This document shows, in pieces, positions 1 through 64,000 of a DNA stretch of 64,000 bases. Location: NCBI GenBank assembly GCA_015062245.1, contig SUVA01000002.1, forward strand, positions 25,234-89,233. The letters are read 5' to 3'. The notes under the pieces were generated by a model. It did not search any database. It saw only the letters and a list, made by a program, of their open reading frames with translations, and had not been told where the DNA came from. Source of the DNA: Alphaproteobacteria bacterium. GTDB lineage: Bacteria > Pseudomonadota > Alphaproteobacteria > CAAHEQ01 > UBA3637. Made by a program: the position numbers and the translations under genes. Every line of letters begins with the position of its first letter. Within the stretch, counting starts at the first letter, position 1.

Positions 1-1
1 C

Positions 2-118
2 GAAAGAGCAGGGGATGATAATTTGATTAAAGATAAAATGCGCCATACAATTCGCACGTTTTTAAATGAAAAGTTTGGTAAAAAACCCTTGATGGAAGTT
101 CATTTAATTCGTATTTGA
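2..118 (+). CDS. 3' end of an unidentified CDS running off the window start
   Basis: Open frame ending ...KPLMEVHLIRI* at 116-118; the rest of the gene is missing, so no product call. Confidence 0.25.
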   Translation, partial: ERAGDDNLIKDKMRHTIRTFLNEKFGKKPLMEVHLIRI

Positions 119-475
119 TACTTCAAAAGTATAAGGCGTATTTGCGTTTAAAATCAGTTGATTATTTTTAAAATCAAAGGATTTTATTTCACGCAGGGAT
201 TTGAAAAAATCATCTTCGGCCTGCATTTGTGGTATTGGGCCCATCATCATGGTTTGGCCTTGTAAATCCATTTGAATTTGATTTTCATTGATTTGATAAA
301 CGCCAAAATAATTATTGACGGCTTTACCGTAAAAGCGACCGTCCGCATCCAATGTTAAAGTGATGGGCATGGGTTGAGTCGGTTGGATTAAAACAAAATT
401 CTTTCCAACGGGCGTTTCAGCCTTTGGGGCACAGGCACATAAAAATAAGCCTAAAATGCAAATAAATTTTTTCAT
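104..475 (-). CDS. small lipoprotein, META/HslJ-like
   Basis: Lipobox-like N-terminus (MKKFICILGLFLCAC); motif pattern resembles DUF306/META domains. Confidence 0.45.
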   Translation of the reverse strand: MKKFICILGLFLCACAPKAETPVGKNFVLIQPTQPMPITLTLDADGRFYGKAVNNYFGVYQINENQIQMDLQGQTMMMGPIPQMQAEDDFFKSLREIKSFDFKNNQLILNANTPYTFEVSNTN

Positions 476-518
476 ACTTTTATAATAAATAATTTTTGTT
501 TAAATTTCAAGTATAAAA

Positions 519-542
519 AAAACACCCCGAAAAACGGGGTGT
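519..542. terminator. rho-independent terminator hairpin
   Basis: acaccccg-aaaaa-cggggtgt stem-loop flanked by A/T runs between two minus-strand genes. Confidence 0.5.
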
Positions 543-556
543 TTAAAATTTGTTTT

Positions 557-1003
557 TTATCTTCTGCCGAAGAAAACGCCACGTTTTAATGTTGCCAAAT
601 CTTTTTGATCAATCCCCAAAGTTTTAATGGCATCATCAATTTTTTTCTTTTCTTTGGCATCTTCGGCCAAGGCTCTTTTTTCGGCCTTTTCTTGTTCAGC
701 GTCAGGCAAAGCACTAATACCATCCATATTTGTTGGATAGAATGTCATAGAACCAGCCACACGAGCCGCAGTTTCAGAATATTTCTCATAAGCTTTGTTT
801 TCGCTTGTCAAACGTATATTCTCTTGTTTTAATTTGACATTTTCCTGAATTGATTTTTTAGCCACTTCTATGGCATCCTTTGTATTTTTGTTTTCCAAGT
901 TTACGCCCAAGGAAAAACCCGTTGCTAAACCTGTGGTTAAAAGTCCCAAAGCTAACAAGCCATTCAGGGAAGATTTCTTTTTGATTATACGATTTGGTTT
1001 CAT
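557..1003 (-). CDS. hypothetical secreted/lipoprotein with coiled-coil region
   Basis: Start moved to ATG at 1003, preceded by AAGGAG; signal peptide MKPNRIIKKKSSLNGLLALGLLTTG. Confidence 0.5.
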   Translation of the reverse strand: MKPNRIIKKKSSLNGLLALGLLTTGLATGFSLGVNLENKNTKDAIEVAKKSIQENVKLKQENIRLTSENKAYEKYSETAARVAGSMTFYPTNMDGISALPDAEQEKAEKRALAEDAKEKKKIDDAIKTLGIDQKDLATLKRGVFFGRR

Positions 1004-1057
1004 GATGTGTTCTCCTTTGCAAAGACTATTATACACCCAAAACCGTTTTTTGTCAAA

Positions 1058-2818
1058 TTACCTGCGTCCGAACAGCTTTTCAATATCGTTTAATTTCAAT
1101 GTGATATAGGTGGGACGGCCATGAATACATTGACCGGATGTGCCACATTCTTCCATTTGTCTGAGCAAAGCATTCATCTCATCAATTGTTAAAATTCGTC
1201 CCGCCCGTACCGATCCGTGACAGGCCATTTTGGCGCAAATATCTTTCATTTTATCCTGTAATAAAACGGTATCATCAAAAGTTTTCAAGGTATCGGCCAA
1301 ATCCTGAATGGTTTGTTTTAAATCAGCTTTATCCATCAATGCGGGGATTTCACGCACGGCAATGCTGTCGGGGCCAAAAGCGTCCAAAACCCAACCCATT
1401 TTATTTAATTCATCACTTCTGTCCATCAAAAGGGAAACTTCTTCGGGTTTTAAATCCACGATTTCGGGAACCAATAACAATTGAGTTTGAACCTTTTCGC
1501 CCAAGTTTTTCATCATTTTTTCATAGGTTAAACGTTCATGGGCGGCGTGTTGATCCACAATTAAAATGCTGTCGGTTGTTTGTGAAATAATATAGGTTTT
1601 ATGTAATTGCGCTTTGGCCAATCCCATAGGCGGAAAAACAACAATTTCGGTTGTTTTTTCTTCTTTGGGCTGATTTTGTGTTTTAACGCTGAAACTGTCC
1701 GACATTTGAAACATCGGTTGTGGCGATGGAATTGATTTTGGAATATGCGTTTTGGCCAAAGGTGTATAGGGTGTTGAATGTTCCTGATAACTGCCCAAAG
1801 CACCGATATGGATAGTGGTCGCCGTTTGTTGGGCGTGTTCGGCCAAGGCGTTGCGAATGCTGGCCACCATCAAGCCCCGAATTTTGCCGGCATCTTGAAA
1901 GCGAACTTCTGTTTTGGCCGGGGACACATTGACATCCAATAAACGATTGGGGAGAGATAAGAACAAAGCCAACACGGGATGGCCGTCACTGCCATGTCCC
2001 ATCAAACCCTGATAGGCACCCCGTACCGCCCCCAGTAAAACTTTATCTTTCACATAGCGACCATTGACATATAAATACTGTTCGGTGGATGTGGCACGTG
2101 TATAAGTGGGTAATCCCACAAAACCGGATAAGCGGATGTTGTCATGCTCTGTTTGAACGGCCACGGCATTTTCTTTAAACTGATGGCCGATAATCATAGA
2201 CACCCGATCAAATAAATTCTGGGTTGCCGGATAATTTAACAGCTTTTTATTTTCGTTTTCCAATGAAAAAGTGATATTCGGATAGCACATTGCCAAACGG
2301 TCCACAATATCACGGATGGCCATTTGTTCACTTTGATCGGATTTTAAAAACTTTAATCGGGCTGGCGTATTATAAAATAAATCCTGAACTTCAATTTTTG
2401 TGCCATAGTTGCATGAGCTTGGTTCGGGATTGTTTTTGACTCCGCCGTTGATTTGAATTTTCCACCCTGATTCGCTTTGTGGCGTGCGTGAAGAAATGGT
2501 CATTTTACTGACCGATGCGATGGATGGAAGTGCTTCCCCCCGAAATCCCAAAAAATTGATATTGACCAAATCGTCATCGGGTAATTTGCTGGTGGCATGG
2601 CGTTCTATGGCCAAACTTAATTCTTGGGGCGACATGCCTTTACCGTTATCCGATACACAAAAATAACTTTTACCCCCTTGTTCAATTTTAATATCAATCC
2701 GATTGGCTTTGGCATCAATGGCATTTTCAATCAATTCTTTGATGGCGCTGGCGGGGCGTTCTACTACCTCACCGGCGGCGATTTGATTTATCAGATTTTG
2801 GGGTAAAACACGCAACAT
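1058..2818 (-). CDS. mutL: DNA mismatch repair protein MutL
   Basis: N-terminal GHKL ATPase motifs (ELIENAIDA, DNGKGM) and conserved MutL C-terminal domain. Confidence 0.95.
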   Translation of the reverse strand: MLRVLPQNLINQIAAGEVVERPASAIKELIENAIDAKANRIDIKIEQGGKSYFCVSDNGKGMSPQELSLAIERHATSKLPDDDLVNINFLGFRGEALPSIASVSKMTISSRTPQSESGWKIQINGGVKNNPEPSSCNYGTKIEVQDLFYNTPARLKFLKSDQSEQMAIRDIVDRLAMCYPNITFSLENENKKLLNYPATQNLFDRVSMIIGHQFKENAVAVQTEHDNIRLSGFVGLPTYTRATSTEQYLYVNGRYVKDKVLLGAVRGAYQGLMGHGSDGHPVLALFLSLPNRLLDVNVSPAKTEVRFQDAGKIRGLMVASIRNALAEHAQQTATTIHIGALGSYQEHSTPYTPLAKTHIPKSIPSPQPMFQMSDSFSVKTQNQPKEEKTTEIVVFPPMGLAKAQLHKTYIISQTTDSILIVDQHAAHERLTYEKMMKNLGEKVQTQLLLVPEIVDLKPEEVSLLMDRSDELNKMGWVLDAFGPDSIAVREIPALMDKADLKQTIQDLADTLKTFDDTVLLQDKMKDICAKMACHGSVRAGRILTIDEMNALLRQMEECGTSGQCIHGRPTYITLKLNDIEKLFGRR

Positions 2819-3859
2819 TTATTTATCCTTTTGGGCTAATTCTTCCAATGGCCAACGGGGTCTGGCTTTAAAGTCAAAAGCATCCGTTAAACCGGCATTT
2901 AATCGTTGTAAACCGGCCCATGCAATCATCACGCCATTGTCGGTACACAGGCGAACGGGCGGTGCCGAAAAGTTCATTTGATGTTTTTGTGCCACATCCT
3001 CTAACATTTGACGCACGGCCGTGTTGGCGGCGACACCGCCCCCGACAACCAAGTCTTTGGCATTGGGAAAATCCTTTTTAAATAAACGGATGGCATGATT
3101 TAACCGATCACGCATTTGTTCCACCACGGCATATTGAAAGCTGGCACACATATCGTTTTGAAAAGTTTCGGTTATTTTACTTTGTTTATCCACAATAACC
3201 CGAACGGCTGTTTTTAAACCCGAAAATGAAAAGTCGCAATTATCACGTCCTTTCATGGGAATGGGTAATTGAAAAGCCTTTGGATTGCCCAAAACAGCCC
3301 TTTTTTCCAAATTGGGTCCGCCCGGATAACCGATATCCAACATCTTGGCCACTTTATCAAAGGCTTCACCGGCCGAATCATCAATAGTGGCGCCCAACTT
3401 TTTATACTTGCCAACACCCATCACTTCCAATAATTGACAATGACCGCCCGAGGTTAAAAGCAATAAATATGGAAATTCCACATCATTGGTCAGCATGGCT
3501 GTCAGGGCATGGCCTTCCAAATGATTGACCGCTATAAAAGGCAGGTTATGGCAAAAAGCAATGGCTTTGGCACTCATCACCCCCACCAAAACACCGCCGA
3601 TTAAACCGGGGCCGGCGGCCACAGCCACACCGGATAAATCCGAAAACTTGATGCCGGCCTGATTCATACATTCTTGAATCAACACATCACACTTTTCCAA
3701 ATGGGCCCGTGCGGCAATTTCGGGAACAACGCCACCGAAACGGCGGTGTTCGTCATATTGGGACCACACAACGGATGCCAACACTTCACGCCTGTCATTT
3801 ACCAAGGCGCAAGCTGTTTCATCACAACTGGATTCAATGCCAAGAACAATTTTTGTCAT
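2819..3859 (-). CDS. tsaD: tRNA N6-adenosine threonylcarbamoyltransferase TsaD
   Basis: Kae1/Gcp/TsaD family motifs (GIESSCDET, HxxGH). Confidence 0.95.
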   Translation of the reverse strand: MTKIVLGIESSCDETACALVNDRREVLASVVWSQYDEHRRFGGVVPEIAARAHLEKCDVLIQECMNQAGIKFSDLSGVAVAAGPGLIGGVLVGVMSAKAIAFCHNLPFIAVNHLEGHALTAMLTNDVEFPYLLLLTSGGHCQLLEVMGVGKYKKLGATIDDSAGEAFDKVAKMLDIGYPGGPNLEKRAVLGNPKAFQLPIPMKGRDNCDFSFSGLKTAVRVIVDKQSKITETFQNDMCASFQYAVVEQMRDRLNHAIRLFKKDFPNAKDLVVGGGVAANTAVRQMLEDVAQKHQMNFSAPPVRLCTDNGVMIAWAGLQRLNAGLTDAFDFKARPRWPLEELAQKDK

Positions 3860-3895
3860 AAAGTCATTATACCTTTTTTTGTAAAAAGAGTCAAA

Positions 3896-6151
3896 CTAAA
3901 TGTTCTTTTTTAAATTGGCGATTTGGGTGTTTGGGATATTTTCACCCGATTGAATTTTGGATACGATTGTTTGAACCTGTTCGGGGGTATAATGTTGATG
4001 GACAAAGTCAATGCGGTAAAAATCGCTTTGAACTTGTTCACGCAATTTTCCCATATAAAAAGGTTTACTTGAAATCAAGGTTAAAGCACAGTCTTTAATT
4101 TTTGCCCAATAAGAATCTGTTGCTTTTTTAATTGGAATAAAACAGGTTTGTTTTTGACAGTGTTTACAATTGTTTTTTATACAGTTGGCACTTTGGAATA
4201 AAGGAATATCCTGATAAACAACAGCCACGGTACTTATCGGACTTTTGTCATTGACGGCCATCATATTTTCCATTGTGTCCTCTATGGGTAAAGTAATACG
4301 TGAGGCGTTCATTTTCTGTGCCATTAAAACGGCTTGACTGTTCATGGTATAAAAGGCGTTGTCAAAGCTTAAATCAATACCCTTTTCGGGCAAAACATTT
4401 AATCCCCAAGGATTGCCAATTTCCCATTTACGATAGCCCAAGTTCAATAAATCTTTGATGATTTTATGGAAATTTTGTGAATTTCGGGCAATACTGGGTA
4501 AAGCCAAACGTACTTTGTTTTTGGGCAGTTTTTTAATCTGTTCAATGTTTATATCTGGGGTTAAAAGAACAATCACTTCATGAAAGGTTGATAAATCTGT
4601 TTGATTCAGGCAAATTAAATTATCCGTTTTTATCAGCCACTTTGTTGGTTGTTTTTTTCTGGGCTTTGGATTTTGAAGTTCTGTCTGTTTTTCTTTGATT
4701 TCAATGCGTTCATATAAATCACGGCGCAATTGATTTAAAACGGATGCCGGCACAAATAAACCATTGTTGTTTTCAATTTTGATATTTGGTTTAAAGTCGG
4801 TATCTTTATATTTTAAAAAGGCCTGTAAAACACTGTCATGGGCTTTTTGCGGATTTTGGGCCACATCAAAATGGCCATTTGATACAACCGATTGCCCACA
4901 GGCCGAAGCCGTTATTTTATCCGTTTCAATTTGAACCATTACATCAATGGGGTATCGGATTTTAAATTCATTGGGCTTTGGCTTTTCGTAATGATAGGTG
5001 GCTTTTACCTGACCGCTGGATGCCAAATAAATTTGCGTTCCTTTATCAATAAAGGGTGCGTTGTTCGGCAATTGTACTTGTACTTTTTGATGCGCTTTTG
5101 CTTCAAAAACCTGCCGACCGTTTGATATAATTTCCTGCACCGAAAAGCCAAAAGGTTTTTCCGTTCCCGGTATATCCAATTGCAAACCGTCATATTTTGA
5201 AAAAGAGTGCTTTGGGGTGAAGGTCATATATTGTTTGAAAACTTTTTCAGCCTGTCCGATGGGCAATCCTCTGTGTCCCACAAAATCGGTATCAATGATA
5301 TCATTGTTTTTGCCCAACAAATGAAAGGTTGTCCATGGGCGTGAAAAGATTTGTTTAATGTTTTCAGCTTTTGATTTATCCGCCCCTTTACCATCCAAGA
5401 TATGGCGATAATAATCCACAACGGCCGCCACATATAAATCTTTTTTCTTGCGTCCTTCTATTTTTAAAGAACAGATGGGTAATTTTAAAATATGTTCTTG
5501 CAACGCCATATCTTTCATGGAAAATAAATGAGCCTTTTTTTCGCCCCATTGGAATAAAGCGCGACACGGATAGGCACATTTGCCACGGTTGGCACTGCGC
5601 CCCGATTCTATGGATGAAAATTGGCACAAACCGCTGTAGGCATAACACAAAGCCCCATGCACAAAAATTTCAATTTCCAAATCCTTAATGGTGGCAATTT
5701 TTTCAATTTCGGGTAAAGTCAATTCTCGGGCCAAAACAACCCGTGTAAAGCCTAATTTTTTTAAAGCCAAAGCCCCGTCCACATTATGAACGGCCATTTG
5801 TGTGCTGGCATGCAGTTTTAAATTCGGATAGTGTTCTTTGATGATATGGGCCACACCGATGTCTTGCAAGATTATACCGTCCACTTGACAGGTATTACAA
5901 ACATCCAAAGTTCGCATCAATTCATCCAATTCTTTTTCCTGAATCAATGTATTGATGGTCACATAAACACACTTGTTTAAATGATGTGCATAGGCGGTCA
6001 ATTCGCTGAGTTGTTCGGGTGTAAAGTTGGTGGCGTTGGCACGTGCTGAAAAAGATTTTAAACCCAAATAAACGGCATCTGCCCCATAATAAAAGGCGGC
6101 ATACCCTGCATCTAAATCACCGGCCGGTGCCAAAAGTTCGTGTTTTTTCAT
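3896..6151 (-). CDS. peptidase U32 family protein (long form)
   Basis: U32 collagenase-like N-terminal domain (ELLAPAG...GADAVY...CAYPCR cysteines); start placed at MKKHELL ATG 6151; ~750 aa is long for the family. Confidence 0.8.
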   Translation of the reverse strand: MKKHELLAPAGDLDAGYAAFYYGADAVYLGLKSFSARANATNFTPEQLSELTAYAHHLNKCVYVTINTLIQEKELDELMRTLDVCNTCQVDGIILQDIGVAHIIKEHYPNLKLHASTQMAVHNVDGALALKKLGFTRVVLARELTLPEIEKIATIKDLEIEIFVHGALCYAYSGLCQFSSIESGRSANRGKCAYPCRALFQWGEKKAHLFSMKDMALQEHILKLPICSLKIEGRKKKDLYVAAVVDYYRHILDGKGADKSKAENIKQIFSRPWTTFHLLGKNNDIIDTDFVGHRGLPIGQAEKVFKQYMTFTPKHSFSKYDGLQLDIPGTEKPFGFSVQEIISNGRQVFEAKAHQKVQVQLPNNAPFIDKGTQIYLASSGQVKATYHYEKPKPNEFKIRYPIDVMVQIETDKITASACGQSVVSNGHFDVAQNPQKAHDSVLQAFLKYKDTDFKPNIKIENNNGLFVPASVLNQLRRDLYERIEIKEKQTELQNPKPRKKQPTKWLIKTDNLICLNQTDLSTFHEVIVLLTPDINIEQIKKLPKNKVRLALPSIARNSQNFHKIIKDLLNLGYRKWEIGNPWGLNVLPEKGIDLSFDNAFYTMNSQAVLMAQKMNASRITLPIEDTMENMMAVNDKSPISTVAVVYQDIPLFQSANCIKNNCKHCQKQTCFIPIKKATDSYWAKIKDCALTLISSKPFYMGKLREQVQSDFYRIDFVHQHYTPEQVQTIVSKIQSGENIPNTQIANLKKNI

Positions 6152-6176
6152 AAAAGATATTATACTATAACACCCC

Positions 6177-7304
6177 TTAAAAGTCAATTGCTTCTTGTTT
6201 TTTGGGGGTTAAATGAATCAATGTGATTTCGGCCGGTGCGAATAATCTGACCTGAGGTCCCCAATGGCCTGTGCCACGGGATACATAGATTTTGGCTTTG
6301 TCCATCATATTATACAGGCCAGCCAAATAACGATGGTTGGTGTAAGAGCTGAACAAATGAAACGGCCAAATTTGTCCACCATGGGTATGACCCGAAATTT
6401 GTAATTCAAAGGGCTTTTTTTTGAATTCCCCCGGTGTATGGCTTAATAAAACTTTAAATTGATTTTTTGTGGCCCGTTTAAAAGTCCGCACCAAATCAAT
6501 TTTTTTGCCCAATTTTTTCCACGATTGCCAATCGGCCACGCCACCGATATATAAATCATCATCCAAAGAACGGCCTTTATGATCCAAAACATGAAAGCCC
6601 AAATCCAAAAACTGACGGATGCATTTTTTATAGCCGATATAAAATTCGTGATTACCACTGACGGCAAAAACACCTTTTGAGGCCTTTAATTGTTTCAACA
6701 GCCCGATTTTGTTTTGAATACGTTCTGTTTTATCATCAATGGTATCCCCCACCAATAACACCGCCAAAGGATTTGTTTTATTTGTGCGCGCCACAATCTT
6801 TTTGATTTTTTTATCCAAAGTATTGCGTGTGATATGCAAATCCGTTAAAACAGCCAAAGTTTTTTCCTGTAAAATTTTATTGGATTCAATGAAGACTTCT
6901 TTTACATTCGGCACACGGGAACCTTGATAAAGGGCCCATGAAATCATGATACAGGCGATGAAAAAAGTCAAAGCATTGACATTGTTGATATTGGTAAAAA
7001 TGGATGGGAAAGAGGGGATAAACCAATCCAATCCCAACCATATTAAATCACGCAAAACGGTCAGCGAACTTAAAAAAAAGATAAAGACAAAAATTGTATT
7101 GCATATATGGTTCATCCAGTATCCCGCTTTTTTATAAAGCGGTAACAGGGGGTGCATAGCCAATAAGGGGGCCAAACACAACCCGATACACAACATGACA
7201 GGGTGTTCGCCGGCCATTGGTGTCAGGACAAAATAACGCATAAAAACGATACTGCCCCAACACAGGCTGAACCCACACATCAATAAGGACACCCAAACAT
7301 TCAT
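6177..7304 (-). CDS. membrane-anchored calcineurin-like metallophosphoesterase
   Basis: N-terminal TM helices plus GDxxD, GNHE and GHTHGGQ phosphoesterase motifs; paralog of 10851..11945. Confidence 0.8.
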   Translation of the reverse strand: MNVWVSLLMCGFSLCWGSIVFMRYFVLTPMAGEHPVMLCIGLCLAPLLAMHPLLPLYKKAGYWMNHICNTIFVFIFFLSSLTVLRDLIWLGLDWFIPSFPSIFTNINNVNALTFFIACIMISWALYQGSRVPNVKEVFIESNKILQEKTLAVLTDLHITRNTLDKKIKKIVARTNKTNPLAVLLVGDTIDDKTERIQNKIGLLKQLKASKGVFAVSGNHEFYIGYKKCIRQFLDLGFHVLDHKGRSLDDDLYIGGVADWQSWKKLGKKIDLVRTFKRATKNQFKVLLSHTPGEFKKKPFELQISGHTHGGQIWPFHLFSSYTNHRYLAGLYNMMDKAKIYVSRGTGHWGPQVRLFAPAEITLIHLTPKKQEAIDF

Positions 7305-7321
7305 TCTTTATTCCTTTAAAA

Positions 7322-9361
7322 TCAGAATAAACCGTTCCAATTATTGCTTGCCAAAATCGGGGCTACCACCAAAGAAACAATAATCATCAGTTTGATTAAA
7401 ATATTCAAAGCAGGACCCGATGTATCTTTAAACGGATCGCCAACGGTATCGCCCACAACGGTTGCTTTGTGTTGGCTGGTTCCTTTATGGCTGAAACGAC
7501 CGCATTCCACATACTTTTTGGCATTATCCCATGCTCCACCGGCATTGGACATCAATAATGCCAAGAACACACCGACAATTGTGGCGCCCAACAACATACC
7601 GCCCAAAGCTTCACGTCCCAACAAAAAGCCGGTAATCAACGGGGCGCTGATGGCCAACACACCCGGCATAATCATTTCACGCAAAGCAGCGCTGGTGGCA
7701 ATGGATACACAGCGGGCCGTGTTGGGTTGAACACCTTCTTCGCCCTGTAATAAACCTTTGATTGTGCGGAATTGATGGCGCACTTCTTTGACGATGGAAT
7801 AGGCGGCTCTGCCCACGGATTGCATAGTCATAGCGGCGGCCAACATCGGGATACATCCACCGATTAAAGTGCCGATAACAACCATTGGGTTGATCAGGTC
7901 AATACGTTCCAAATTGGCGGCCTGAATAAAGGCCACAAACAAAGCCAAAGCCGTTAAGGCGGCCGAACCGATGGCAAAACCTTTACCGATGGCGGCGGTT
8001 GTATTACCCAAAGAATCCAAATGATCCGTTATTTTACGGGTTTCAGGTCCCATATGGCTCATTTCGGCAATCCCACCGGCATTATCGGCAATCGGACCAT
8101 AGGCATCCACGGTCATGGTGACACCGACGGTGGCCAACATACCAACGGCCGAAATACCGATACCGTAAATGCCGGCACTCATATAGGCAATAAAGGTGGC
8201 CACACAAATACACAATACCGGTAAAACCGTTGAGGCCATACCGACGGCCAACCCCGAAATAATCACAGTGGCAGCCCCTGTACGGCTTTGGTGGGCAATT
8301 TTGCGCACGGGTCGTCCGGATGTATAATATTCGGCAAACAAACCGATTAAAGTACCGACAACCAAGCCTGAAATAACAGCGCCAAAAATCCCCCATGAAA
8401 TACCATTTAATCCAACGAACAGGGCGGATAATACCACAAACAAGACACCGGCCAACATCGTGGTTGCACGCAAAGCTGATGACGGTTTTAATTTTTTAAA
8501 CCAATGTAATGAACCCACACCGATTAAAGATGAAATCATACCAATAACGGCCAAGAATAAAGGCAGTTGTAATAATACCATTCTGTCAGCACCCAATGCG
8601 GATAAAGCTTTCTGTCCCATGGTGGCGGCAATGGCGGATGAAGCAATAATGGCCCCACAGTAAGATTCATAAATATCGGCCCCCATACCGGCAATATCAC
8701 CCACGTTATCGCCCACATTATCGGCAATCACACCGGGGTTGCGTGGATCGTCTTCGGGAATACCGGCTTCCACTTTTCCCACCAAATCAGATCCCACATC
8801 GGCGGCTTTGGTATAAATACCGCCACCCACACGGGCAAACAGGGCGATGGAACTGCATCCCATGGCAAAGCCGTTGATGTATTGCATACCTGATACTTCT
8901 TTGCCATAAATAAGGTACAAAATACCCAATCCTAATAATCCCAAGCCGGCCACGGATAACCCCATCACGGAACCCGAAAAATAGGATATTTTTAAAGCCC
9001 CTCGGATACCTTGTGCTTTGGCGGCCTGAGCCGTTCTGGAATTACCCTTTGTGGCGGCCATCATACCGAACAGGCCGGCAAAAATGGATGAAATTGCCCC
9101 ACAGATAAAGGCAAAAGCCGTCTGTAAATTTAATCCCCAGCCGATTAAAATAAAAATACCCAAAATGAAAAAGGCCAAAACCTTATATTCTTTCTTCAAA
9201 AAGGCCATAGCCCCGCTGTGGATTTGATGTTCAATGGCGGCCATTTTGGGGGTGCCATTGGGTTGGCGGGCAATATAAAAATAAATGGATATAGCCGTAA
9301 GCAATCCTAAAAGTCCCCAAACGGGTGCTGAAAAAACATAAGAAAAGACGGTATTTAACAT
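7322..9361 (-). CDS. hppA: K+/H+-translocating membrane pyrophosphatase
   Basis: Highly conserved H+-PPase motifs ([26 protein letters not shown]); multi-TM. Confidence 0.96.
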
Positions 9362-9492
9362 AAAATCTCCTTTAATAATCTATAAAAAAACGGCCCCAAG
9401 AACAAATATTTCGCATATGATACTATGTTCGTGATAAACCGATAACGGGCTTTTTACCATAATTTGAAAATACTGTCAAGATGTTTATGAAA

Positions 9493-10770
9493 TTATTTTT
9501 GACACATTGCATAAAATGAATCTGGTGAACCTGCCGTACAATTCATGCTTCCGCTTGAAACGAAAAAGAGACAACTTCCTGTCAGCCATACAGAACCACC
9601 AGTTATTTCTTGTTGTAATTTTTTCAAAACATCAGAACTGGGCACAGATGTTATTCTGTTCATTCCTTGTGCAAGGCACCAATTTGTTACACTCCATGAT
9701 GACATTTGAGTGCCGGAAATAACATAATTTTTTCCACTAACAGACATTGGATAAATAATAAAATCATTGATTTTTTGACAATAGCCGGGACCTTGAGTAT
9801 TATTTATAAAATGTCCATTTTGAAAGGCACAAAACTCATCTTTTAAACAATCAGAATTTTTTAAACAAGATGCGTTTGTTTCGGGTTCAATTTCACATTT
9901 TTGATTGTGGTTGCATAAGGCCCAGAATCCGTCTGATTTCCCGGCACTGGGCGATACAATGCCATCATACATAAACCAGCCCCTGATTGAATCAACAACT
10001 TCTTTTAACCAAACTTGCGTTCCACCTAATTTATATGAAACTTCTGATGGCGTGGATCTTGTTGCAGATTTCATATTTTGTGCAGAGCACCAATTTTGGG
10101 CACTCCACCATGTCATTGGATATCTGGAATGAACCCAACAATTTTTTGAATCGTTATAAAATGTTTTTGGTTTAAATTCTTTAATATCTTGACACCATCC
10201 GATTCCCGAGTCAGCAAAAGAATTAGGCCGTTCAAAGGCGCAAAATTTTCCATTGGGACAATCGCTATTTTGTTTGCAAGTTACTTTACATCCGGCACCG
10301 TCAAAAATACGATTGTAATTTATTGTACAATCGGCACAGGTGCAATCTTCTGAATAAGTTTTACAACCATCTATTGGTAAACACTTTAAACATTCTCCAT
10401 TGCTGAAATAAGGTGTTTCGCTCGGGCAAGGTTGACAGGTGTTATTGATACATAAGGGGTTTTGATCGGTTGGACAGGCTCCTTCGCCTTTTTGATAATC
10501 TGTCAAACATTCCACACATTTTGAAGAAACACTATCCCATGATTGATTTTCGGGACATTTACAGGGTGTATAAGTGGGATGAGGATTTCCTGTATTGGCA
10601 AAAGCGGTACCTTCCGGACAACAATATCCGTCCCTTGTTTCACTGTCTTCCACACAATCGCACATCATTTCCAAACAATCACCTTTATATTCAAAACCTT
10701 TGGTTATCCATCCGGCATAAACCATGGATGATGTCAACATCAAAGCCGTTAGTAATGATAAATATTTCAT
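9493..10770 (-). CDS. Sec-secreted cysteine-rich protein with two C-type lectin-like domains
   Basis: Signal peptide (VYA|G), strong AGGAG RBS, dense Cys-rich N-terminus, two modules with WxxAxxWCxxxG...W(L/I)..C...F(Y/W)AxCxx CTLD-like pattern; family member. Confidence 0.7.
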   Translation of the reverse strand: MKYLSLLTALMLTSSMVYAGWITKGFEYKGDCLEMMCDCVEDSETRDGYCCPEGTAFANTGNPHPTYTPCKCPENQSWDSVSSKCVECLTDYQKGEGACPTDQNPLCINNTCQPCPSETPYFSNGECLKCLPIDGCKTYSEDCTCADCTINYNRIFDGAGCKVTCKQNSDCPNGKFCAFERPNSFADSGIGWCQDIKEFKPKTFYNDSKNCWVHSRYPMTWWSAQNWCSAQNMKSATRSTPSEVSYKLGGTQVWLKEVVDSIRGWFMYDGIVSPSAGKSDGFWALCNHNQKCEIEPETNASCLKNSDCLKDEFCAFQNGHFINNTQGPGYCQKINDFIIYPMSVSGKNYVISGTQMSSWSVTNWCLAQGMNRITSVPSSDVLKKLQQEITGGSVWLTGSCLFFVSSGSMNCTAGSPDSFYAMCQK

Positions 10771-10850
10771 ATAATTCTCCTGTGATATCTTGTTTTTTAT
10801 ATTAAAACAATTTAAACTTTTCTTGTCAAGAAATATTTTAAAAGGAGCAA

Positions 10851-11945
10851 ATGATGGGATTGTGGCGGATTATTATGTTGACGGCAATGATGATAACGGG
10901 ATTGTCTGTTTTTTATTTGTCCTATCGGTTAGGGCGTTTTTCATTTTTTAAAGGAAGAAAGTTAAAATTTTTTGGTGGTGCGTTTTTTGTGGTAATGGGA
11001 TTTTCTTTAATGGGTGTTTTTTTGAACTTTATCAATGCGATAATTTGCGTTATTTATTTAACGCTGATATCATTAGTTTGTGATTTTTTATTTTGGATTT
11101 ATCAAAAAATATCCCGAAAAACATTGAACTATAACAGGTCTTTTCTTTTGGCATTGGTGCTGACTGTTTTTTCATTGTCTTTGGGGTGGTATAACGTCCA
11201 TTATGTGTGGCAAACCGATTATAAAATCCAAACCAACAAGAATATTCAAAACATAAAAATCGCAATGTTTGCGGATGCCCATATCGGCACAGCTTTTAAT
11301 GCAAAAGGTTTTGAAAAGCACTTGCAAAAAATCCAATCGCAAAATCCGGACATAGTGGTTGTGGTTGGTGATTTTGTGGATGATGATACCACACGTGCGG
11401 ATATGATAAAGTCGGTGGAAGCGTTGGGAAAAATCCAACCGCCCAAAGGCATTTACTTTGTTTTTGGCAATCATGATAAAGGATACTATGGCGCCCGTCA
11501 TCGTGGTTTTTCGGGGCAAGATTTGATAAACGAATTACAACAAAACGGCATTCGTGTGTTGCGTGATGAGGTTGTTTTAATTGATGATAACTTTTATTTA
11601 ATCGGGCGAAAGGACAAATCGCAGGGGCGTCAAAATATGGATGCGTTGACGGCCAATTTGGATAAAAGTAAATATATTTTGGTTTTGGATCATCAACCGA
11701 ACGATTATGAAAATCAAATAAGAGGTGGGGCAGATTTGGTTTTATCCGGTCATACACACGGCGGACAATTGTTTCCGTTTAATTATGTCGGTGAATATTT
11801 AAAAATCAATGATAAAACCTATGGCTATGAAAGGCGGGGACAGACGGATTTTATCGTCACATCAGGCATATCCGATTGGGCTATCCGCTTTAAAACAGGC
11901 ACCCAATCCGAATATGTGATAATTGAATTATCTGAAAAAGAATAA
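10851..11945 (+). CDS. membrane-anchored calcineurin-like metallophosphoesterase (paralog)
   Basis: AAGGAG RBS; TM N-terminus; GDFVDDD, GNHD, GHTHGGQ motifs. Confidence 0.8.
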   Translation: MMGLWRIIMLTAMMITGLSVFYLSYRLGRFSFFKGRKLKFFGGAFFVVMGFSLMGVFLNFINAIICVIYLTLISLVCDFLFWIYQKISRKTLNYNRSFLLALVLTVFSLSLGWYNVHYVWQTDYKIQTNKNIQNIKIAMFADAHIGTAFNAKGFEKHLQKIQSQNPDIVVVVGDFVDDDTTRADMIKSVEALGKIQPPKGIYFVFGNHDKGYYGARHRGFSGQDLINELQQNGIRVLRDEVVLIDDNFYLIGRKDKSQGRQNMDALTANLDKSKYILVLDHQPNDYENQIRGGADLVLSGHTHGGQLFPFNYVGEYLKINDKTYGYERRGQTDFIVTSGISDWAIRFKTGTQSEYVIIELSEKE

Positions 11946-11947
11946 GA

Positions 11948-13306
11948 TTATGCCGAAAAAAACAATACAACCAATACCAGCGGTGTCAGGTATCTGAGTA
12001 CCAACAAGAAGTATTTATTTAACCATTTGTTTTTGATTTTCAAATTATCCATAATCTGCGGGAAGATTTTCCATCCCATGAAAATACAATAAATCAATAC
12101 CAATAATCCCATGGTATAAGAACCGCTTAAATAATCCACAAAATCAAATAAATCTCGGCCCAGTAATTTTATTTGCCATTTTTTTGTAAATGAAGCCAAT
12201 ATTATCATGGAACAAAGGATGTTTGTAAAAGCGATACATAATGTTGCTTTCCATCGTTTCATATGCTTTTTTTCCATCAACAAATTGATGATGGGTTCAT
12301 AAATGGAAATTAAAGATGTCAGAGCCGCCACAAACAATAGGATAAAGAATAAGAACATGAAAAATGCCCCACCATTGACTTGATTAAAAACAAAGGGCAG
12401 GGTGATAAAGGTCAGGCCTGGGCCTTGATTGGCGGGCATATCAAAGGCAAATACAGCCGGTAAAATAATACAAGATGCTAATAATGCCACACAGGTATCT
12501 AATCCCACAATCCAACAGGCCGCTTTTTTGATATCCACATCCGGCTTTAAATAAGAACCGTAAATGAAGCATACGCCCATTCCCAAAGATAATGAATAAA
12601 TGGCTTGGCCCAGAGCCAATAAAGCGATATGTGCAAATTCTTTTAATTGAAAACCATCGCTATGAAAGCCTAACTTTGTCCAATCGGGGGTAAATAAAAA
12701 GGCGAAACCTTTGGATGAATTAGGTAATGAAAAGCTCCAAAACGCCATTAAAATCAACAGGACAAACAATATCGGCATTAAATAAAGTGATGCTTTTTCG
12801 ATTCCGCCTTTGACCCCTTTGATTAAAATAAAGCAACAACTGGCGACACACAAAATTCCCCAAAATAATTGTCCGAAATAAGATGAGGTCACTTTTTCAA
12901 AAAGTCCTTGGTTTACATTGACATCGGCCAGGTGAAATAAATTTTGTCCCGCTACAACCACATAAGAAAGCGTCCATCCGATAACAATCAGATAAATGCT
13001 GGATACCAAAATAATGTTTAAAATTGTTAAAAAACCGGCACTTTTTCCCCACATGGGTGATATTTTTTCGGGACAGACTTTTTGAAAGCCATTGATAAAG
13101 TTTGTTTGGGCTATTCGGCCAAAAGTCAATTTACTGCTTAGTAAAAAATAACCCAAAAAAATAACACAAAAAAGGTACATCAATAAAAAAGTTCCCCCGC
13201 TGTTTTGGGAAAGTAAATACGGGAAACGCCAAATGTTTCCCAAGCCGATAGCCGAACCGGCCGTGGCCAAAATGAAACCTAATTTTGATCCCCAATGAGC
13301 CCGCAT
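11948..13306 (-). CDS. sodium-dependent transporter, neurotransmitter:sodium symporter (SNF/NSS) family
   Basis: N-terminal WGSKLGFILATAGSAIGLGNIWRFPY signature of NSS family. Confidence 0.85.
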   Translation of the reverse strand: MRAHWGSKLGFILATAGSAIGLGNIWRFPYLLSQNSGGTFLLMYLFCVIFLGYFLLSSKLTFGRIAQTNFINGFQKVCPEKISPMWGKSAGFLTILNIILVSSIYLIVIGWTLSYVVVAGQNLFHLADVNVNQGLFEKVTSSYFGQLFWGILCVASCCFILIKGVKGGIEKASLYLMPILFVLLILMAFWSFSLPNSSKGFAFLFTPDWTKLGFHSDGFQLKEFAHIALLALGQAIYSLSLGMGVCFIYGSYLKPDVDIKKAACWIVGLDTCVALLASCIILPAVFAFDMPANQGPGLTFITLPFVFNQVNGGAFFMFLFFILLFVAALTSLISIYEPIINLLMEKKHMKRWKATLCIAFTNILCSMIILASFTKKWQIKLLGRDLFDFVDYLSGSYTMGLLVLIYCIFMGWKIFPQIMDNLKIKNKWLNKYFLLVLRYLTPLVLVVLFFSA

Positions 13307-14047
13307 TTAATCATCCTTGTTTGTTTTTTTGTTTGAAATGATTTGGTGAAACTGAATTAAAGCAATGGCGAACAGTAAGGGCAAAATTGCCTCACCAAAT
13401 TCTTCCAAAATTCTGAAAGCAAATCGGATGGGTTCATCCAATTGTTTGCCATAATGTTTGGCGTATTTTGACGGAAAGCGATCACAAAATTGTGTTGCAA
13501 TACCTAAGCCCCCAAAAGTCGCTATTGTCCAATAAAACGGTTCACGTTTGAAAAACCCGACAAACATTTTTTTAAAGTTTTTAATCAATAACCATAATAT
13601 TATTGATACCACTGATAAAATCAAAAATCCTGAAATAATTTTTTCATGCAAAGGATTGTTCGGGTTTGTGAAAAAACGGATTTTTATGGCGGTTGTATCG
13701 TGTTGGGTCAACCAATGTTGTAATCCCATTTCTCTTAACAGGGCAATCAACCACAAAAATACCAATGCCAAAAATGTTTTTTGCCTGGGGGTGTTTATGT
13801 AATCTTTTGCATATAAGATAACAGCAATAAAAGAAACAAAGTAACATAAGTAAGTTGTAACTTCGGAAACACCTGTTTTTTCAACGTCAAAAACACCCAA
13901 AAAACTGCGGAATAAATAGCAGGATGCAAAAAAGATAGTCAACAAAACGGCACTGAATATAGGTGAAAATGCATAATTTTGTATGCCGTATTTGTTTTTA
14001 TAAGTAATTGTTTTTGTTGCCATTTTTGTTCCTTTCATAAAAAGCAC
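13307..14047 (-). CDS. hypothetical integral membrane protein
   Basis: Multi-TM hydrophobic ORF, no recognizable family. Confidence 0.45.
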   Translation of the reverse strand: MLFMKGTKMATKTITYKNKYGIQNYAFSPIFSAVLLTIFFASCYLFRSFLGVFDVEKTGVSEVTTYLCYFVSFIAVILYAKDYINTPRQKTFLALVFLWLIALLREMGLQHWLTQHDTTAIKIRFFTNPNNPLHEKIISGFLILSVVSIILWLLIKNFKKMFVGFFKREPFYWTIATFGGLGIATQFCDRFPSKYAKHYGKQLDEPIRFAFRILEEFGEAILPLLFAIALIQFHQIISNKKTNKDD

Positions 14048-14115
14048 ATAACATTTTATGTTAAAAATTTTAAAAAGTCAATTTATCTTTATTTGTTTTG
14101 TTTTTGTAAAATGTC

Positions 14116-14144
14116 TTGCATTTAAAAAAAAAGTGGAGTATAAT
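14116..14144 (+). promoter_or_regulatory. sigma70-type promoter of tRNA-Pro (TTGCAT-17 bp-TATAAT)
   Basis: -35 TTGCAT 14116-14121, 17-nt spacer, -10 TATAAT 14139-14144, about 9 nt before the mature tRNA 5' end. Confidence 0.6.
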
Positions 14145-14153
14145 AGGCACATT

Positions 14154-14230
14154 CGGAGTGTAGCGCAGCCTGGTAGCGCACTTGTCTGGGGGGCAAGGTG
14201 TCGTGGGTTCAAATCCCGCCACTCCGACCA
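14154..14230 (+). tRNA. tRNA-Pro (anticodon GGG)
   Basis: Manual cloverleaf: acceptor CGGAGTG/CACTCCG, D-arm GCGC-AGCCTGGTA-GCGC, anticodon loop CTGGGGG, T-arm GTGGG-TTCAAAT-CCCGC, encoded CCA. Confidence 0.88.
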
Positions 14231-14404
14231 CTAAACACAAACGCCGAAAAATCGGCGTTTTTTCTTTTATTTTCAAGCACTTGCAAGAGTTCGAATGTTG
14301 AAAGCTAAAAAACAGCCATTTTCTTGAATTTACGAACTCTGGAACCAAAAAATCCTTATTTTTCAATACCTATCCATCGGGAAGCTAAAACTACTATCCC
14401 AGAA
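14221..14404 (+). repeat. cassette repeat R1 (contiguous with genuine tRNA-Pro 3' end)
   Basis: Shares ACTCCGACCACTAAACACAA, hairpin, GTTCGAAT, CAGCCATTTTC..TTTACGAACTCT..CCAAAAAATCC..CAATAC..GGGAGCTAAAA..TCCCAGAAA blocks with R2-R4. Confidence 0.8.
14241..14266 (+). terminator. rho-independent terminator after tRNA-Pro (also first element of repeat R1)
   Basis: acgccgaaaaatcggcgt hairpin followed by TTTTTTC. Confidence 0.6.
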
Positions 14405-14406
14405 AT

Positions 14407-15156
14407 TTACAACTTTTTATATATACTCATAACATGAGTAGAACAACCTATCATATCTGGACGTTCTGCTATCTGTAATTGTATTTGTTTGATTTTATTA
14501 AAGCTTGTTTTATCTAACTTATTTGTATATTCTTTTAATATTTCAAACAAGCCATCCAAGGATACATCGGATATGTGTTTTAATTTCGTCTTAGAAACCA
14601 GTTTGTGAAAGTCATTTACAAAATATGTTTCATAGATATCTTTTTCTACATGCTTTTTCTTAAAAGCGTTATAATTACCCTTTATCAATCCAAAACGGTA
14701 AATTATCGGTGTATTGGTTAGATAGTTAAATAACACTATTCCATTTTTCATACATATTCTATATGCTTCTTTAATTGCTTGAATTTTCTCATCTTCTTTA
14801 AATAAATGGGAGATAGGGCCATTTACAAAGACCACATCAAAGCAATCCGATTTTATAGATTTTAATTTTACAATATCACCACATAAAGTATCAAAATTAG
14901 AAGTTTTAATGCGTTTTGAAAGTCTATCCAAATTTTCTTGAAATAAATCTATCGCTGTAACGTGTTTTGCAAATTTAACTATCTCCGGCGAATAAGACCG
15001 AATTCCGGCTCCAATTTCTGCAACAGAGTTATGTTTCTTAATATACTTTTTTAGATAGTTAATTGTTACAAATCGTTCTAATAAAACATTGTTTTCTTCA
15101 ATTTTTTCACTTTTATTGCGTGTTTTATAAAACTTATATAGATTTTCTTTATCCAT
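14407..15156 (-). CDS. class I SAM-dependent methyltransferase (cassette 1)
   Basis: Motif I VAEIGAGIRSY, downstream D/E and VVFVNGPISH motif IV-like. Confidence 0.75.
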   Translation of the reverse strand: MDKENLYKFYKTRNKSEKIEENNVLLERFVTINYLKKYIKKHNSVAEIGAGIRSYSPEIVKFAKHVTAIDLFQENLDRLSKRIKTSNFDTLCGDIVKLKSIKSDCFDVVFVNGPISHLFKEDEKIQAIKEAYRICMKNGIVLFNYLTNTPIIYRFGLIKGNYNAFKKKHVEKDIYETYFVNDFHKLVSKTKLKHISDVSLDGLFEILKEYTNKLDKTSFNKIKQIQLQIAERPDMIGCSTHVMSIYKKL

Positions 15157-15211
15157 GATATACTCCCTTTAGAGCAGTTCTATCACAAATGGTATAAAAA
15201 AGCAATATCAA

Positions 15212-15416
15212 AGTTCGTGAATTGCGCATCCGTTCCGACCACTAAACACAAAGCATCAGAAATGGTGCTTTTTTATTTATTTTACAAGGTGTTGTGCGGG
15301 TTCGAATCTCCAACCGTCAAAATCAGCCATTTTCTTGAATTTACGAACTCTGGAACAAAAAAGTCCTTTAAAATCAATATAGGAAGTCTGGGAGCTAAAA
15401 TTACTGTTCCAGAAAA
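15212..15416 (+). repeat. cassette repeat R2
   Basis: Begins AGTTCGTGAATTGCGCATCCGTTCCGACCACTAAACACAA (degenerate tRNA T-arm/acceptor 3' half); same block order as R1. Confidence 0.8.
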
Positions 15417-15422
15417 AATGGC

Positions 15423-15451
15423 TTGACTTTCCTTATCTTTATATGTAAACT
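15423..15451 (+). promoter_or_regulatory. candidate sigma70 promoter for NUDIX/HAD cassette (TTGACT-17-TAAACT)
   Basis: Located directly after R2; AAGGAG RBS at 15472 and ATG at 15484 follow. Confidence 0.4.
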
Positions 15452-15483
15452 GGTTCTAGATTTTTCTAAAAAAGGAGTTTTAA

Positions 15484-15912
15484 ATGTCTGAAAATACTGT
15501 TTTTGTGGGATGTGGTGTTATTTTGCTTAACTCAAAAGGTCAATTTTTAATGATGAAACGCACCAGTAAACACGGGCAAGGGACTTGGGGCTTACCTGGT
15601 GGGCACATGGAATTTGGTGAAACATTTGAAACAGTGGCTATTCGTGAGGTTTCTGAAGAATTAGGTATTGAAATTCATAATCCGCACGTTTTAGGCGTTA
15701 CCAACAACTTCTTTCCAAATGAAAACAAGCATTCTGTTAGTATTATTTTGATTGCAAGGTTAGAAAATCAAGAACCAAAGAACATGGAACCACATAAATG
15801 TTCAGAATTGCGTTGGTGTGACGATTGGGAACATTTACCGGCTCCTGTTTTTATCCCTTATAATAAGTATATTTCCTTAAAACAAATAAGAGAATATTTT
15901 GAAAGTAAATAG
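15484..15912 (+). CDS. NUDIX hydrolase (cassette 2)
   Basis: NUDIX box GGHMEFGETFETVAIREVSEELGI. Confidence 0.85.
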   Translation: MSENTVFVGCGVILLNSKGQFLMMKRTSKHGQGTWGLPGGHMEFGETFETVAIREVSEELGIEIHNPHVLGVTNNFFPNENKHSVSIILIARLENQEPKNMEPHKCSELRWCDDWEHLPAPVFIPYNKYISLKQIREYFESK

Positions 15913-16615
15913 CCATATTCCGAATTTAAAGACCAAAACACATCTGATTTTTGATTTAGATGGGACCTTGATTGATTCTTTAAATATCTGGAATGTCATT
16001 GATCAGGCTGTTTTAAAAGGCCTAAACATTGTTGTCCCTTTGGATATTCTTCAACAAGAGCATACGATTTTTTTTAAAAAAGAAAATAGCTATATTCATT
16101 ATGCACAATTTTTAATTAAAAATCATCACTTAGAAATTACACCAGAAGAATTTCTGAAGATGCGTTGGCAAATAGCAGATAGCATTTTAACAGAACAAGT
16201 TGATTTTAAAAATGGTGTTGTAAAGATCCTTAAAAAATTAAAAGAACAATATGTACTTATATTAGCAACCAGCTCTACAAAACATATTCTATCGATTTAT
16301 GCACACCAAAATCAAAAAATGGCAAAAAGGTTATGTTTAGAAACTTTCTTTGATATGATATTGACACAGGAGGATATTCCTTTTGGAAAGGGAAAGCCTG
16401 AACCAGATATTTATTTGACTGTTCTGAAAAAATATTCTGTTAAACCTGAAAAATGCCTTATTTTTGAAGATTCATTGGAGGGTGTACAAGCCGCTTATCA
16501 CTCTGGCATAGATGTCATTCATGTAAATGATCCATTTATTCCTTTTGAGGATAAAAAATCAATACAGAAATATACCCCTTATCATTTGAAGAAATGGTCA
16601 GATTTTAAGATATAA
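15899..16615 (+). CDS. HAD-superfamily hydrolase (beta-phosphoglucomutase-like; cassette 2)
   Basis: Motif I LIFDLDGTLIDS; 14-nt overlap with NUDIX gene suggests an operon. Confidence 0.8.
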   Translation: MKVNSHIPNLKTKTHLIFDLDGTLIDSLNIWNVIDQAVLKGLNIVVPLDILQQEHTIFFKKENSYIHYAQFLIKNHHLEITPEEFLKMRWQIADSILTEQVDFKNGVVKILKKLKEQYVLILATSSTKHILSIYAHQNQKMAKRLCLETFFDMILTQEDIPFGKGKPEPDIYLTVLKKYSVKPEKCLIFEDSLEGVQAAYHSGIDVIHVNDPFIPFEDKKSIQKYTPYHLKKWSDFKI

Positions 16616-16625
16616 AATATTTTCT

Positions 16626-16832
16626 GAGCTCGTGAATTGCGCATTCATTCCGACCACTAAACACAAGTCGTCTCAAAAGGCGACTTTTTCTTTATTTTAC
16701 AAGCACTTATAAAAGTTCGAATGTTCAACTGTCAAAATTGGCTATTTTCAGCCATTTACGAACTCTTGAACCAAAAAATCCTTATTTTTCAATACTTGTC
16801 CTCTGAGAGTTCCAAACTACCATCCCAGAAAA
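16626..16832 (+). repeat. cassette repeat R3
   Basis: GAGCTCGTGAATTGCGCATTCATTCCGACCACTAAACACAA + hairpin gtcgtctcaaaaggcgac + conserved blocks. Confidence 0.8.
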
Positions 16833-16900
16833 TAGGTAATATTTTCAAATTTGTTTACAATATTATTGCTATTTTTGAAATAACATAGTATTCTAACCAT

Positions 16901-18562
16901 ATGTTAAGGCCTATAAAAGATTTTTTTATATTACAAATATTAAAAAAGAATAAAACACAGTTACAATTTCTTCTGCTCTTTTTGATGTTCTTCTTTTCTG
17001 TTTTGCAAGTGTATACTGAACCAGTACTTTTTAATGTTTGTTTTCTTTCTTTTTTTGCATTTGTTTGGTTTCTATTAGCGATAAAAAGACAGGTTATTTT
17101 TACTTTATATTTTTTTCTTGTTTTTTCCCCTGGATGCCTGCACTTCGTCTACCAACTTATATTTCGTCATCCAATAGATGATGCATCCATTGAGCAGGTA
17201 TTCATCTCTAATATTGCAATTAGTTTTGCTTTTTTAAAATCTCATCCTATATTGCTATGTTGTATTCCGTTAATTTTACTGCTTTTTGTACTTTTTTCGC
17301 ATATTTCGCATTTAATTGCTTCTCTCCAAATTTCATCCAGTAAGTACATACGTTTTTTAAGTACGTTGATGCTTTTGTGGCTAATAGTATTTTTATTGTT
17401 CTCTCATGGAAGTATATATCGTGTTGTCTTTGACGGATATCTTTCCTATAAAGCCGACTGTGCTTTTGTAGCGGATATAGTTGAAAAAAAACTCAACACT
17501 ACTTTTTCAAATGTAAAAATATCAGAGGATCAAACGGTTATTGTCGTGATAGGGGAATCCGAAACAAGAACGATGTTATCCTTGTATGGATATCAAAAAG
17601 ATACAACACCCCATTTATCTGACTTAAAAGATAAACTGATTGTTTTTTCTGATGTGTTCTCTCCACATTCCCATACAGCGACTGTTTTGGACAAAGCTTT
17701 ATCCCTAAAATCATTTAGTGACACTCCGAATAATTTTGGATCTGTTATTGATTTGTTTTCTCAAGCAGGGTTTGAAGTCTGGTGGCTTTCAACTCCACCT
17801 TTAAGAGACGTATGGTCTGGTTCAACAATGGCTATTTTATCAAATGCTGCACATCATAAATTTTTTCTAAATAAAGGTATATCATGGGATAGACATGACA
17901 TTGACTTATTACCAAAAATCAAAGAAGCAATTCTTCAACCCACTCCCAAAAAATTAATTTTTGTACATTTATTAGGGAGTCATGGAGCATATACGGATAG
18001 ATATCCAGAATCATTACGACGTCTTGATTTGACACCATATGAGAATACTATTTATTCAACAGATTACTTTATGAATGAAATAATCAATTTTTTAGAAAAA
18101 GAAAATATAAAAAACACGAAACTTCTTTATTTTTCGGATCATGGTGATGCACCACAGTGTCAATGTCATACAGAAGCGTTAGGATATCCAGAAATGTTTG
18201 AAGTCCCTTTTTATCTTTGGCTCAGTCCTGATATTAGAAATAAGTTTAAGTTAAATAAAGATATGCTTACAAAACCCTATAATACAGAACATTTGATTCA
18301 CTCGATTGCTGATTTGGCAAAAATTTCATCGGATGAAATTGATATACAAAAAAGCATTTTTAATCAAAATAGGAGAGGATTATATATTATGTTAGATGGT
18401 AAAAAATATGCTATTTCTTCGGATTTAATCTTTGAAGTTTCTCATCCTATAACAAGAGGAAAGGTAGTTGATTTTTCTGAGCATTACTTAAAAATCAAGT
18501 GGTATTCTTCTGGTGAGATAGAAACATGGGAAAATAAAAATTCAATTTGGCAAAAAATATAA
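16901..18562 (+). CDS. sulfatase-family membrane protein, phosphoethanolamine/phosphoglycerol transferase (EptA/OpgB)-like (cassette 3)
   Basis: Five N-terminal TM helices followed by alkaline-phosphatase/sulfatase-fold domain (VIGESETR.., DHGD motifs). Confidence 0.7.
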   Translation: MLRPIKDFFILQILKKNKTQLQFLLLFLMFFFSVLQVYTEPVLFNVCFLSFFAFVWFLLAIKRQVIFTLYFFLVFSPGCLHFVYQLIFRHPIDDASIEQVFISNIAISFAFLKSHPILLCCIPLILLLFVLFSHISHLIASLQISSSKYIRFLSTLMLLWLIVFLLFSHGSIYRVVFDGYLSYKADCAFVADIVEKKLNTTFSNVKISEDQTVIVVIGESETRTMLSLYGYQKDTTPHLSDLKDKLIVFSDVFSPHSHTATVLDKALSLKSFSDTPNNFGSVIDLFSQAGFEVWWLSTPPLRDVWSGSTMAILSNAAHHKFFLNKGISWDRHDIDLLPKIKEAILQPTPKKLIFVHLLGSHGAYTDRYPESLRRLDLTPYENTIYSTDYFMNEIINFLEKENIKNTKLLYFSDHGDAPQCQCHTEALGYPEMFEVPFYLWLSPDIRNKFKLNKDMLTKPYNTEHLIHSIADLAKISSDEIDIQKSIFNQNRRGLYIMLDGKKYAISSDLIFEVSHPITRGKVVDFSEHYLKIKWYSSGEIETWENKNSIWQKI

Positions 18563-18575
18563 ATTTATTTGCTCT

Positions 18576-18783
18576 GAGTTCGTAAATTGCGCATTCACTC
18601 CGACCACTAAACACAAAGCATCAGAAATGGTGCTTTTTTCTTTATCTTACAAGGCCTTGTTCGGGTTCGTATGTTCAACTGTCAAAATCAGCCATTTTCA
18701 ACCATTTACGAACTCTTGAGTCAAAAAATCCTTTGTTTTCAATACCTGTCCCTTGGGAGCCTAAAACATAAATCCCAGAAAAT
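18576..18783 (+). repeat. cassette repeat R4
   Basis: GAGTTCGTAAATTGCGCATTCACTCCGACCACTAAACACAA; hairpin identical to R2 (agcatcagaaatggtgct). Confidence 0.8.
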
Positions 18784-18822
18784 AGACCTAAAAATTTAAT
18801 TTATTTTTCCTTACAAAATATG

Positions 18823-18851
18823 TTGACATTAGCGTGATTTTTTGATTAAAT
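18823..18851 (+). promoter_or_regulatory. candidate sigma70 promoter (TTGACA-17-TTAAAT) for small cassette ORF
   Basis: Consensus -35 and acceptable -10 with 17-nt spacing directly after R4. Confidence 0.4.
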
Positions 18852-18884
18852 GAAATCATTATCAATTTTAGTGAAAGGAAAAAA

Positions 18885-19100
18885 ATGTTTAATAATCGAC
18901 CTCGAGTAAGGGTTGCTTTTTCAAAAAAGTCTATTCAAAAGATAAAAGAAGCAATAGAAAATCTTAACTCTTTGCAACCAGTTTTACCCCTTCCTAAAAA
19001 AGAGTCAACCAGAGAAGAATGGCTAGAAAGACAACATAAAATTTTATCTTATCAACCTCCACGTCCTGTATCTTTTAGGGGTAGACAAAGGGGTGAATAA
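18885..19100 (+). CDS. hypothetical small protein (cassette 4)
   Basis: 71-aa ORF with GGA-rich RBS region, bounded by R4 and partial R5; no homology recognized. Confidence 0.3.
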   Translation: MFNNRPRVRVAFSKKSIQKIKEAIENLNSLQPVLPLPKKESTREEWLERQHKILSYQPPRPVSFRGRQRGE

Positions 19101-19123
19101 TTTTCATGTAAAACGGTTGGACT

Positions 19124-19160
19124 AAGCTCGTAAATTGTACATCCATTCCGACTATTCTTT
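19124..19160 (+). repeat. truncated cassette repeat R5 (tRNA-3'-end-like part only)
   Basis: AAGCTCGTAAATTGTACATCCATTCCGACTATTC aligns to the first 35 nt of R2-R4. Confidence 0.6.
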
Positions 19161-19214
19161 CTAAGAATAATTAAACTTACAGATAAATTCTCTTGAAAAA
19201 AAGAAAGGAATAAA

Positions 19215-19781
19215 ATGAAAATAGAATGGAAAATTGATAAGTTATTAGCACCTTTACCAGCTGCGCTAGTTTCGTGTGGAACGATGAAAAAAGCGAACGT
19301 TTTAACTGTTTCGTGGACAGGTTTTTTAAACTCTGAACCGTTGATGACCTATGTTGCTATTCGACCTTCTCGCTATTCGTATCGTTTAATTAAACGTGGC
19401 AAAAGTTTTGTTATTAATATTCCTAATAAAAAATTATTACACTGCGTAGATGTATGCGGTCTTAAAAGTGGTAAAGATACAGATAAATTTGCTGAATGTG
19501 GCATAACAGCCGTTGAAAGTAAGATGGTTTCTGCGCCGTCTATTTTAGAGTGTCCTATTTCTATAGAGTGTGAAGTTTGTGATATTTTAAAAAATCCATC
19601 ACATGATGCTTTTATTGCAAAAGTGAAAACTATTACTATAGACGATCAATATATGGAGGGTCGCAAATTTAATTTTGTTAAGGCCGGTTTGATAATGTCG
19701 GCACATCGACAATACTTTGAAGTGGGTGATTTTTTAGCTGATACTTTCTATACAGCACAAGAAAATTCTAAGAGTAAATAA
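19215..19781 (+). CDS. flavin reductase-like (NADH:FMN oxidoreductase, HpaC/RutF family) protein (cassette 5)
   Basis: Flavin_Reduct domain pattern (LVSCGT...NVLTVSW...P...VAIRPSRYS). Confidence 0.75.
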   Translation: MKIEWKIDKLLAPLPAALVSCGTMKKANVLTVSWTGFLNSEPLMTYVAIRPSRYSYRLIKRGKSFVINIPNKKLLHCVDVCGLKSGKDTDKFAECGITAVESKMVSAPSILECPISIECEVCDILKNPSHDAFIAKVKTITIDDQYMEGRKFNFVKAGLIMSAHRQYFEVGDFLADTFYTAQENSKSK

Positions 19782-19886
19782 TATAATTGAAAATCTATGT
19801 CAACTATGAAATAAGCTTTTGTAATTTGCGCAAAAGTAAATCTTTGGATTTTACAAAGTATCAATTGGCGTATGGGAAGAAAGTTT

Positions 19887-20339
19887 TTACTTTTTTTGCT
19901 TATTTCTTTCGGAAAGAGAGTTTTCGTATTTTTCAAAATTTTTAAAAAGAAATATTGTTGGGAAAATCAAAAGAAATATACCCAAAATGATAAGAGGTAA
20001 GGCAAATTTTTCCGGAAACGTTTTTATATGGGAAATGAAATAAAAAAAGATTGTTAAACTGCCCAAAAAAGTTAAAATTTCAGCTGCCAGGTAAAAGTTT
20101 CTGCGACGAATTTCTTCCCATGATTTCCCGAATAAAAGCGGAGTATGACGATATGTGGCAAGGTTTCTGCTCATTAAAGAGAAAAAGAGAAAAATTGGAT
20201 AAAAAGGAATGAATATCCAACCAAAAATATAAATTATTTTATCCGCCCAATTTTTTTTAATAATTTTTTCCCGATGTGTATTAAAAAACGGACCTATAAG
20301 CCAAAGCAAATATATTAGTATTAATAATAAAAACTTCAT
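19887..20339 (-). CDS. hypothetical membrane protein
   Basis: Four predicted TM segments; 4-nt overlap with upstream small ORF, likely co-transcribed downstream of gyrA. Confidence 0.4.
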   Translation of the reverse strand: MKFLLLILIYLLWLIGPFFNTHREKIIKKNWADKIIYIFGWIFIPFYPIFLFFSLMSRNLATYRHTPLLFGKSWEEIRRRNFYLAAEILTFLGSLTIFFYFISHIKTFPEKFALPLIILGIFLLIFPTIFLFKNFEKYENSLSERNKQKK

Positions 20340-20542
20340 TGTTTCTTCTTTTTATGCTTACATTTTTCGCAGGTGCATTTGATATGCTCTTCTTGGCAGT
20401 GCTGATGTTCGGCACTTTGGCACACATTACAGTTTTTGTGGTGGTGCTTTAATTTATTTTTTAACCACTTTTTCGGCCCCTTTAATAACAGCAAGGGGAA
20501 CAATAAAATCGCCACAGTACAACAAAACGGACAAGGACACAT
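20336..20542 (-). CDS. small Cys/His-rich protein (putative metal-binding)
   Basis: 68 aa with CPCPFCC, HHH, CNVC, HQHC, CTCEKC clusters and Lys-rich tail; starts 2 nt after gyrA stop. Confidence 0.35.
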   Translation of the reverse strand: MCPCPFCCTVAILLFPLLLLKGPKKWLKNKLKHHHKNCNVCQSAEHQHCQEEHIKCTCEKCKHKKKKQ

Positions 20543-20543
20543 A

Positions 20544-23315
20544 TTATGATTCCTCGCTTGTTGTGTTTTCTGTTATAATTTCTTGTTCAGATTCTTCATC
20601 ACTTTCCATATAGGGCACCGTTGTGGCGGATACCACTTTTTCTTTTTTGCCATCCAAACGGAAAACAATCACGCCCATGGTCGCACGTCCCGCAATACGA
20701 ATATCATTCACACGGGTGCGGATAATCTGACCGCCGTCTGTGACCAACATTAAATCATCATCTTTGTTGACCGGCATTGATGCAATCACATGGGCCGCAC
20801 GTTTGCCTTCATCCGTTTTGATGTTGGTGACGCCTTGTGTCCCGCGTGAGGTAATACGGTATTCATAGGCGCTGGTGCGTTTACCATAACCGGCACTGGT
20901 TAAAGTCAAGATGAATTCTTCATCATTGGCCATCTTTTCAAATTCTTCGGCCGTTAAAGTGGTATTTGTTGTGCTTTCCACTTCCACTTTATCATCTTCG
21001 GTGGCCAAACCTTCGGCACGGCGACGGGCAGCAGCTTCTTTCAAATAAGCATCACGCTTATCAATTTCGGCTTTGGCATGTTTCAACACGCTCATAGACA
21101 TCACTTCATCATCGCCGACTAATTTCATCCCACGCACACCGGTGGAAGCCCGTGAGGCAAAGACGCGCACGTCATCCACGGGGAAGCGCACGCATTTGCC
21201 GTTTTTGGCGCACAACAGGATATCCTGATTGTCATCACAAATGGCCACACCGACCAACTTGTCGCCTTCGTCCAGCTTCATGGCGATTTTACCGTTTTGA
21301 TTGACACGCCAAAAATCGGACAGCTTATTACGGCGAACGGTTCCTTTGCTGGTGGCGAACATAACGGTCAATTTATCGCATTCTTCTTCTGTTTCGGGTA
21401 AAGTCATAATGGTTGAAATTGTTTCGCCCTGTTGCAATGGCAATAAATTGATTAAAGCCTTACCCAAGCTTTGCGGGCTTCCTTCGGGTAAACGATAGGT
21501 CTTCATCTTATACACAATACCACGGGTTGAAAAGAACAACAACGGACTGTGCGTGCATGCCACAAACAAATTGGTAACGGTATCTTCATCACGGGTGGAC
21601 ATACCCGAACGACCTTTTCCGCCACGGTGTTGGGCACGATAGGTATCCAATTTCACCCGTTTGATATAGCCGGTATTTGTTATGGTTACGACCATCTGTT
21701 CACGGGGAATCAGATTTTCCATATCTTCTTCAAATTCGGCATCTTCAATGGTTGTACGGCGTTCTTCGGGGAATTGTTCTTTAACCTTTAACAATTCTTC
21801 ACGAATGATGGCCAAGATTTTTTCACGGCTGGACAATACGGACAAAAAGCCTTTAATCAAAGCGGCCAATTCGCCCACTTCGGCATGAATTTTATCACGT
21901 TCCAAACCGGTTAAACGGCTGAGCTTTAATTCCAAAATAGCTTTGGCTTGGGCTTCACTCATCATATAAACGCCGTTTTCCACTTTGCGATCGGGTTCGT
22001 CAATCAATTCAATTAAAGCTTCTACGTCCTTGGCGGCCCAATGCTCACGCATCAATTGTTCACGGGCTGTGTTGGGATCAGGGGCAGTTTTAATCATTTC
22101 CACCACTTTATCCAAGTTTGCCACGGCAATGGCCAAGCCGACCAAGACATGAGCCCTATCACGGGCTTTGTTTAATTCAAAGGCAGTACGACGACGCACG
22201 ACTTCTTCACGGAAATCCAAAAAGGCCGAAATGATTTGCTTTAAGTTCATCAATTCGGGGCGTCCGTTATTTAACGCCAACATATTCATACCAAAGCTGG
22301 TTTGCAATGGTGTATATTTATACAACTGATTTAAAACGACATCAGGGAAGGCATCTTTTTTCAATTCCACCACCACACGTACACCCTGACGGTCGGATTC
22401 ATCACGTAAATCGGAAATGCCGTCAATGACTTTGTCTTTGACCAATTGGGCAATTTTCATAATCATTTCGGCTTTGTTGACCTGATAGGGGATTTCGGTA
22501 ATGATAATGGCTGTTTTGTCTTTTTTGATTTCTTCAATGGAACAACGTCCCCGCATGATGACGGAACCACGCCCTGTTTCATAGGCGCTTCTGGCACCGC
22601 CACGGCCCAAAATAACGCCACCGGTTGGGAAATCGGGGGCAGGCACATACCCCATCAATTCATCAATTGTAATTTCGGGGTTATCAATCGTGGCCACACA
22701 GGCACCCAAAACTTCCGACATATTATGCGGGGGCATATTGGTGGCCATACCCACAGCAATACCGCCCGAACCGTTGACCAAGATATTCGGGAAACGAGCC
22801 GGCAACACAGTCGGTTCTTCACACGATTCATCATAGTTAGGCATAAAATCAACGGTATCACGATCAATATCTTCCAACAACCAATGAGCCGATTGGGCCA
22901 ATCTGGCTTCGGTATAACGCATGGCGGCGGCCTTATCCCCGTCCATAGAACCGAAGTTCCCCTGAGGGCTGATAAGCGGAACACGCATTGAAAAGTCCTG
23001 AGCCATACGCACCATAGCTTCGTAAATTGAGCTGTCACCATGGGGGTGATATTTACCCATCACATCACCGACGATACGGGCGGATTTGCGGAAAGGCTTG
23101 TTGTATTCATAACCGTTTTCGTGCATAGAAAACAAAATACGGCGATGCACCGGTTTTAAACCATCCCGCACATCGGGCAGGGCACGTGCCACAATCACGC
23201 TCATGGCATAATCCAAATAGGATTTACGCATTTCTTCTTCAATGCCTGTTTGTAAAATATCGCTGGCAACAACACCCGTTGTCAATGCCGTTTGTTCATT
23301 TAATTCTTCGGTCAT
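20544..23315 (-). CDS. gyrA: DNA gyrase subunit A
   Basis: Canonical GyrA N-terminus ([23 protein letters not shown], active-site Tyr region) and C-terminal beta-pinwheel repeats; acidic tail. Confidence 0.97.
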
Positions 23316-23736
23316 TTTTACCTCACTTTAAAAAACGTTTTTATATATGCTCCAACCTAGCATTTTCCAAACAAAAATGCAAGCAAAAAATAGAGAATTT
23401 TATCTATAACTTAAATGGTTTATTTAAAAATTAGTATCCCATCTGTGTACACCATTCAGGGGTATATGAATAATTAGCAGGATAATAGTTTATAGAAGCA
23501 TTGTGCCAATATCCAGAAGCGATCTACACTTGAGGTGCAAAGAAGAACCGTTTGGATATTTTGGGATAAAAGATACAGAACCTAAATGAAAATCAATTAC
23601 ACCATGGAATATCAGCATTAGCTATAATTTAAGCCAATTTCATTTCTAAACTTTTCAGTATCTTACTTCAAAAAAGTTTTTACATATGTTCTAGCTTTTT
23701 CCTCATCAAGCTAATTTTTTTGATGTAAAAATAAAA

Positions 23737-25941
23737 CTAGTTCATCCAACTGCAATCGTTTACCTTGTTTACAATGGACATATCTGTGCTTCCCGCAGAA
23801 CCGCAATAATACAGGTTTTGAATTGTACCAGTGTAAAAACCTTGACAATATGCTTTTTTACTTCCTTGCAGATAGGCATTGGTTATGTTACCCGGTGTGG
23901 AAGCTATTATACAATTACATTCTCCACAACTGGCAAGACCATACTCTCCCCCATAAGCAATCAAAGTGCCAATTGTTGCTTCCCCATACACATTGTATAA
24001 TCCACCATTTTTAATCTCTATTTTAGAAGCCTGTAAAGAACCATCGTTTTGCAAGTTTCCTTTTTCTATTTCTATATTTGTTGCTTCCAATGTTTTGACA
24101 GTACTGTATATGCTGTTTGAATTGAGTATACATGTTTCAGGGGTGAAAACTCCACCTGCTGCTGTTATTGGCCCTGAAAAAATTGAACATGTTATATTTT
24201 TTGCAGAGAGTTTTCCTGAATTGTCTAATCCTTTGGCAGCTTTTACATTTATTTTATTTGTTGCAGTTATTGTTCCTGTGTTTCTTATTGCATAAAGATC
24301 TTTGGATAGATTTCCTGTTTCAAAACTTTCTTCTTCCCCCACTACAGTGATATTGTCGGAATTGATTGTTCCGTAATTTGTAATTCCAACGTTAATCATT
24401 TGAGCACTTGCATCTATATCGGAAATATTTAAAGTTCCTCTGTTAATTATTGAAGCATTCGTGGTAAGAGAATCCGAATAAATTGTTCCGTAGTTTTGAA
24501 CAGAATAAGCATTGTCGTTATTACCATCACTTCTTATAAGAATACTATTGACTTTTAAGGTTTTTCCTTCTGACACTGATACCTGCAGAACAGATTGATC
24601 GGAAAATGATAATTTGCATTCGGAAATGTCTAAATCTTTTTCGACGTTTAATCTGCCGTTATATTTTATGGTTTCATTATCTTTCATTAAAAATGTTCCG
24701 TTGGTCCCCGAACTTTCTTTGTCGAGAACATAACCAGCATCAAGCATTTTCAAACAACATTGATTTTCACCGCATCCATCGTCTTCAACGCAATTATTTC
24801 CATCCAGTTTATAACCTTTTTCACATTTTATCGGCAACCCGCTTTCGTTGCACTCCGTCACATTTGCACCACAAGGCGTGCAGGTATTTCCATTTAAATA
24901 ATAGCCAGTTTGACAGGCTGTTGGTTTGCCCGTTGAATCACAGCTGAGCACACCTGTACCACAGGATGTGCAAGAATTTCCATTTTTATAATAGCCGGCT
25001 TGGCAGGTAAAGCCATTTGAAGTACAACTAGCCACACCTGTTGTCGGACATTGAACACAAGAATTACCGCTTAAATAATAACCACTTTTACAAGAGGTTG
25101 GTTTGCCCGTTGAATCACAGCTGGCCACACCTGTGCCACAGGATGTGCAAGAATTTCCATTTTTATAATAGCCGGCTTGGCAGGTAAAGCCATTTGAAGT
25201 ACAACTAGCCACACCTGTTGTCGGACATTGAACACAGGAATTTCCATTTAAATAATACCCCTCTTCACATTCTGTCGGATTGCCATTTTCATCACAAGTA
25301 ACGACACCTGTGCCACAGGAAGTGCAAGTATTACCGTTTTTATAATATCCTGATTCGCATTCAAATCCATCGTCTTTGCAATCCATACTGTTCTCTGGGC
25401 ATTCAATACAATTACCATTTGACAAAAAATACCCGTCAACACAACCTATCGGATTAAAATCACTGTCGCAAACGGCGTTCGCCGGACATTCCCGAGGTTG
25501 ACTATCTTTATCCGGTGTTGTTGATGAATCGGCCTCAGGAAACTTTAAAAAATAAAAGGTAACATTGCTGGTTGATTCACATTCGTCTTTTGTATATCCG
25601 GCACCTATATCAAATTCAGTCAAAACCCCACACAAAGAAGAACTATTCGTTTTTACATCAATCCAAAACCAATCTTTGTTTTTATCACCAACCCCATTTT
25701 CAATCGTAAATATCGTATCGTAGGGACCTTTTTCCGTTCGTGGCATCCGTTCACCGGCATGCGCATTCATAGAAAGTAAGCGAGAATTTTTAATAGCTGT
25801 CAATCTTTGGGCCAATGTATGGGTTTGGCTTTCCAATCTGGCCTCTTGCCACAGACGAATACCAGCCACCGTAATCAATGCAATAATAACCAATACGGAT
25901 AAAACTTCTAATATTGAACGGCCAAATTGTGCTTTTTTCAT
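23737..25941 (-). CDS. type IV pilin-like N-terminus / Cys-rich GYY-CxxC repeat / beta-helix-like large surface protein
   Basis: GGAG RBS; leader MKKAQFG|RSILEVLSVLVIIALITVAG with G(-1) and E(+5); 59-aa tandem Cys-rich repeats (CxxC..GYYxNGNxC); C-terminal NxGT(I/L)-type repeats; paralog of 30944..33169. Confidence 0.75.
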   Translation of the reverse strand: MKKAQFGRSILEVLSVLVIIALITVAGIRLWQEARLESQTHTLAQRLTAIKNSRLLSMNAHAGERMPRTEKGPYDTIFTIENGVGDKNKDWFWIDVKTNSSSLCGVLTEFDIGAGYTKDECESTSNVTFYFLKFPEADSSTTPDKDSQPRECPANAVCDSDFNPIGCVDGYFLSNGNCIECPENSMDCKDDGFECESGYYKNGNTCTSCGTGVVTCDENGNPTECEEGYYLNGNSCVQCPTTGVASCTSNGFTCQAGYYKNGNSCTSCGTGVASCDSTGKPTSCKSGYYLSGNSCVQCPTTGVASCTSNGFTCQAGYYKNGNSCTSCGTGVLSCDSTGKPTACQTGYYLNGNTCTPCGANVTECNESGLPIKCEKGYKLDGNNCVEDDGCGENQCCLKMLDAGYVLDKESSGTNGTFLMKDNETIKYNGRLNVEKDLDISECKLSFSDQSVLQVSVSEGKTLKVNSILIRSDGNNDNAYSVQNYGTIYSDSLTTNASIINRGTLNISDIDASAQMINVGITNYGTINSDNITVVGEEESFETGNLSKDLYAIRNTGTITATNKINVKAAKGLDNSGKLSAKNITCSIFSGPITAAGGVFTPETCILNSNSIYSTVKTLEATNIEIEKGNLQNDGSLQASKIEIKNGGLYNVYGEATIGTLIAYGGEYGLASCGECNCIIASTPGNITNAYLQGSKKAYCQGFYTGTIQNLYYCGSAGSTDMSIVNKVNDCSWMN
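24958..25312. repeat. near-identical 177-bp tandem repeat (2 copies; diverged copies flank to ~24840-25340) inside pilin-like gene
   Basis: acaggatgtgcaagaatttccatttttataatagccggcttggcaggtaaagcc... recurs at 24961 and 25138 (period 177 bp = 59 aa). Confidence 0.85.
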
Positions 25942-25992
25942 AAAAAATTCTCCCTTGTTTTTTTTATTGTAAAAAATTTCAATCCTTTTTGC

Positions 25993-26026
25993 AATAAAAA
26001 AAACGCCTCTTGAATAAAAAGGGCGT
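25993..26026 (-). terminator. rho-independent terminator downstream of infB
   Basis: acgcc..ggcgt hairpin with T-run on minus strand. Confidence 0.45.
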
Positions 26027-26045
26027 TTTTTGTTTTGATTTGTTT

Positions 26046-28445
26046 TTATTTTGCCACGAATTTAACGGCAGTTTTTTCAATTTCAAACGATTCAATGACA
26101 TCACCGATTTTAATATCGTCATATTTGGCCAATTTAACACCGCATTCAAAGCTTTCTTTGACCTCTTTGACATCATCCTTCATACGCTTTAATTGATCCA
26201 AATCACCCGTAAAGATAACAACGTTATCACGCAACAATCTGACCTTGGAACCACGTTTAATCAAACCGTCCGTTACCATACAGCCGGCAATTTTGCCCAC
26301 TTTGGAAATGGAAATAACCTGACGGATTTCGGCATGACCCAAAATCTTTTCGTGTTCTTCGGGTGTTAGCAAACCTTCCACAGCCTTTTTCATATCATCA
26401 GCCACATCATAGATGATGGAATAATAACGAATATCCACACCATCACGTTTGGCCATATCACGGGCGGCCGGATTGGCACGAACGTTAAAGCCGACAATAA
26501 TGGCATGGCTGGCACGGGCCAAAGTGATATCTGTTTCATTGATGGCACCCACGGCCGCATGCATAATATTGACTTTGACTTCGTCATTTTTGATTTTGGA
26601 TAAAATACCCACCAAAGCTTCCACAGAACCTTGCACATCGGCTTTAATCAAAACGGGCACTTCTTTCATTTCGCCGGCTTTAATTTTGGCCAACAAACCT
26701 TCGGTACCGCCCAAGCGTTTAATGTTCAACAATTCACGGGCTTTGCGACCACGATAGGCCGAAATTTCACGGGCGGTATTTTCATCTTTTACCACCACAA
26801 AATCATCACCGGCCGATGGTGTACCGTTCAAACCGACCACTTCCACCGGTTGAGCCGGAACAGCCGTTGTCAGCTTTTCCTCTTTGGCGTTTGTTAAAGA
26901 ACGTACACGTCCCCATTGTTGCCCTGTTACAAAAATATCACCGATATGTAAAGTGCCTGTGCGCATCAAGACGGTGGCCACAGATCCACGTCCTTTATCC
27001 ATACGGGCTTCCACCACGATACCTTCGGCCGGTCCCACCTGCGGGGCTTTTAAATCCAACATTTCGGCCTGTAATAAGATGGCTTCTACCAATTTATCCA
27101 AATTCAATCTTTGTTTGGCGGAAACTTCCACTTCCAATACATCACCGCCCATGGATTCAACGGCAATACCGTGTTGCAATAAATCGGTGCGCACACGTTG
27201 CGGATTGGCTCCCGGTACATCAATTTTGTTGATGGCCACAATGACGGGGACTTTGGCTGCTTGGGCATGGTGAATAGCTTCCACGGTTTGGGGCATCACA
27301 CTATCATTGGCGGCCACCACCAAAACCACGATATCTGTGATTTGGGCGCCACGGGCACGCATGGCAGTAAAAGCCTCATGCCCCGGTGTATCAATAAAGG
27401 TAATCCTTTGTTGATTGGCCAAAACAACCTGATAAGCACCGATATGCTGTGTAATACCACCGGCTTCACCTGTGGCCACATGTGTGGAACGCAAAGCATC
27501 CAATAAAGATGTTTTACCATGATCCACGTGTCCCATAACCGTTACAACGGGCGGACGGGGCAGGTATTGGTCTTGGGGGATTTCTTCACGTTTTAAAACA
27601 TTTTCCACATCAGATTCGGCCACACGCTGTTTAACACGGTGTCCCATTTCGGTAACAACCAATTCGGCCGTATCGGCATCAATGGTTTGTGTGATGGTTA
27701 CCATCATGCCCATTTTCATCAAAGTTTTTACAACATCAGCGCCTTTTTCGGCCATACGCACAGCCAATTCCTGAACGGTAATTGTTTCGGGAATAATCAC
27801 ATCATGAATCACTTTTTCGGCTGGTCCTTTTTGGGCGTTTAAAAATTTTTGATATTGTTTTTCACGGGCCCGTTTGATGGATGCCAAAGACCGTCTGTGG
27901 CGACGTGGACCGTTTTCATCATCACCGTCATCATCATCAACGGGTTGATATTGTTTATAGGCGTTTAAGTTCACTTTTCCCTGACGTTTTTGTTCAAAGG
28001 ATGATTTTTTATTCATCATTTGTTCAAATTCTTTTTGTTTTTTAGGGGATAATTCGTCTTCTTTTTCGTTTGAATTATTGCGTTTTCTATCGCTGTAATT
28101 TTTGGCTGATTCAATGCTTTCTTGTTGGGCCTGTTTTTGTGCCTGTTCGGCCTGACGTTTGGCTTCTGCCAAAGCCTTTCTTTCGGCTTCTTGACGGGCT
28201 TTTTCTTCTTTTGCCTTACGTTCCATTTCCAATTGTTTGGCATGTTCGGCCACTTTTTGGGCTTCTTGCAATAATTTTAATTTTTGTGCAGCATTTTCGG
28301 ACAATTGAGCCGGTTTTTGTTCGGTATTGATAACACGGCGTTGTTTGCGAACCTCCACCTGAACGCCGGTGCGTGTGCCGGCATTGGGGCGTAAAGTGCC
28401 GCCCAAAGAAAGTGTTTTTCCGGATAAAGTCAATTTTTCACTCAT
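26046..28445 (-). CDS. infB: translation initiation factor IF-2
   Basis: G-domain motifs ([21 protein letters not shown]); start moved to MSEKLTL ATG at 28445 behind AAGGAGG RBS. Confidence 0.95.
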
Positions 28446-28779
28446 GGATACCTCCTTGATTAAACAGGATTTGTTTTTCGGGATAATGCACCAATTTGGT
28501 TTTGACATCATCCATTAAATTTTCGGGGATTTTAACCGTCCCCTTGGCGGCTTTAAAAAAGATACGTTTTTCAATTGCTTTTGCTAAACAATCACAGTTG
28601 GCATGCAACCACATCCCACGGCCGGGTAGAACTTCCCGATCGTCAAAACGCACAACCTGACCCGGTCGCCCCACGAATCTTAACATTTGTTCACGTGGGG
28701 CAATCGTTTTGCATACAAAACAGGTGCGTGTTCCGACAACCGTTTTGGGATTTTTATTTCTGTGATTGTGTCTCTTCAC
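28438..28779 (-). CDS. ylxR: YlxR/DUF448 family RNA-binding protein (start uncertain)
   Basis: RTCFVCK...GRGMWLHA motif of YlxR family between nusA and infB. Confidence 0.65.
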
Positions 28780-30268
28780 TAAACCAATGCTCCCGCGCTT
28801 TCATAATCATCTCATTTGCTTGTTTTTCCGTCATATCACCGGCAATTTCCATTAATTCATCACCGGCTAAATCGGCCAAATCATCCAAGCATTTGATACC
28901 TTTGTCGCCTAATTTAACCAATAATTCGTTGGTCATGCCTTCAAATTCGGTTAAATCTTTGGCCAAATTCAATTCTTTCAAACGTTCGGCAATTTGGGCT
29001 TCTTTGGCAACCAAATAGGCCTTGGCACGATTTTGTAATTCTGTGGCCAATCCTTCGTCAAAACCTTCAATGTCTGTCAATTCTTCCAAAGCAATATAGG
29101 CAATATCTTCAACAGATGCGAAACCTTCTTGAATCAACAAATGCGCCATCATATCATCAATGTCCAAAGCCGACATAAACAATTCCACACGTTCTTTTGT
29201 TTCGTTTTGACGGTGTTCGGCTTCTTGGGCTTCGGTCATCATGTCAATATGCCAGCCGGTCAATTGGCTGACCAAGCGGATATTTTGACCACGGCGACCG
29301 ATGGCCAAAGACAATTGATCTTCATTCATCACCACTTCCACGCTTTTGCTGTCTTCATCAATCACAATTTTTAACACTTCGTTGGGGGCCAAAGCATTGA
29401 TGATAAAGGTGGCAGGGTCAGCTGACCAAGTAACCACATCAATTTTTTCACCCTGTAATTCGGCCGTAACAGCCTGAACACGAATACCACGCATACCGAT
29501 ACAAGCACCACGGGCATCAATGGTTGAATCAGATGCATAAACGGCGATTTTGGAACGGGAACCGGCATCACGGGATACAGCTTTAATTTCAATACTGCCA
29601 TCATAAACTTCGGGGACTTCGGCTTTAAACAAAGCAGTCACAAAATCCGGATGAGAACGGGTTAAGAAAACCTGCGGTCCTTTAATTTCGGGACGCACAT
29701 CCAACACCAAGGCACGAATGCGGTCGCCCACACGATAAGATTCACGGGGAATCAGTTCATCACGACGCAATAATGTTTCCACATGCCCGACTTCTACAAT
29801 CAGGTTGCCGGCTTCCACACGTTTGACCAAGCCGTGAACGATTTGACCTTTTTTGTCTTTCATGGCTTCATATTGTTGATTACGTTCGGCATCACGCACT
29901 TTTTGCATAATCACCTGACGGGCGGTTAAAGCGGCGATACGGCCAAAATCCATGGGGGGCAAAGCATCAATGATTTCTTCACCCAATTTTGCAAACTTGT
30001 TGTTTTTGCGGGCTTCGGCCAAAGAAATTTGTTTGAATTCATCATCCACATTTTCCACGATGGTCAAAACACGTACCATTTCAATGGAACCGTCTGTCGG
30101 ATCAATGTGCGTGCGAATATCATATTCAGGACCGTATTTTGTACGACCAGCTTTGGAAATACCTTCTTCCATGGCGTGCAGAACAGCCAATTTATCAATC
30201 CCTTTTTCATGGGCCAACACATCGGCCATTTGAATCAGTTCTGGTCTGGGTAAAGTTGCATTTTGCAT
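28754..30268 (-). CDS. nusA: transcription termination/antitermination factor NusA
   Basis: NusA N-terminal, S1 and tandem KH domains (GRRGQNIRL), C-terminal acidic repeats. Confidence 0.95.
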   Translation of the reverse strand: MQNATLPRPELIQMADVLAHEKGIDKLAVLHAMEEGISKAGRTKYGPEYDIRTHIDPTDGSIEMVRVLTIVENVDDEFKQISLAEARKNNKFAKLGEEIIDALPPMDFGRIAALTARQVIMQKVRDAERNQQYEAMKDKKGQIVHGLVKRVEAGNLIVEVGHVETLLRRDELIPRESYRVGDRIRALVLDVRPEIKGPQVFLTRSHPDFVTALFKAEVPEVYDGSIEIKAVSRDAGSRSKIAVYASDSTIDARGACIGMRGIRVQAVTAELQGEKIDVVTWSADPATFIINALAPNEVLKIVIDEDSKSVEVVMNEDQLSLAIGRRGQNIRLVSQLTGWHIDMMTEAQEAEHRQNETKERVELFMSALDIDDMMAHLLIQEGFASVEDIAYIALEELTDIEGFDEGLATELQNRAKAYLVAKEAQIAERLKELNLAKDLTEFEGMTNELLVKLGDKGIKCLDDLADLAGDELMEIAGDMTEKQANEMIMKAREHWFSEETQSQK

Positions 30269-30270
30269 TT

Positions 30271-30756
30271 TTATTTTGCTCCTTTTTTGTTGTTAAAAAT
30301 TTCTTCGGGGAATGTCAGTTTTGCCTTGTTGACATCATCAAAAGGCAAATCAATGATTTTTCCCTCAAAGTCCAGTTGAATGAAGCCGTCTTTAAAGCCT
30401 TTCAGAGTTCCTTTAAAACGACGGCGTCCGTTGATTTCGTGATTTAATTCAATTTTGGCCTGTTCGCCGATAAAACGGGTGTAATCATCGGCTTTAACCA
30501 AAGGTCTGTCAATACCGGGGGATGAAACTTCCAACACCCATTTACCGGCAAACGGATCAGCGATATCCAATAAAGCGCTGGCTGTATGACTGATACGTGA
30601 ACAATCATCCAAAGTCATTTCTTGCCTGTCTTTGCGTTCGGCCATAATCTGCAAAGTTTGCATAGCACTTCCTTGAACGGATATGCGAACGATATCATAG
30701 CCCATATCGTTCAGGGCTGGTTCCACGGCATTTTGTACTTTTGTAATCAATTCCAT
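30271..30756 (-). CDS. rimP: ribosome maturation factor RimP
   Basis: RimP family (LEVSSPGIDRPL); start moved to MELITKV ATG at 30756 behind AAGGAA. Confidence 0.88.
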   Translation of the reverse strand: MELITKVQNAVEPALNDMGYDIVRISVQGSAMQTLQIMAERKDRQEMTLDDCSRISHTASALLDIADPFAGKWVLEVSSPGIDRPLVKADDYTRFIGEQAKIELNHEINGRRRFKGTLKGFKDGFIQLDFEGKIIDLPFDDVNKAKLTFPEEIFNNKKGAK

Positions 30757-30943
30757 TTTTTCGTTCCTTTTGTTAAAAAAGTGGGGCTTTTTCAAGTCCC
30801 ACTCTCTAAAAAACACAGAAAGTATGGCTATTATATGTAAAAAAATGATGTAAGTCAAGCGTTTTTTTTAAAAAAAGTAGTTGCATTTTAGCAAAAAATG
30901 TTTTAAGCTCTGAAAAAAAGGGTTTTCTTATGGAGGTTTTCTT

Positions 30944-33169
30944 ATGAAAGAACACAGCGAAAATTTTAGACTTGTTTTAAAAATTACGGTTATTTCGTTT
31001 TTGATTCTTTTTTTTGCTGGCAGTATTTATTTGTGGCGTGCGACACATTTAAAATCCGAAGCACGTGCAATTTCACGCTATTTAATCAGTATTAAGACAA
31101 CTCGTGAAGAAACAATGTCATCGCATGCCGATGAAAAATTTACCCAAACAGAAAGCGGTCCTTATGGTACAACCTTCACTGTTGAAAACGGTATCGGGAA
31201 AAAGAACAAGGATTTTTTCTGGATTAGTACTGAGGTCTACAGTTCTTCTTTGTGTGAGTATTTGGCAAAAGTAAAACTTGGAGCATTAAAAGTAGACAAA
31301 TCAAAGTGTGATACCTCAAATGAAGTTGTTTTCTATTTTGCAAAATTTAAAAGTAAAACGAAAGGTTCACCGGATATGGACAGTCAACCTAAAGGATGTC
31401 CCAAAAATGCCGAATGCGATGATCAGGACAATATTTTAAGTTGTAATGAAGGTTTTTATTTGTCCGATGACAAATGTTTAAAATGTCCTGCAAACAGCAT
31501 CAATTGTGAATATGAAAGTTTTGAATGTCAGGTTGGTTTTTATCGTTCGCAAGGGGATTGTGTGCGTTGTGGAACAGGGGTTATGGCCTGTAATGACAAT
31601 GGTGAACCGACAGAATGTATGACTGATTTTTACCCAATGGATGGCAGATGCGTTCCCTGTTCTGAATTGGGTCCCGGTTTTTGTACAAATTCTTCCGGCG
31701 CTTCTTTGCCGGCGTCTTCGTCTGTCTCTTCAACTTATAAACCGGTTCCGCCTCCGACTCGTCCTGTTGAAAAACCGATAAAAACAAAAACGGAAACATT
31801 AAAAACACCGGAATGTCAGGATGGATATTATCGTAAAGGCGGTTCTTGCGTTGCCTGTCCTTCTTATTATAAAACCTGCGATAAAAACACAGGCTACTTT
31901 ACCTGTCAAGACGGCTATGTGAAAAATGCCGACAGAATGGCTTGTGTTAAAGAAGAAAGCTGTTCTTCAAAGGCAGACAATATCCGTTTGTCTGATTCTG
32001 GGATACGTGTTTCCGTTGAAGGTGATACAATTGTTTTGTCAAATAATCAAACTTCTCAACCGGCTGTTATTTCTCAGGATTTGGATTTTTCGGGATGTAA
32101 TGTCAAAATAAATACAGCCTCTGAAACGCATTTGTTGGGAAATATTTATGCCAAAAATTTGACGATATCTTCACCGGGGAATAGAATTTATACCTACCGT
32201 TCATCAGATGTTGCGCCGACAATATCTTCCGGTAAAAAGATTGTTTGTTCGGGGGATTTAAAAATAAACGGTTCATTTTATTCTGATCGTTCGGTGGATG
32301 TGGCCGGTAATTTGATTATTACGGAATTTATGCAAATGACATCTTCTAATGTTCATATTGCGGGTTATGTATCCGGTGATAGTATATCTACGGCAAAACA
32401 GGTGAAAACCCCCATTACGGTGGAAGGCTATGTTTCCGTTTCGGATTTAGTGCATAACGTAAAAAGCGGAGATTATATCAATGCATCTGTTATTTCGGCA
32501 GGGGAAGCGGAAAATAACATTATGGTTGAACAAATTGCGTTGAATGGAAAATTGGTTTCTAAAAACGGGGATATTATTGTTACCGACAGCCGAAAAAAAG
32601 ATAAAAACCAAGATAATTTGTTCACCGTGCATGTTGATTTCGGTTCTGAACTTTCTGTTTTGAACGGCAGTATGAGTATTGTATCCGGTTTGGATGTTTT
32701 GAATTTGGGCAATATCCACATTGCACGTAATTTGGATGTGGCTATCAGTGGTATTTTCCGCAACTGGAATCAGTTGTATGTTGGTGGTTCTATGACGGCA
32801 AATACAGACATTCGCTTGGCCGGTATCACGCATCCTAATGGAAATAAAATCAATTCACAAACATTGGTTTGTGGTTCTGTTTTCGGTTCAGGTAAAATTC
32901 AATTGAATACCGTTGCTTCTTTGGCGGTGGGTTCAAGTATTTCAACATCTATGAAAACACAGGTTATTAAATATACAGGCGCCTGTGAGCAAGGTGAAGG
33001 AAAACTTTCGGCCGGACGAGCTGCTTACTATGTTCAAAATTATGAAACATATTTAAATAATGGTCAATGTCTTTTGAATAAAAAATCAGAAGAAGGAAGT
33101 TTTTCTGCAAACACCCAAGATAATTGTCAAAATATTTCTTGGTGTCAAAAAAATCGTTATTGCAACTAG
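30944..33169 (+). CDS. pilin-derived (degenerate prepilin motif) Cys-rich / beta-helix-like large surface protein, paralog of 23737..25941
   Basis: GGAGG RBS; N-terminus SENFRLVLKITVISFLILFFAGSIYLW aligns to the pilin leader of its paralog but G(-1) is F and E(+5) is K; shared head domain (ESGPYGTTFTVENGIGKKNKDFFWI), CxxC/GFY repeats, Pro-rich linker, NxG-type repeats. Confidence 0.72.
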   Translation: MKEHSENFRLVLKITVISFLILFFAGSIYLWRATHLKSEARAISRYLISIKTTREETMSSHADEKFTQTESGPYGTTFTVENGIGKKNKDFFWISTEVYSSSLCEYLAKVKLGALKVDKSKCDTSNEVVFYFAKFKSKTKGSPDMDSQPKGCPKNAECDDQDNILSCNEGFYLSDDKCLKCPANSINCEYESFECQVGFYRSQGDCVRCGTGVMACNDNGEPTECMTDFYPMDGRCVPCSELGPGFCTNSSGASLPASSSVSSTYKPVPPPTRPVEKPIKTKTETLKTPECQDGYYRKGGSCVACPSYYKTCDKNTGYFTCQDGYVKNADRMACVKEESCSSKADNIRLSDSGIRVSVEGDTIVLSNNQTSQPAVISQDLDFSGCNVKINTASETHLLGNIYAKNLTISSPGNRIYTYRSSDVAPTISSGKKIVCSGDLKINGSFYSDRSVDVAGNLIITEFMQMTSSNVHIAGYVSGDSISTAKQVKTPITVEGYVSVSDLVHNVKSGDYINASVISAGEAENNIMVEQIALNGKLVSKNGDIIVTDSRKKDKNQDNLFTVHVDFGSELSVLNGSMSIVSGLDVLNLGNIHIARNLDVAISGIFRNWNQLYVGGSMTANTDIRLAGITHPNGNKINSQTLVCGSVFGSGKIQLNTVASLAVGSSISTSMKTQVIKYTGACEQGEGKLSAGRAAYYVQNYETYLNNGQCLLNKKSEEGSFSANTQDNCQNISWCQKNRYCN

Positions 33170-33187
33170 GTTATTTTGATTAAAAAC

Positions 33188-33216
33188 TTGACATCTCCGT
33201 TTAAATTCGTTATAAT
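33188..33216 (+). promoter_or_regulatory. consensus sigma70 promoter TTGACA-17-TATAAT upstream of DUF4167 gene
   Basis: Perfect -35 and -10 hexamers with 17-nt spacer, 60 nt upstream of ATG 33277 (GAGGA RBS). Confidence 0.55.
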
Positions 33217-33276
33217 GAATTCGTTTTTAAGCGGGGATGAATTTTTCCCCAAGATTTTACAAAATTTAGAGGATAT

Positions 33277-33714
33277 ATGAAAAACCAACATAATAAGGCG
33301 CGTCGCCACAATAATAATCGTTCTGTTCGTTCCTATCAAACGCAACAAATTTTTCGCTATACAAATTTTGATTCCAATGGACCCTTGGGAAAATTGCGTG
33401 GCACAGCCCTTCAATTGGCCGAAAAGTATCAATCTGCCGCTAAAGATGCGCAAATGCAAAGTGATGACATTTTAATGCAAACATACCAACAATATGCCGA
33501 TCATTATTTTCGTTTGCAGGCAATCGCCATTGAAAATGAACAGGCTTTAAAACCAAAGGCTAAACCGACACCTGAGGAAACACAAGAGGCCATTCAGGTT
33601 GAAGAAAATAGCGAAAAAGAAACGATTGAATCTTTGCCCGAAAACACGCAAGAAACGCCATCTGATACAATTGATGCTTCTGTTTTACCACCTGAGGCCC
33701 CCATACAAGAATAA
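33277..33714 (+). CDS. DUF4167 domain protein
   Basis: N-terminal R/N-rich segment then QIFRYTNFDSNGP..YQQYADHYFR, typical of the alphaproteobacterial DUF4167 family. Confidence 0.7.
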   Translation: MKNQHNKARRHNNNRSVRSYQTQQIFRYTNFDSNGPLGKLRGTALQLAEKYQSAAKDAQMQSDDILMQTYQQYADHYFRLQAIAIENEQALKPKAKPTPEETQEAIQVEENSEKETIESLPENTQETPSDTIDASVLPPEAPIQE

Positions 33715-34095
33715 TTATTTTTCCAATATAGCGAATGCCATCGCCTCGGCATCATCAGACAGGCTGATATGGATTTGAAATTTACGACATTTAAAACGTT
33801 TTTGAATGTTCTTTTTAAGGTTGTCGGATAAATTGACGGTTGGTGCGCCGTTTTTGTCGTTTAAAATTTCAATGTCTTGCCAATTCATAAATGAACCGAT
33901 TCCTGTGCCACAGGCTTTTGAAAAAGCCTCTTTGGCGGCAAAACGTTTGGCCAAAAAGTTTATTTTCCTTTTGCCTTTTAATGTGTTGGCAAAATCCGAT
34001 TCCGCAACAGTAAAAACACGCTTGATAAAAGTATCTGTGCATGCTTTTTGAAAACGTTTAATATCCAAAATATCGCATCCGATGCCTAAAATCAT
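33715..34095 (-). CDS. acpS: holo-[acyl-carrier-protein] synthase
   Basis: MILGIGCDI..RFAAKEAFSKA motifs of AcpS. Confidence 0.88.
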   Translation of the reverse strand: MILGIGCDILDIKRFQKACTDTFIKRVFTVAESDFANTLKGKRKINFLAKRFAAKEAFSKACGTGIGSFMNWQDIEILNDKNGAPTVNLSDNLKKNIQKRFKCRKFQIHISLSDDAEAMAFAILEK

Positions 34096-36221
34096 TGGCC
34101 GTTTTCCTTTGCAACTGAAACTATTTTGGGGTGTTTTTGTAATTTTTCCATCACTACTTTTAAATGCTTTGAATTTTTAACCTGAATATCGGCCACCACT
34201 TCGGTGGTTTTATCGGTTTGTGCCATAGTATTTATATGCGCCACATGAACCTTTTGTTTTGTCAGGCAATCCAAAACACTCCCCATTGTTTTAGGGCCTG
34301 TTTTCCAAATAATTTGAATGCGGGCCGGTTGTTGATTTTTGTTTTTATCGGATAAATTCCATTCCACTGCCACCCATTTTTCGGGGGATTTTTTGTATTG
34401 TCCCAAAACACCACAATCCCGTGTATGAATAACATATTGGTTCTTTTTTGTTTCAATGGCAACGATGGATTCGCCCACCACGGGATGGCAACAGGTGCCC
34501 AAGGTAAATTTATCTTTTTGAGCTAAGCCCAAAATGGGGGCAATTTGCGGTGTTTTTTTAAATTGCTTAAATAATCCCAATGTTCGTTGATAAAAGGTAG
34601 ATTTTATATTTGGATACATGGTGTTTAATATCTTTTGAACGGTTATTTTTTCTTTGGCCGTATCATCCAATAAAGCCTCCACTGACTTATATTTTAAAGG
34701 CTTTAAGCAATTTTTTAAATCTGATTTTGTAAAATTCAGATGCGCTTTATCACAGGCTTTTTTGATTTCTGATAGAATTTCTTCCCGCTTTTGATTTGTT
34801 TGTTGTTGGCGTAAATTGGCCAAAATTTTTGATCTGGCTTGGGCGGTGACCACTTGATTTAGCCAGGATTTATCCGGTTGGACTTTCCCTGTTAAAAGAT
34901 GAATACTTTCTCCATCCTTTAAAACATAACCGATACTTTCTTTATGTCCGTTGACGTTGGCGCCAATACATGTGTTGCCTAAATTTACCCCCATTTGATA
35001 GGCAAAATCCAATACAGTTGCACCACGTTTTAATGAAAAAAGTTGCCCCTGTTCAGAAAAGACAAAAATTTTATCCTGATAAAGTGCCATTTTGGTATGT
35101 TCCAAAAATTCTTTTGGGTTTTTGGCCGTGGCAATCAAATCCAATAACTCTTTCATCCATTGGTATTGTTTGGCATCACGATGAAAGCCCTGTTTGTATT
35201 CCCAATGGGCCACCAATCCAAAATCAGCCTCTTGATTCATTTCATAGGTTCTGATTTGAATTTCCAATCGTTGATTATTGGGGCCCAAAATACTGGTATG
35301 TAAAGAACGATAGCCACTGTCTTTTGGATTGGATATATAATCTTTAAATCTGCCACCGGGGATGGCGTGAAAATTGGTATGAATAATACCCAAGGCTTTA
35401 TAGCAGTCGGGTATTTTTTTGACCAAAACACGCAATCCGATAATATCAAAGATTTCCTCTATGGCACCGTTGTGTTTTTGTAGTTTTTTCCAAACAGAGT
35501 AGGGGCTTTTTTTTCGCCCGATAACCTCTGCTTTTAACTTGTTGTCATTTAATAGTTTTTGAAATTGACGAATTAGGGTGTTGATTTTGTTTTTTCCCTT
35601 GCTTTCAAAATCATTCAGTTGTTTTACAACTTTTTGATAAGCCTCTGGGTATAGATTTTGAAAACATAAATCTTCCATTTCCGTTTTTATCTTATGCAAA
35701 CCGATTCGTTCGGCCAACGGCACATAGATATTTAATGTTTCCATGGCAATACGTTTGCGTTTGCTTTCGGCGTTACAAGCGGATAAAGTGCGCATATTGT
35801 GTAATCGGTCAGCCATTTTTATCATTAAAATGCGAATGTCTTTGCTGGTTGCCAAAACCAGTTCCTGAAAGTTTTGTGCTTGTTTGGCATCTTCATCAAT
35901 CAGTTGAATTTTATTTAATTTCGTAACACCTTCTACTAAGTCGGCCACCTGATGAGAAAATAAAGTTTCAATATCCTGATAGGCGGTAGGGGTATCTTCC
36001 ACCGTATCATGTAAAAGGGCCGCCATAATTGTATCGGCATCCATCTTATATTCAATTAAAATTTGGGCCACGGATGTCGGATGATAAAAATAAGGTTCAC
36101 CCGATTCCCGTCTTTGGTCATGGTGAACTTTGCTGGCCAAAACATAGGCACGAATCAAGGAATCTTCATCAGCCGAAGGTTGGTAAGATTTGACTTTTTC
36201 AATTAATTCGTATTGCCTCAC
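34092..36221 (-). CDS. rsh: bifunctional (p)ppGpp synthetase/hydrolase RelA/SpoT homolog
   Basis: HD hydrolase motif (HDTVEDT), synthetase domain (GRxKxxYSxxxK), TGS and ACT domains; rpoZ immediately upstream. Confidence 0.95.
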   Translation of the reverse strand: MRQYELIEKVKSYQPSADEDSLIRAYVLASKVHHDQRRESGEPYFYHPTSVAQILIEYKMDADTIMAALLHDTVEDTPTAYQDIETLFSHQVADLVEGVTKLNKIQLIDEDAKQAQNFQELVLATSKDIRILMIKMADRLHNMRTLSACNAESKRKRIAMETLNIYVPLAERIGLHKIKTEMEDLCFQNLYPEAYQKVVKQLNDFESKGKNKINTLIRQFQKLLNDNKLKAEVIGRKKSPYSVWKKLQKHNGAIEEIFDIIGLRVLVKKIPDCYKALGIIHTNFHAIPGGRFKDYISNPKDSGYRSLHTSILGPNNQRLEIQIRTYEMNQEADFGLVAHWEYKQGFHRDAKQYQWMKELLDLIATAKNPKEFLEHTKMALYQDKIFVFSEQGQLFSLKRGATVLDFAYQMGVNLGNTCIGANVNGHKESIGYVLKDGESIHLLTGKVQPDKSWLNQVVTAQARSKILANLRQQQTNQKREEILSEIKKACDKAHLNFTKSDLKNCLKPLKYKSVEALLDDTAKEKITVQKILNTMYPNIKSTFYQRTLGLFKQFKKTPQIAPILGLAQKDKFTLGTCCHPVVGESIVAIETKKNQYVIHTRDCGVLGQYKKSPEKWVAVEWNLSDKNKNQQPARIQIIWKTGPKTMGSVLDCLTKQKVHVAHINTMAQTDKTTEVVADIQVKNSKHLKVVMEKLQKHPKIVSVAKENGQ

Positions 36222-36249
36222 TCTCTGTTTCCCCCCTTTGGACGAGAAT

Positions 36250-36618
36250 TTAGCCTTCTACTTCGTGATCCCCTACCACTTGGAAAGCATCAGAAGCGAC
36301 AAATTCCGTATCGGCATACATTGGTGATTCGCCGGCAATTTCGGCTTCCACTTCTTTTAAATCCTGTGCTTCAACGGCGTCTTGAACATTGGTGGCGTAG
36401 CGTTGCATGTTGGCAATAACAGATTCACGCAATTGATTTGTGTCAATAGTACCTGATTCAATTTCACGCAAAGATAAAACTGAATTTTTGTCATCTTCAC
36501 GATCCAAAGCCGATGGAACGCCGGCCTCCAAAGATTTTGTGCGACCAGCCGCCAACAAGACTAAATCAAAGCGATTGGGAACCTTATTGATGCATTCTTC
36601 AACAGTAACACGAGCCAT
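36250..36618 (-). CDS. rpoZ: DNA-directed RNA polymerase subunit omega
   Basis: MARVTVEECI..NRFDLVLLAAGR signature. Confidence 0.9.
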   Translation of the reverse strand: MARVTVEECINKVPNRFDLVLLAAGRTKSLEAGVPSALDREDDKNSVLSLREIESGTIDTNQLRESVIANMQRYATNVQDAVEAQDLKEVEAEIAGESPMYADTEFVASDAFQVVGDHEVEG

Positions 36619-36781
36619 TTATAATCCTTTCAAAAATGTTCAGATATGAGGAGTATACAATTTTTTTTTCAAAAAATCAAGACTTTTTATCAAAAACAGC
36701 CTTGCACTTTGTTTCAGATTTTTATACAATATCCAAAAATGAGTTAAAAAATAACATAAAAAAACAAAGAGGAGGTCAATA

Positions 36782-38002
36782 ATGGCTAAGGGACAATCAA
36801 GTGTCGGTAATGTTTTGTTTCGTTTTTTTTGGTGGGTGGTACAACTGATAAACCCACGTTGGTCGCATCGTTTGATGTATTGGGGATTGCGTGACGGGGC
36901 TTTTCCACGTCAGCCGGCCAATGATCCTGCTTTGCAAATCAATTTATGGGGACATTTGTTTCGTTCTCCTGTTGGTATAGGCGAAGGCGTTGACAAACGT
37001 GGCAATGTTTTGGATTCGTTGATTTCTATGGGTTATTCCTTTGGTGAGTTCGGTCCTTACACTTTGGAAAAAGAAATGCCGGAGAAAAAAAGACTTTATC
37101 TGAAAAAACAAAAAGCTGTTGTTACCTTGTGCCGTGGTTATCGCAATCCTGGTATAATGCGTATTTTGCCGTGGTTTGTAAAAAGGCGTTATTTGCCCCA
37201 TTATGTGGGGGTTGATGTGGCTATTCCCACCGATTCGGAAGAACAAAACATCAAACAAGGGCGTCATTTTACCTATCAGGAAGAATTTGTTTTGATGGCT
37301 CAAAAGCTATCGCCGTACTGTGATTACATTACATTGAATTTTTCGCATCCGAATTCTGAATTGGCGATGATGATTGTGGATGCGGCCAGCATTGTGCCGA
37401 TTATTAAATCCGTCAAGGAAGCAGTGCGTTTGGCGGCTCCTATTCAAACGCCGCCCGTTTTGGTAAAAGTGCCTTTGGATATTACAATTCAAGAGGTTTC
37501 TTTGGTAATTCAAAACTTGATGGAAGGTGGGGCTGATGGCGTGATTATCGGTGGTCCGCTTTCATTGGATAAAAACACCAAGGTTTTGCCCGAATCAGCG
37601 CCCGATATTTTTCAAAATGGTATGATGTTTGGTGGTCCGTTACAAGAACGTATGTTGGCTTTGATTGCCCAATTTTACCGTCAATCTCAGGGGCGGTTGC
37701 CGATTGTGGCTTATGGTAGTGTTTTTACACCTGAAGATGCTTTTCGTATGATTTGTGCAGGGGCCAGTTTGATACAATTGGACGCAGCCAGTTTAACTTA
37801 TGCCGGTCCGGCAATTGTTTTTAATATTCATAAAGGATTGGTAAAACTTTTATCGGAAAAAGGTTTTTCCAAAATTGAACAGGCTATCGGTTGTGATTTA
37901 AGGGCTCAGGTTGACTTGACCACCCCTGCGGTTGCGCCTTCTGCTTCAATGCCGGTCTCTTCTGCGCCGAATCATCCTTTTCCAGGGCAAAACAATCAAT
38001 AA
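36782..38002 (+). CDS. pyrD: dihydroorotate dehydrogenase (quinone), class 2
   Basis: N-terminal membrane-association segment; LFRSPVGIGEGVDKRG...GFGEFGPYT matches the PyrD NPxGLAAGxDK..G..E.GT.T block; SHPNS in place of the SSPNT active-site region. Confidence 0.72.
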   Translation: MAKGQSSVGNVLFRFFWWVVQLINPRWSHRLMYWGLRDGAFPRQPANDPALQINLWGHLFRSPVGIGEGVDKRGNVLDSLISMGYSFGEFGPYTLEKEMPEKKRLYLKKQKAVVTLCRGYRNPGIMRILPWFVKRRYLPHYVGVDVAIPTDSEEQNIKQGRHFTYQEEFVLMAQKLSPYCDYITLNFSHPNSELAMMIVDAASIVPIIKSVKEAVRLAAPIQTPPVLVKVPLDITIQEVSLVIQNLMEGGADGVIIGGPLSLDKNTKVLPESAPDIFQNGMMFGGPLQERMLALIAQFYRQSQGRLPIVAYGSVFTPEDAFRMICAGASLIQLDAASLTYAGPAIVFNIHKGLVKLLSEKGFSKIEQAIGCDLRAQVDLTTPAVAPSASMPVSSAPNHPFPGQNNQ

Positions 38003-38018
38003 ATGAAAGGAATTCGGA

Positions 38019-38789
38019 ATGAGTAAAGTTGCTGTTTTAATTCCGACACGTTTAAAGTCAACACGTTTGCCCAATAAACCATTGGCCATTATCAATGGCA
38101 AGCCTTTGTTGCAACATGTGTATGAACACGCATTGAAAGTTCATCCCAAAGAAGATATTTATATTGCAGCCGGAGATCAGGAAATCGTGGATTTAGTCCA
38201 AAGTTTCGGGGCGCAAGCCGTTCTAACCGATGCGAATTTACCATCAGGAACGGATCGTATTGTGGCGGCCATGAAACAAATTGATCCGAACGAAGAAAAA
38301 TATGATACGGTTGTAAATTTTCAAGGCGATGGTATCAATGTGGATCCGGCATTAAATTTGCGTTTGGTTGAATTATTGGAAAAAACAGGGGCCGATTGGA
38401 TGACGGTCGGTAAAAAAATCACCGATCCGAAGGATATTCAAAATCCGGCAATGGTTAAAATTGCCATGGGTTTGTCGGAAGGTCAGGATTATGCGCCGGC
38501 GCTTTATTTTTCACGTTCGCCCATTCCGTTTAATCGGGATGCAGATGCCTGTACTCAGGCCTATTGGCATATTGGTATTTATGTGTATCGCCTGAACGCT
38601 TTGAAAAAGTTTGTTGCTTCACCTGAAGGGGTATTGGAAAAAACGGAAAAGTTGGAACAATTGCGTGCGTTGGAAAACGGTATGCGTATATATGCGTTGA
38701 TTGTGCCGTCTGTCAAGTTGATAGAGGAAGCGCCGGCTGATATCAATACGCCCGAAGAATTGGCCGAAGCACAAAAGTTTTTGTTTTAA
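38019..38789 (+). CDS. kdsB: 3-deoxy-manno-octulosonate cytidylyltransferase (CMP-KDO synthetase)
   Basis: VLIPTRLKSTRLPNKPL N-terminus and overall KdsB pattern. Confidence 0.9.
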   Translation: MSKVAVLIPTRLKSTRLPNKPLAIINGKPLLQHVYEHALKVHPKEDIYIAAGDQEIVDLVQSFGAQAVLTDANLPSGTDRIVAAMKQIDPNEEKYDTVVNFQGDGINVDPALNLRLVELLEKTGADWMTVGKKITDPKDIQNPAMVKIAMGLSEGQDYAPALYFSRSPIPFNRDADACTQAYWHIGIYVYRLNALKKFVASPEGVLEKTEKLEQLRALENGMRIYALIVPSVKLIEEAPADINTPEELAEAQKFLF

Positions 38790-38807
38790 TAAATTGACGG
38801 GGGAGTA

Positions 38808-40790
38808 ATGATTTATTTAACTGGTGATCATTTACCGATTAAAACGATTCGTCAGGTGGCCAAAAAATTAAAGGTTCCTTTGTGGCCAAATAACGAAAAA
38901 CCTTTAATTAAATATGGTTTGGAACAAAGTTTTCCTAAAAAATTGGCGGTTTTGGCAAAAGATTTGGGGGAAGACAAATTGTCCGAGCTTTTCTTTTTGC
39001 CTGTTTCTTCGGTGATTGATGCATCGGCTTTGCCTGAATCAATCGAATCGTTTTTGAAAAAAAGTGCTCAGACATCTTTGCCGAATACTTTAAGCTTTTT
39101 ATTGACCTGTCCTGTGATTTACAGTGCAAACATTGCCCAAATTTTTATGCGGGCGTTAAATCGTCATTTGCATTTTTCCAGATCTCAGTTTGAAAATGTC
39201 CACTTTGCCTTACATGAATCTATTGTGAATGGCTTGATTCACGGCAATTTACACGTGAACAGTTCTATGCGTCAATCGGCCCGTGATTTTGTGGAATATG
39301 CCCGTTTATTGCACGATCGTTTAAATGATCCGTCTTATGCCAATAAATCGTTGAGCATTGTGGCCAGTTGGGATAAGAAAAAACTGGAAATTAAAATCCG
39401 TGATGAAGGCGATGGATATACGTCTGTCAGTACACCGAATACAACTTCGTGTGTTTATGCCAAATCGGGCAGAGGTCTTCGCATTATTGCGGGAACGGCT
39501 GATTCTTGTACCATAGAAGATTTTGGTCGGGAAGTAACGCTTTCGTTTTTATTGACGGATACACCGGCATCGCATTGGGTTGAAAATTATCAAGATGATA
39601 ATCAAACAACATTGTCTCGGGATATTTTGGCCTCTGAACTTAATTCCTGTCGTGTTTTGGTGATAGAAGATAACCCGTCTAATCAGGCTGTTTTGGCCCG
39701 ATTGCTCAGTATTATGGGAATCAATCAGGTTGCCATGGCCAACGATGGTGTGGCCGGTTTGGAAAAAGTGGGCGAATTCAAGCCGGATTTGATTGTATTG
39801 GATATTACAATGCCCCGAATGAACGGTTATGAAGTTTTGCACGAATTGAAAAAAGATAAAGCGACTTCGGATATTCCTGTTTTGATTCAAACGGCGGCGG
39901 ATAATCGTGAGGCACGGGAAAAAACATTCAGTTCTGGTGCGACGGATTTTATTACAAAACCGATCAATCCTTTGGAATTTTTTGCCCGTGTGCGTGTTCA
40001 TTTGGAAAACCGTTTGTTGATTCAAAATTTGGAAAAACAATTATCCCAAATTGAAACCGAGTTGGCGTCTGCCCAAAAAATGCAAGTGGGTATTTTACCG
40101 TCCAAAAAAGATTTAGAAGAAGTCAGAAAAAAATACCGTTTGGATGTGGCTCAATATTTTGCCCCGTCCTCGGCTTTGGGGGGGGATTTTTGGCAAACAT
40201 ATCCGATATCGGCTTCTAAATTATGTGTATATTTATGTGATTTTTCAGGGCACGGTATGGCGGCTGCCTTAAATACTTTCCGCTTGCACGCTTTGTTTTC
40301 GCAAATGAATAAGCGTTTGTTGGATCCGGCTGAGGCTTTGAAAAAGTTAAATAAGCAACTTTATTCTTTATTGCCCCGTGGTCAGTTTGCCACATTGTTT
40401 TTAGGGATTATTGATATCAAAAAAAGGGAAATGATTTATTCAGGTGCAAGCGCCCCCAAACCTTTATTGGTCAATAAAGGGCGTAAGTTGTTTTTGCATA
40501 CTGAAGGGATGCCCTTGGGAATTATGGCAAATCCAAAATATAAAAACTATAAGGTTAAGATGAATCCGAATGATGTTTTGTTGTTATACAGTGATGCTTT
40601 GATTGAAACGCCCAATGCCCAAGGTGAACGTTTGGGCTATGAAGGGCTTCAAAAAATGGTTGTGCCGATGATGCGTCAAACGGATGTGAATCAGATTATG
40701 AAAGACATTATGCAGGCCTTTTTTAACTATGCGCCACCGCCACCATCTGATGATGTAACGGCTGTTTTATTTCGTGCGGGGGAAAAATGA
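38808..40790 (+). CDS. fused partner-switching regulator: RsbW-like HATPase + response-regulator receiver + PP2C (SpoIIE/RsbU-like) phosphatase
   Basis: N box (HESIVNGLIHGN), G1 (IRDEGDGY), G2 (SGRGLRII); REC (VLVIEDN...D.ITMP..NGYEVL..K); PP2C motifs (GDFWQ..., LYSDALIE, SDDVTAV). Confidence 0.78.
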   Translation: MIYLTGDHLPIKTIRQVAKKLKVPLWPNNEKPLIKYGLEQSFPKKLAVLAKDLGEDKLSELFFLPVSSVIDASALPESIESFLKKSAQTSLPNTLSFLLTCPVIYSANIAQIFMRALNRHLHFSRSQFENVHFALHESIVNGLIHGNLHVNSSMRQSARDFVEYARLLHDRLNDPSYANKSLSIVASWDKKKLEIKIRDEGDGYTSVSTPNTTSCVYAKSGRGLRIIAGTADSCTIEDFGREVTLSFLLTDTPASHWVENYQDDNQTTLSRDILASELNSCRVLVIEDNPSNQAVLARLLSIMGINQVAMANDGVAGLEKVGEFKPDLIVLDITMPRMNGYEVLHELKKDKATSDIPVLIQTAADNREAREKTFSSGATDFITKPINPLEFFARVRVHLENRLLIQNLEKQLSQIETELASAQKMQVGILPSKKDLEEVRKKYRLDVAQYFAPSSALGGDFWQTYPISASKLCVYLCDFSGHGMAAALNTFRLHALFSQMNKRLLDPAEALKKLNKQLYSLLPRGQFATLFLGIIDIKKREMIYSGASAPKPLLVNKGRKLFLHTEGMPLGIMANPKYKNYKVKMNPNDVLLLYSDALIETPNAQGERLGYEGLQKMVVPMMRQTDVNQIMKDIMQAFFNYAPPPPSDDVTAVLFRAGEK

Positions 40791-41473
40791 TTCGTCTGTA
40801 TGTCAAGGATGATTTAAAAAAGGATATTTTGGTTGAATTGTCTGTCTTTCAGGCGCATTACCTGTGTCATGTGATGCGTCAAAAAGAGGGCGCTGAAATT
40901 TATTGCTTTAACTCTCGTGATGGTGAATGGTCGGCCCATTTGAAATGTGTCAAGAAAAAGGCATTTTTAAACATTCAAAAACAGATAAAAAAACAAACAA
41001 ATTTATCCGAATGTATCTTATGTCCGGCCTTGATAAAAAAAGAGGCGATGGATTTTGTATGGCAAAAGGCCACAGAATTGGGGGTTACACAAATATACCC
41101 GATTATAGCCGAACGCAGTGTGGTGCATAAATTCAACTTGGATCATGCCATGTCGGTTGTTTGTGAGGCTTGTGAACAATGTGAAAGAATGGATGTGCCC
41201 CAAATTATGCCGGCGGATACTTTGGAAAATGTTATAAAAAAATTAAAAGATAAAAACAGTATTATATGGATGAGTGAACGAGGTAAAACTTCGGATTTTG
41301 ATTTTGAAAGGGTTCCTGCTTTTTTTGTGGGGCCTGAGGGTGGTTGGAGCGAAAAAGAACAACAGATTTTAAAGCAAAATGCCGATTTTGAATGGCATTT
41401 GGGTCAAACGATTTTAAGGGCAGAAACGGCCAGTTTATCGGCTTTGGCTGTCTATCAGGCAAAAAAGAAATAA
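40787..41473 (+). CDS. rsmE: 16S rRNA (uracil1498-N3)-methyltransferase
   Basis: RsmE family C-terminal SPOUT motifs (FFVGPEGGWSEKE, LG.TILRAETA). Confidence 0.85.
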   Translation: MIRLYVKDDLKKDILVELSVFQAHYLCHVMRQKEGAEIYCFNSRDGEWSAHLKCVKKKAFLNIQKQIKKQTNLSECILCPALIKKEAMDFVWQKATELGVTQIYPIIAERSVVHKFNLDHAMSVVCEACEQCERMDVPQIMPADTLENVIKKLKDKNSIIWMSERGKTSDFDFERVPAFFVGPEGGWSEKEQQILKQNADFEWHLGQTILRAETASLSALAVYQAKKK

Positions 41474-41529
41474 AAGTGCTTGCATTTTATTTTTTTTGTC
41501 GCTAGTATAAAAGAAAAAGAGGGTGAAAC

Positions 41530-42453
41530 ATGAAAAAATTTTTTCTTTGTTTAAGTGTCAGTGCGATGGTGATGTTTTCGGTCACAGCTGACGCCAGTAC
41601 TTATCCCACTCAGATTTGTCGTGGGCGTGCCTGTCAACCGGTCAGCTTTTCGCCCAAAAATCAATTGCTGGATGAATTGGCAACGTTGTTTCCATCCACT
41701 ATTCAACAAATTGTTTTTTGTGAGGCGGATCCAGCTTCACGTACTTGTATCAAAGACGGACTGGAATTTTTTGGTTATTCATCGGCGGCAACGATTCGTT
41801 TTAATGTACCTTTTGCCCGTATTGTTCATGTTGAACCCCGTTCAAATGGTTATGGTTTGACCTTGGATTATCAGGTTCAGGCCAACGGCTTTTATCCGAC
41901 CTGTACGGTTTCGGATGGATCTTTATCATTATATCGCCGTGGAATTATGCAACTTTCATCCCCGTTGTTTTCATGTCAGTTGACCCGTTCGGGAACCAGC
42001 CGTATTTCCATTCAATTTCAATTGGATTATATTGATTTTGAACAGCGTCGTATGGGTGCTTTTTACACAACCTATGTGGATGGTGAAGTCATTGGCAGCG
42101 GTTCGGGATATGCCGTATTACGTTTATCAAAAGAGCGCCGTATTATGGAACAACGTCCCATTACGCCCGATCCATGGAAAGCCGGTCAACCCACACCAAT
42201 GATGCGGTTGCGTTCTGGTCAAGTGGCCATGCCGAATATGTTGGGTGGCGACATGATGAATTCTCATAATATTCAAACCAATCAAGCCCAATGGGGGATT
42301 GATTCTGTTGATTCTCAGGCCTCTGGTATGGGTGGTTGGTATTTGAATAATGCGGGTGCCTATACCCCAATGGCGGCCCCTGATACCACATGGCGTGGTA
42401 AATTATCAAATTATTGGGATAAATTGTTAAAAATTATTTATTTGGAACCATAA
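41530..42453 (+). CDS. hypothetical secreted protein
   Basis: Sec signal peptide (MKKFFLCLSVSAMVMFSVTADA); no recognizable domain. Confidence 0.5.
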   Translation: MKKFFLCLSVSAMVMFSVTADASTYPTQICRGRACQPVSFSPKNQLLDELATLFPSTIQQIVFCEADPASRTCIKDGLEFFGYSSAATIRFNVPFARIVHVEPRSNGYGLTLDYQVQANGFYPTCTVSDGSLSLYRRGIMQLSSPLFSCQLTRSGTSRISIQFQLDYIDFEQRRMGAFYTTYVDGEVIGSGSGYAVLRLSKERRIMEQRPITPDPWKAGQPTPMMRLRSGQVAMPNMLGGDMMNSHNIQTNQAQWGIDSVDSQASGMGGWYLNNAGAYTPMAAPDTTWRGKLSNYWDKLLKIIYLEP

Positions 42454-43709
42454 TGATAAACATTACAACTTTAAAAAACGGTATCCGTGTTATTACGGAA
42501 GAAATAGAAAATGCACAAACAATTTCTTTGGGAACTTGGGTGGGTGTCGGCTCACGTTATGAAACACGTTCGGAAAATGGCATCTCACACTTTTTGGAAC
42601 ATATGGCCTTTAAGGGAACCAAGACACGTTCAGCCCTGAAAATAGCCCAAGAAATTGAAAATGTCGGTGGTTATATCAATGCCTATACCGGCAAAGATAT
42701 GACGGGTTATTATGTGCATTTGTTAAAGGAAAATATGCCCACAGGTGTGGATATTATTTCGGATATCATCCAACATGCCACGATGGAACAAAAGGAATTA
42801 GATACTGAAAAAGGTGTGATTTTACAGGAATTGAGTATGTATAAGGATCGTCCTGATTATGTGGTAGCACAAAATTTTGATGAAACGGCCTATGCCGATC
42901 AACCGTTTGGGCGTGATATCGGGGGTGATCCTGAGGTTATTCGCACAATGACCAGCGAAAAGATGTTGGAATATATGCATCGCCAATATACATCCAATCG
43001 TATGATTATCAGTGCTTCGGGTGCTGTAAAACATGATGATTTTGTGGCCCGTTGTGAAGCATTGTATAATGATGTCAATACACATGTTGGTCAGGAATGT
43101 GAACCCGCTAAATATACCGGTGGGGCCAGCTATGTCAACCGTGCCAATGAACAGGTCAACTTGTTGTTGGGTTTTGAAGGTGAAAATTACACATCCCCCA
43201 ATCGTTGGACTTCCAAGATTTTGGCAATGATTTTGGGTGGTGGAATGACCTCTCGTTTATTTCAACAAATTCGTGAAAAGCGTGGCTTGGTGTATGTGAT
43301 TCGCGCTTCATCGGATTGTGATTCGGATACGGGTATTTTCAATATCTATGCCGGAACGGGTGAAAAGGAAGTGGGCGAATTGATGCCTGTTTTGTGTGAT
43401 GAGCTTTTGCGTGTGGCCGATACTTTGACGGATGCGGAAATTGATCGGGTTAAAACGCAAATCAAGGCCCGTTTGTTGATGCAATCCGAAGAAATTTCAT
43501 CCCATGCCGATCGTAATGCCCGATTGATGTTAAATTACGGTCGCATTGTTTCGGACGAAGAAATTTTGAATCAGGTAATGTCTGTCCAAAAATCGGATAT
43601 CGCTGATTACGCCCGTCAATTGTTTGTGAAAAAACCGACAGTGGCGGCATTGGGTCCGATTCAAAACCTGATGAGTTATGATGATATTTGCCATCGGTTG
43701 AAAGGCTGA
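42453..43709 (+). CDS. M16 family zinc peptidase (pitrilysin/processing-peptidase-like)
   Basis: Inverted zinc-binding motif HFLEHMAFKGT...E; typical M16 two-domain length. Confidence 0.9.
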   Translation: MINITTLKNGIRVITEEIENAQTISLGTWVGVGSRYETRSENGISHFLEHMAFKGTKTRSALKIAQEIENVGGYINAYTGKDMTGYYVHLLKENMPTGVDIISDIIQHATMEQKELDTEKGVILQELSMYKDRPDYVVAQNFDETAYADQPFGRDIGGDPEVIRTMTSEKMLEYMHRQYTSNRMIISASGAVKHDDFVARCEALYNDVNTHVGQECEPAKYTGGASYVNRANEQVNLLLGFEGENYTSPNRWTSKILAMILGGGMTSRLFQQIREKRGLVYVIRASSDCDSDTGIFNIYAGTGEKEVGELMPVLCDELLRVADTLTDAEIDRVKTQIKARLLMQSEEISSHADRNARLMLNYGRIVSDEEILNQVMSVQKSDIADYARQLFVKKPTVAALGPIQNLMSYDDICHRLKG

Positions 43710-43710
43710 T

Positions 43711-44358
43711 ATGCCCGATTTTAAATACGAATCTGCGCTGGGTGATTTTCGCCAAATAGCCGGTTTGGATGAAGCGGGCAGGGGCCCTTGGTGTGGTCCC
43801 GTTGTGGCCGGATGTGTGATGTGGGTGAACGGTTGCCCTGATGATTTAATGCAACAAATCAACGATTCAAAAAAACTGACAGGGGCAAAGCGTGAGGCAT
43901 TGTTTGATAAAATTATTGCTTCCACACCGGCCTATGGTATCGGTCAGGCAAGTGCCAAAGAAATTGATGAATTGAATATCTTACAGGCTTCTTTTTTGGC
44001 GATGCAACGGGCCTATGACGATATGCTTCAAAAAGGTTTTCAACCCACCCATATTTTAATTGACGGCAATCGTTTACCCCAAAAAACACCTGTGCCGGCT
44101 CAGGCAATTATCGGTGGTGATGCCAAAAGTCTTTCCATTTCGGCGGCCAGTATTTTGGCCAAAGTAACACGTGACAGAATTATGACCGATTTGGCCAAAC
44201 AATATCCGGCCTATGGTTGGGATAAAAATGCGGGTTACGGCACCAAGATTCATCAACAGGCCCTGCAACAATATGGTATTACACCGCATCATCGTTTAAG
44301 TTATAAACCCATTCAAAAAATAAAACAATCGCTTGACAAAGACGATAAAGTTTTATAG
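43711..44358 (+). CDS. rnhB: ribonuclease HII
   Basis: IAGLDEAGRGPWCGPVVA...ILIDG..K motifs. Confidence 0.9.
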   Translation: MPDFKYESALGDFRQIAGLDEAGRGPWCGPVVAGCVMWVNGCPDDLMQQINDSKKLTGAKREALFDKIIASTPAYGIGQASAKEIDELNILQASFLAMQRAYDDMLQKGFQPTHILIDGNRLPQKTPVPAQAIIGGDAKSLSISAASILAKVTRDRIMTDLAKQYPAYGWDKNAGYGTKIHQQALQQYGITPHHRLSYKPIQKIKQSLDKDDKVL

Positions 44359-44395
44359 TATGGGGATAAGTAAACAAAAAAGGAGATATCGCACA

Positions 44396-45712
44396 ATGCG
44401 TTTAAACCACGATAAAGGGCAAAATAAATGGACCTTGTACACACACACACACACACAAGTAATTCCTGAAAAGACAAAAGCCACCGAAGGTGGCCGTTCA
44501 ATGGTTGAAATGTTGGGAACTTTGGCGATTATAGGGGTGCTATCCATAGGTTCTATTTGGGCCCTTTCGGGTGTGATGAATCGCTTTCGTGCCAATGATT
44601 TATTGGAAGAAGCCTCGGCCCGTGCCATGCGTGTATCCGAACAAATTAAAAAAGGGCGTAAAACATTAAGCCTTGGTAAATTTTTACATAACGAAACGAT
44701 GGGCGGTACTTTTTCCAAACAGGTTTTTACTTCAGGGCTTTATCAACAATTTGCAATTCAGGTATCCGATGTAAATAAAGCCGTTTGTGAAAGGGTTTTA
44801 AATTCTATTACCGAAAATACCCCTTTGCGCCGATTGTCATTGGTGAATTCCCCAACGGTTGCCATCACCGAATGTAATGATGAAAATACGTTTTTGATGG
44901 TTTATAACAGCTCTATCAAAGGGGAAGAACAGGATAAAAAATATTGCGAATCTGATAAAGATTGTGATACGGTTTGTGGAGAATGTAATGAAAATCATAT
45001 ATGCCGTAATGAATGTGAAATTCCAAGACCTGATTTAAATTCTGATTTTGGTCAAGAATGTGGCGAAAATGAATGTGTTGTTTATGATGAAGAAAGTCAG
45101 AGTTGTAAATATAGCTGTGAACGTGTGGAATATTTGGAAGGAACTTACAATTCAGGAAATTCATATATTGATACAGGAATAAAATATGATTGGAGTAAAG
45201 ATTTTTACATGAATATAACAGCTTCTGTTCCCAGTGCAAATGCACGTTTTTGTTTGATTGGGGATTATGCAGCGCAAGGAATAAATTTGGAAAAATCAAA
45301 TAATAAATTGCGTGTTTACGGGCATGGAGGAACTCCAAACAATAACTCTGTAAATGATTTACCAAAAGATAATCAAAAATTCAATGTTCAATGGAGAAGA
45401 AGTATTTCTAATTCAGATGTGGATGTTATTTTAACAACAGATGAATACACAGAAACAATATCAAGAATAGGTATAACTTTTCAAAATGTTTCAAGTTCCA
45501 GCTTGAAAATTTTTACTGATAATCGTTTATCAGGAACATTTATTACACCTGGTGAAAGAATATATTCTTTATATATAAAATTAGGGGAAAATATTCGTGA
45601 TTTCATTCCTGTTATTTCGCCTGATGGTGAACCATGTATGTTTGACAAAGTCAGTAAAAAGCTATTCCGTAATTCAGGAACAGGAACTTTTAAAACAAAT
45701 TTAGATGAATAA
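44396..45712 (+). CDS. type IV pilin-like N-terminus / Cys-rich / C-terminal beta-sandwich-like domain protein
   Basis: AGGAG RBS 10 nt before ATG 44396; leader ...KATEGG|RSMVEMLGTLAIIGVLSIGSIWALSGV (G-1, E+5); Cys-rich CDTVCGECNENHICRNECE segment; ATG 44333 rejected because it lies inside rnhB. Confidence 0.7.
   Translation: MRLNHDKGQNKWTLYTHTHTQVIPEKTKATEGGRSMVEMLGTLAIIGVLSIGSIWALSGVMNRFRANDLLEEASARAMRVSEQIKKGRKTLSLGKFLHNETMGGTFSKQVFTSGLYQQFAIQVSDVNKAVCERVLNSITENTPLRRLSLVNSPTVAITECNDENTFLMVYNSSIKGEEQDKKYCESDKDCDTVCGECNENHICRNECEIPRPDLNSDFGQECGENECVVYDEESQSCKYSCERVEYLEGTYNSGNSYIDTGIKYDWSKDFYMNITASVPSANARFCLIGDYAAQGINLEKSNNKLRVYGHGGTPNNNSVNDLPKDNQKFNVQWRRSISNSDVDVILTTDEYTETISRIGITFQNVSSSSLKIFTDNRLSGTFITPGERIYSLYIKLGENIRDFIPVISPDGEPCMFDKVSKKLFRNSGTGTFKTNLDE
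44439..44456 (+). repeat. (AC)9 dinucleotide tract inside the leader-peptide coding region (YTHTHTQ)
   Basis: acacacacacacacacac read directly; in frame between start codon and prepilin cleavage motif. Confidence 0.9.
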
Positions 45713-46414
45713 TTATCTTTGTCTTAATACCGTAAAAGGGATTTTCTTGCGATTATCTGAGCTACTTTTGCACGCAATCCTTGAATTTCGGCTGTCAAAA
45801 GTTGCATTTGTTGCATATTTTATAAGTTTTAAAACGCCTGACTTATCATTTCTATACTTTGCTCTTTGTTGTATTTCTGAAACAGTCATACCTGCATCAA
45901 CCAACATTTTCCCAAATTTAAGGAAATCTTCTTCTTTACAATCAAATAAATTGCCAATAACCGTATCGTGGCAATGCCCTTCAATACGGGGGTTAGCCCC
46001 TTTATCCAACAAAAATTTAAAAACATCCTCTGAGTTTCGCCATAATGCACGATGTAAAAAAGTTTGAAGTTGTATGCTGAGGGCTTCCGGTACTTCCCAA
46101 GACGGAATCATATAGGGCTTATTCACGTCAATTTTATCTTTCTCTAAAGCTCTTTTTGCCGATACAACATCATTATTATCAATGGCAATCAATAAATCAG
46201 AATCAATTTGTTGAAGTGTATAATAATACGCATCATATCTGTGTGGTTCAAAGAATTCAAGTTTTACATCCGGTTTGAGAGGAATTATTGTTTGCGGGTG
46301 GTCGCTTTTTTTTATCAGTAAAAACCAAGGTTGACGATATTCTCTCCAATTTCTCATAATTTTTCTCCTTTTATTTTTATTAAGAATAGTAACATAAAAA
46401 GCGTTTTGTGTCAA
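45713..46414 (-). CDS. hypothetical protein, ankyrin-repeat-like
   Basis: Helix-turn-helix repeat pattern (LHRALWRNSEDVFKFLLDKGANP; LFDCKEEDFLKFGKMLVDAGM); weak. Confidence 0.4.
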   Translation of the reverse strand: MTQNAFYVTILNKNKRRKIMRNWREYRQPWFLLIKKSDHPQTIIPLKPDVKLEFFEPHRYDAYYYTLQQIDSDLLIAIDNNDVVSAKRALEKDKIDVNKPYMIPSWEVPEALSIQLQTFLHRALWRNSEDVFKFLLDKGANPRIEGHCHDTVIGNLFDCKEEDFLKFGKMLVDAGMTVSEIQQRAKYRNDKSGVLKLIKYATNATFDSRNSRIACKSSSDNRKKIPFTVLRQR

Positions 46415-46580
46415 GTTTTTTTATCACAGATTGGGGGGTGATTTTAAACAATTGAGGTATGTAATTTGGCTGACGCACAATTTATCCCTCATTATATTCG
46501 GGACCGCCTACGGCGTCCTGTCTACGGGACACGAATGCGTCCCTTGCCACCGGACTCGGCAAAAGGCTTGCAAACAAAAG

Positions 46581-46604
46581 AAAAAAACCTCATTTGATTG
46601 AGGG
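46581..46604 (-). terminator. rho-independent terminator of tRNA-Phe
   Basis: cctca-tttgat-tgagg hairpin followed by T7 on the minus strand, immediately 3' of the tRNA. Confidence 0.55.
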
Positions 46605-46614
46605 CTTTAAAAGA

Positions 46615-46690
46615 TGGTGCCTGGAGACGGAATCGGACCGCCGACACAGAGATTTTCAGTCTCTTGCTCTACCAACTGAGCTATCCAGGC
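46615..46690 (-). tRNA. tRNA-Phe (anticodon GAA)
   Basis: Reverse complement GCCTGGATAGCTCAGTTGGTAGAGCAAGAGACTGAAAATCTCT...GGTCCGATTCCGTCTCCAGGCACCA folds as a cloverleaf; anticodon loop CTGAAAA. Confidence 0.92.
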
Positions 46691-46703
46691 GAATAATGAA
46701 CAC

Positions 46704-46732
46704 ATTTTAACCAACTTTGAATTAAATGTCAA
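46704..46732 (-). promoter_or_regulatory. sigma70 promoter of tRNA-Phe (TTGACA-17-TAAAAT on minus strand)
   Basis: Read on reverse complement, about 13 nt upstream of the tRNA 5' end. Confidence 0.55.
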
Positions 46733-46770
46733 GCACTTTTTAAATAAAAAGATTTATTTTAAAGTGTTTT

Positions 46771-47208
46771 TTAATAATTCATCCGTGGGGGCAGGTTGCG
46801 TAATCTGACCAAATAAGGCTTCATAGGCTTATCACGGCTGATTAAATGTCCCAAATACCACACACTTAAAAACGACATGGCTTTTTGGGCGGCATCCAAT
46901 TTTTTGCCGACCGTATCGGCTGTTTCAAATTGTTGGCGAAATTGAGAAATGTTTTTAATAAACAGCTGATGGCTGGCAATATGTTCTTCCATTTCGGGAT
47001 AACGGATACGTTCCATAATATCCTCTTCGTGTGAAAAATGATTGCGCACGTAATCATAGCAAGCCTGAAACATTTTTTCCATACCTTCAATATGTCGATT
47101 TTTAATATCATCAGAAGCCTGATTGATGACTTTTAAAAAAGCCTGATGTTCGCTATCCAAAGGTGGATAGTTCAAACTCATTTGTTCCCGCCAAGTTATT
47201 ACTGCCAT
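46771..47208 (-). CDS. hemerythrin-like (bacteriohemerythrin) protein
   Basis: H..xxH/E iron-ligand spacing (DSEHQAFL, HFSHEEDIMERIRYPEMEEHIASHQ). Confidence 0.72.
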   Translation of the reverse strand: MAVITWREQMSLNYPPLDSEHQAFLKVINQASDDIKNRHIEGMEKMFQACYDYVRNHFSHEEDIMERIRYPEMEEHIASHQLFIKNISQFRQQFETADTVGKKLDAAQKAMSFLSVWYLGHLISRDKPMKPYLVRLRNLPPRMNY

Positions 47209-47229
47209 TTTTCCCCCTTTTTTTTGTTT

Positions 47230-48330
47230 TTAGTTACTGAACAAAAAGTGCACGACATCCCCGTCTTGCATAATGTAGTTTTTACCTTCTTGACGCAATA
47301 ATCCTTTTTCCCGTGCGCCACTTTCGCCACGATGTGCAACGTAATCTTTATAAGAAACCACTTCGGCCCGAATAAAACCTTTTTCAAAATCCGAATGGAT
47401 AATGCCGGCGGCCTGAGGTGCCAAAATGCCCTTACGCATGGTCCATGCATGGGCTTCTTTGGGGCCGGAAGTAAAGAATGTTTCTAATCCCAATAATTTA
47501 TAACCGGCCTTGATAATGCGGTCTAAACCCGTTTCGGTTAAACCTAATGTTTCCAAAAATTCGGGTTGTTCTTCGGGGGGCAATTGGGCGATTTCCTGTT
47601 CAATGCCGGCGCAAATCACAACCGACGAGTTGCCTTGTTTTTGTGCCATTTCGGCCACCCGTTTGGAAAATTCATTGCCTGAGGCGGCTGAATTATCATC
47701 CACGTTACACACATATAAAACAGGTTTTGCCGTCAATAAGGCCAATTGATTAAATAATTTTAAATCTTCGGCATCGGTGGGTTTTGCCAATCGGGCAGGT
47801 TGACCGTTTCTTAAAAATTGTAAAGCCGGTTCAATCACCTTGACCCAAGCCTTTGATTCTTTGTCGCCTGTCTGGGCTTTTTTGGCCACACCATTTAAGC
47901 GTTTTTCCAAACTTTCTAAATCCGCCAACATCAATTCGGTTTCAACCGTTTCGGCATCACGGATAGGATCAATGGAACCTTCCACATGGACAATATCCGA
48001 ATTTTCAAAGCAACGCAGAACATGGATGATGGCATCCACTTCACGAATGTTGCCCAAAAATTGGTTGCCCAAACCTTCGCCTTTGCTGGCCCCTTTGACC
48101 AAGCCGGCAATATCCACAAATTCCAACTGAGTCGGTACGATTTTGGCAGATTTATCAATTTCGGCCAAAACGTTCAAGCGTTCATCCGGCACAGCCACAC
48201 GGCCGATATTCGGTTCAATCGTGCAAAACGGATAGTTGGCCGCTTGAGCATTGACCGTTGCCGTTAAAGCGTTAAATAAAGTTGATTTCCCGACGTTGGG
48301 TAATCCGACAATTCCACAGTTAAATCCCAT
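47230..48330 (-). CDS. ychF: ribosome-binding ATPase YchF
   Basis: GIVGLPNVGKSTLFNALT P-loop, TGS C-terminus. Confidence 0.95.
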   Translation of the reverse strand: MGFNCGIVGLPNVGKSTLFNALTATVNAQAANYPFCTIEPNIGRVAVPDERLNVLAEIDKSAKIVPTQLEFVDIAGLVKGASKGEGLGNQFLGNIREVDAIIHVLRCFENSDIVHVEGSIDPIRDAETVETELMLADLESLEKRLNGVAKKAQTGDKESKAWVKVIEPALQFLRNGQPARLAKPTDAEDLKLFNQLALLTAKPVLYVCNVDDNSAASGNEFSKRVAEMAQKQGNSSVVICAGIEQEIAQLPPEEQPEFLETLGLTETGLDRIIKAGYKLLGLETFFTSGPKEAHAWTMRKGILAPQAAGIIHSDFEKGFIRAEVVSYKDYVAHRGESGAREKGLLRQEGKNYIMQDGDVVHFLFSN

Positions 48331-48438
48331 ATTAAATCCTTTGTTTTTGGTATTATCCTATATTTTGTTTTAATTTTCAAGATTTTTCTTGTCATTTAAA
48401 AAAAATAATGTTAAAACTAATACAACAAAGGGGGCTTT

Positions 48439-49680
48439 ATGCGTTTAAAATCTGTTTTATTTTGTTTTTCGTTGGTGTTTCCTTATTTTGTTCAGGCGCA
48501 AAATTATGACGAAACGGATGCGTGTTATGAGGCGGTTTTGCGTGCCGAACAACAAAGAGATTTGCAAATCTATACCCAATGTGGTTTTGATGATGCCAAT
48601 CGTGCTTTAATCAGATGGTCGTCCTGGGTTGTTCAAAACAATGCTTATCAGGCAATGTATGAATTATGTGTGCGCTATCCCAATACACAAGAAGGGGTAA
48701 AACTTTGTCAGACATCGGCTATGGCGGGAAACGGTCCAGCTTTGTTGTTACAGGCAAATCAGTTTTATGATCAAAAAAAATATATTCAGGCTTTGCAAAG
48801 CTATACTCAAGCTTTAAAAAGTCCATTGTTGACGGAAGAAGAAAAAGGCCAAGTCAGTGAAAAAATAGGTATTTTGTATTTGGATAAGAGCAGTCCTTAT
48901 TACAATCCGCAAAAAGGATGGCCCTTAATTGAAAGGGCAACACAACAACGTTCCGCTTTGGCCAATAATATTGTTGGTGTTTATTCAATGCTTGGTTTAG
49001 AGGGTCAAAAAATCAATTTGGAAAAAGCCTTTGAATATTTGTGGCGTTCTGTTTTGCTCGGATGCCCGAATGCCGAAGAAAATCTGGGATTGTTTTATTT
49101 GTTGCATGAAAAGAAAATCACCCCGAATGATTTAAAAGATTTGGTGGGGGATAAAATTTTAACTTGTCAAAACGATATTGTTTCGGACGCTACAACTTTA
49201 TCCGGTAAAAAATTTATTCAAACGGATTGTGATTGTGGAAAAACAATGATGATGGAAGAATTGATTGCCAATCAACCATATCGTTTGATGTTGGTTGATC
49301 AAGATAATGGAGTGGCTGTTTTAAAGGATTCTAATAACCGTCAATTTTCTGTTTCACTCAATAAGACTTTGCCGGATGGTTATTCTGTGGCGGAAATCCG
49401 TAAAACGGCGGTTGTGTTGATGAAAAATAAAATGCGTCAAACCTTAAATCTTGCCCCCGATGAAGGTTGCGTTGAATATTGTTCAAACAAACAAGGTAAA
49501 GCACAAAAATCAGATAAACCTGATGTAAAACCGTATCGTTTAACATTTACACCATCGGAATGTTCCAGTATTTTATATTATGCGGAACGCTTGGTGGATA
49601 CAAACTTGCCTTTTGTCGGAAAACAAGAGTGCGGTTTTTCAAATGATTTGGATACGGCCACACAATTGTTATTGCAATAA
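48439..49680 (+). CDS. secreted Sel1/TPR-like repeat protein
   Basis: Signal peptide (FVQA|QN); repeated A..Y...A...G...A...LG..Y helical motifs. Confidence 0.5.
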   Translation: MRLKSVLFCFSLVFPYFVQAQNYDETDACYEAVLRAEQQRDLQIYTQCGFDDANRALIRWSSWVVQNNAYQAMYELCVRYPNTQEGVKLCQTSAMAGNGPALLLQANQFYDQKKYIQALQSYTQALKSPLLTEEEKGQVSEKIGILYLDKSSPYYNPQKGWPLIERATQQRSALANNIVGVYSMLGLEGQKINLEKAFEYLWRSVLLGCPNAEENLGLFYLLHEKKITPNDLKDLVGDKILTCQNDIVSDATTLSGKKFIQTDCDCGKTMMMEELIANQPYRLMLVDQDNGVAVLKDSNNRQFSVSLNKTLPDGYSVAEIRKTAVVLMKNKMRQTLNLAPDEGCVEYCSNKQGKAQKSDKPDVKPYRLTFTPSECSSILYYAERLVDTNLPFVGKQECGFSNDLDTATQLLLQ

Positions 49681-49775
49681 TTTTTATCAAATTTTACATC
49701 CAAAACTTGACTTTTGTATCAAAATACACTATGTCTATTGCATAATATAATATAGACAGAAAAGGAATTTGAAAT

Positions 49776-59608: not shown

Positions 59609-62272
59609 TTAGTTGGCTTTTTTGGCTTTCACTGCGGCTTGAGCAGCGGCCAATCTTGCCAACGGCACACGATATGGCGAGCAAGAAACACCATTCAAGT
59701 ACTGATTCAAGTACATGATGGAGTTGGCATCACCACCGTGTTCACCACAAATACTCAGGTAAATGTTCGGATTGGTCTTTTTGCCTTCGGCACAGGCCAT
59801 CTGAATCAACTTACCAACACCTGTGGTATCCAAGGATTGGAACGGATCACGGTCATAGATTCCCTTTGTCACGTATTCGGGCAAGAAGGAACCGGCGTCA
59901 TCACGGCTCATACCCAATGTTGTTTGGGTCAAGTCGTTTGTTCCGAATTCAAAGAAGTCAGCCAATTCTGCAATTTCACCAGCCAACAAAGCAGCACGGG
60001 GCAATTCAATCATTGTACCCACTTCGTATGCCACTTTTTTGCCTGTTTCGGCAAAGACTGTGGCGGCTGTTTCATCAATTGTCTTTTTGCAGATTTCCAA
60101 TTCTTTGCGTGAAGAAATCAACGGAACTTCGATTTCGGGCAACACTTTCACGCCGGCATCGGCCACTTGGATAGCGGCTTCAATAATGGCGCGGGTTTGC
60201 ATTTCACAAATTTCCGGATACACCACAGCCAAACGGCAACCACGCAAGCCCAACATTGGGTTGGCTTCGTGTAAAGCGGCTGTACGGGCACGAATTTCTT
60301 CAACTGTTAAGCCCATTTGAGCGGCCAAAGCTTCTTGTTCAGCCGGTTTGTTGGGCAAGAATTCATGCAACGGCGGATCCAATAAACGAATTGTCACGGG
60401 CAGACCGTCCATAATTTTGAACAAAGCCACAAAGTCTTCACGTTGGAACGGCAACAATTTGGCCAAAGCAGCACGACGACCGGCTTCATCTTTTGCCAAA
60501 ATCATTTCACGCATGAAGTTAATACGGCTGGGGTCAAAGAACATGTGTTCTGTACGGCACAAACCGATACCTTCGGCACCAAAATCTTTGGCGGTTTTGG
60601 CATCAGCGGGTGTTTCGGCATTGGCACGAACTTTCAATGTACGGATTTCATCCACCCATGTCATAAATTCACCGAAGTCGCCGGCCATTTCCGGATTGAC
60701 CAAGGGCAATTCACCGGCCATCACTTGACCTGTTGTACCGTCAATAGAAATCATTTCACCGGCCTTTAATGTAACAGAACCGGCTGTCAATGTTTGGGCG
60801 GCATAGTCAATGCGCAAATCGGCCACACCGGACACGCAGGGGATACCCATACCACGGGCAACCACGGCGGCGTGAGATGTCATACCACCACGGGCGGTCA
60901 ACACACCTTGGGACACATGCATACCGGCAATATCTTCCGGAGATGTTTCCACACGCACCAACACCACTTTTTTACCTTCGGCAGCTTGGGCTTCGGCATC
61001 AGCAGCACTGAACACGATTTGACCAACGGCAGCACCGGGGGAAGCCGGCAAACCTGTGGCAATCACTTCGCGTTTGGCGGATTTGTCAAACATCGGGTGC
61101 AATAATTGATCCAAATGTCCGGGTTCAACACGTGTGACGGCTTCTTCTTTTGTAATCAAGCCTTCATGCACCATGTCAACGGCCACTTTCAAGGCTGCCA
61201 AACCGGTACGTTTACCATTACGTGTTTGCAACATCCAGAGTTTTCCGTTTTCAACAGTAAATTCCATATCTTGCATATCTTTGTAATGTTGTTCCAATTT
61301 ATGACGAATGGCATCCAATTCAGCATAAACGACAGGGAATTCTTCTTCCATACAGGGCAAATCCAAACCACGGCGTTCATTACCGATTTTGGAAATTTGT
61401 TGCGGTGTACGAATACCGGCCACCACGTCTTCACCTTGGGCGTTTTTCAAATATTCACCATAGAAATAGTTTTCACCGGTGGCGGCATCACGGCTGAAAC
61501 ACACACCTGTGGCGGAGTTATCGCCACTGTTTCCAAACACCATGGATTGAACGTTCACAGCGGTACCCCAATCGGCGGGAATGTTGTTCAGTTTGCGATA
61601 AAAGATGGCACGTTCGCTCATCCAAGAACCGAACACGGCACCGATAGCACCCCACAATTGTTCGTTCACGTCTTGGGGAACGGGTTTACCTTCGGCGATA
61701 CCGATTTGTTTGTATTCGGCAATCACGGCCTTTAATTGTTCAACGGTCATTTCGCTGTCATGTTTATAACCGTTTTCTTCACGCACACGGTCCAAAACAG
61801 CTTCAAATTTGTGGATATCCACACCCATGGCTGTATCGGAATACATTTGAATGAAACGACGATAGCTGTCATAGGCAAATTTGGGGTTATTTGAAACTTT
61901 GGCCAAACCTTCAACTGTTTGGTCGTTCAAGCCCAAATTCAAAATTGTATCCATCATACCCGGCATGGAAACACGAGCACCGGAACGCACCGAGAACAAC
62001 AACGGATTTTCGGGATCGCCGAATTTTTTACCCATAACGGCTTCCACACCCTTTAATCCTTCCAACACTTGTTGTTTTAAATCTTCGGAATATGTTTTGT
62101 TGTTTTTGTAATAGTAAACACAGGCTTCTGTTGTAATTGTAAAGCCCGGGGGCACAGGCACGCCGATACTGGACATTTCGGCCAGATTAGCACCTTTACC
62201 GCCCAATGTTTCACGCATGGTGGCATCGCCTTCGGCCTTGCCATCACCAAAAGTATAAACCCATTTTGTCAT
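59609..62272 (-). CDS. ppdK: pyruvate, phosphate dikinase
   Basis: Full-length PPDK: ATP-grasp N-terminus, central phospho-His domain (GGMTSHAAVVARGMG), C-terminal PEP-utilizing TIM barrel. Confidence 0.97.
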   Translation of the reverse strand: MTKWVYTFGDGKAEGDATMRETLGGKGANLAEMSSIGVPVPPGFTITTEACVYYYKNNKTYSEDLKQQVLEGLKGVEAVMGKKFGDPENPLLFSVRSGARVSMPGMMDTILNLGLNDQTVEGLAKVSNNPKFAYDSYRRFIQMYSDTAMGVDIHKFEAVLDRVREENGYKHDSEMTVEQLKAVIAEYKQIGIAEGKPVPQDVNEQLWGAIGAVFGSWMSERAIFYRKLNNIPADWGTAVNVQSMVFGNSGDNSATGVCFSRDAATGENYFYGEYLKNAQGEDVVAGIRTPQQISKIGNERRGLDLPCMEEEFPVVYAELDAIRHKLEQHYKDMQDMEFTVENGKLWMLQTRNGKRTGLAALKVAVDMVHEGLITKEEAVTRVEPGHLDQLLHPMFDKSAKREVIATGLPASPGAAVGQIVFSAADAEAQAAEGKKVVLVRVETSPEDIAGMHVSQGVLTARGGMTSHAAVVARGMGIPCVSGVADLRIDYAAQTLTAGSVTLKAGEMISIDGTTGQVMAGELPLVNPEMAGDFGEFMTWVDEIRTLKVRANAETPADAKTAKDFGAEGIGLCRTEHMFFDPSRINFMREMILAKDEAGRRAALAKLLPFQREDFVALFKIMDGLPVTIRLLDPPLHEFLPNKPAEQEALAAQMGLTVEEIRARTAALHEANPMLGLRGCRLAVVYPEICEMQTRAIIEAAIQVADAGVKVLPEIEVPLISSRKELEICKKTIDETAATVFAETGKKVAYEVGTMIELPRAALLAGEIAELADFFEFGTNDLTQTTLGMSRDDAGSFLPEYVTKGIYDRDPFQSLDTTGVGKLIQMACAEGKKTNPNIYLSICGEHGGDANSIMYLNQYLNGVSCSPYRVPLARLAAAQAAVKAKKAN

Positions 62273-62472
62273 ATTTTCTTCCTTGGTTTAAATTAAAAAA
62301 ACCACCCGAATGAAACCACCCAAAGTGGAAAATCCTCTTTTTTTATGAAAAGTCTTTTACCATTTTTTCAAATAAAATGCAAGGTTTTTTTAAAGCTTTC
62401 AGCTCTTTGTATTGAAAAATAATTGACAAAAAACATTTATGTGATATAATTGCCTTATCAAAAGGAGAACAA

Positions 62473-63009
62473 ATGTCATCTTTCAATCAATGTAATTTAG
62501 ATGTAAAAAATACCGTCAAATCAACATTAAAGCGTGCTCAAAAATGGCTTTTGGCGTCTTATCCGTCTGATGTCAGACAGGATAGTAAAGTCAAAATTGA
62601 TGTTCGCCATGCGGGTGAAAAAACGCCTTTTGCACAGTTGGAAACATTTGATGAAAGGGTATATGCGTCTAAAAAAATTGATTACACGAAAGAACCTGTT
62701 TTTGTTCAAATCAGACGTGGTCAGACAAATATTGTTTTGGAACATCACTTTTCGGGGTCAAAAACTCAACCTAAAAAAGAATCGTATTCTATTTTTATTC
62801 AGGCCAGAAACGGCGATATTTATCGTGTTGTTGAAACCCCCGATGGTCAGGTTGTGGATGGGGGAAATCCTTTATTGGTAAGGGCAGCGCAACAGGATAG
62901 AGATTTTTCAAAACTGATTGATTTTGTAAAAGCCGGTAATCCCGTGGAAAATAAAGGAAAATGGGATTTGAATCAGCTGATGATTCAGAGCAGGTTAAAA
63001 ACAAGATAA
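62473..63009 (+). CDS. hypothetical protein
   Basis: 178-aa ORF with plausible AAAGGAG RBS; no homology recognized. Confidence 0.45.
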   Translation: MSSFNQCNLDVKNTVKSTLKRAQKWLLASYPSDVRQDSKVKIDVRHAGEKTPFAQLETFDERVYASKKIDYTKEPVFVQIRRGQTNIVLEHHFSGSKTQPKKESYSIFIQARNGDIYRVVETPDGQVVDGGNPLLVRAAQQDRDFSKLIDFVKAGNPVENKGKWDLNQLMIQSRLKTR

Positions 63010-63214
63010 TCTTTGTTGTTTTTGGGGTTGACCTGAGAATCCATAGGGTGATTCCTTATGGATGCCCGAAAGGTTAGGCATAACAGTAGAGGAAAACATC
63101 TGTATGATAAAAATGGTATAAAGATGGTATAATAAAAAAACCCCCCAATCAGTAAGTAAGAGACTAATGTTTAAACATTGGGGGGCTGGAACAATTTGCC
63201 AGGTATAAAACAAA

Positions 63215-63511
63215 TTATTCCAAAACAGGCAGGGCTTTTACCAACTTAATCGGTAAATTGTATTCACGAATAATGGCTCCGTCATTTGTTTCAACGACCA
63301 AAACGCCCTTTTGTCCTTTTAAATCCGAACGAATCGCCGGATGAATATAATTTAACATAACCGGATTTTTTTCATCCCGATATAAAAGGGCATTTTCCCC
63401 ACCGTCATAAACCATATACGGTGAAGACACGCCACCTATGCGGGCCCGAATTAAAAACATCAGGCGACCTGAGCCGTTTTTCAAAATGTTAAAGCTGGTT
63501 TCACGTTCCAC
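63215..63511 (-). CDS. hypothetical protein, co-transcribed with STAS gene
   Basis: 98-aa ORF starting 3 nt after upstream stop; no homology recognized. Confidence 0.4.
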   Translation of the reverse strand: MERETSFNILKNGSGRLMFLIRARIGGVSSPYMVYDGGENALLYRDEKNPVMLNYIHPAIRSDLKGQKGVLVVETNDGAIIREYNLPIKLVKALPVLE

Positions 63512-63513
63512 TT

Positions 63514-63819
63514 TTAATCCTCAAAATCATACAGGGTGTCAAAGCGTGCGGCGTATAACACGTCTTTTACTTTTCCTTGGGCGCCCTTAATCACCAAATT
63601 GACCTTTTTGGCAACGGCTTCGTCATGGGCAATCACCAACATTCCCAAAGCGGCAGAATCCAAAAATTCACATTCGGACATATTCAATACGATATGTTTT
63701 TCATATCCTGTTTTAATCATAGAAACGATTTCAAAAAAAGTGTCATGATCACGGAAAGTAAAGGATCCGGACAACAAAACTTCCTTGCCGTTTTTTAAAT
63801 TTGTCATCTTATAGTTCAT
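63514..63819 (-). CDS. STAS-domain anti-sigma-factor antagonist (SpoIIAA/RsbV-like)
   Basis: STAS pattern (LSGSFTF...ECEFLDSAALGMLV). Confidence 0.7.
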   Translation of the reverse strand: MNYKMTNLKNGKEVLLSGSFTFRDHDTFFEIVSMIKTGYEKHIVLNMSECEFLDSAALGMLVIAHDEAVAKKVNLVIKGAQGKVKDVLYAARFDTLYDFED

Positions 63820-64000
63820 GGTTTAATCTCCTTCCACATTGATAATGGCTTATTTTTTTGCGTTCGTCAAGTTCTTTTTTGCTTTTTTGTCTTTTTTTTG
63901 AAAAATCATATAATTTGGTGTCCGCCCCGCTTTGATTCCCTTTTGTTCATAGCGGGTGGTAATCCAACCCTTTGGCGGGGTGTGAATATCACGTTTTGTT

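What the first reader, a model, noticed from the sequence alone, without database searches (positions are those of the whole stretch)
44396..44500. (AC)9 microsatellite in frame within the prepilin leader of a Cys-rich pilin-like gene: candidate phase-variation switch
ATG 44396 (AGGAG RBS 10 nt upstream) opens a 33-aa leader MRLNHDKGQNKWTLYTHTHTQVIPEKTKATEGG followed by the prepilin core RSMVEML. Codons Y-T-H-T-H-T-Q are encoded by a perfect (AC)9 tract at 44439-44456. Gain or loss of one AC unit shifts the frame before the pilin domain, so the gene would switch on and off by slipped-strand mispairing as in classic contingency loci. It is the only long dinucleotide tract seen in the window, and it sits in a surface-adhesin family gene.
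Basis: partly seen in the sequence, partly recalled or inferred. Interest (0 to 1): 0.68.

Follow-up and report, generated by a model that had tools for sequence, protein, structure and literature searches.

The report
Phase-variable AC repeat in pilin leader
A run of nine AC units in the cleaved leader of a pilus-adhesin gene from an uncultured Alphaproteobacteria MAG gains and loses units in nature, so it very likely switches the gene on and off by frameshift, the known trick of pathogens such as Helicobacter and Neisseria.

Summary
ATG 44396, with AGGAG 10 nt upstream, opens a 33-codon leader that contains a perfect (AC)9 at 44439-44456. This is the only dinucleotide tract of 5 or more units in the 64 kb window, and 0 are expected by chance.

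Three independent metagenome contigs match the window over 3.8-4.3 kb with 0 mismatches and a single 2-nt gap, which is the tract: (AC)8 once and (AC)10 twice. Four further samples carry (AC)9. Orthologues carry 6, 8, 9 or 10 units, and other lineages of the family carry 10, 14, 17, 20 and 26.

Only counts divisible by 3 keep ATG1 in frame. Both off-frames stop 1-3 codons after the tract (TAA 44460, TGA 44467). No canonical in-frame start lies between the tract and the Gly-1 cleavage site. A conserved TTGACA-N17-TAGTAT promoter lies upstream of the tract.

The product is a modular type IV pilin: a IVb-like pilin module, a Cys-rich linker and a ConA/LamG-like lectin module with a hypervariable core.

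The mechanism is a known kind, as in H. pylori oipA and Neisseria pilC, so this is a new member. Some relatives place the same AC leader in a separate upstream ORF followed by a terminator. Switching within a population and expression were not testable.

The parts
44333..44361 (+). Sigma-70-type promoter, TTGACA (44333-38), 17-nt spacer, TAGTAT (44356-61). It is conserved in all orthologous loci even though the upstream neighbours differ.
   Evidence: scores it 10 of 12 matches, the best in the region. The same element is present in L001, L002, L003, L009 and L017. It places the transcription start upstream of the tract and downstream of ATG 44360 and TTG 44333.
44380..44398 (+). Shine-Dalgarno AAGGAG (44380-85) and start codon ATG1 (44396-98).
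   Evidence: AGGAG-N10-ATG is kept in L003 and L017, although the spacer sequence differs there. The region is unpaired in the RNA fold.
44396..44494 (+). The 33-codon prepilin-type leader, MRLNHDKGQNKWTLYTHTHTQVIPEKTKATEGG. The Gly-1 codon is at 44492-94.
   Evidence: The AF2 model is disordered over residues 1-35.
44439..44456 (+). The (AC)9 simple sequence repeat, followed by A at 44457. It is the hypermutable switch element and is in frame with ATG1 only when the unit count is divisible by 3.
   Evidence: Natural alleles of 8, 9 and 10 units occur in otherwise identical DNA.
44428..44430 (+). Alternative ATG2, with AAAGGG 8 nt upstream. It is in frame with the pilin only when the tract has 10 units (or 7, 13 and so on). 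Possibly a weak second start.
   Evidence: P0122 and P0123 were called from it on (AC)10 alleles. It is present in the L003 species but absent from the L001/L002/L009 species.
44460..44469 (+). Off-frame stop codons just after the tract. TAA 44460-62 is hit with +1 unit and TGA 44467-69 with -1 unit. Both lie within the conserved motif TAATTYCTGA.
   Evidence: Equivalent stops in both off-frames are seen in L011, L007 and L008.
44480..44494 (+). Local hairpin GCCACC-GAA-GGTGGC, encoding A-T-E-G-G. It contains the SD-like GAAGGTGG that lies 7 nt before ATG 44501. It is not a + strand terminator.
   Evidence: It is conserved in lineage A only.
44495..44935 (+). Pilin module, mature residues 34-180. 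The N-terminus is RSMVEMLGTLAIIGVLS with Glu at +5, followed by a 50-residue alpha-1 helix and a beta-sheet head.
   Evidence: AF2 model with pLDDT 84. The top 8 PDB matches are all type IVb pilins, the best being 9iuf_A at E 3e-3, TMq 0.61. The only PDB sequence-profile hits are type IV pilins, and they are weak.
44936..45181 (+). Cys-rich linker, residues about 181-262.
   Evidence: (invariant Cys columns).
45182..45712 (+). C-terminal beta-sandwich module of the ConA/LamG (LNS) lectin type, residues 263-438 plus the stop codon. Residues 263-395 (45182-45580) form a hypervariable core between conserved flanks.
   Evidence: Foldseek matches to neurexin LNS, agrin G2, pentraxin and legume lectins at E 7e-6 to 3e-4. 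Region-by-region identity and blastn breakpoints.

Best explanation
The (AC)9 tract is a hypermutable simple sequence repeat inside the cleaved leader of a modular type IV pilin gene. Slipped-strand mispairing during replication adds or removes AC units. Transcription starts at the conserved promoter at 44333-44361 and translation at ATG 44396. With 6, 9 or 12 units the ribosome reads through the tract into Gly-1|RSMVEML, and the full prepilin is made. Prepilin processing, filament incorporation and display of the lectin-like module, probably at the filament tip, are all inferred. With 8 or 10 units the ATG1 frame ends at TGA 44467 or TAA 44460 and no prepilin is made. The exception may be low-level initiation at ATG 44428 in the 10-unit state. 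Because the tract sits in the part that is cut off, in-frame changes (6 to 9, 14 to 17) alter only the discarded Thr-His run and not the mature protein. The result would be a heritable, reversible, stochastic on/off (possibly graded) switch for a surface adhesin. Shown here: the tract, its natural length polymorphism, the frame consequences, the conserved promoter, SD and ATG, and the predicted fold. Inferred: slippage as the mutational mechanism, reversibility, the effect on protein level, and processing and filament incorporation.
For: (1) L004, L005 and L006 match the window over 4212, 4287 and 3835 bp with 0 mismatches and one 2-nt gap, the tract, giving 8, 10 and 10 units. L012-L015, from four other samples, have 9 units. 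(2) Orthologues in related species: L003 has 6 units (in frame), L017 with the same leader has 8 (out of frame), L002 has 9, L001 has 10 (out), and L009 and L010 have 8 (out). By protein sequence, P0129 has 6 and P0130 has 9. (3) I predicted that family genes annotated as starting at the internal MVEML are off alleles. All those I examined carry an out-of-frame AC tract upstream: P0004, P0125, P0127, P0133, P0021, P0031 and P0033. (4) The tract recurs in divergent family members at 32-38% identity, within a conserved leader module K-G-..-L-Y-(TH)n-..-E-K-..-G|RSMVEML, with 6 to 26 units. Within one 90% cluster the counts are 10, 14 and 17. (5) Both off-frames stop within 1-6 codons after the tract in every lineage examined. 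(6) In the window, L008 and L011 there is no in-frame ATG, GTG or TTG between the tract and Gly-1. Family members with Leu, Ala or Ile at +3 cannot start at +3, so the leader must be translated. (7) The promoter, SD and ATG1 are conserved upstream of the tract across loci whose upstream neighbours differ: rnhB, a tRNA, or another gene. (8) The product has a pilin module plus a lectin-like module with a hypervariable core, the kind of surface protein that is typically phase-varied.
Against: All the evidence comes from consensus assemblies. No reads were available, so heterogeneity within a population and the switching rate are unknown. No expression data exist. mutL is present in the window. 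From my own knowledge, mismatch repair suppresses dinucleotide slippage in E. coli and H. influenzae, so rates may be modest. The class III signal peptide is atypical, with Arg at +1. Pfam and NCBIfam pilin models do not detect it in this protein and score below threshold in a paralogue. No prepilin peptidase or pilus machinery lies in the window. ATG 44428 could make the 10-unit state leaky. L018 cannot be restored by any tract length, so at least one off allele looks like decay rather than a reversible phase state.
Confidence: 0.85

Rival explanations
1. A three-state (graded) switch rather than a binary one. (AC)9 would give strong expression from ATG1. (AC)10 would give weak expression from ATG 44428, which has a weak AAAGGG SD and would yield a 23-aa leader MDLVHTHTHTQ.... 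(AC)8 would be off. From my own knowledge, this resembles the multiple-ATG arrangement described for H. influenzae lic1.
For: ATG 44428 is in frame with the pilin in the natural (AC)10 alleles L005 and L006, and two pipelines called the gene from it. An ATG at the same position and in the same frame exists in the L003/L017 species.
Against: The SD is weak, and ATG2 lies inside the translated ATG1 reading frame. It is absent from the closely related L001/L002/L009 species, where (AC)10 and (AC)8 alleles have no alternative start. In L011 a nearby ATG sits in a different frame, so its presence may be coincidental.
Confidence: 0.2
2. The length differences are neutral polymorphism or assembly or sequencing artefacts, and the gene is expressed regardless. 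In this view translation starts at ATG 44501 (MVEML...) behind the SD-like GAAGGTGG, and the tract lies in a 5' untranslated region.
For: GAAGGTGG-N7-ATG 44501 looks like a ribosome-binding site. Gene callers choose this ATG for off alleles.
Against: Gly-1, Arg+1 and Ser+2 lie upstream of that ATG and are nearly invariant across 138 family proteins. Many members have Leu, Ala or Ile at +3 and short leaders that start upstream. The SD-like string is simply the Glu-Gly-Gly codons, sits inside a hairpin, and is absent from other lineages. Independent assemblies give the same counts (L005 = L006; L009 = L010; L012-L015). Counts range from 6 to 26, which is beyond error. Tracts of 18-20 bp are shorter than the assembly k-mers named in the contig ids (k141, k87).
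Confidence: 0.05
3. Transcriptional phase variation. The tract would act as a variable promoter spacer or upstream element, as in the promoter-located repeats of H. influenzae hif or Neisseria opc, rather than as a coding frameshift.
For: TTGTAC-N17-AGTAAT spans the tract and loosely resembles -35/-10 hexamers. Four relatives carry the tract upstream of the pilin start codon.
Against: The promoter scan does not report that pair. The strong, conserved promoter lies 78 nt upstream of the tract. A promoter spanning the tract would leave no start codon before Gly-1. Spacers built from 6-26 units (12-52 bp) are incompatible with a -35/-10 spacer. In the four relatives the tract lies inside a small ORF followed by a terminator, not between promoter hexamers.
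Confidence: 0.03
4. The off alleles are decaying pseudogenes, that is, one-way gene loss in a redundant family, rather than reversible phase states.
For: L018 carries a second lesion, so no tract length restores the frame. The family is very large, with at least 550 relatives in one collection, so individual copies may be dispensable.
Against: Off alleles have no other differences from on alleles over about 4 kb. Apart from L018, the examined off alleles show no lesion other than the tract length. On and off alleles alternate among samples with consecutive project numbers. Perfect tracts are maintained across lineages at 32-64% identity, which argues for selection on the repeat.
Confidence: 0.05

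Closest known systems
Helicobacter pylori oipA (and, from my own knowledge, sabA, sabB and hopZ): CT dinucleotide repeats in the signal-peptide-coding 5' region (PMC10564699)
   Same: A dinucleotide repeat lies inside the cleaved N-terminal signal region of a surface adhesin gene. Unit gain or loss by slipped-strand mispairing frameshifts the gene on or off. Many repeat numbers are seen among isolates. In-frame changes affect only the discarded peptide.
   Different: oipA has a Sec-type signal peptide on an outer-membrane beta-barrel protein, whereas this gene has a prepilin-type (class III) leader on a pilin. The repeat is AC rather than CT. The host is an uncultured Alphaproteobacteria MAG that encodes mutL, whereas, from my own knowledge, H. 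pylori lacks MutHL-type repair. There is no experimental on/off data here.
Neisseria pilC1/pilC2: a homopolymeric G/C tract within the reading frame of a pilus-associated adhesin (PMC5953494)
   Same: Both are SSR frameshift switching of a type IV pilus-associated adhesion factor. From my own knowledge, the pilC tract also lies in the signal-peptide-coding part.
   Different: PilC is not a pilin and uses a homopolymer tract. Here the switch sits in the pilin's own leader and uses a dinucleotide.
Streptococcus gallolyticus pil1: GCAGA repeats in a leader-peptide ORF upstream of a terminator, an attenuation-like phase variation (PMC3894217)
   Same: Relatives of this gene (L021, L023, L024, L047) have the AC tract in a separate small upstream ORF, followed by an intrinsic-terminator-like hairpin and then the pilin gene. 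In L024 and L047, exactly one of the three frames runs into the hairpin.
   Different: The window gene itself has no + strand terminator between the tract and the pilin. The leader is fused in frame, so the switch acts by translation. S. gallolyticus Pil1 is a sortase-assembled pilus, not a type IV pilus.
Modular type IV pilins: S. sanguinis PilC (pilin module plus ConA-like lectin module), PilB, and ETEC CofB (PMC8179133, PMC6048534)
   Same: Both have an N-terminal pilin module with a class III signal peptide, joined by a linker to a beta-sandwich lectin-type module that probably sits at the filament tip. The pilin module here is structurally closest to type IVb pilins, which from my own knowledge have long leaders.
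   Different: There is no detectable sequence similarity. Here Arg is at +1, the linker is Cys-rich, and the lectin core is hypervariable. None of those pilins is reported, in the papers I read, to carry an SSR in its leader.

Membership tests
SSR-mediated (slipped-strand) translational phase-variable locus | A perfect simple sequence repeat within the 5' coding region, at or above the length used to call phase variability (dinucleotides of 6-8 or more units in PMC5953494) | tested here: met
   (AC)9 at 44439-44456, the only such tract in 64 kb, with 0 expected by chance.
SSR-mediated (slipped-strand) translational phase-variable locus | The repeat number differs among otherwise identical or near-identical sequences | tested here: met
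   8, 9 and 10 units with 0 mismatches over 3.8-4.3 kb. Orthologues have 6, 8, 9 or 10 units, and other lineages 10, 14, 17, 20 and 26.
SSR-mediated (slipped-strand) translational phase-variable locus | Changes not divisible by 3 put the gene out of frame with early termination, and no alternative route to the product exists | tested here: met
   The ATG1 frame ends at TAA 44460 or TGA 44467. There is no in-frame start between the tract and Gly-1. Caveat: ATG 44428 is in frame at 10 units.
SSR-mediated (slipped-strand) translational phase-variable locus | Reversible, high-frequency switching within a clonal population, with a matching change in protein expression | not testable with these tools
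   Only consensus assemblies were available. There were no reads, cultures or expression data.
Type IV pilin (class III signal peptide protein) | Leader ending in Gly-1, Glu at +5, and about 20 hydrophobic residues | tested here: met
   ...EGG|RSMVEMLGTLAIIGVLSIGSIW. The motif is nearly invariant in 138 family proteins. Arg at +1 instead of Phe or Met is atypical.
Type IV pilin (class III signal peptide protein) | Recognised by curated pilin N-terminal models (PF07963, TIGR02532) | tested here: not met
   No hit for this protein. A paralogue scores below threshold: PF07963 at 16.7 bits against a cut-off of 21.2, and TIGR02532 at 13.7 against 16.3.
Type IV pilin (class III signal peptide protein) | Pilin fold: a long N-terminal alpha-1 helix packed on an antiparallel beta-sheet | tested here: met
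   The AF2 model has a 50-residue helix followed by strands, pLDDT 84. The top 8 PDB matches are all type IVb pilins, but E values are only 3e-3 to 0.4 and TMq 0.28-0.61.
Type IV pilin (class III signal peptide protein) | A prepilin peptidase and filament assembly machinery encoded in the genome | not testable with these tools
   None among the 30 large window ORFs scanned against Pfam. The rest of the genome is not in hand.
Modular pilin with lectin module (PMC8179133) | An extra functional module grafted C-terminal to the pilin module | tested here: met
   Residues about 258-434 form a beta-sandwich that matches LamG/LNS, pentraxin and legume lectin folds at E 7e-6 to 3e-4. Carbohydrate or ligand binding itself was not tested.
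Attenuation-like phase variation (S. gallolyticus pil1 type, PMC3894217) | The SSR lies in a separate leader-peptide ORF, followed by a transcription terminator upstream of the structural gene | tested here: not met
   In the window the leader is fused in frame, and no + strand terminator lies between the tract and the pilin. The feature is met in relatives L021, L023, L024 and L047.
Promoter-spacer SSR phase variation | The tract lies between or adjacent to the -35 and -10 hexamers of the gene's promoter | tested here: not met
   The conserved promoter is at 44333-44361. The tract starts 78 nt downstream of the -10 hexamer, inside the ORF.

The most novel reading that the evidence does not exclude
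The AC-repeat leader is a portable regulatory cassette: promoter, SD, ATG, about 14 codons, (AC)n, then stop codons in both off-frames. This lineage would deploy it in two mechanistically different ways across a very large family of modular pilin-adhesin genes. In one, it is fused in frame to the prepilin leader and acts as a translational on/off switch, as in the window. In the other, it is a separate upstream ORF whose one long frame runs into an intrinsic terminator and acts as an attenuation-type switch, as in L021, L023, L024 and L047. Together with swappable hypervariable lectin cores, this would give an uncultured commensal a combinatorial, stochastic adhesin repertoire. It would also be the first case of SSR phase variation built into a class III signal peptide.
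Probability: 0.4. Interest if true: 0.75.

Novelty: new member of a known kind. Interest (0 to 1): 0.55.

Why it matters
Phase variation by simple sequence repeats is documented mainly in cultured pathogens such as Neisseria, Haemophilus, Helicobacter and Campylobacter. Here the same logic appears in an uncultured, host-associated alphaproteobacterial lineage known only from metagenomes. On and off alleles can be observed directly across public samples.

This gives a concrete, testable marker for studying bet-hedging of adhesion in a commensal, by counting AC units in reads. It also warns annotators that gene calls in this family starting at 'MVEML' are probably off alleles of longer prepilins. 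And it identifies a large, unannotated family of modular pilins with exchangeable lectin-like heads.

If the two-architecture cassette holds up, it would show how one repeat module can evolve between translational and attenuation control.

Tried and rejected
1. An exact-pattern scan of metagenome contigs with the post-tract flank found nothing. The same scan of genome contigs gave one locus, L003.
2. Pfam and NCBIfam gave no significant family for the target protein. The PF02906 hit is below threshold and was ignored.
3. I considered the TTG 44333 and ATG 44360 starts from the mechanical ORF list. I rejected them because they overlap the -35 and -10 hexamers of the conserved promoter.
4. I considered the promoter-spacer model (TTGTAC-N17-AGTAAT) and rejected it (tract lengths of 6-26 units).
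5. The RNA fold of the 5' region is no better than shuffles, z +0.68, so no riboswitch-like or thermosensor-like structure is proposed. The 44480-94 hairpin looks terminator-like only on the - strand, where no nearby gene ends.
6. Literature searches for RF32/alphaproteobacterial pilins, for SSRs in pilin leaders, and for the JGI sample ids returned nothing relevant.
7. My automatic ATG-picking regex mis-assigned the start in L003 and L011. I corrected this by explicit three-frame translation.
8. I looked for pilus machinery in the window and found none.
Full report
**1. Observation**

The sequence at 44100-45300 shows AGGAG at 44381-85 and ATG at 44396-98. It shows a perfect (AC)9 at 44439-44456, followed by A at 44457. 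Translation from ATG 44396 gives a 438-aa protein that begins MRLNHDKGQNKWTLYTHTHTQVIPEKTKATEGG|RSMVEMLGTLAIIGVLS.

A regex scan and Tandem Repeats Finder find no other dinucleotide tract of 5 or more units in the 64 kb window, which is 39% G+C. In 100 dinucleotide-preserving shuffles, the 18-mer with up to two mismatches never occurred.

**2. The gene and its family**

Two paralogues in the window share the N-terminal motif. One lies at 58150-59289(-) with leader MTATLKNKNYKRSQKG|RSMVEML. The other lies at 23737-25941(-) with leader MKKAQFG|RSILEVL. Neither has a tract.

A database search returned 389 relatives. The exact protein is annotated as hypothetical in an NCBI record titled 'MAG: Alphaproteobacteria bacterium'. 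A later scan showed at least 550 relatives in one metagenome collection.

Across 138 retrieved proteins, the mature N-terminus G|RSMVEMLG(T/V)LA is nearly invariant. Most leaders are 5-12 residues long.

Curated pilin HMMs do not detect the target and score below threshold in a paralogue. Structure prediction is clearer:
- The AF2 model of the whole protein (pLDDT 78) has a disordered leader (residues 1-35) and a 50-residue helix (36-85), followed by a beta head, a Cys-rich stretch and a C-terminal beta-sandwich.
- The N-terminal module modelled alone (pLDDT 84) has type IVb pilins as its eight best PDB matches. These include the ETEC type IVb pilus (9iuf_A, E 3e-3, TMq 0.61), the V. cholerae TCP pilus and TcpA, and a type IVb pilin from Salmonella typhi.
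- A PDB sequence-profile search gave only weak hits, all of them type IV pilins.
- The C-terminal module matches LamG/LNS, pentraxin and legume-lectin folds at E 7e-6 to 3e-4.

The protein is therefore best described as a modular type IV pilin in the sense of PMC8179133: a pilin module plus a ConA-like lectin module, as in S. sanguinis PilC. From my own knowledge, type IVb pilins have long leaders, so a 33-residue leader is not anomalous.

The window context is housekeeping genes. Upstream of the gene are gyrA, infB, nusA, rimP, relA/spoT, an M16 peptidase and rnhB. Downstream are a hemerythrin, ychF, secA and sodB. No pilus machinery is present.

**3. The decisive test: natural tract-length variation**

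The 90% identity cluster of the window protein contains members of 438, 450, 428, 428 and 403 aa, plus a 271-aa fragment. The 403-aa member starts at the internal MVEML. The 428-aa members start MDLVHTHTHTQ.

I fetched the DNA for these. L004 has (AC)8, and L005 and L006 have (AC)10. blastn shows that these three contigs match the window over 4212, 4287 and 3835 bp with 0 mismatches and exactly one 2-nt gap. Four more samples (L012-L015) carry (AC)9. So the tract is the only polymorphic site in about 4 kb of a strain sampled in at least eight assemblies.

Orthologues in related species behave the same way:

| Locus or protein | AC units | ATG1 frame |
|---|---|---|
| L003 | 6 | in frame |
| L017 (same leader as L003) | 8 | out of frame |
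| L002 | 9 | in frame |
| L001 | 10 | out of frame |
| L009, L010 | 8 | out of frame |
| P0129 (from protein sequence) | 6 | in frame |
| P0130 (from protein sequence) | 9 | in frame |

**4. Frame logic**

ATG1 is in frame with Gly-1 only when the unit count is divisible by 3. One extra unit gives ...THTHTHK then TAA (44460-62). One fewer gives ...THTHTSNS then TGA (44467-69). The motif that holds both stops, TAATTYCTGA, is conserved in a lineage at 30% identity (L011), and equivalent stops occur in L007 and L008.

No ATG, GTG or TTG lies in frame between the tract and Gly-1 in the window, L008 or L011. The next ATG, at 44501, encodes Met+3 and lies after the cleavage site. Family members with Leu, Ala or Ile at +3 cannot start there.

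A TTGACA-N17-TAGTAT promoter (44333-61) is the best promoter-like site in the region. It is conserved, together with AAGGAG-N10-ATG, in loci whose upstream neighbours differ: rnhB, a tRNA, or an unrelated gene. It overlaps the mechanical upstream starts TTG 44333 and ATG 44360, which argues against them. The SD region is unpaired in the predicted mRNA fold, and the fold as a whole is not significant (z +0.68).

**5. Generality, and a prediction test**

(TH)n leaders occur in divergent members: P0016, P0035, P0039, P0040, P0042, P0044 and P0047. They share the module K-G-..-L-Y-(TH)n-[QLV]-[VI]-[IS]-[PS]-E-K-...-G|RSMVEML.

In the P0040 cluster the counts are 10 (L007, out of frame), 14 (P0040, in frame) and 17 (L008, in frame).

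I predicted that family genes annotated as starting at 'MVEML' are off alleles. Three untested cases were fetched, and all have out-of-frame tracts: L016 with (AC)26, L017 with (AC)8, and L018 with (AC)20. L018 also has a stop in the pilin frame just after the tract, so no tract length restores it. That allele looks locked off or decayed.

One GTDB genome (GCA_045631185.1) carries at least two tract-bearing genes, L003 and L011.

**6. Mechanism**

The best-supported reading is a slipped-strand, frameshift-type phase switch placed in the cleaved leader of a surface adhesin. In-frame changes then alter only a discarded Thr-His run. This is the design of H. pylori oipA, which has CT repeats in its signal-peptide region (PMC10564699). 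It resembles the design of Neisseria pilC, which has a G/C tract in its reading frame (PMC5953494).

One nuance: with (AC)10, ATG 44428 (preceded by AAAGGG 8 nt upstream) is in frame. This could give a weak third state. ATG2 is present in two of the three lineage-A species, so it may be coincidental.

mutL lies in the window. From my own knowledge, mismatch repair limits dinucleotide slippage in E. coli and H. influenzae. The rate may therefore be lower than in repair-deficient pathogens, yet variation is plainly seen.

**7. What is not shown**

- Heterogeneity within a population, and reversibility.
- The effect on protein level.
- Cleavage at Gly-1.
- The presence of a prepilin peptidase.
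- The ligand of the lectin-like module.

**8. Seen in relatives**

Among 80 further family loci, 78 of 82 pilin starts have short leaders and no AC tract. Four loci carry long tracts 116-188 nt upstream of Gly-1: L021 with 20 units, L023 with 16, L024 with 15 and L047 with 20.

In L024 and L047, where enough upstream sequence is present, the tract lies inside a separate small ORF; L024's shares the post-tract SKRCLEK sequence of the fused P0035 leader. In L021 and L023 the contig begins near the tract, so the start of that ORF cannot be seen.

In all four loci a + strand terminator-like hairpin with a T run follows the tract, and then immediately the SD and ATG of the pilin gene. In L024 and L047, exactly one of the three frames extends into the hairpin, while the other two stop 0-5 codons after the tract.

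This is the layout of the attenuation-like pilus switch of S. gallolyticus pil1 (PMC3894217). The window gene lacks such a terminator and is the fused version.

**9. Novelty and score**

The mechanism is a known kind. This instance, in a class III leader of a modular pilin in an uncultured alphaproteobacterium, is a new member. No paper in the searchable library describes it.

I score interest at 0.55. It is a well-supported, directly testable contingency locus outside the usual pathogens, and the two-architecture cassette is a more novel lead.

Noticed in passing
L021 1-320; L023 1-300; L024 90-480; L047 268-660: Four family loci carry long AC tracts (15-20 units) upstream of the pilin start codon. 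In L024 and L047 the tract lies inside a separate small ORF (L024's shares the post-tract SKRCLEK sequence of the fused P0035 leader); in L021 and L023 the contig starts too close to the tract to see the ORF start. In all four, a + strand terminator-like hairpin with a T run follows, and then immediately the pilin SD and ATG. In L024 and L047 exactly one of three frames runs into the hairpin. This looks like an attenuation-type phase switch, as in S. gallolyticus pil1.
   Followed up: partly
window 45182-45580 (residues 263-395 of the protein): The core of the lectin-like module is only about 20% identical between the window protein and its closest orthologues (P0002, P0127), while the flanks (residues 34-262 and 396-438) are 85-95% identical. 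blastn homology breaks at the same borders. This suggests an exchangeable hypervariable cassette; different orthologues appear to share cores with each other by eye (for example P0005 with P0007, and P0006 with P0008).
   Followed up: partly
L018 about 506-600: This allele with (AC)20 also has a stop (ATC TAA) in the pilin frame just after the tract. Relative to P0035 it carries a frameshift between ...SKRC and FG(T/A)LC..., so no repeat number can restore the ORF. It is either a locked-off or decaying copy, or a scaffold error.
   Followed up: partly
window 44428-44430: A second ATG, with AAAGGG 8 nt upstream, is in frame with the pilin when the tract has 10 units. Two public gene calls use it on natural (AC)10 alleles. 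The switch may therefore be graded rather than binary.
   Followed up: partly
window 44480-44494: The GC-rich hairpin GCCACC-GAA-GGTGGC encodes A-T-E-G-G just before the cleavage site. On the - strand it looks like a terminator (followed by TTTTGTCTTTT), but no - strand gene ends nearby. It is conserved only in the window's lineage, with one stem mismatch in L009 and L010.
   Followed up: partly
window 40178-40185: A G8 homopolymer lies inside the ORF 38808-40790(+), which encodes a HATPase_c_2, response-regulator and SpoIIE phosphatase protein. It is the only G or C run of 8 or more in a 39% G+C window and could be a second slippage-prone site.
   Followed up: no
window 24886-25347, within ORF 23737-25941(-): The 734-aa pilin-like paralogue contains a 177-bp tandem repeat (2.6 copies, 86% matches). 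It encodes Cys-rich ...GYY(L/K)NGNSC..C.. units with a weak resemblance to Giardia VSP (below threshold). This is an in-frame repeat that could vary in copy number.
   Followed up: no
window 1058-2818(-): A mutL gene is present in the same window, so the organism probably has mismatch repair. That is relevant to how fast a dinucleotide tract can slip.
   Followed up: no
L003 and L011 (both from GCA_045631185.1, contigs JAZQUH010000026.1 and JAZQUH010000034.1): One reference genome carries at least two different pilin-like genes with (AC)6 leaders. One of them (P0039) has an F5/8 type C domain in place of the LamG-like module. The lineage may therefore have a multi-gene repertoire of phase-variable adhesins.
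   Followed up: partly
family proteins P0059-P0119: Many over-long predicted 'leaders' in the family contain recurring peptide strings such as SMDLRVKPEDDRR, MSSSGLTRRSRNKD and CHSELVSESI. These look like translated repeat elements in the 5' regions, so gene callers probably over-extend these starts.
   Followed up: no
L072 (TA)7 139 nt upstream; L080 G8 74 nt upstream of the Gly-1 codon: A few other family loci have different simple repeats in their upstream regions. These might be promoter-located switches.
   Followed up: no
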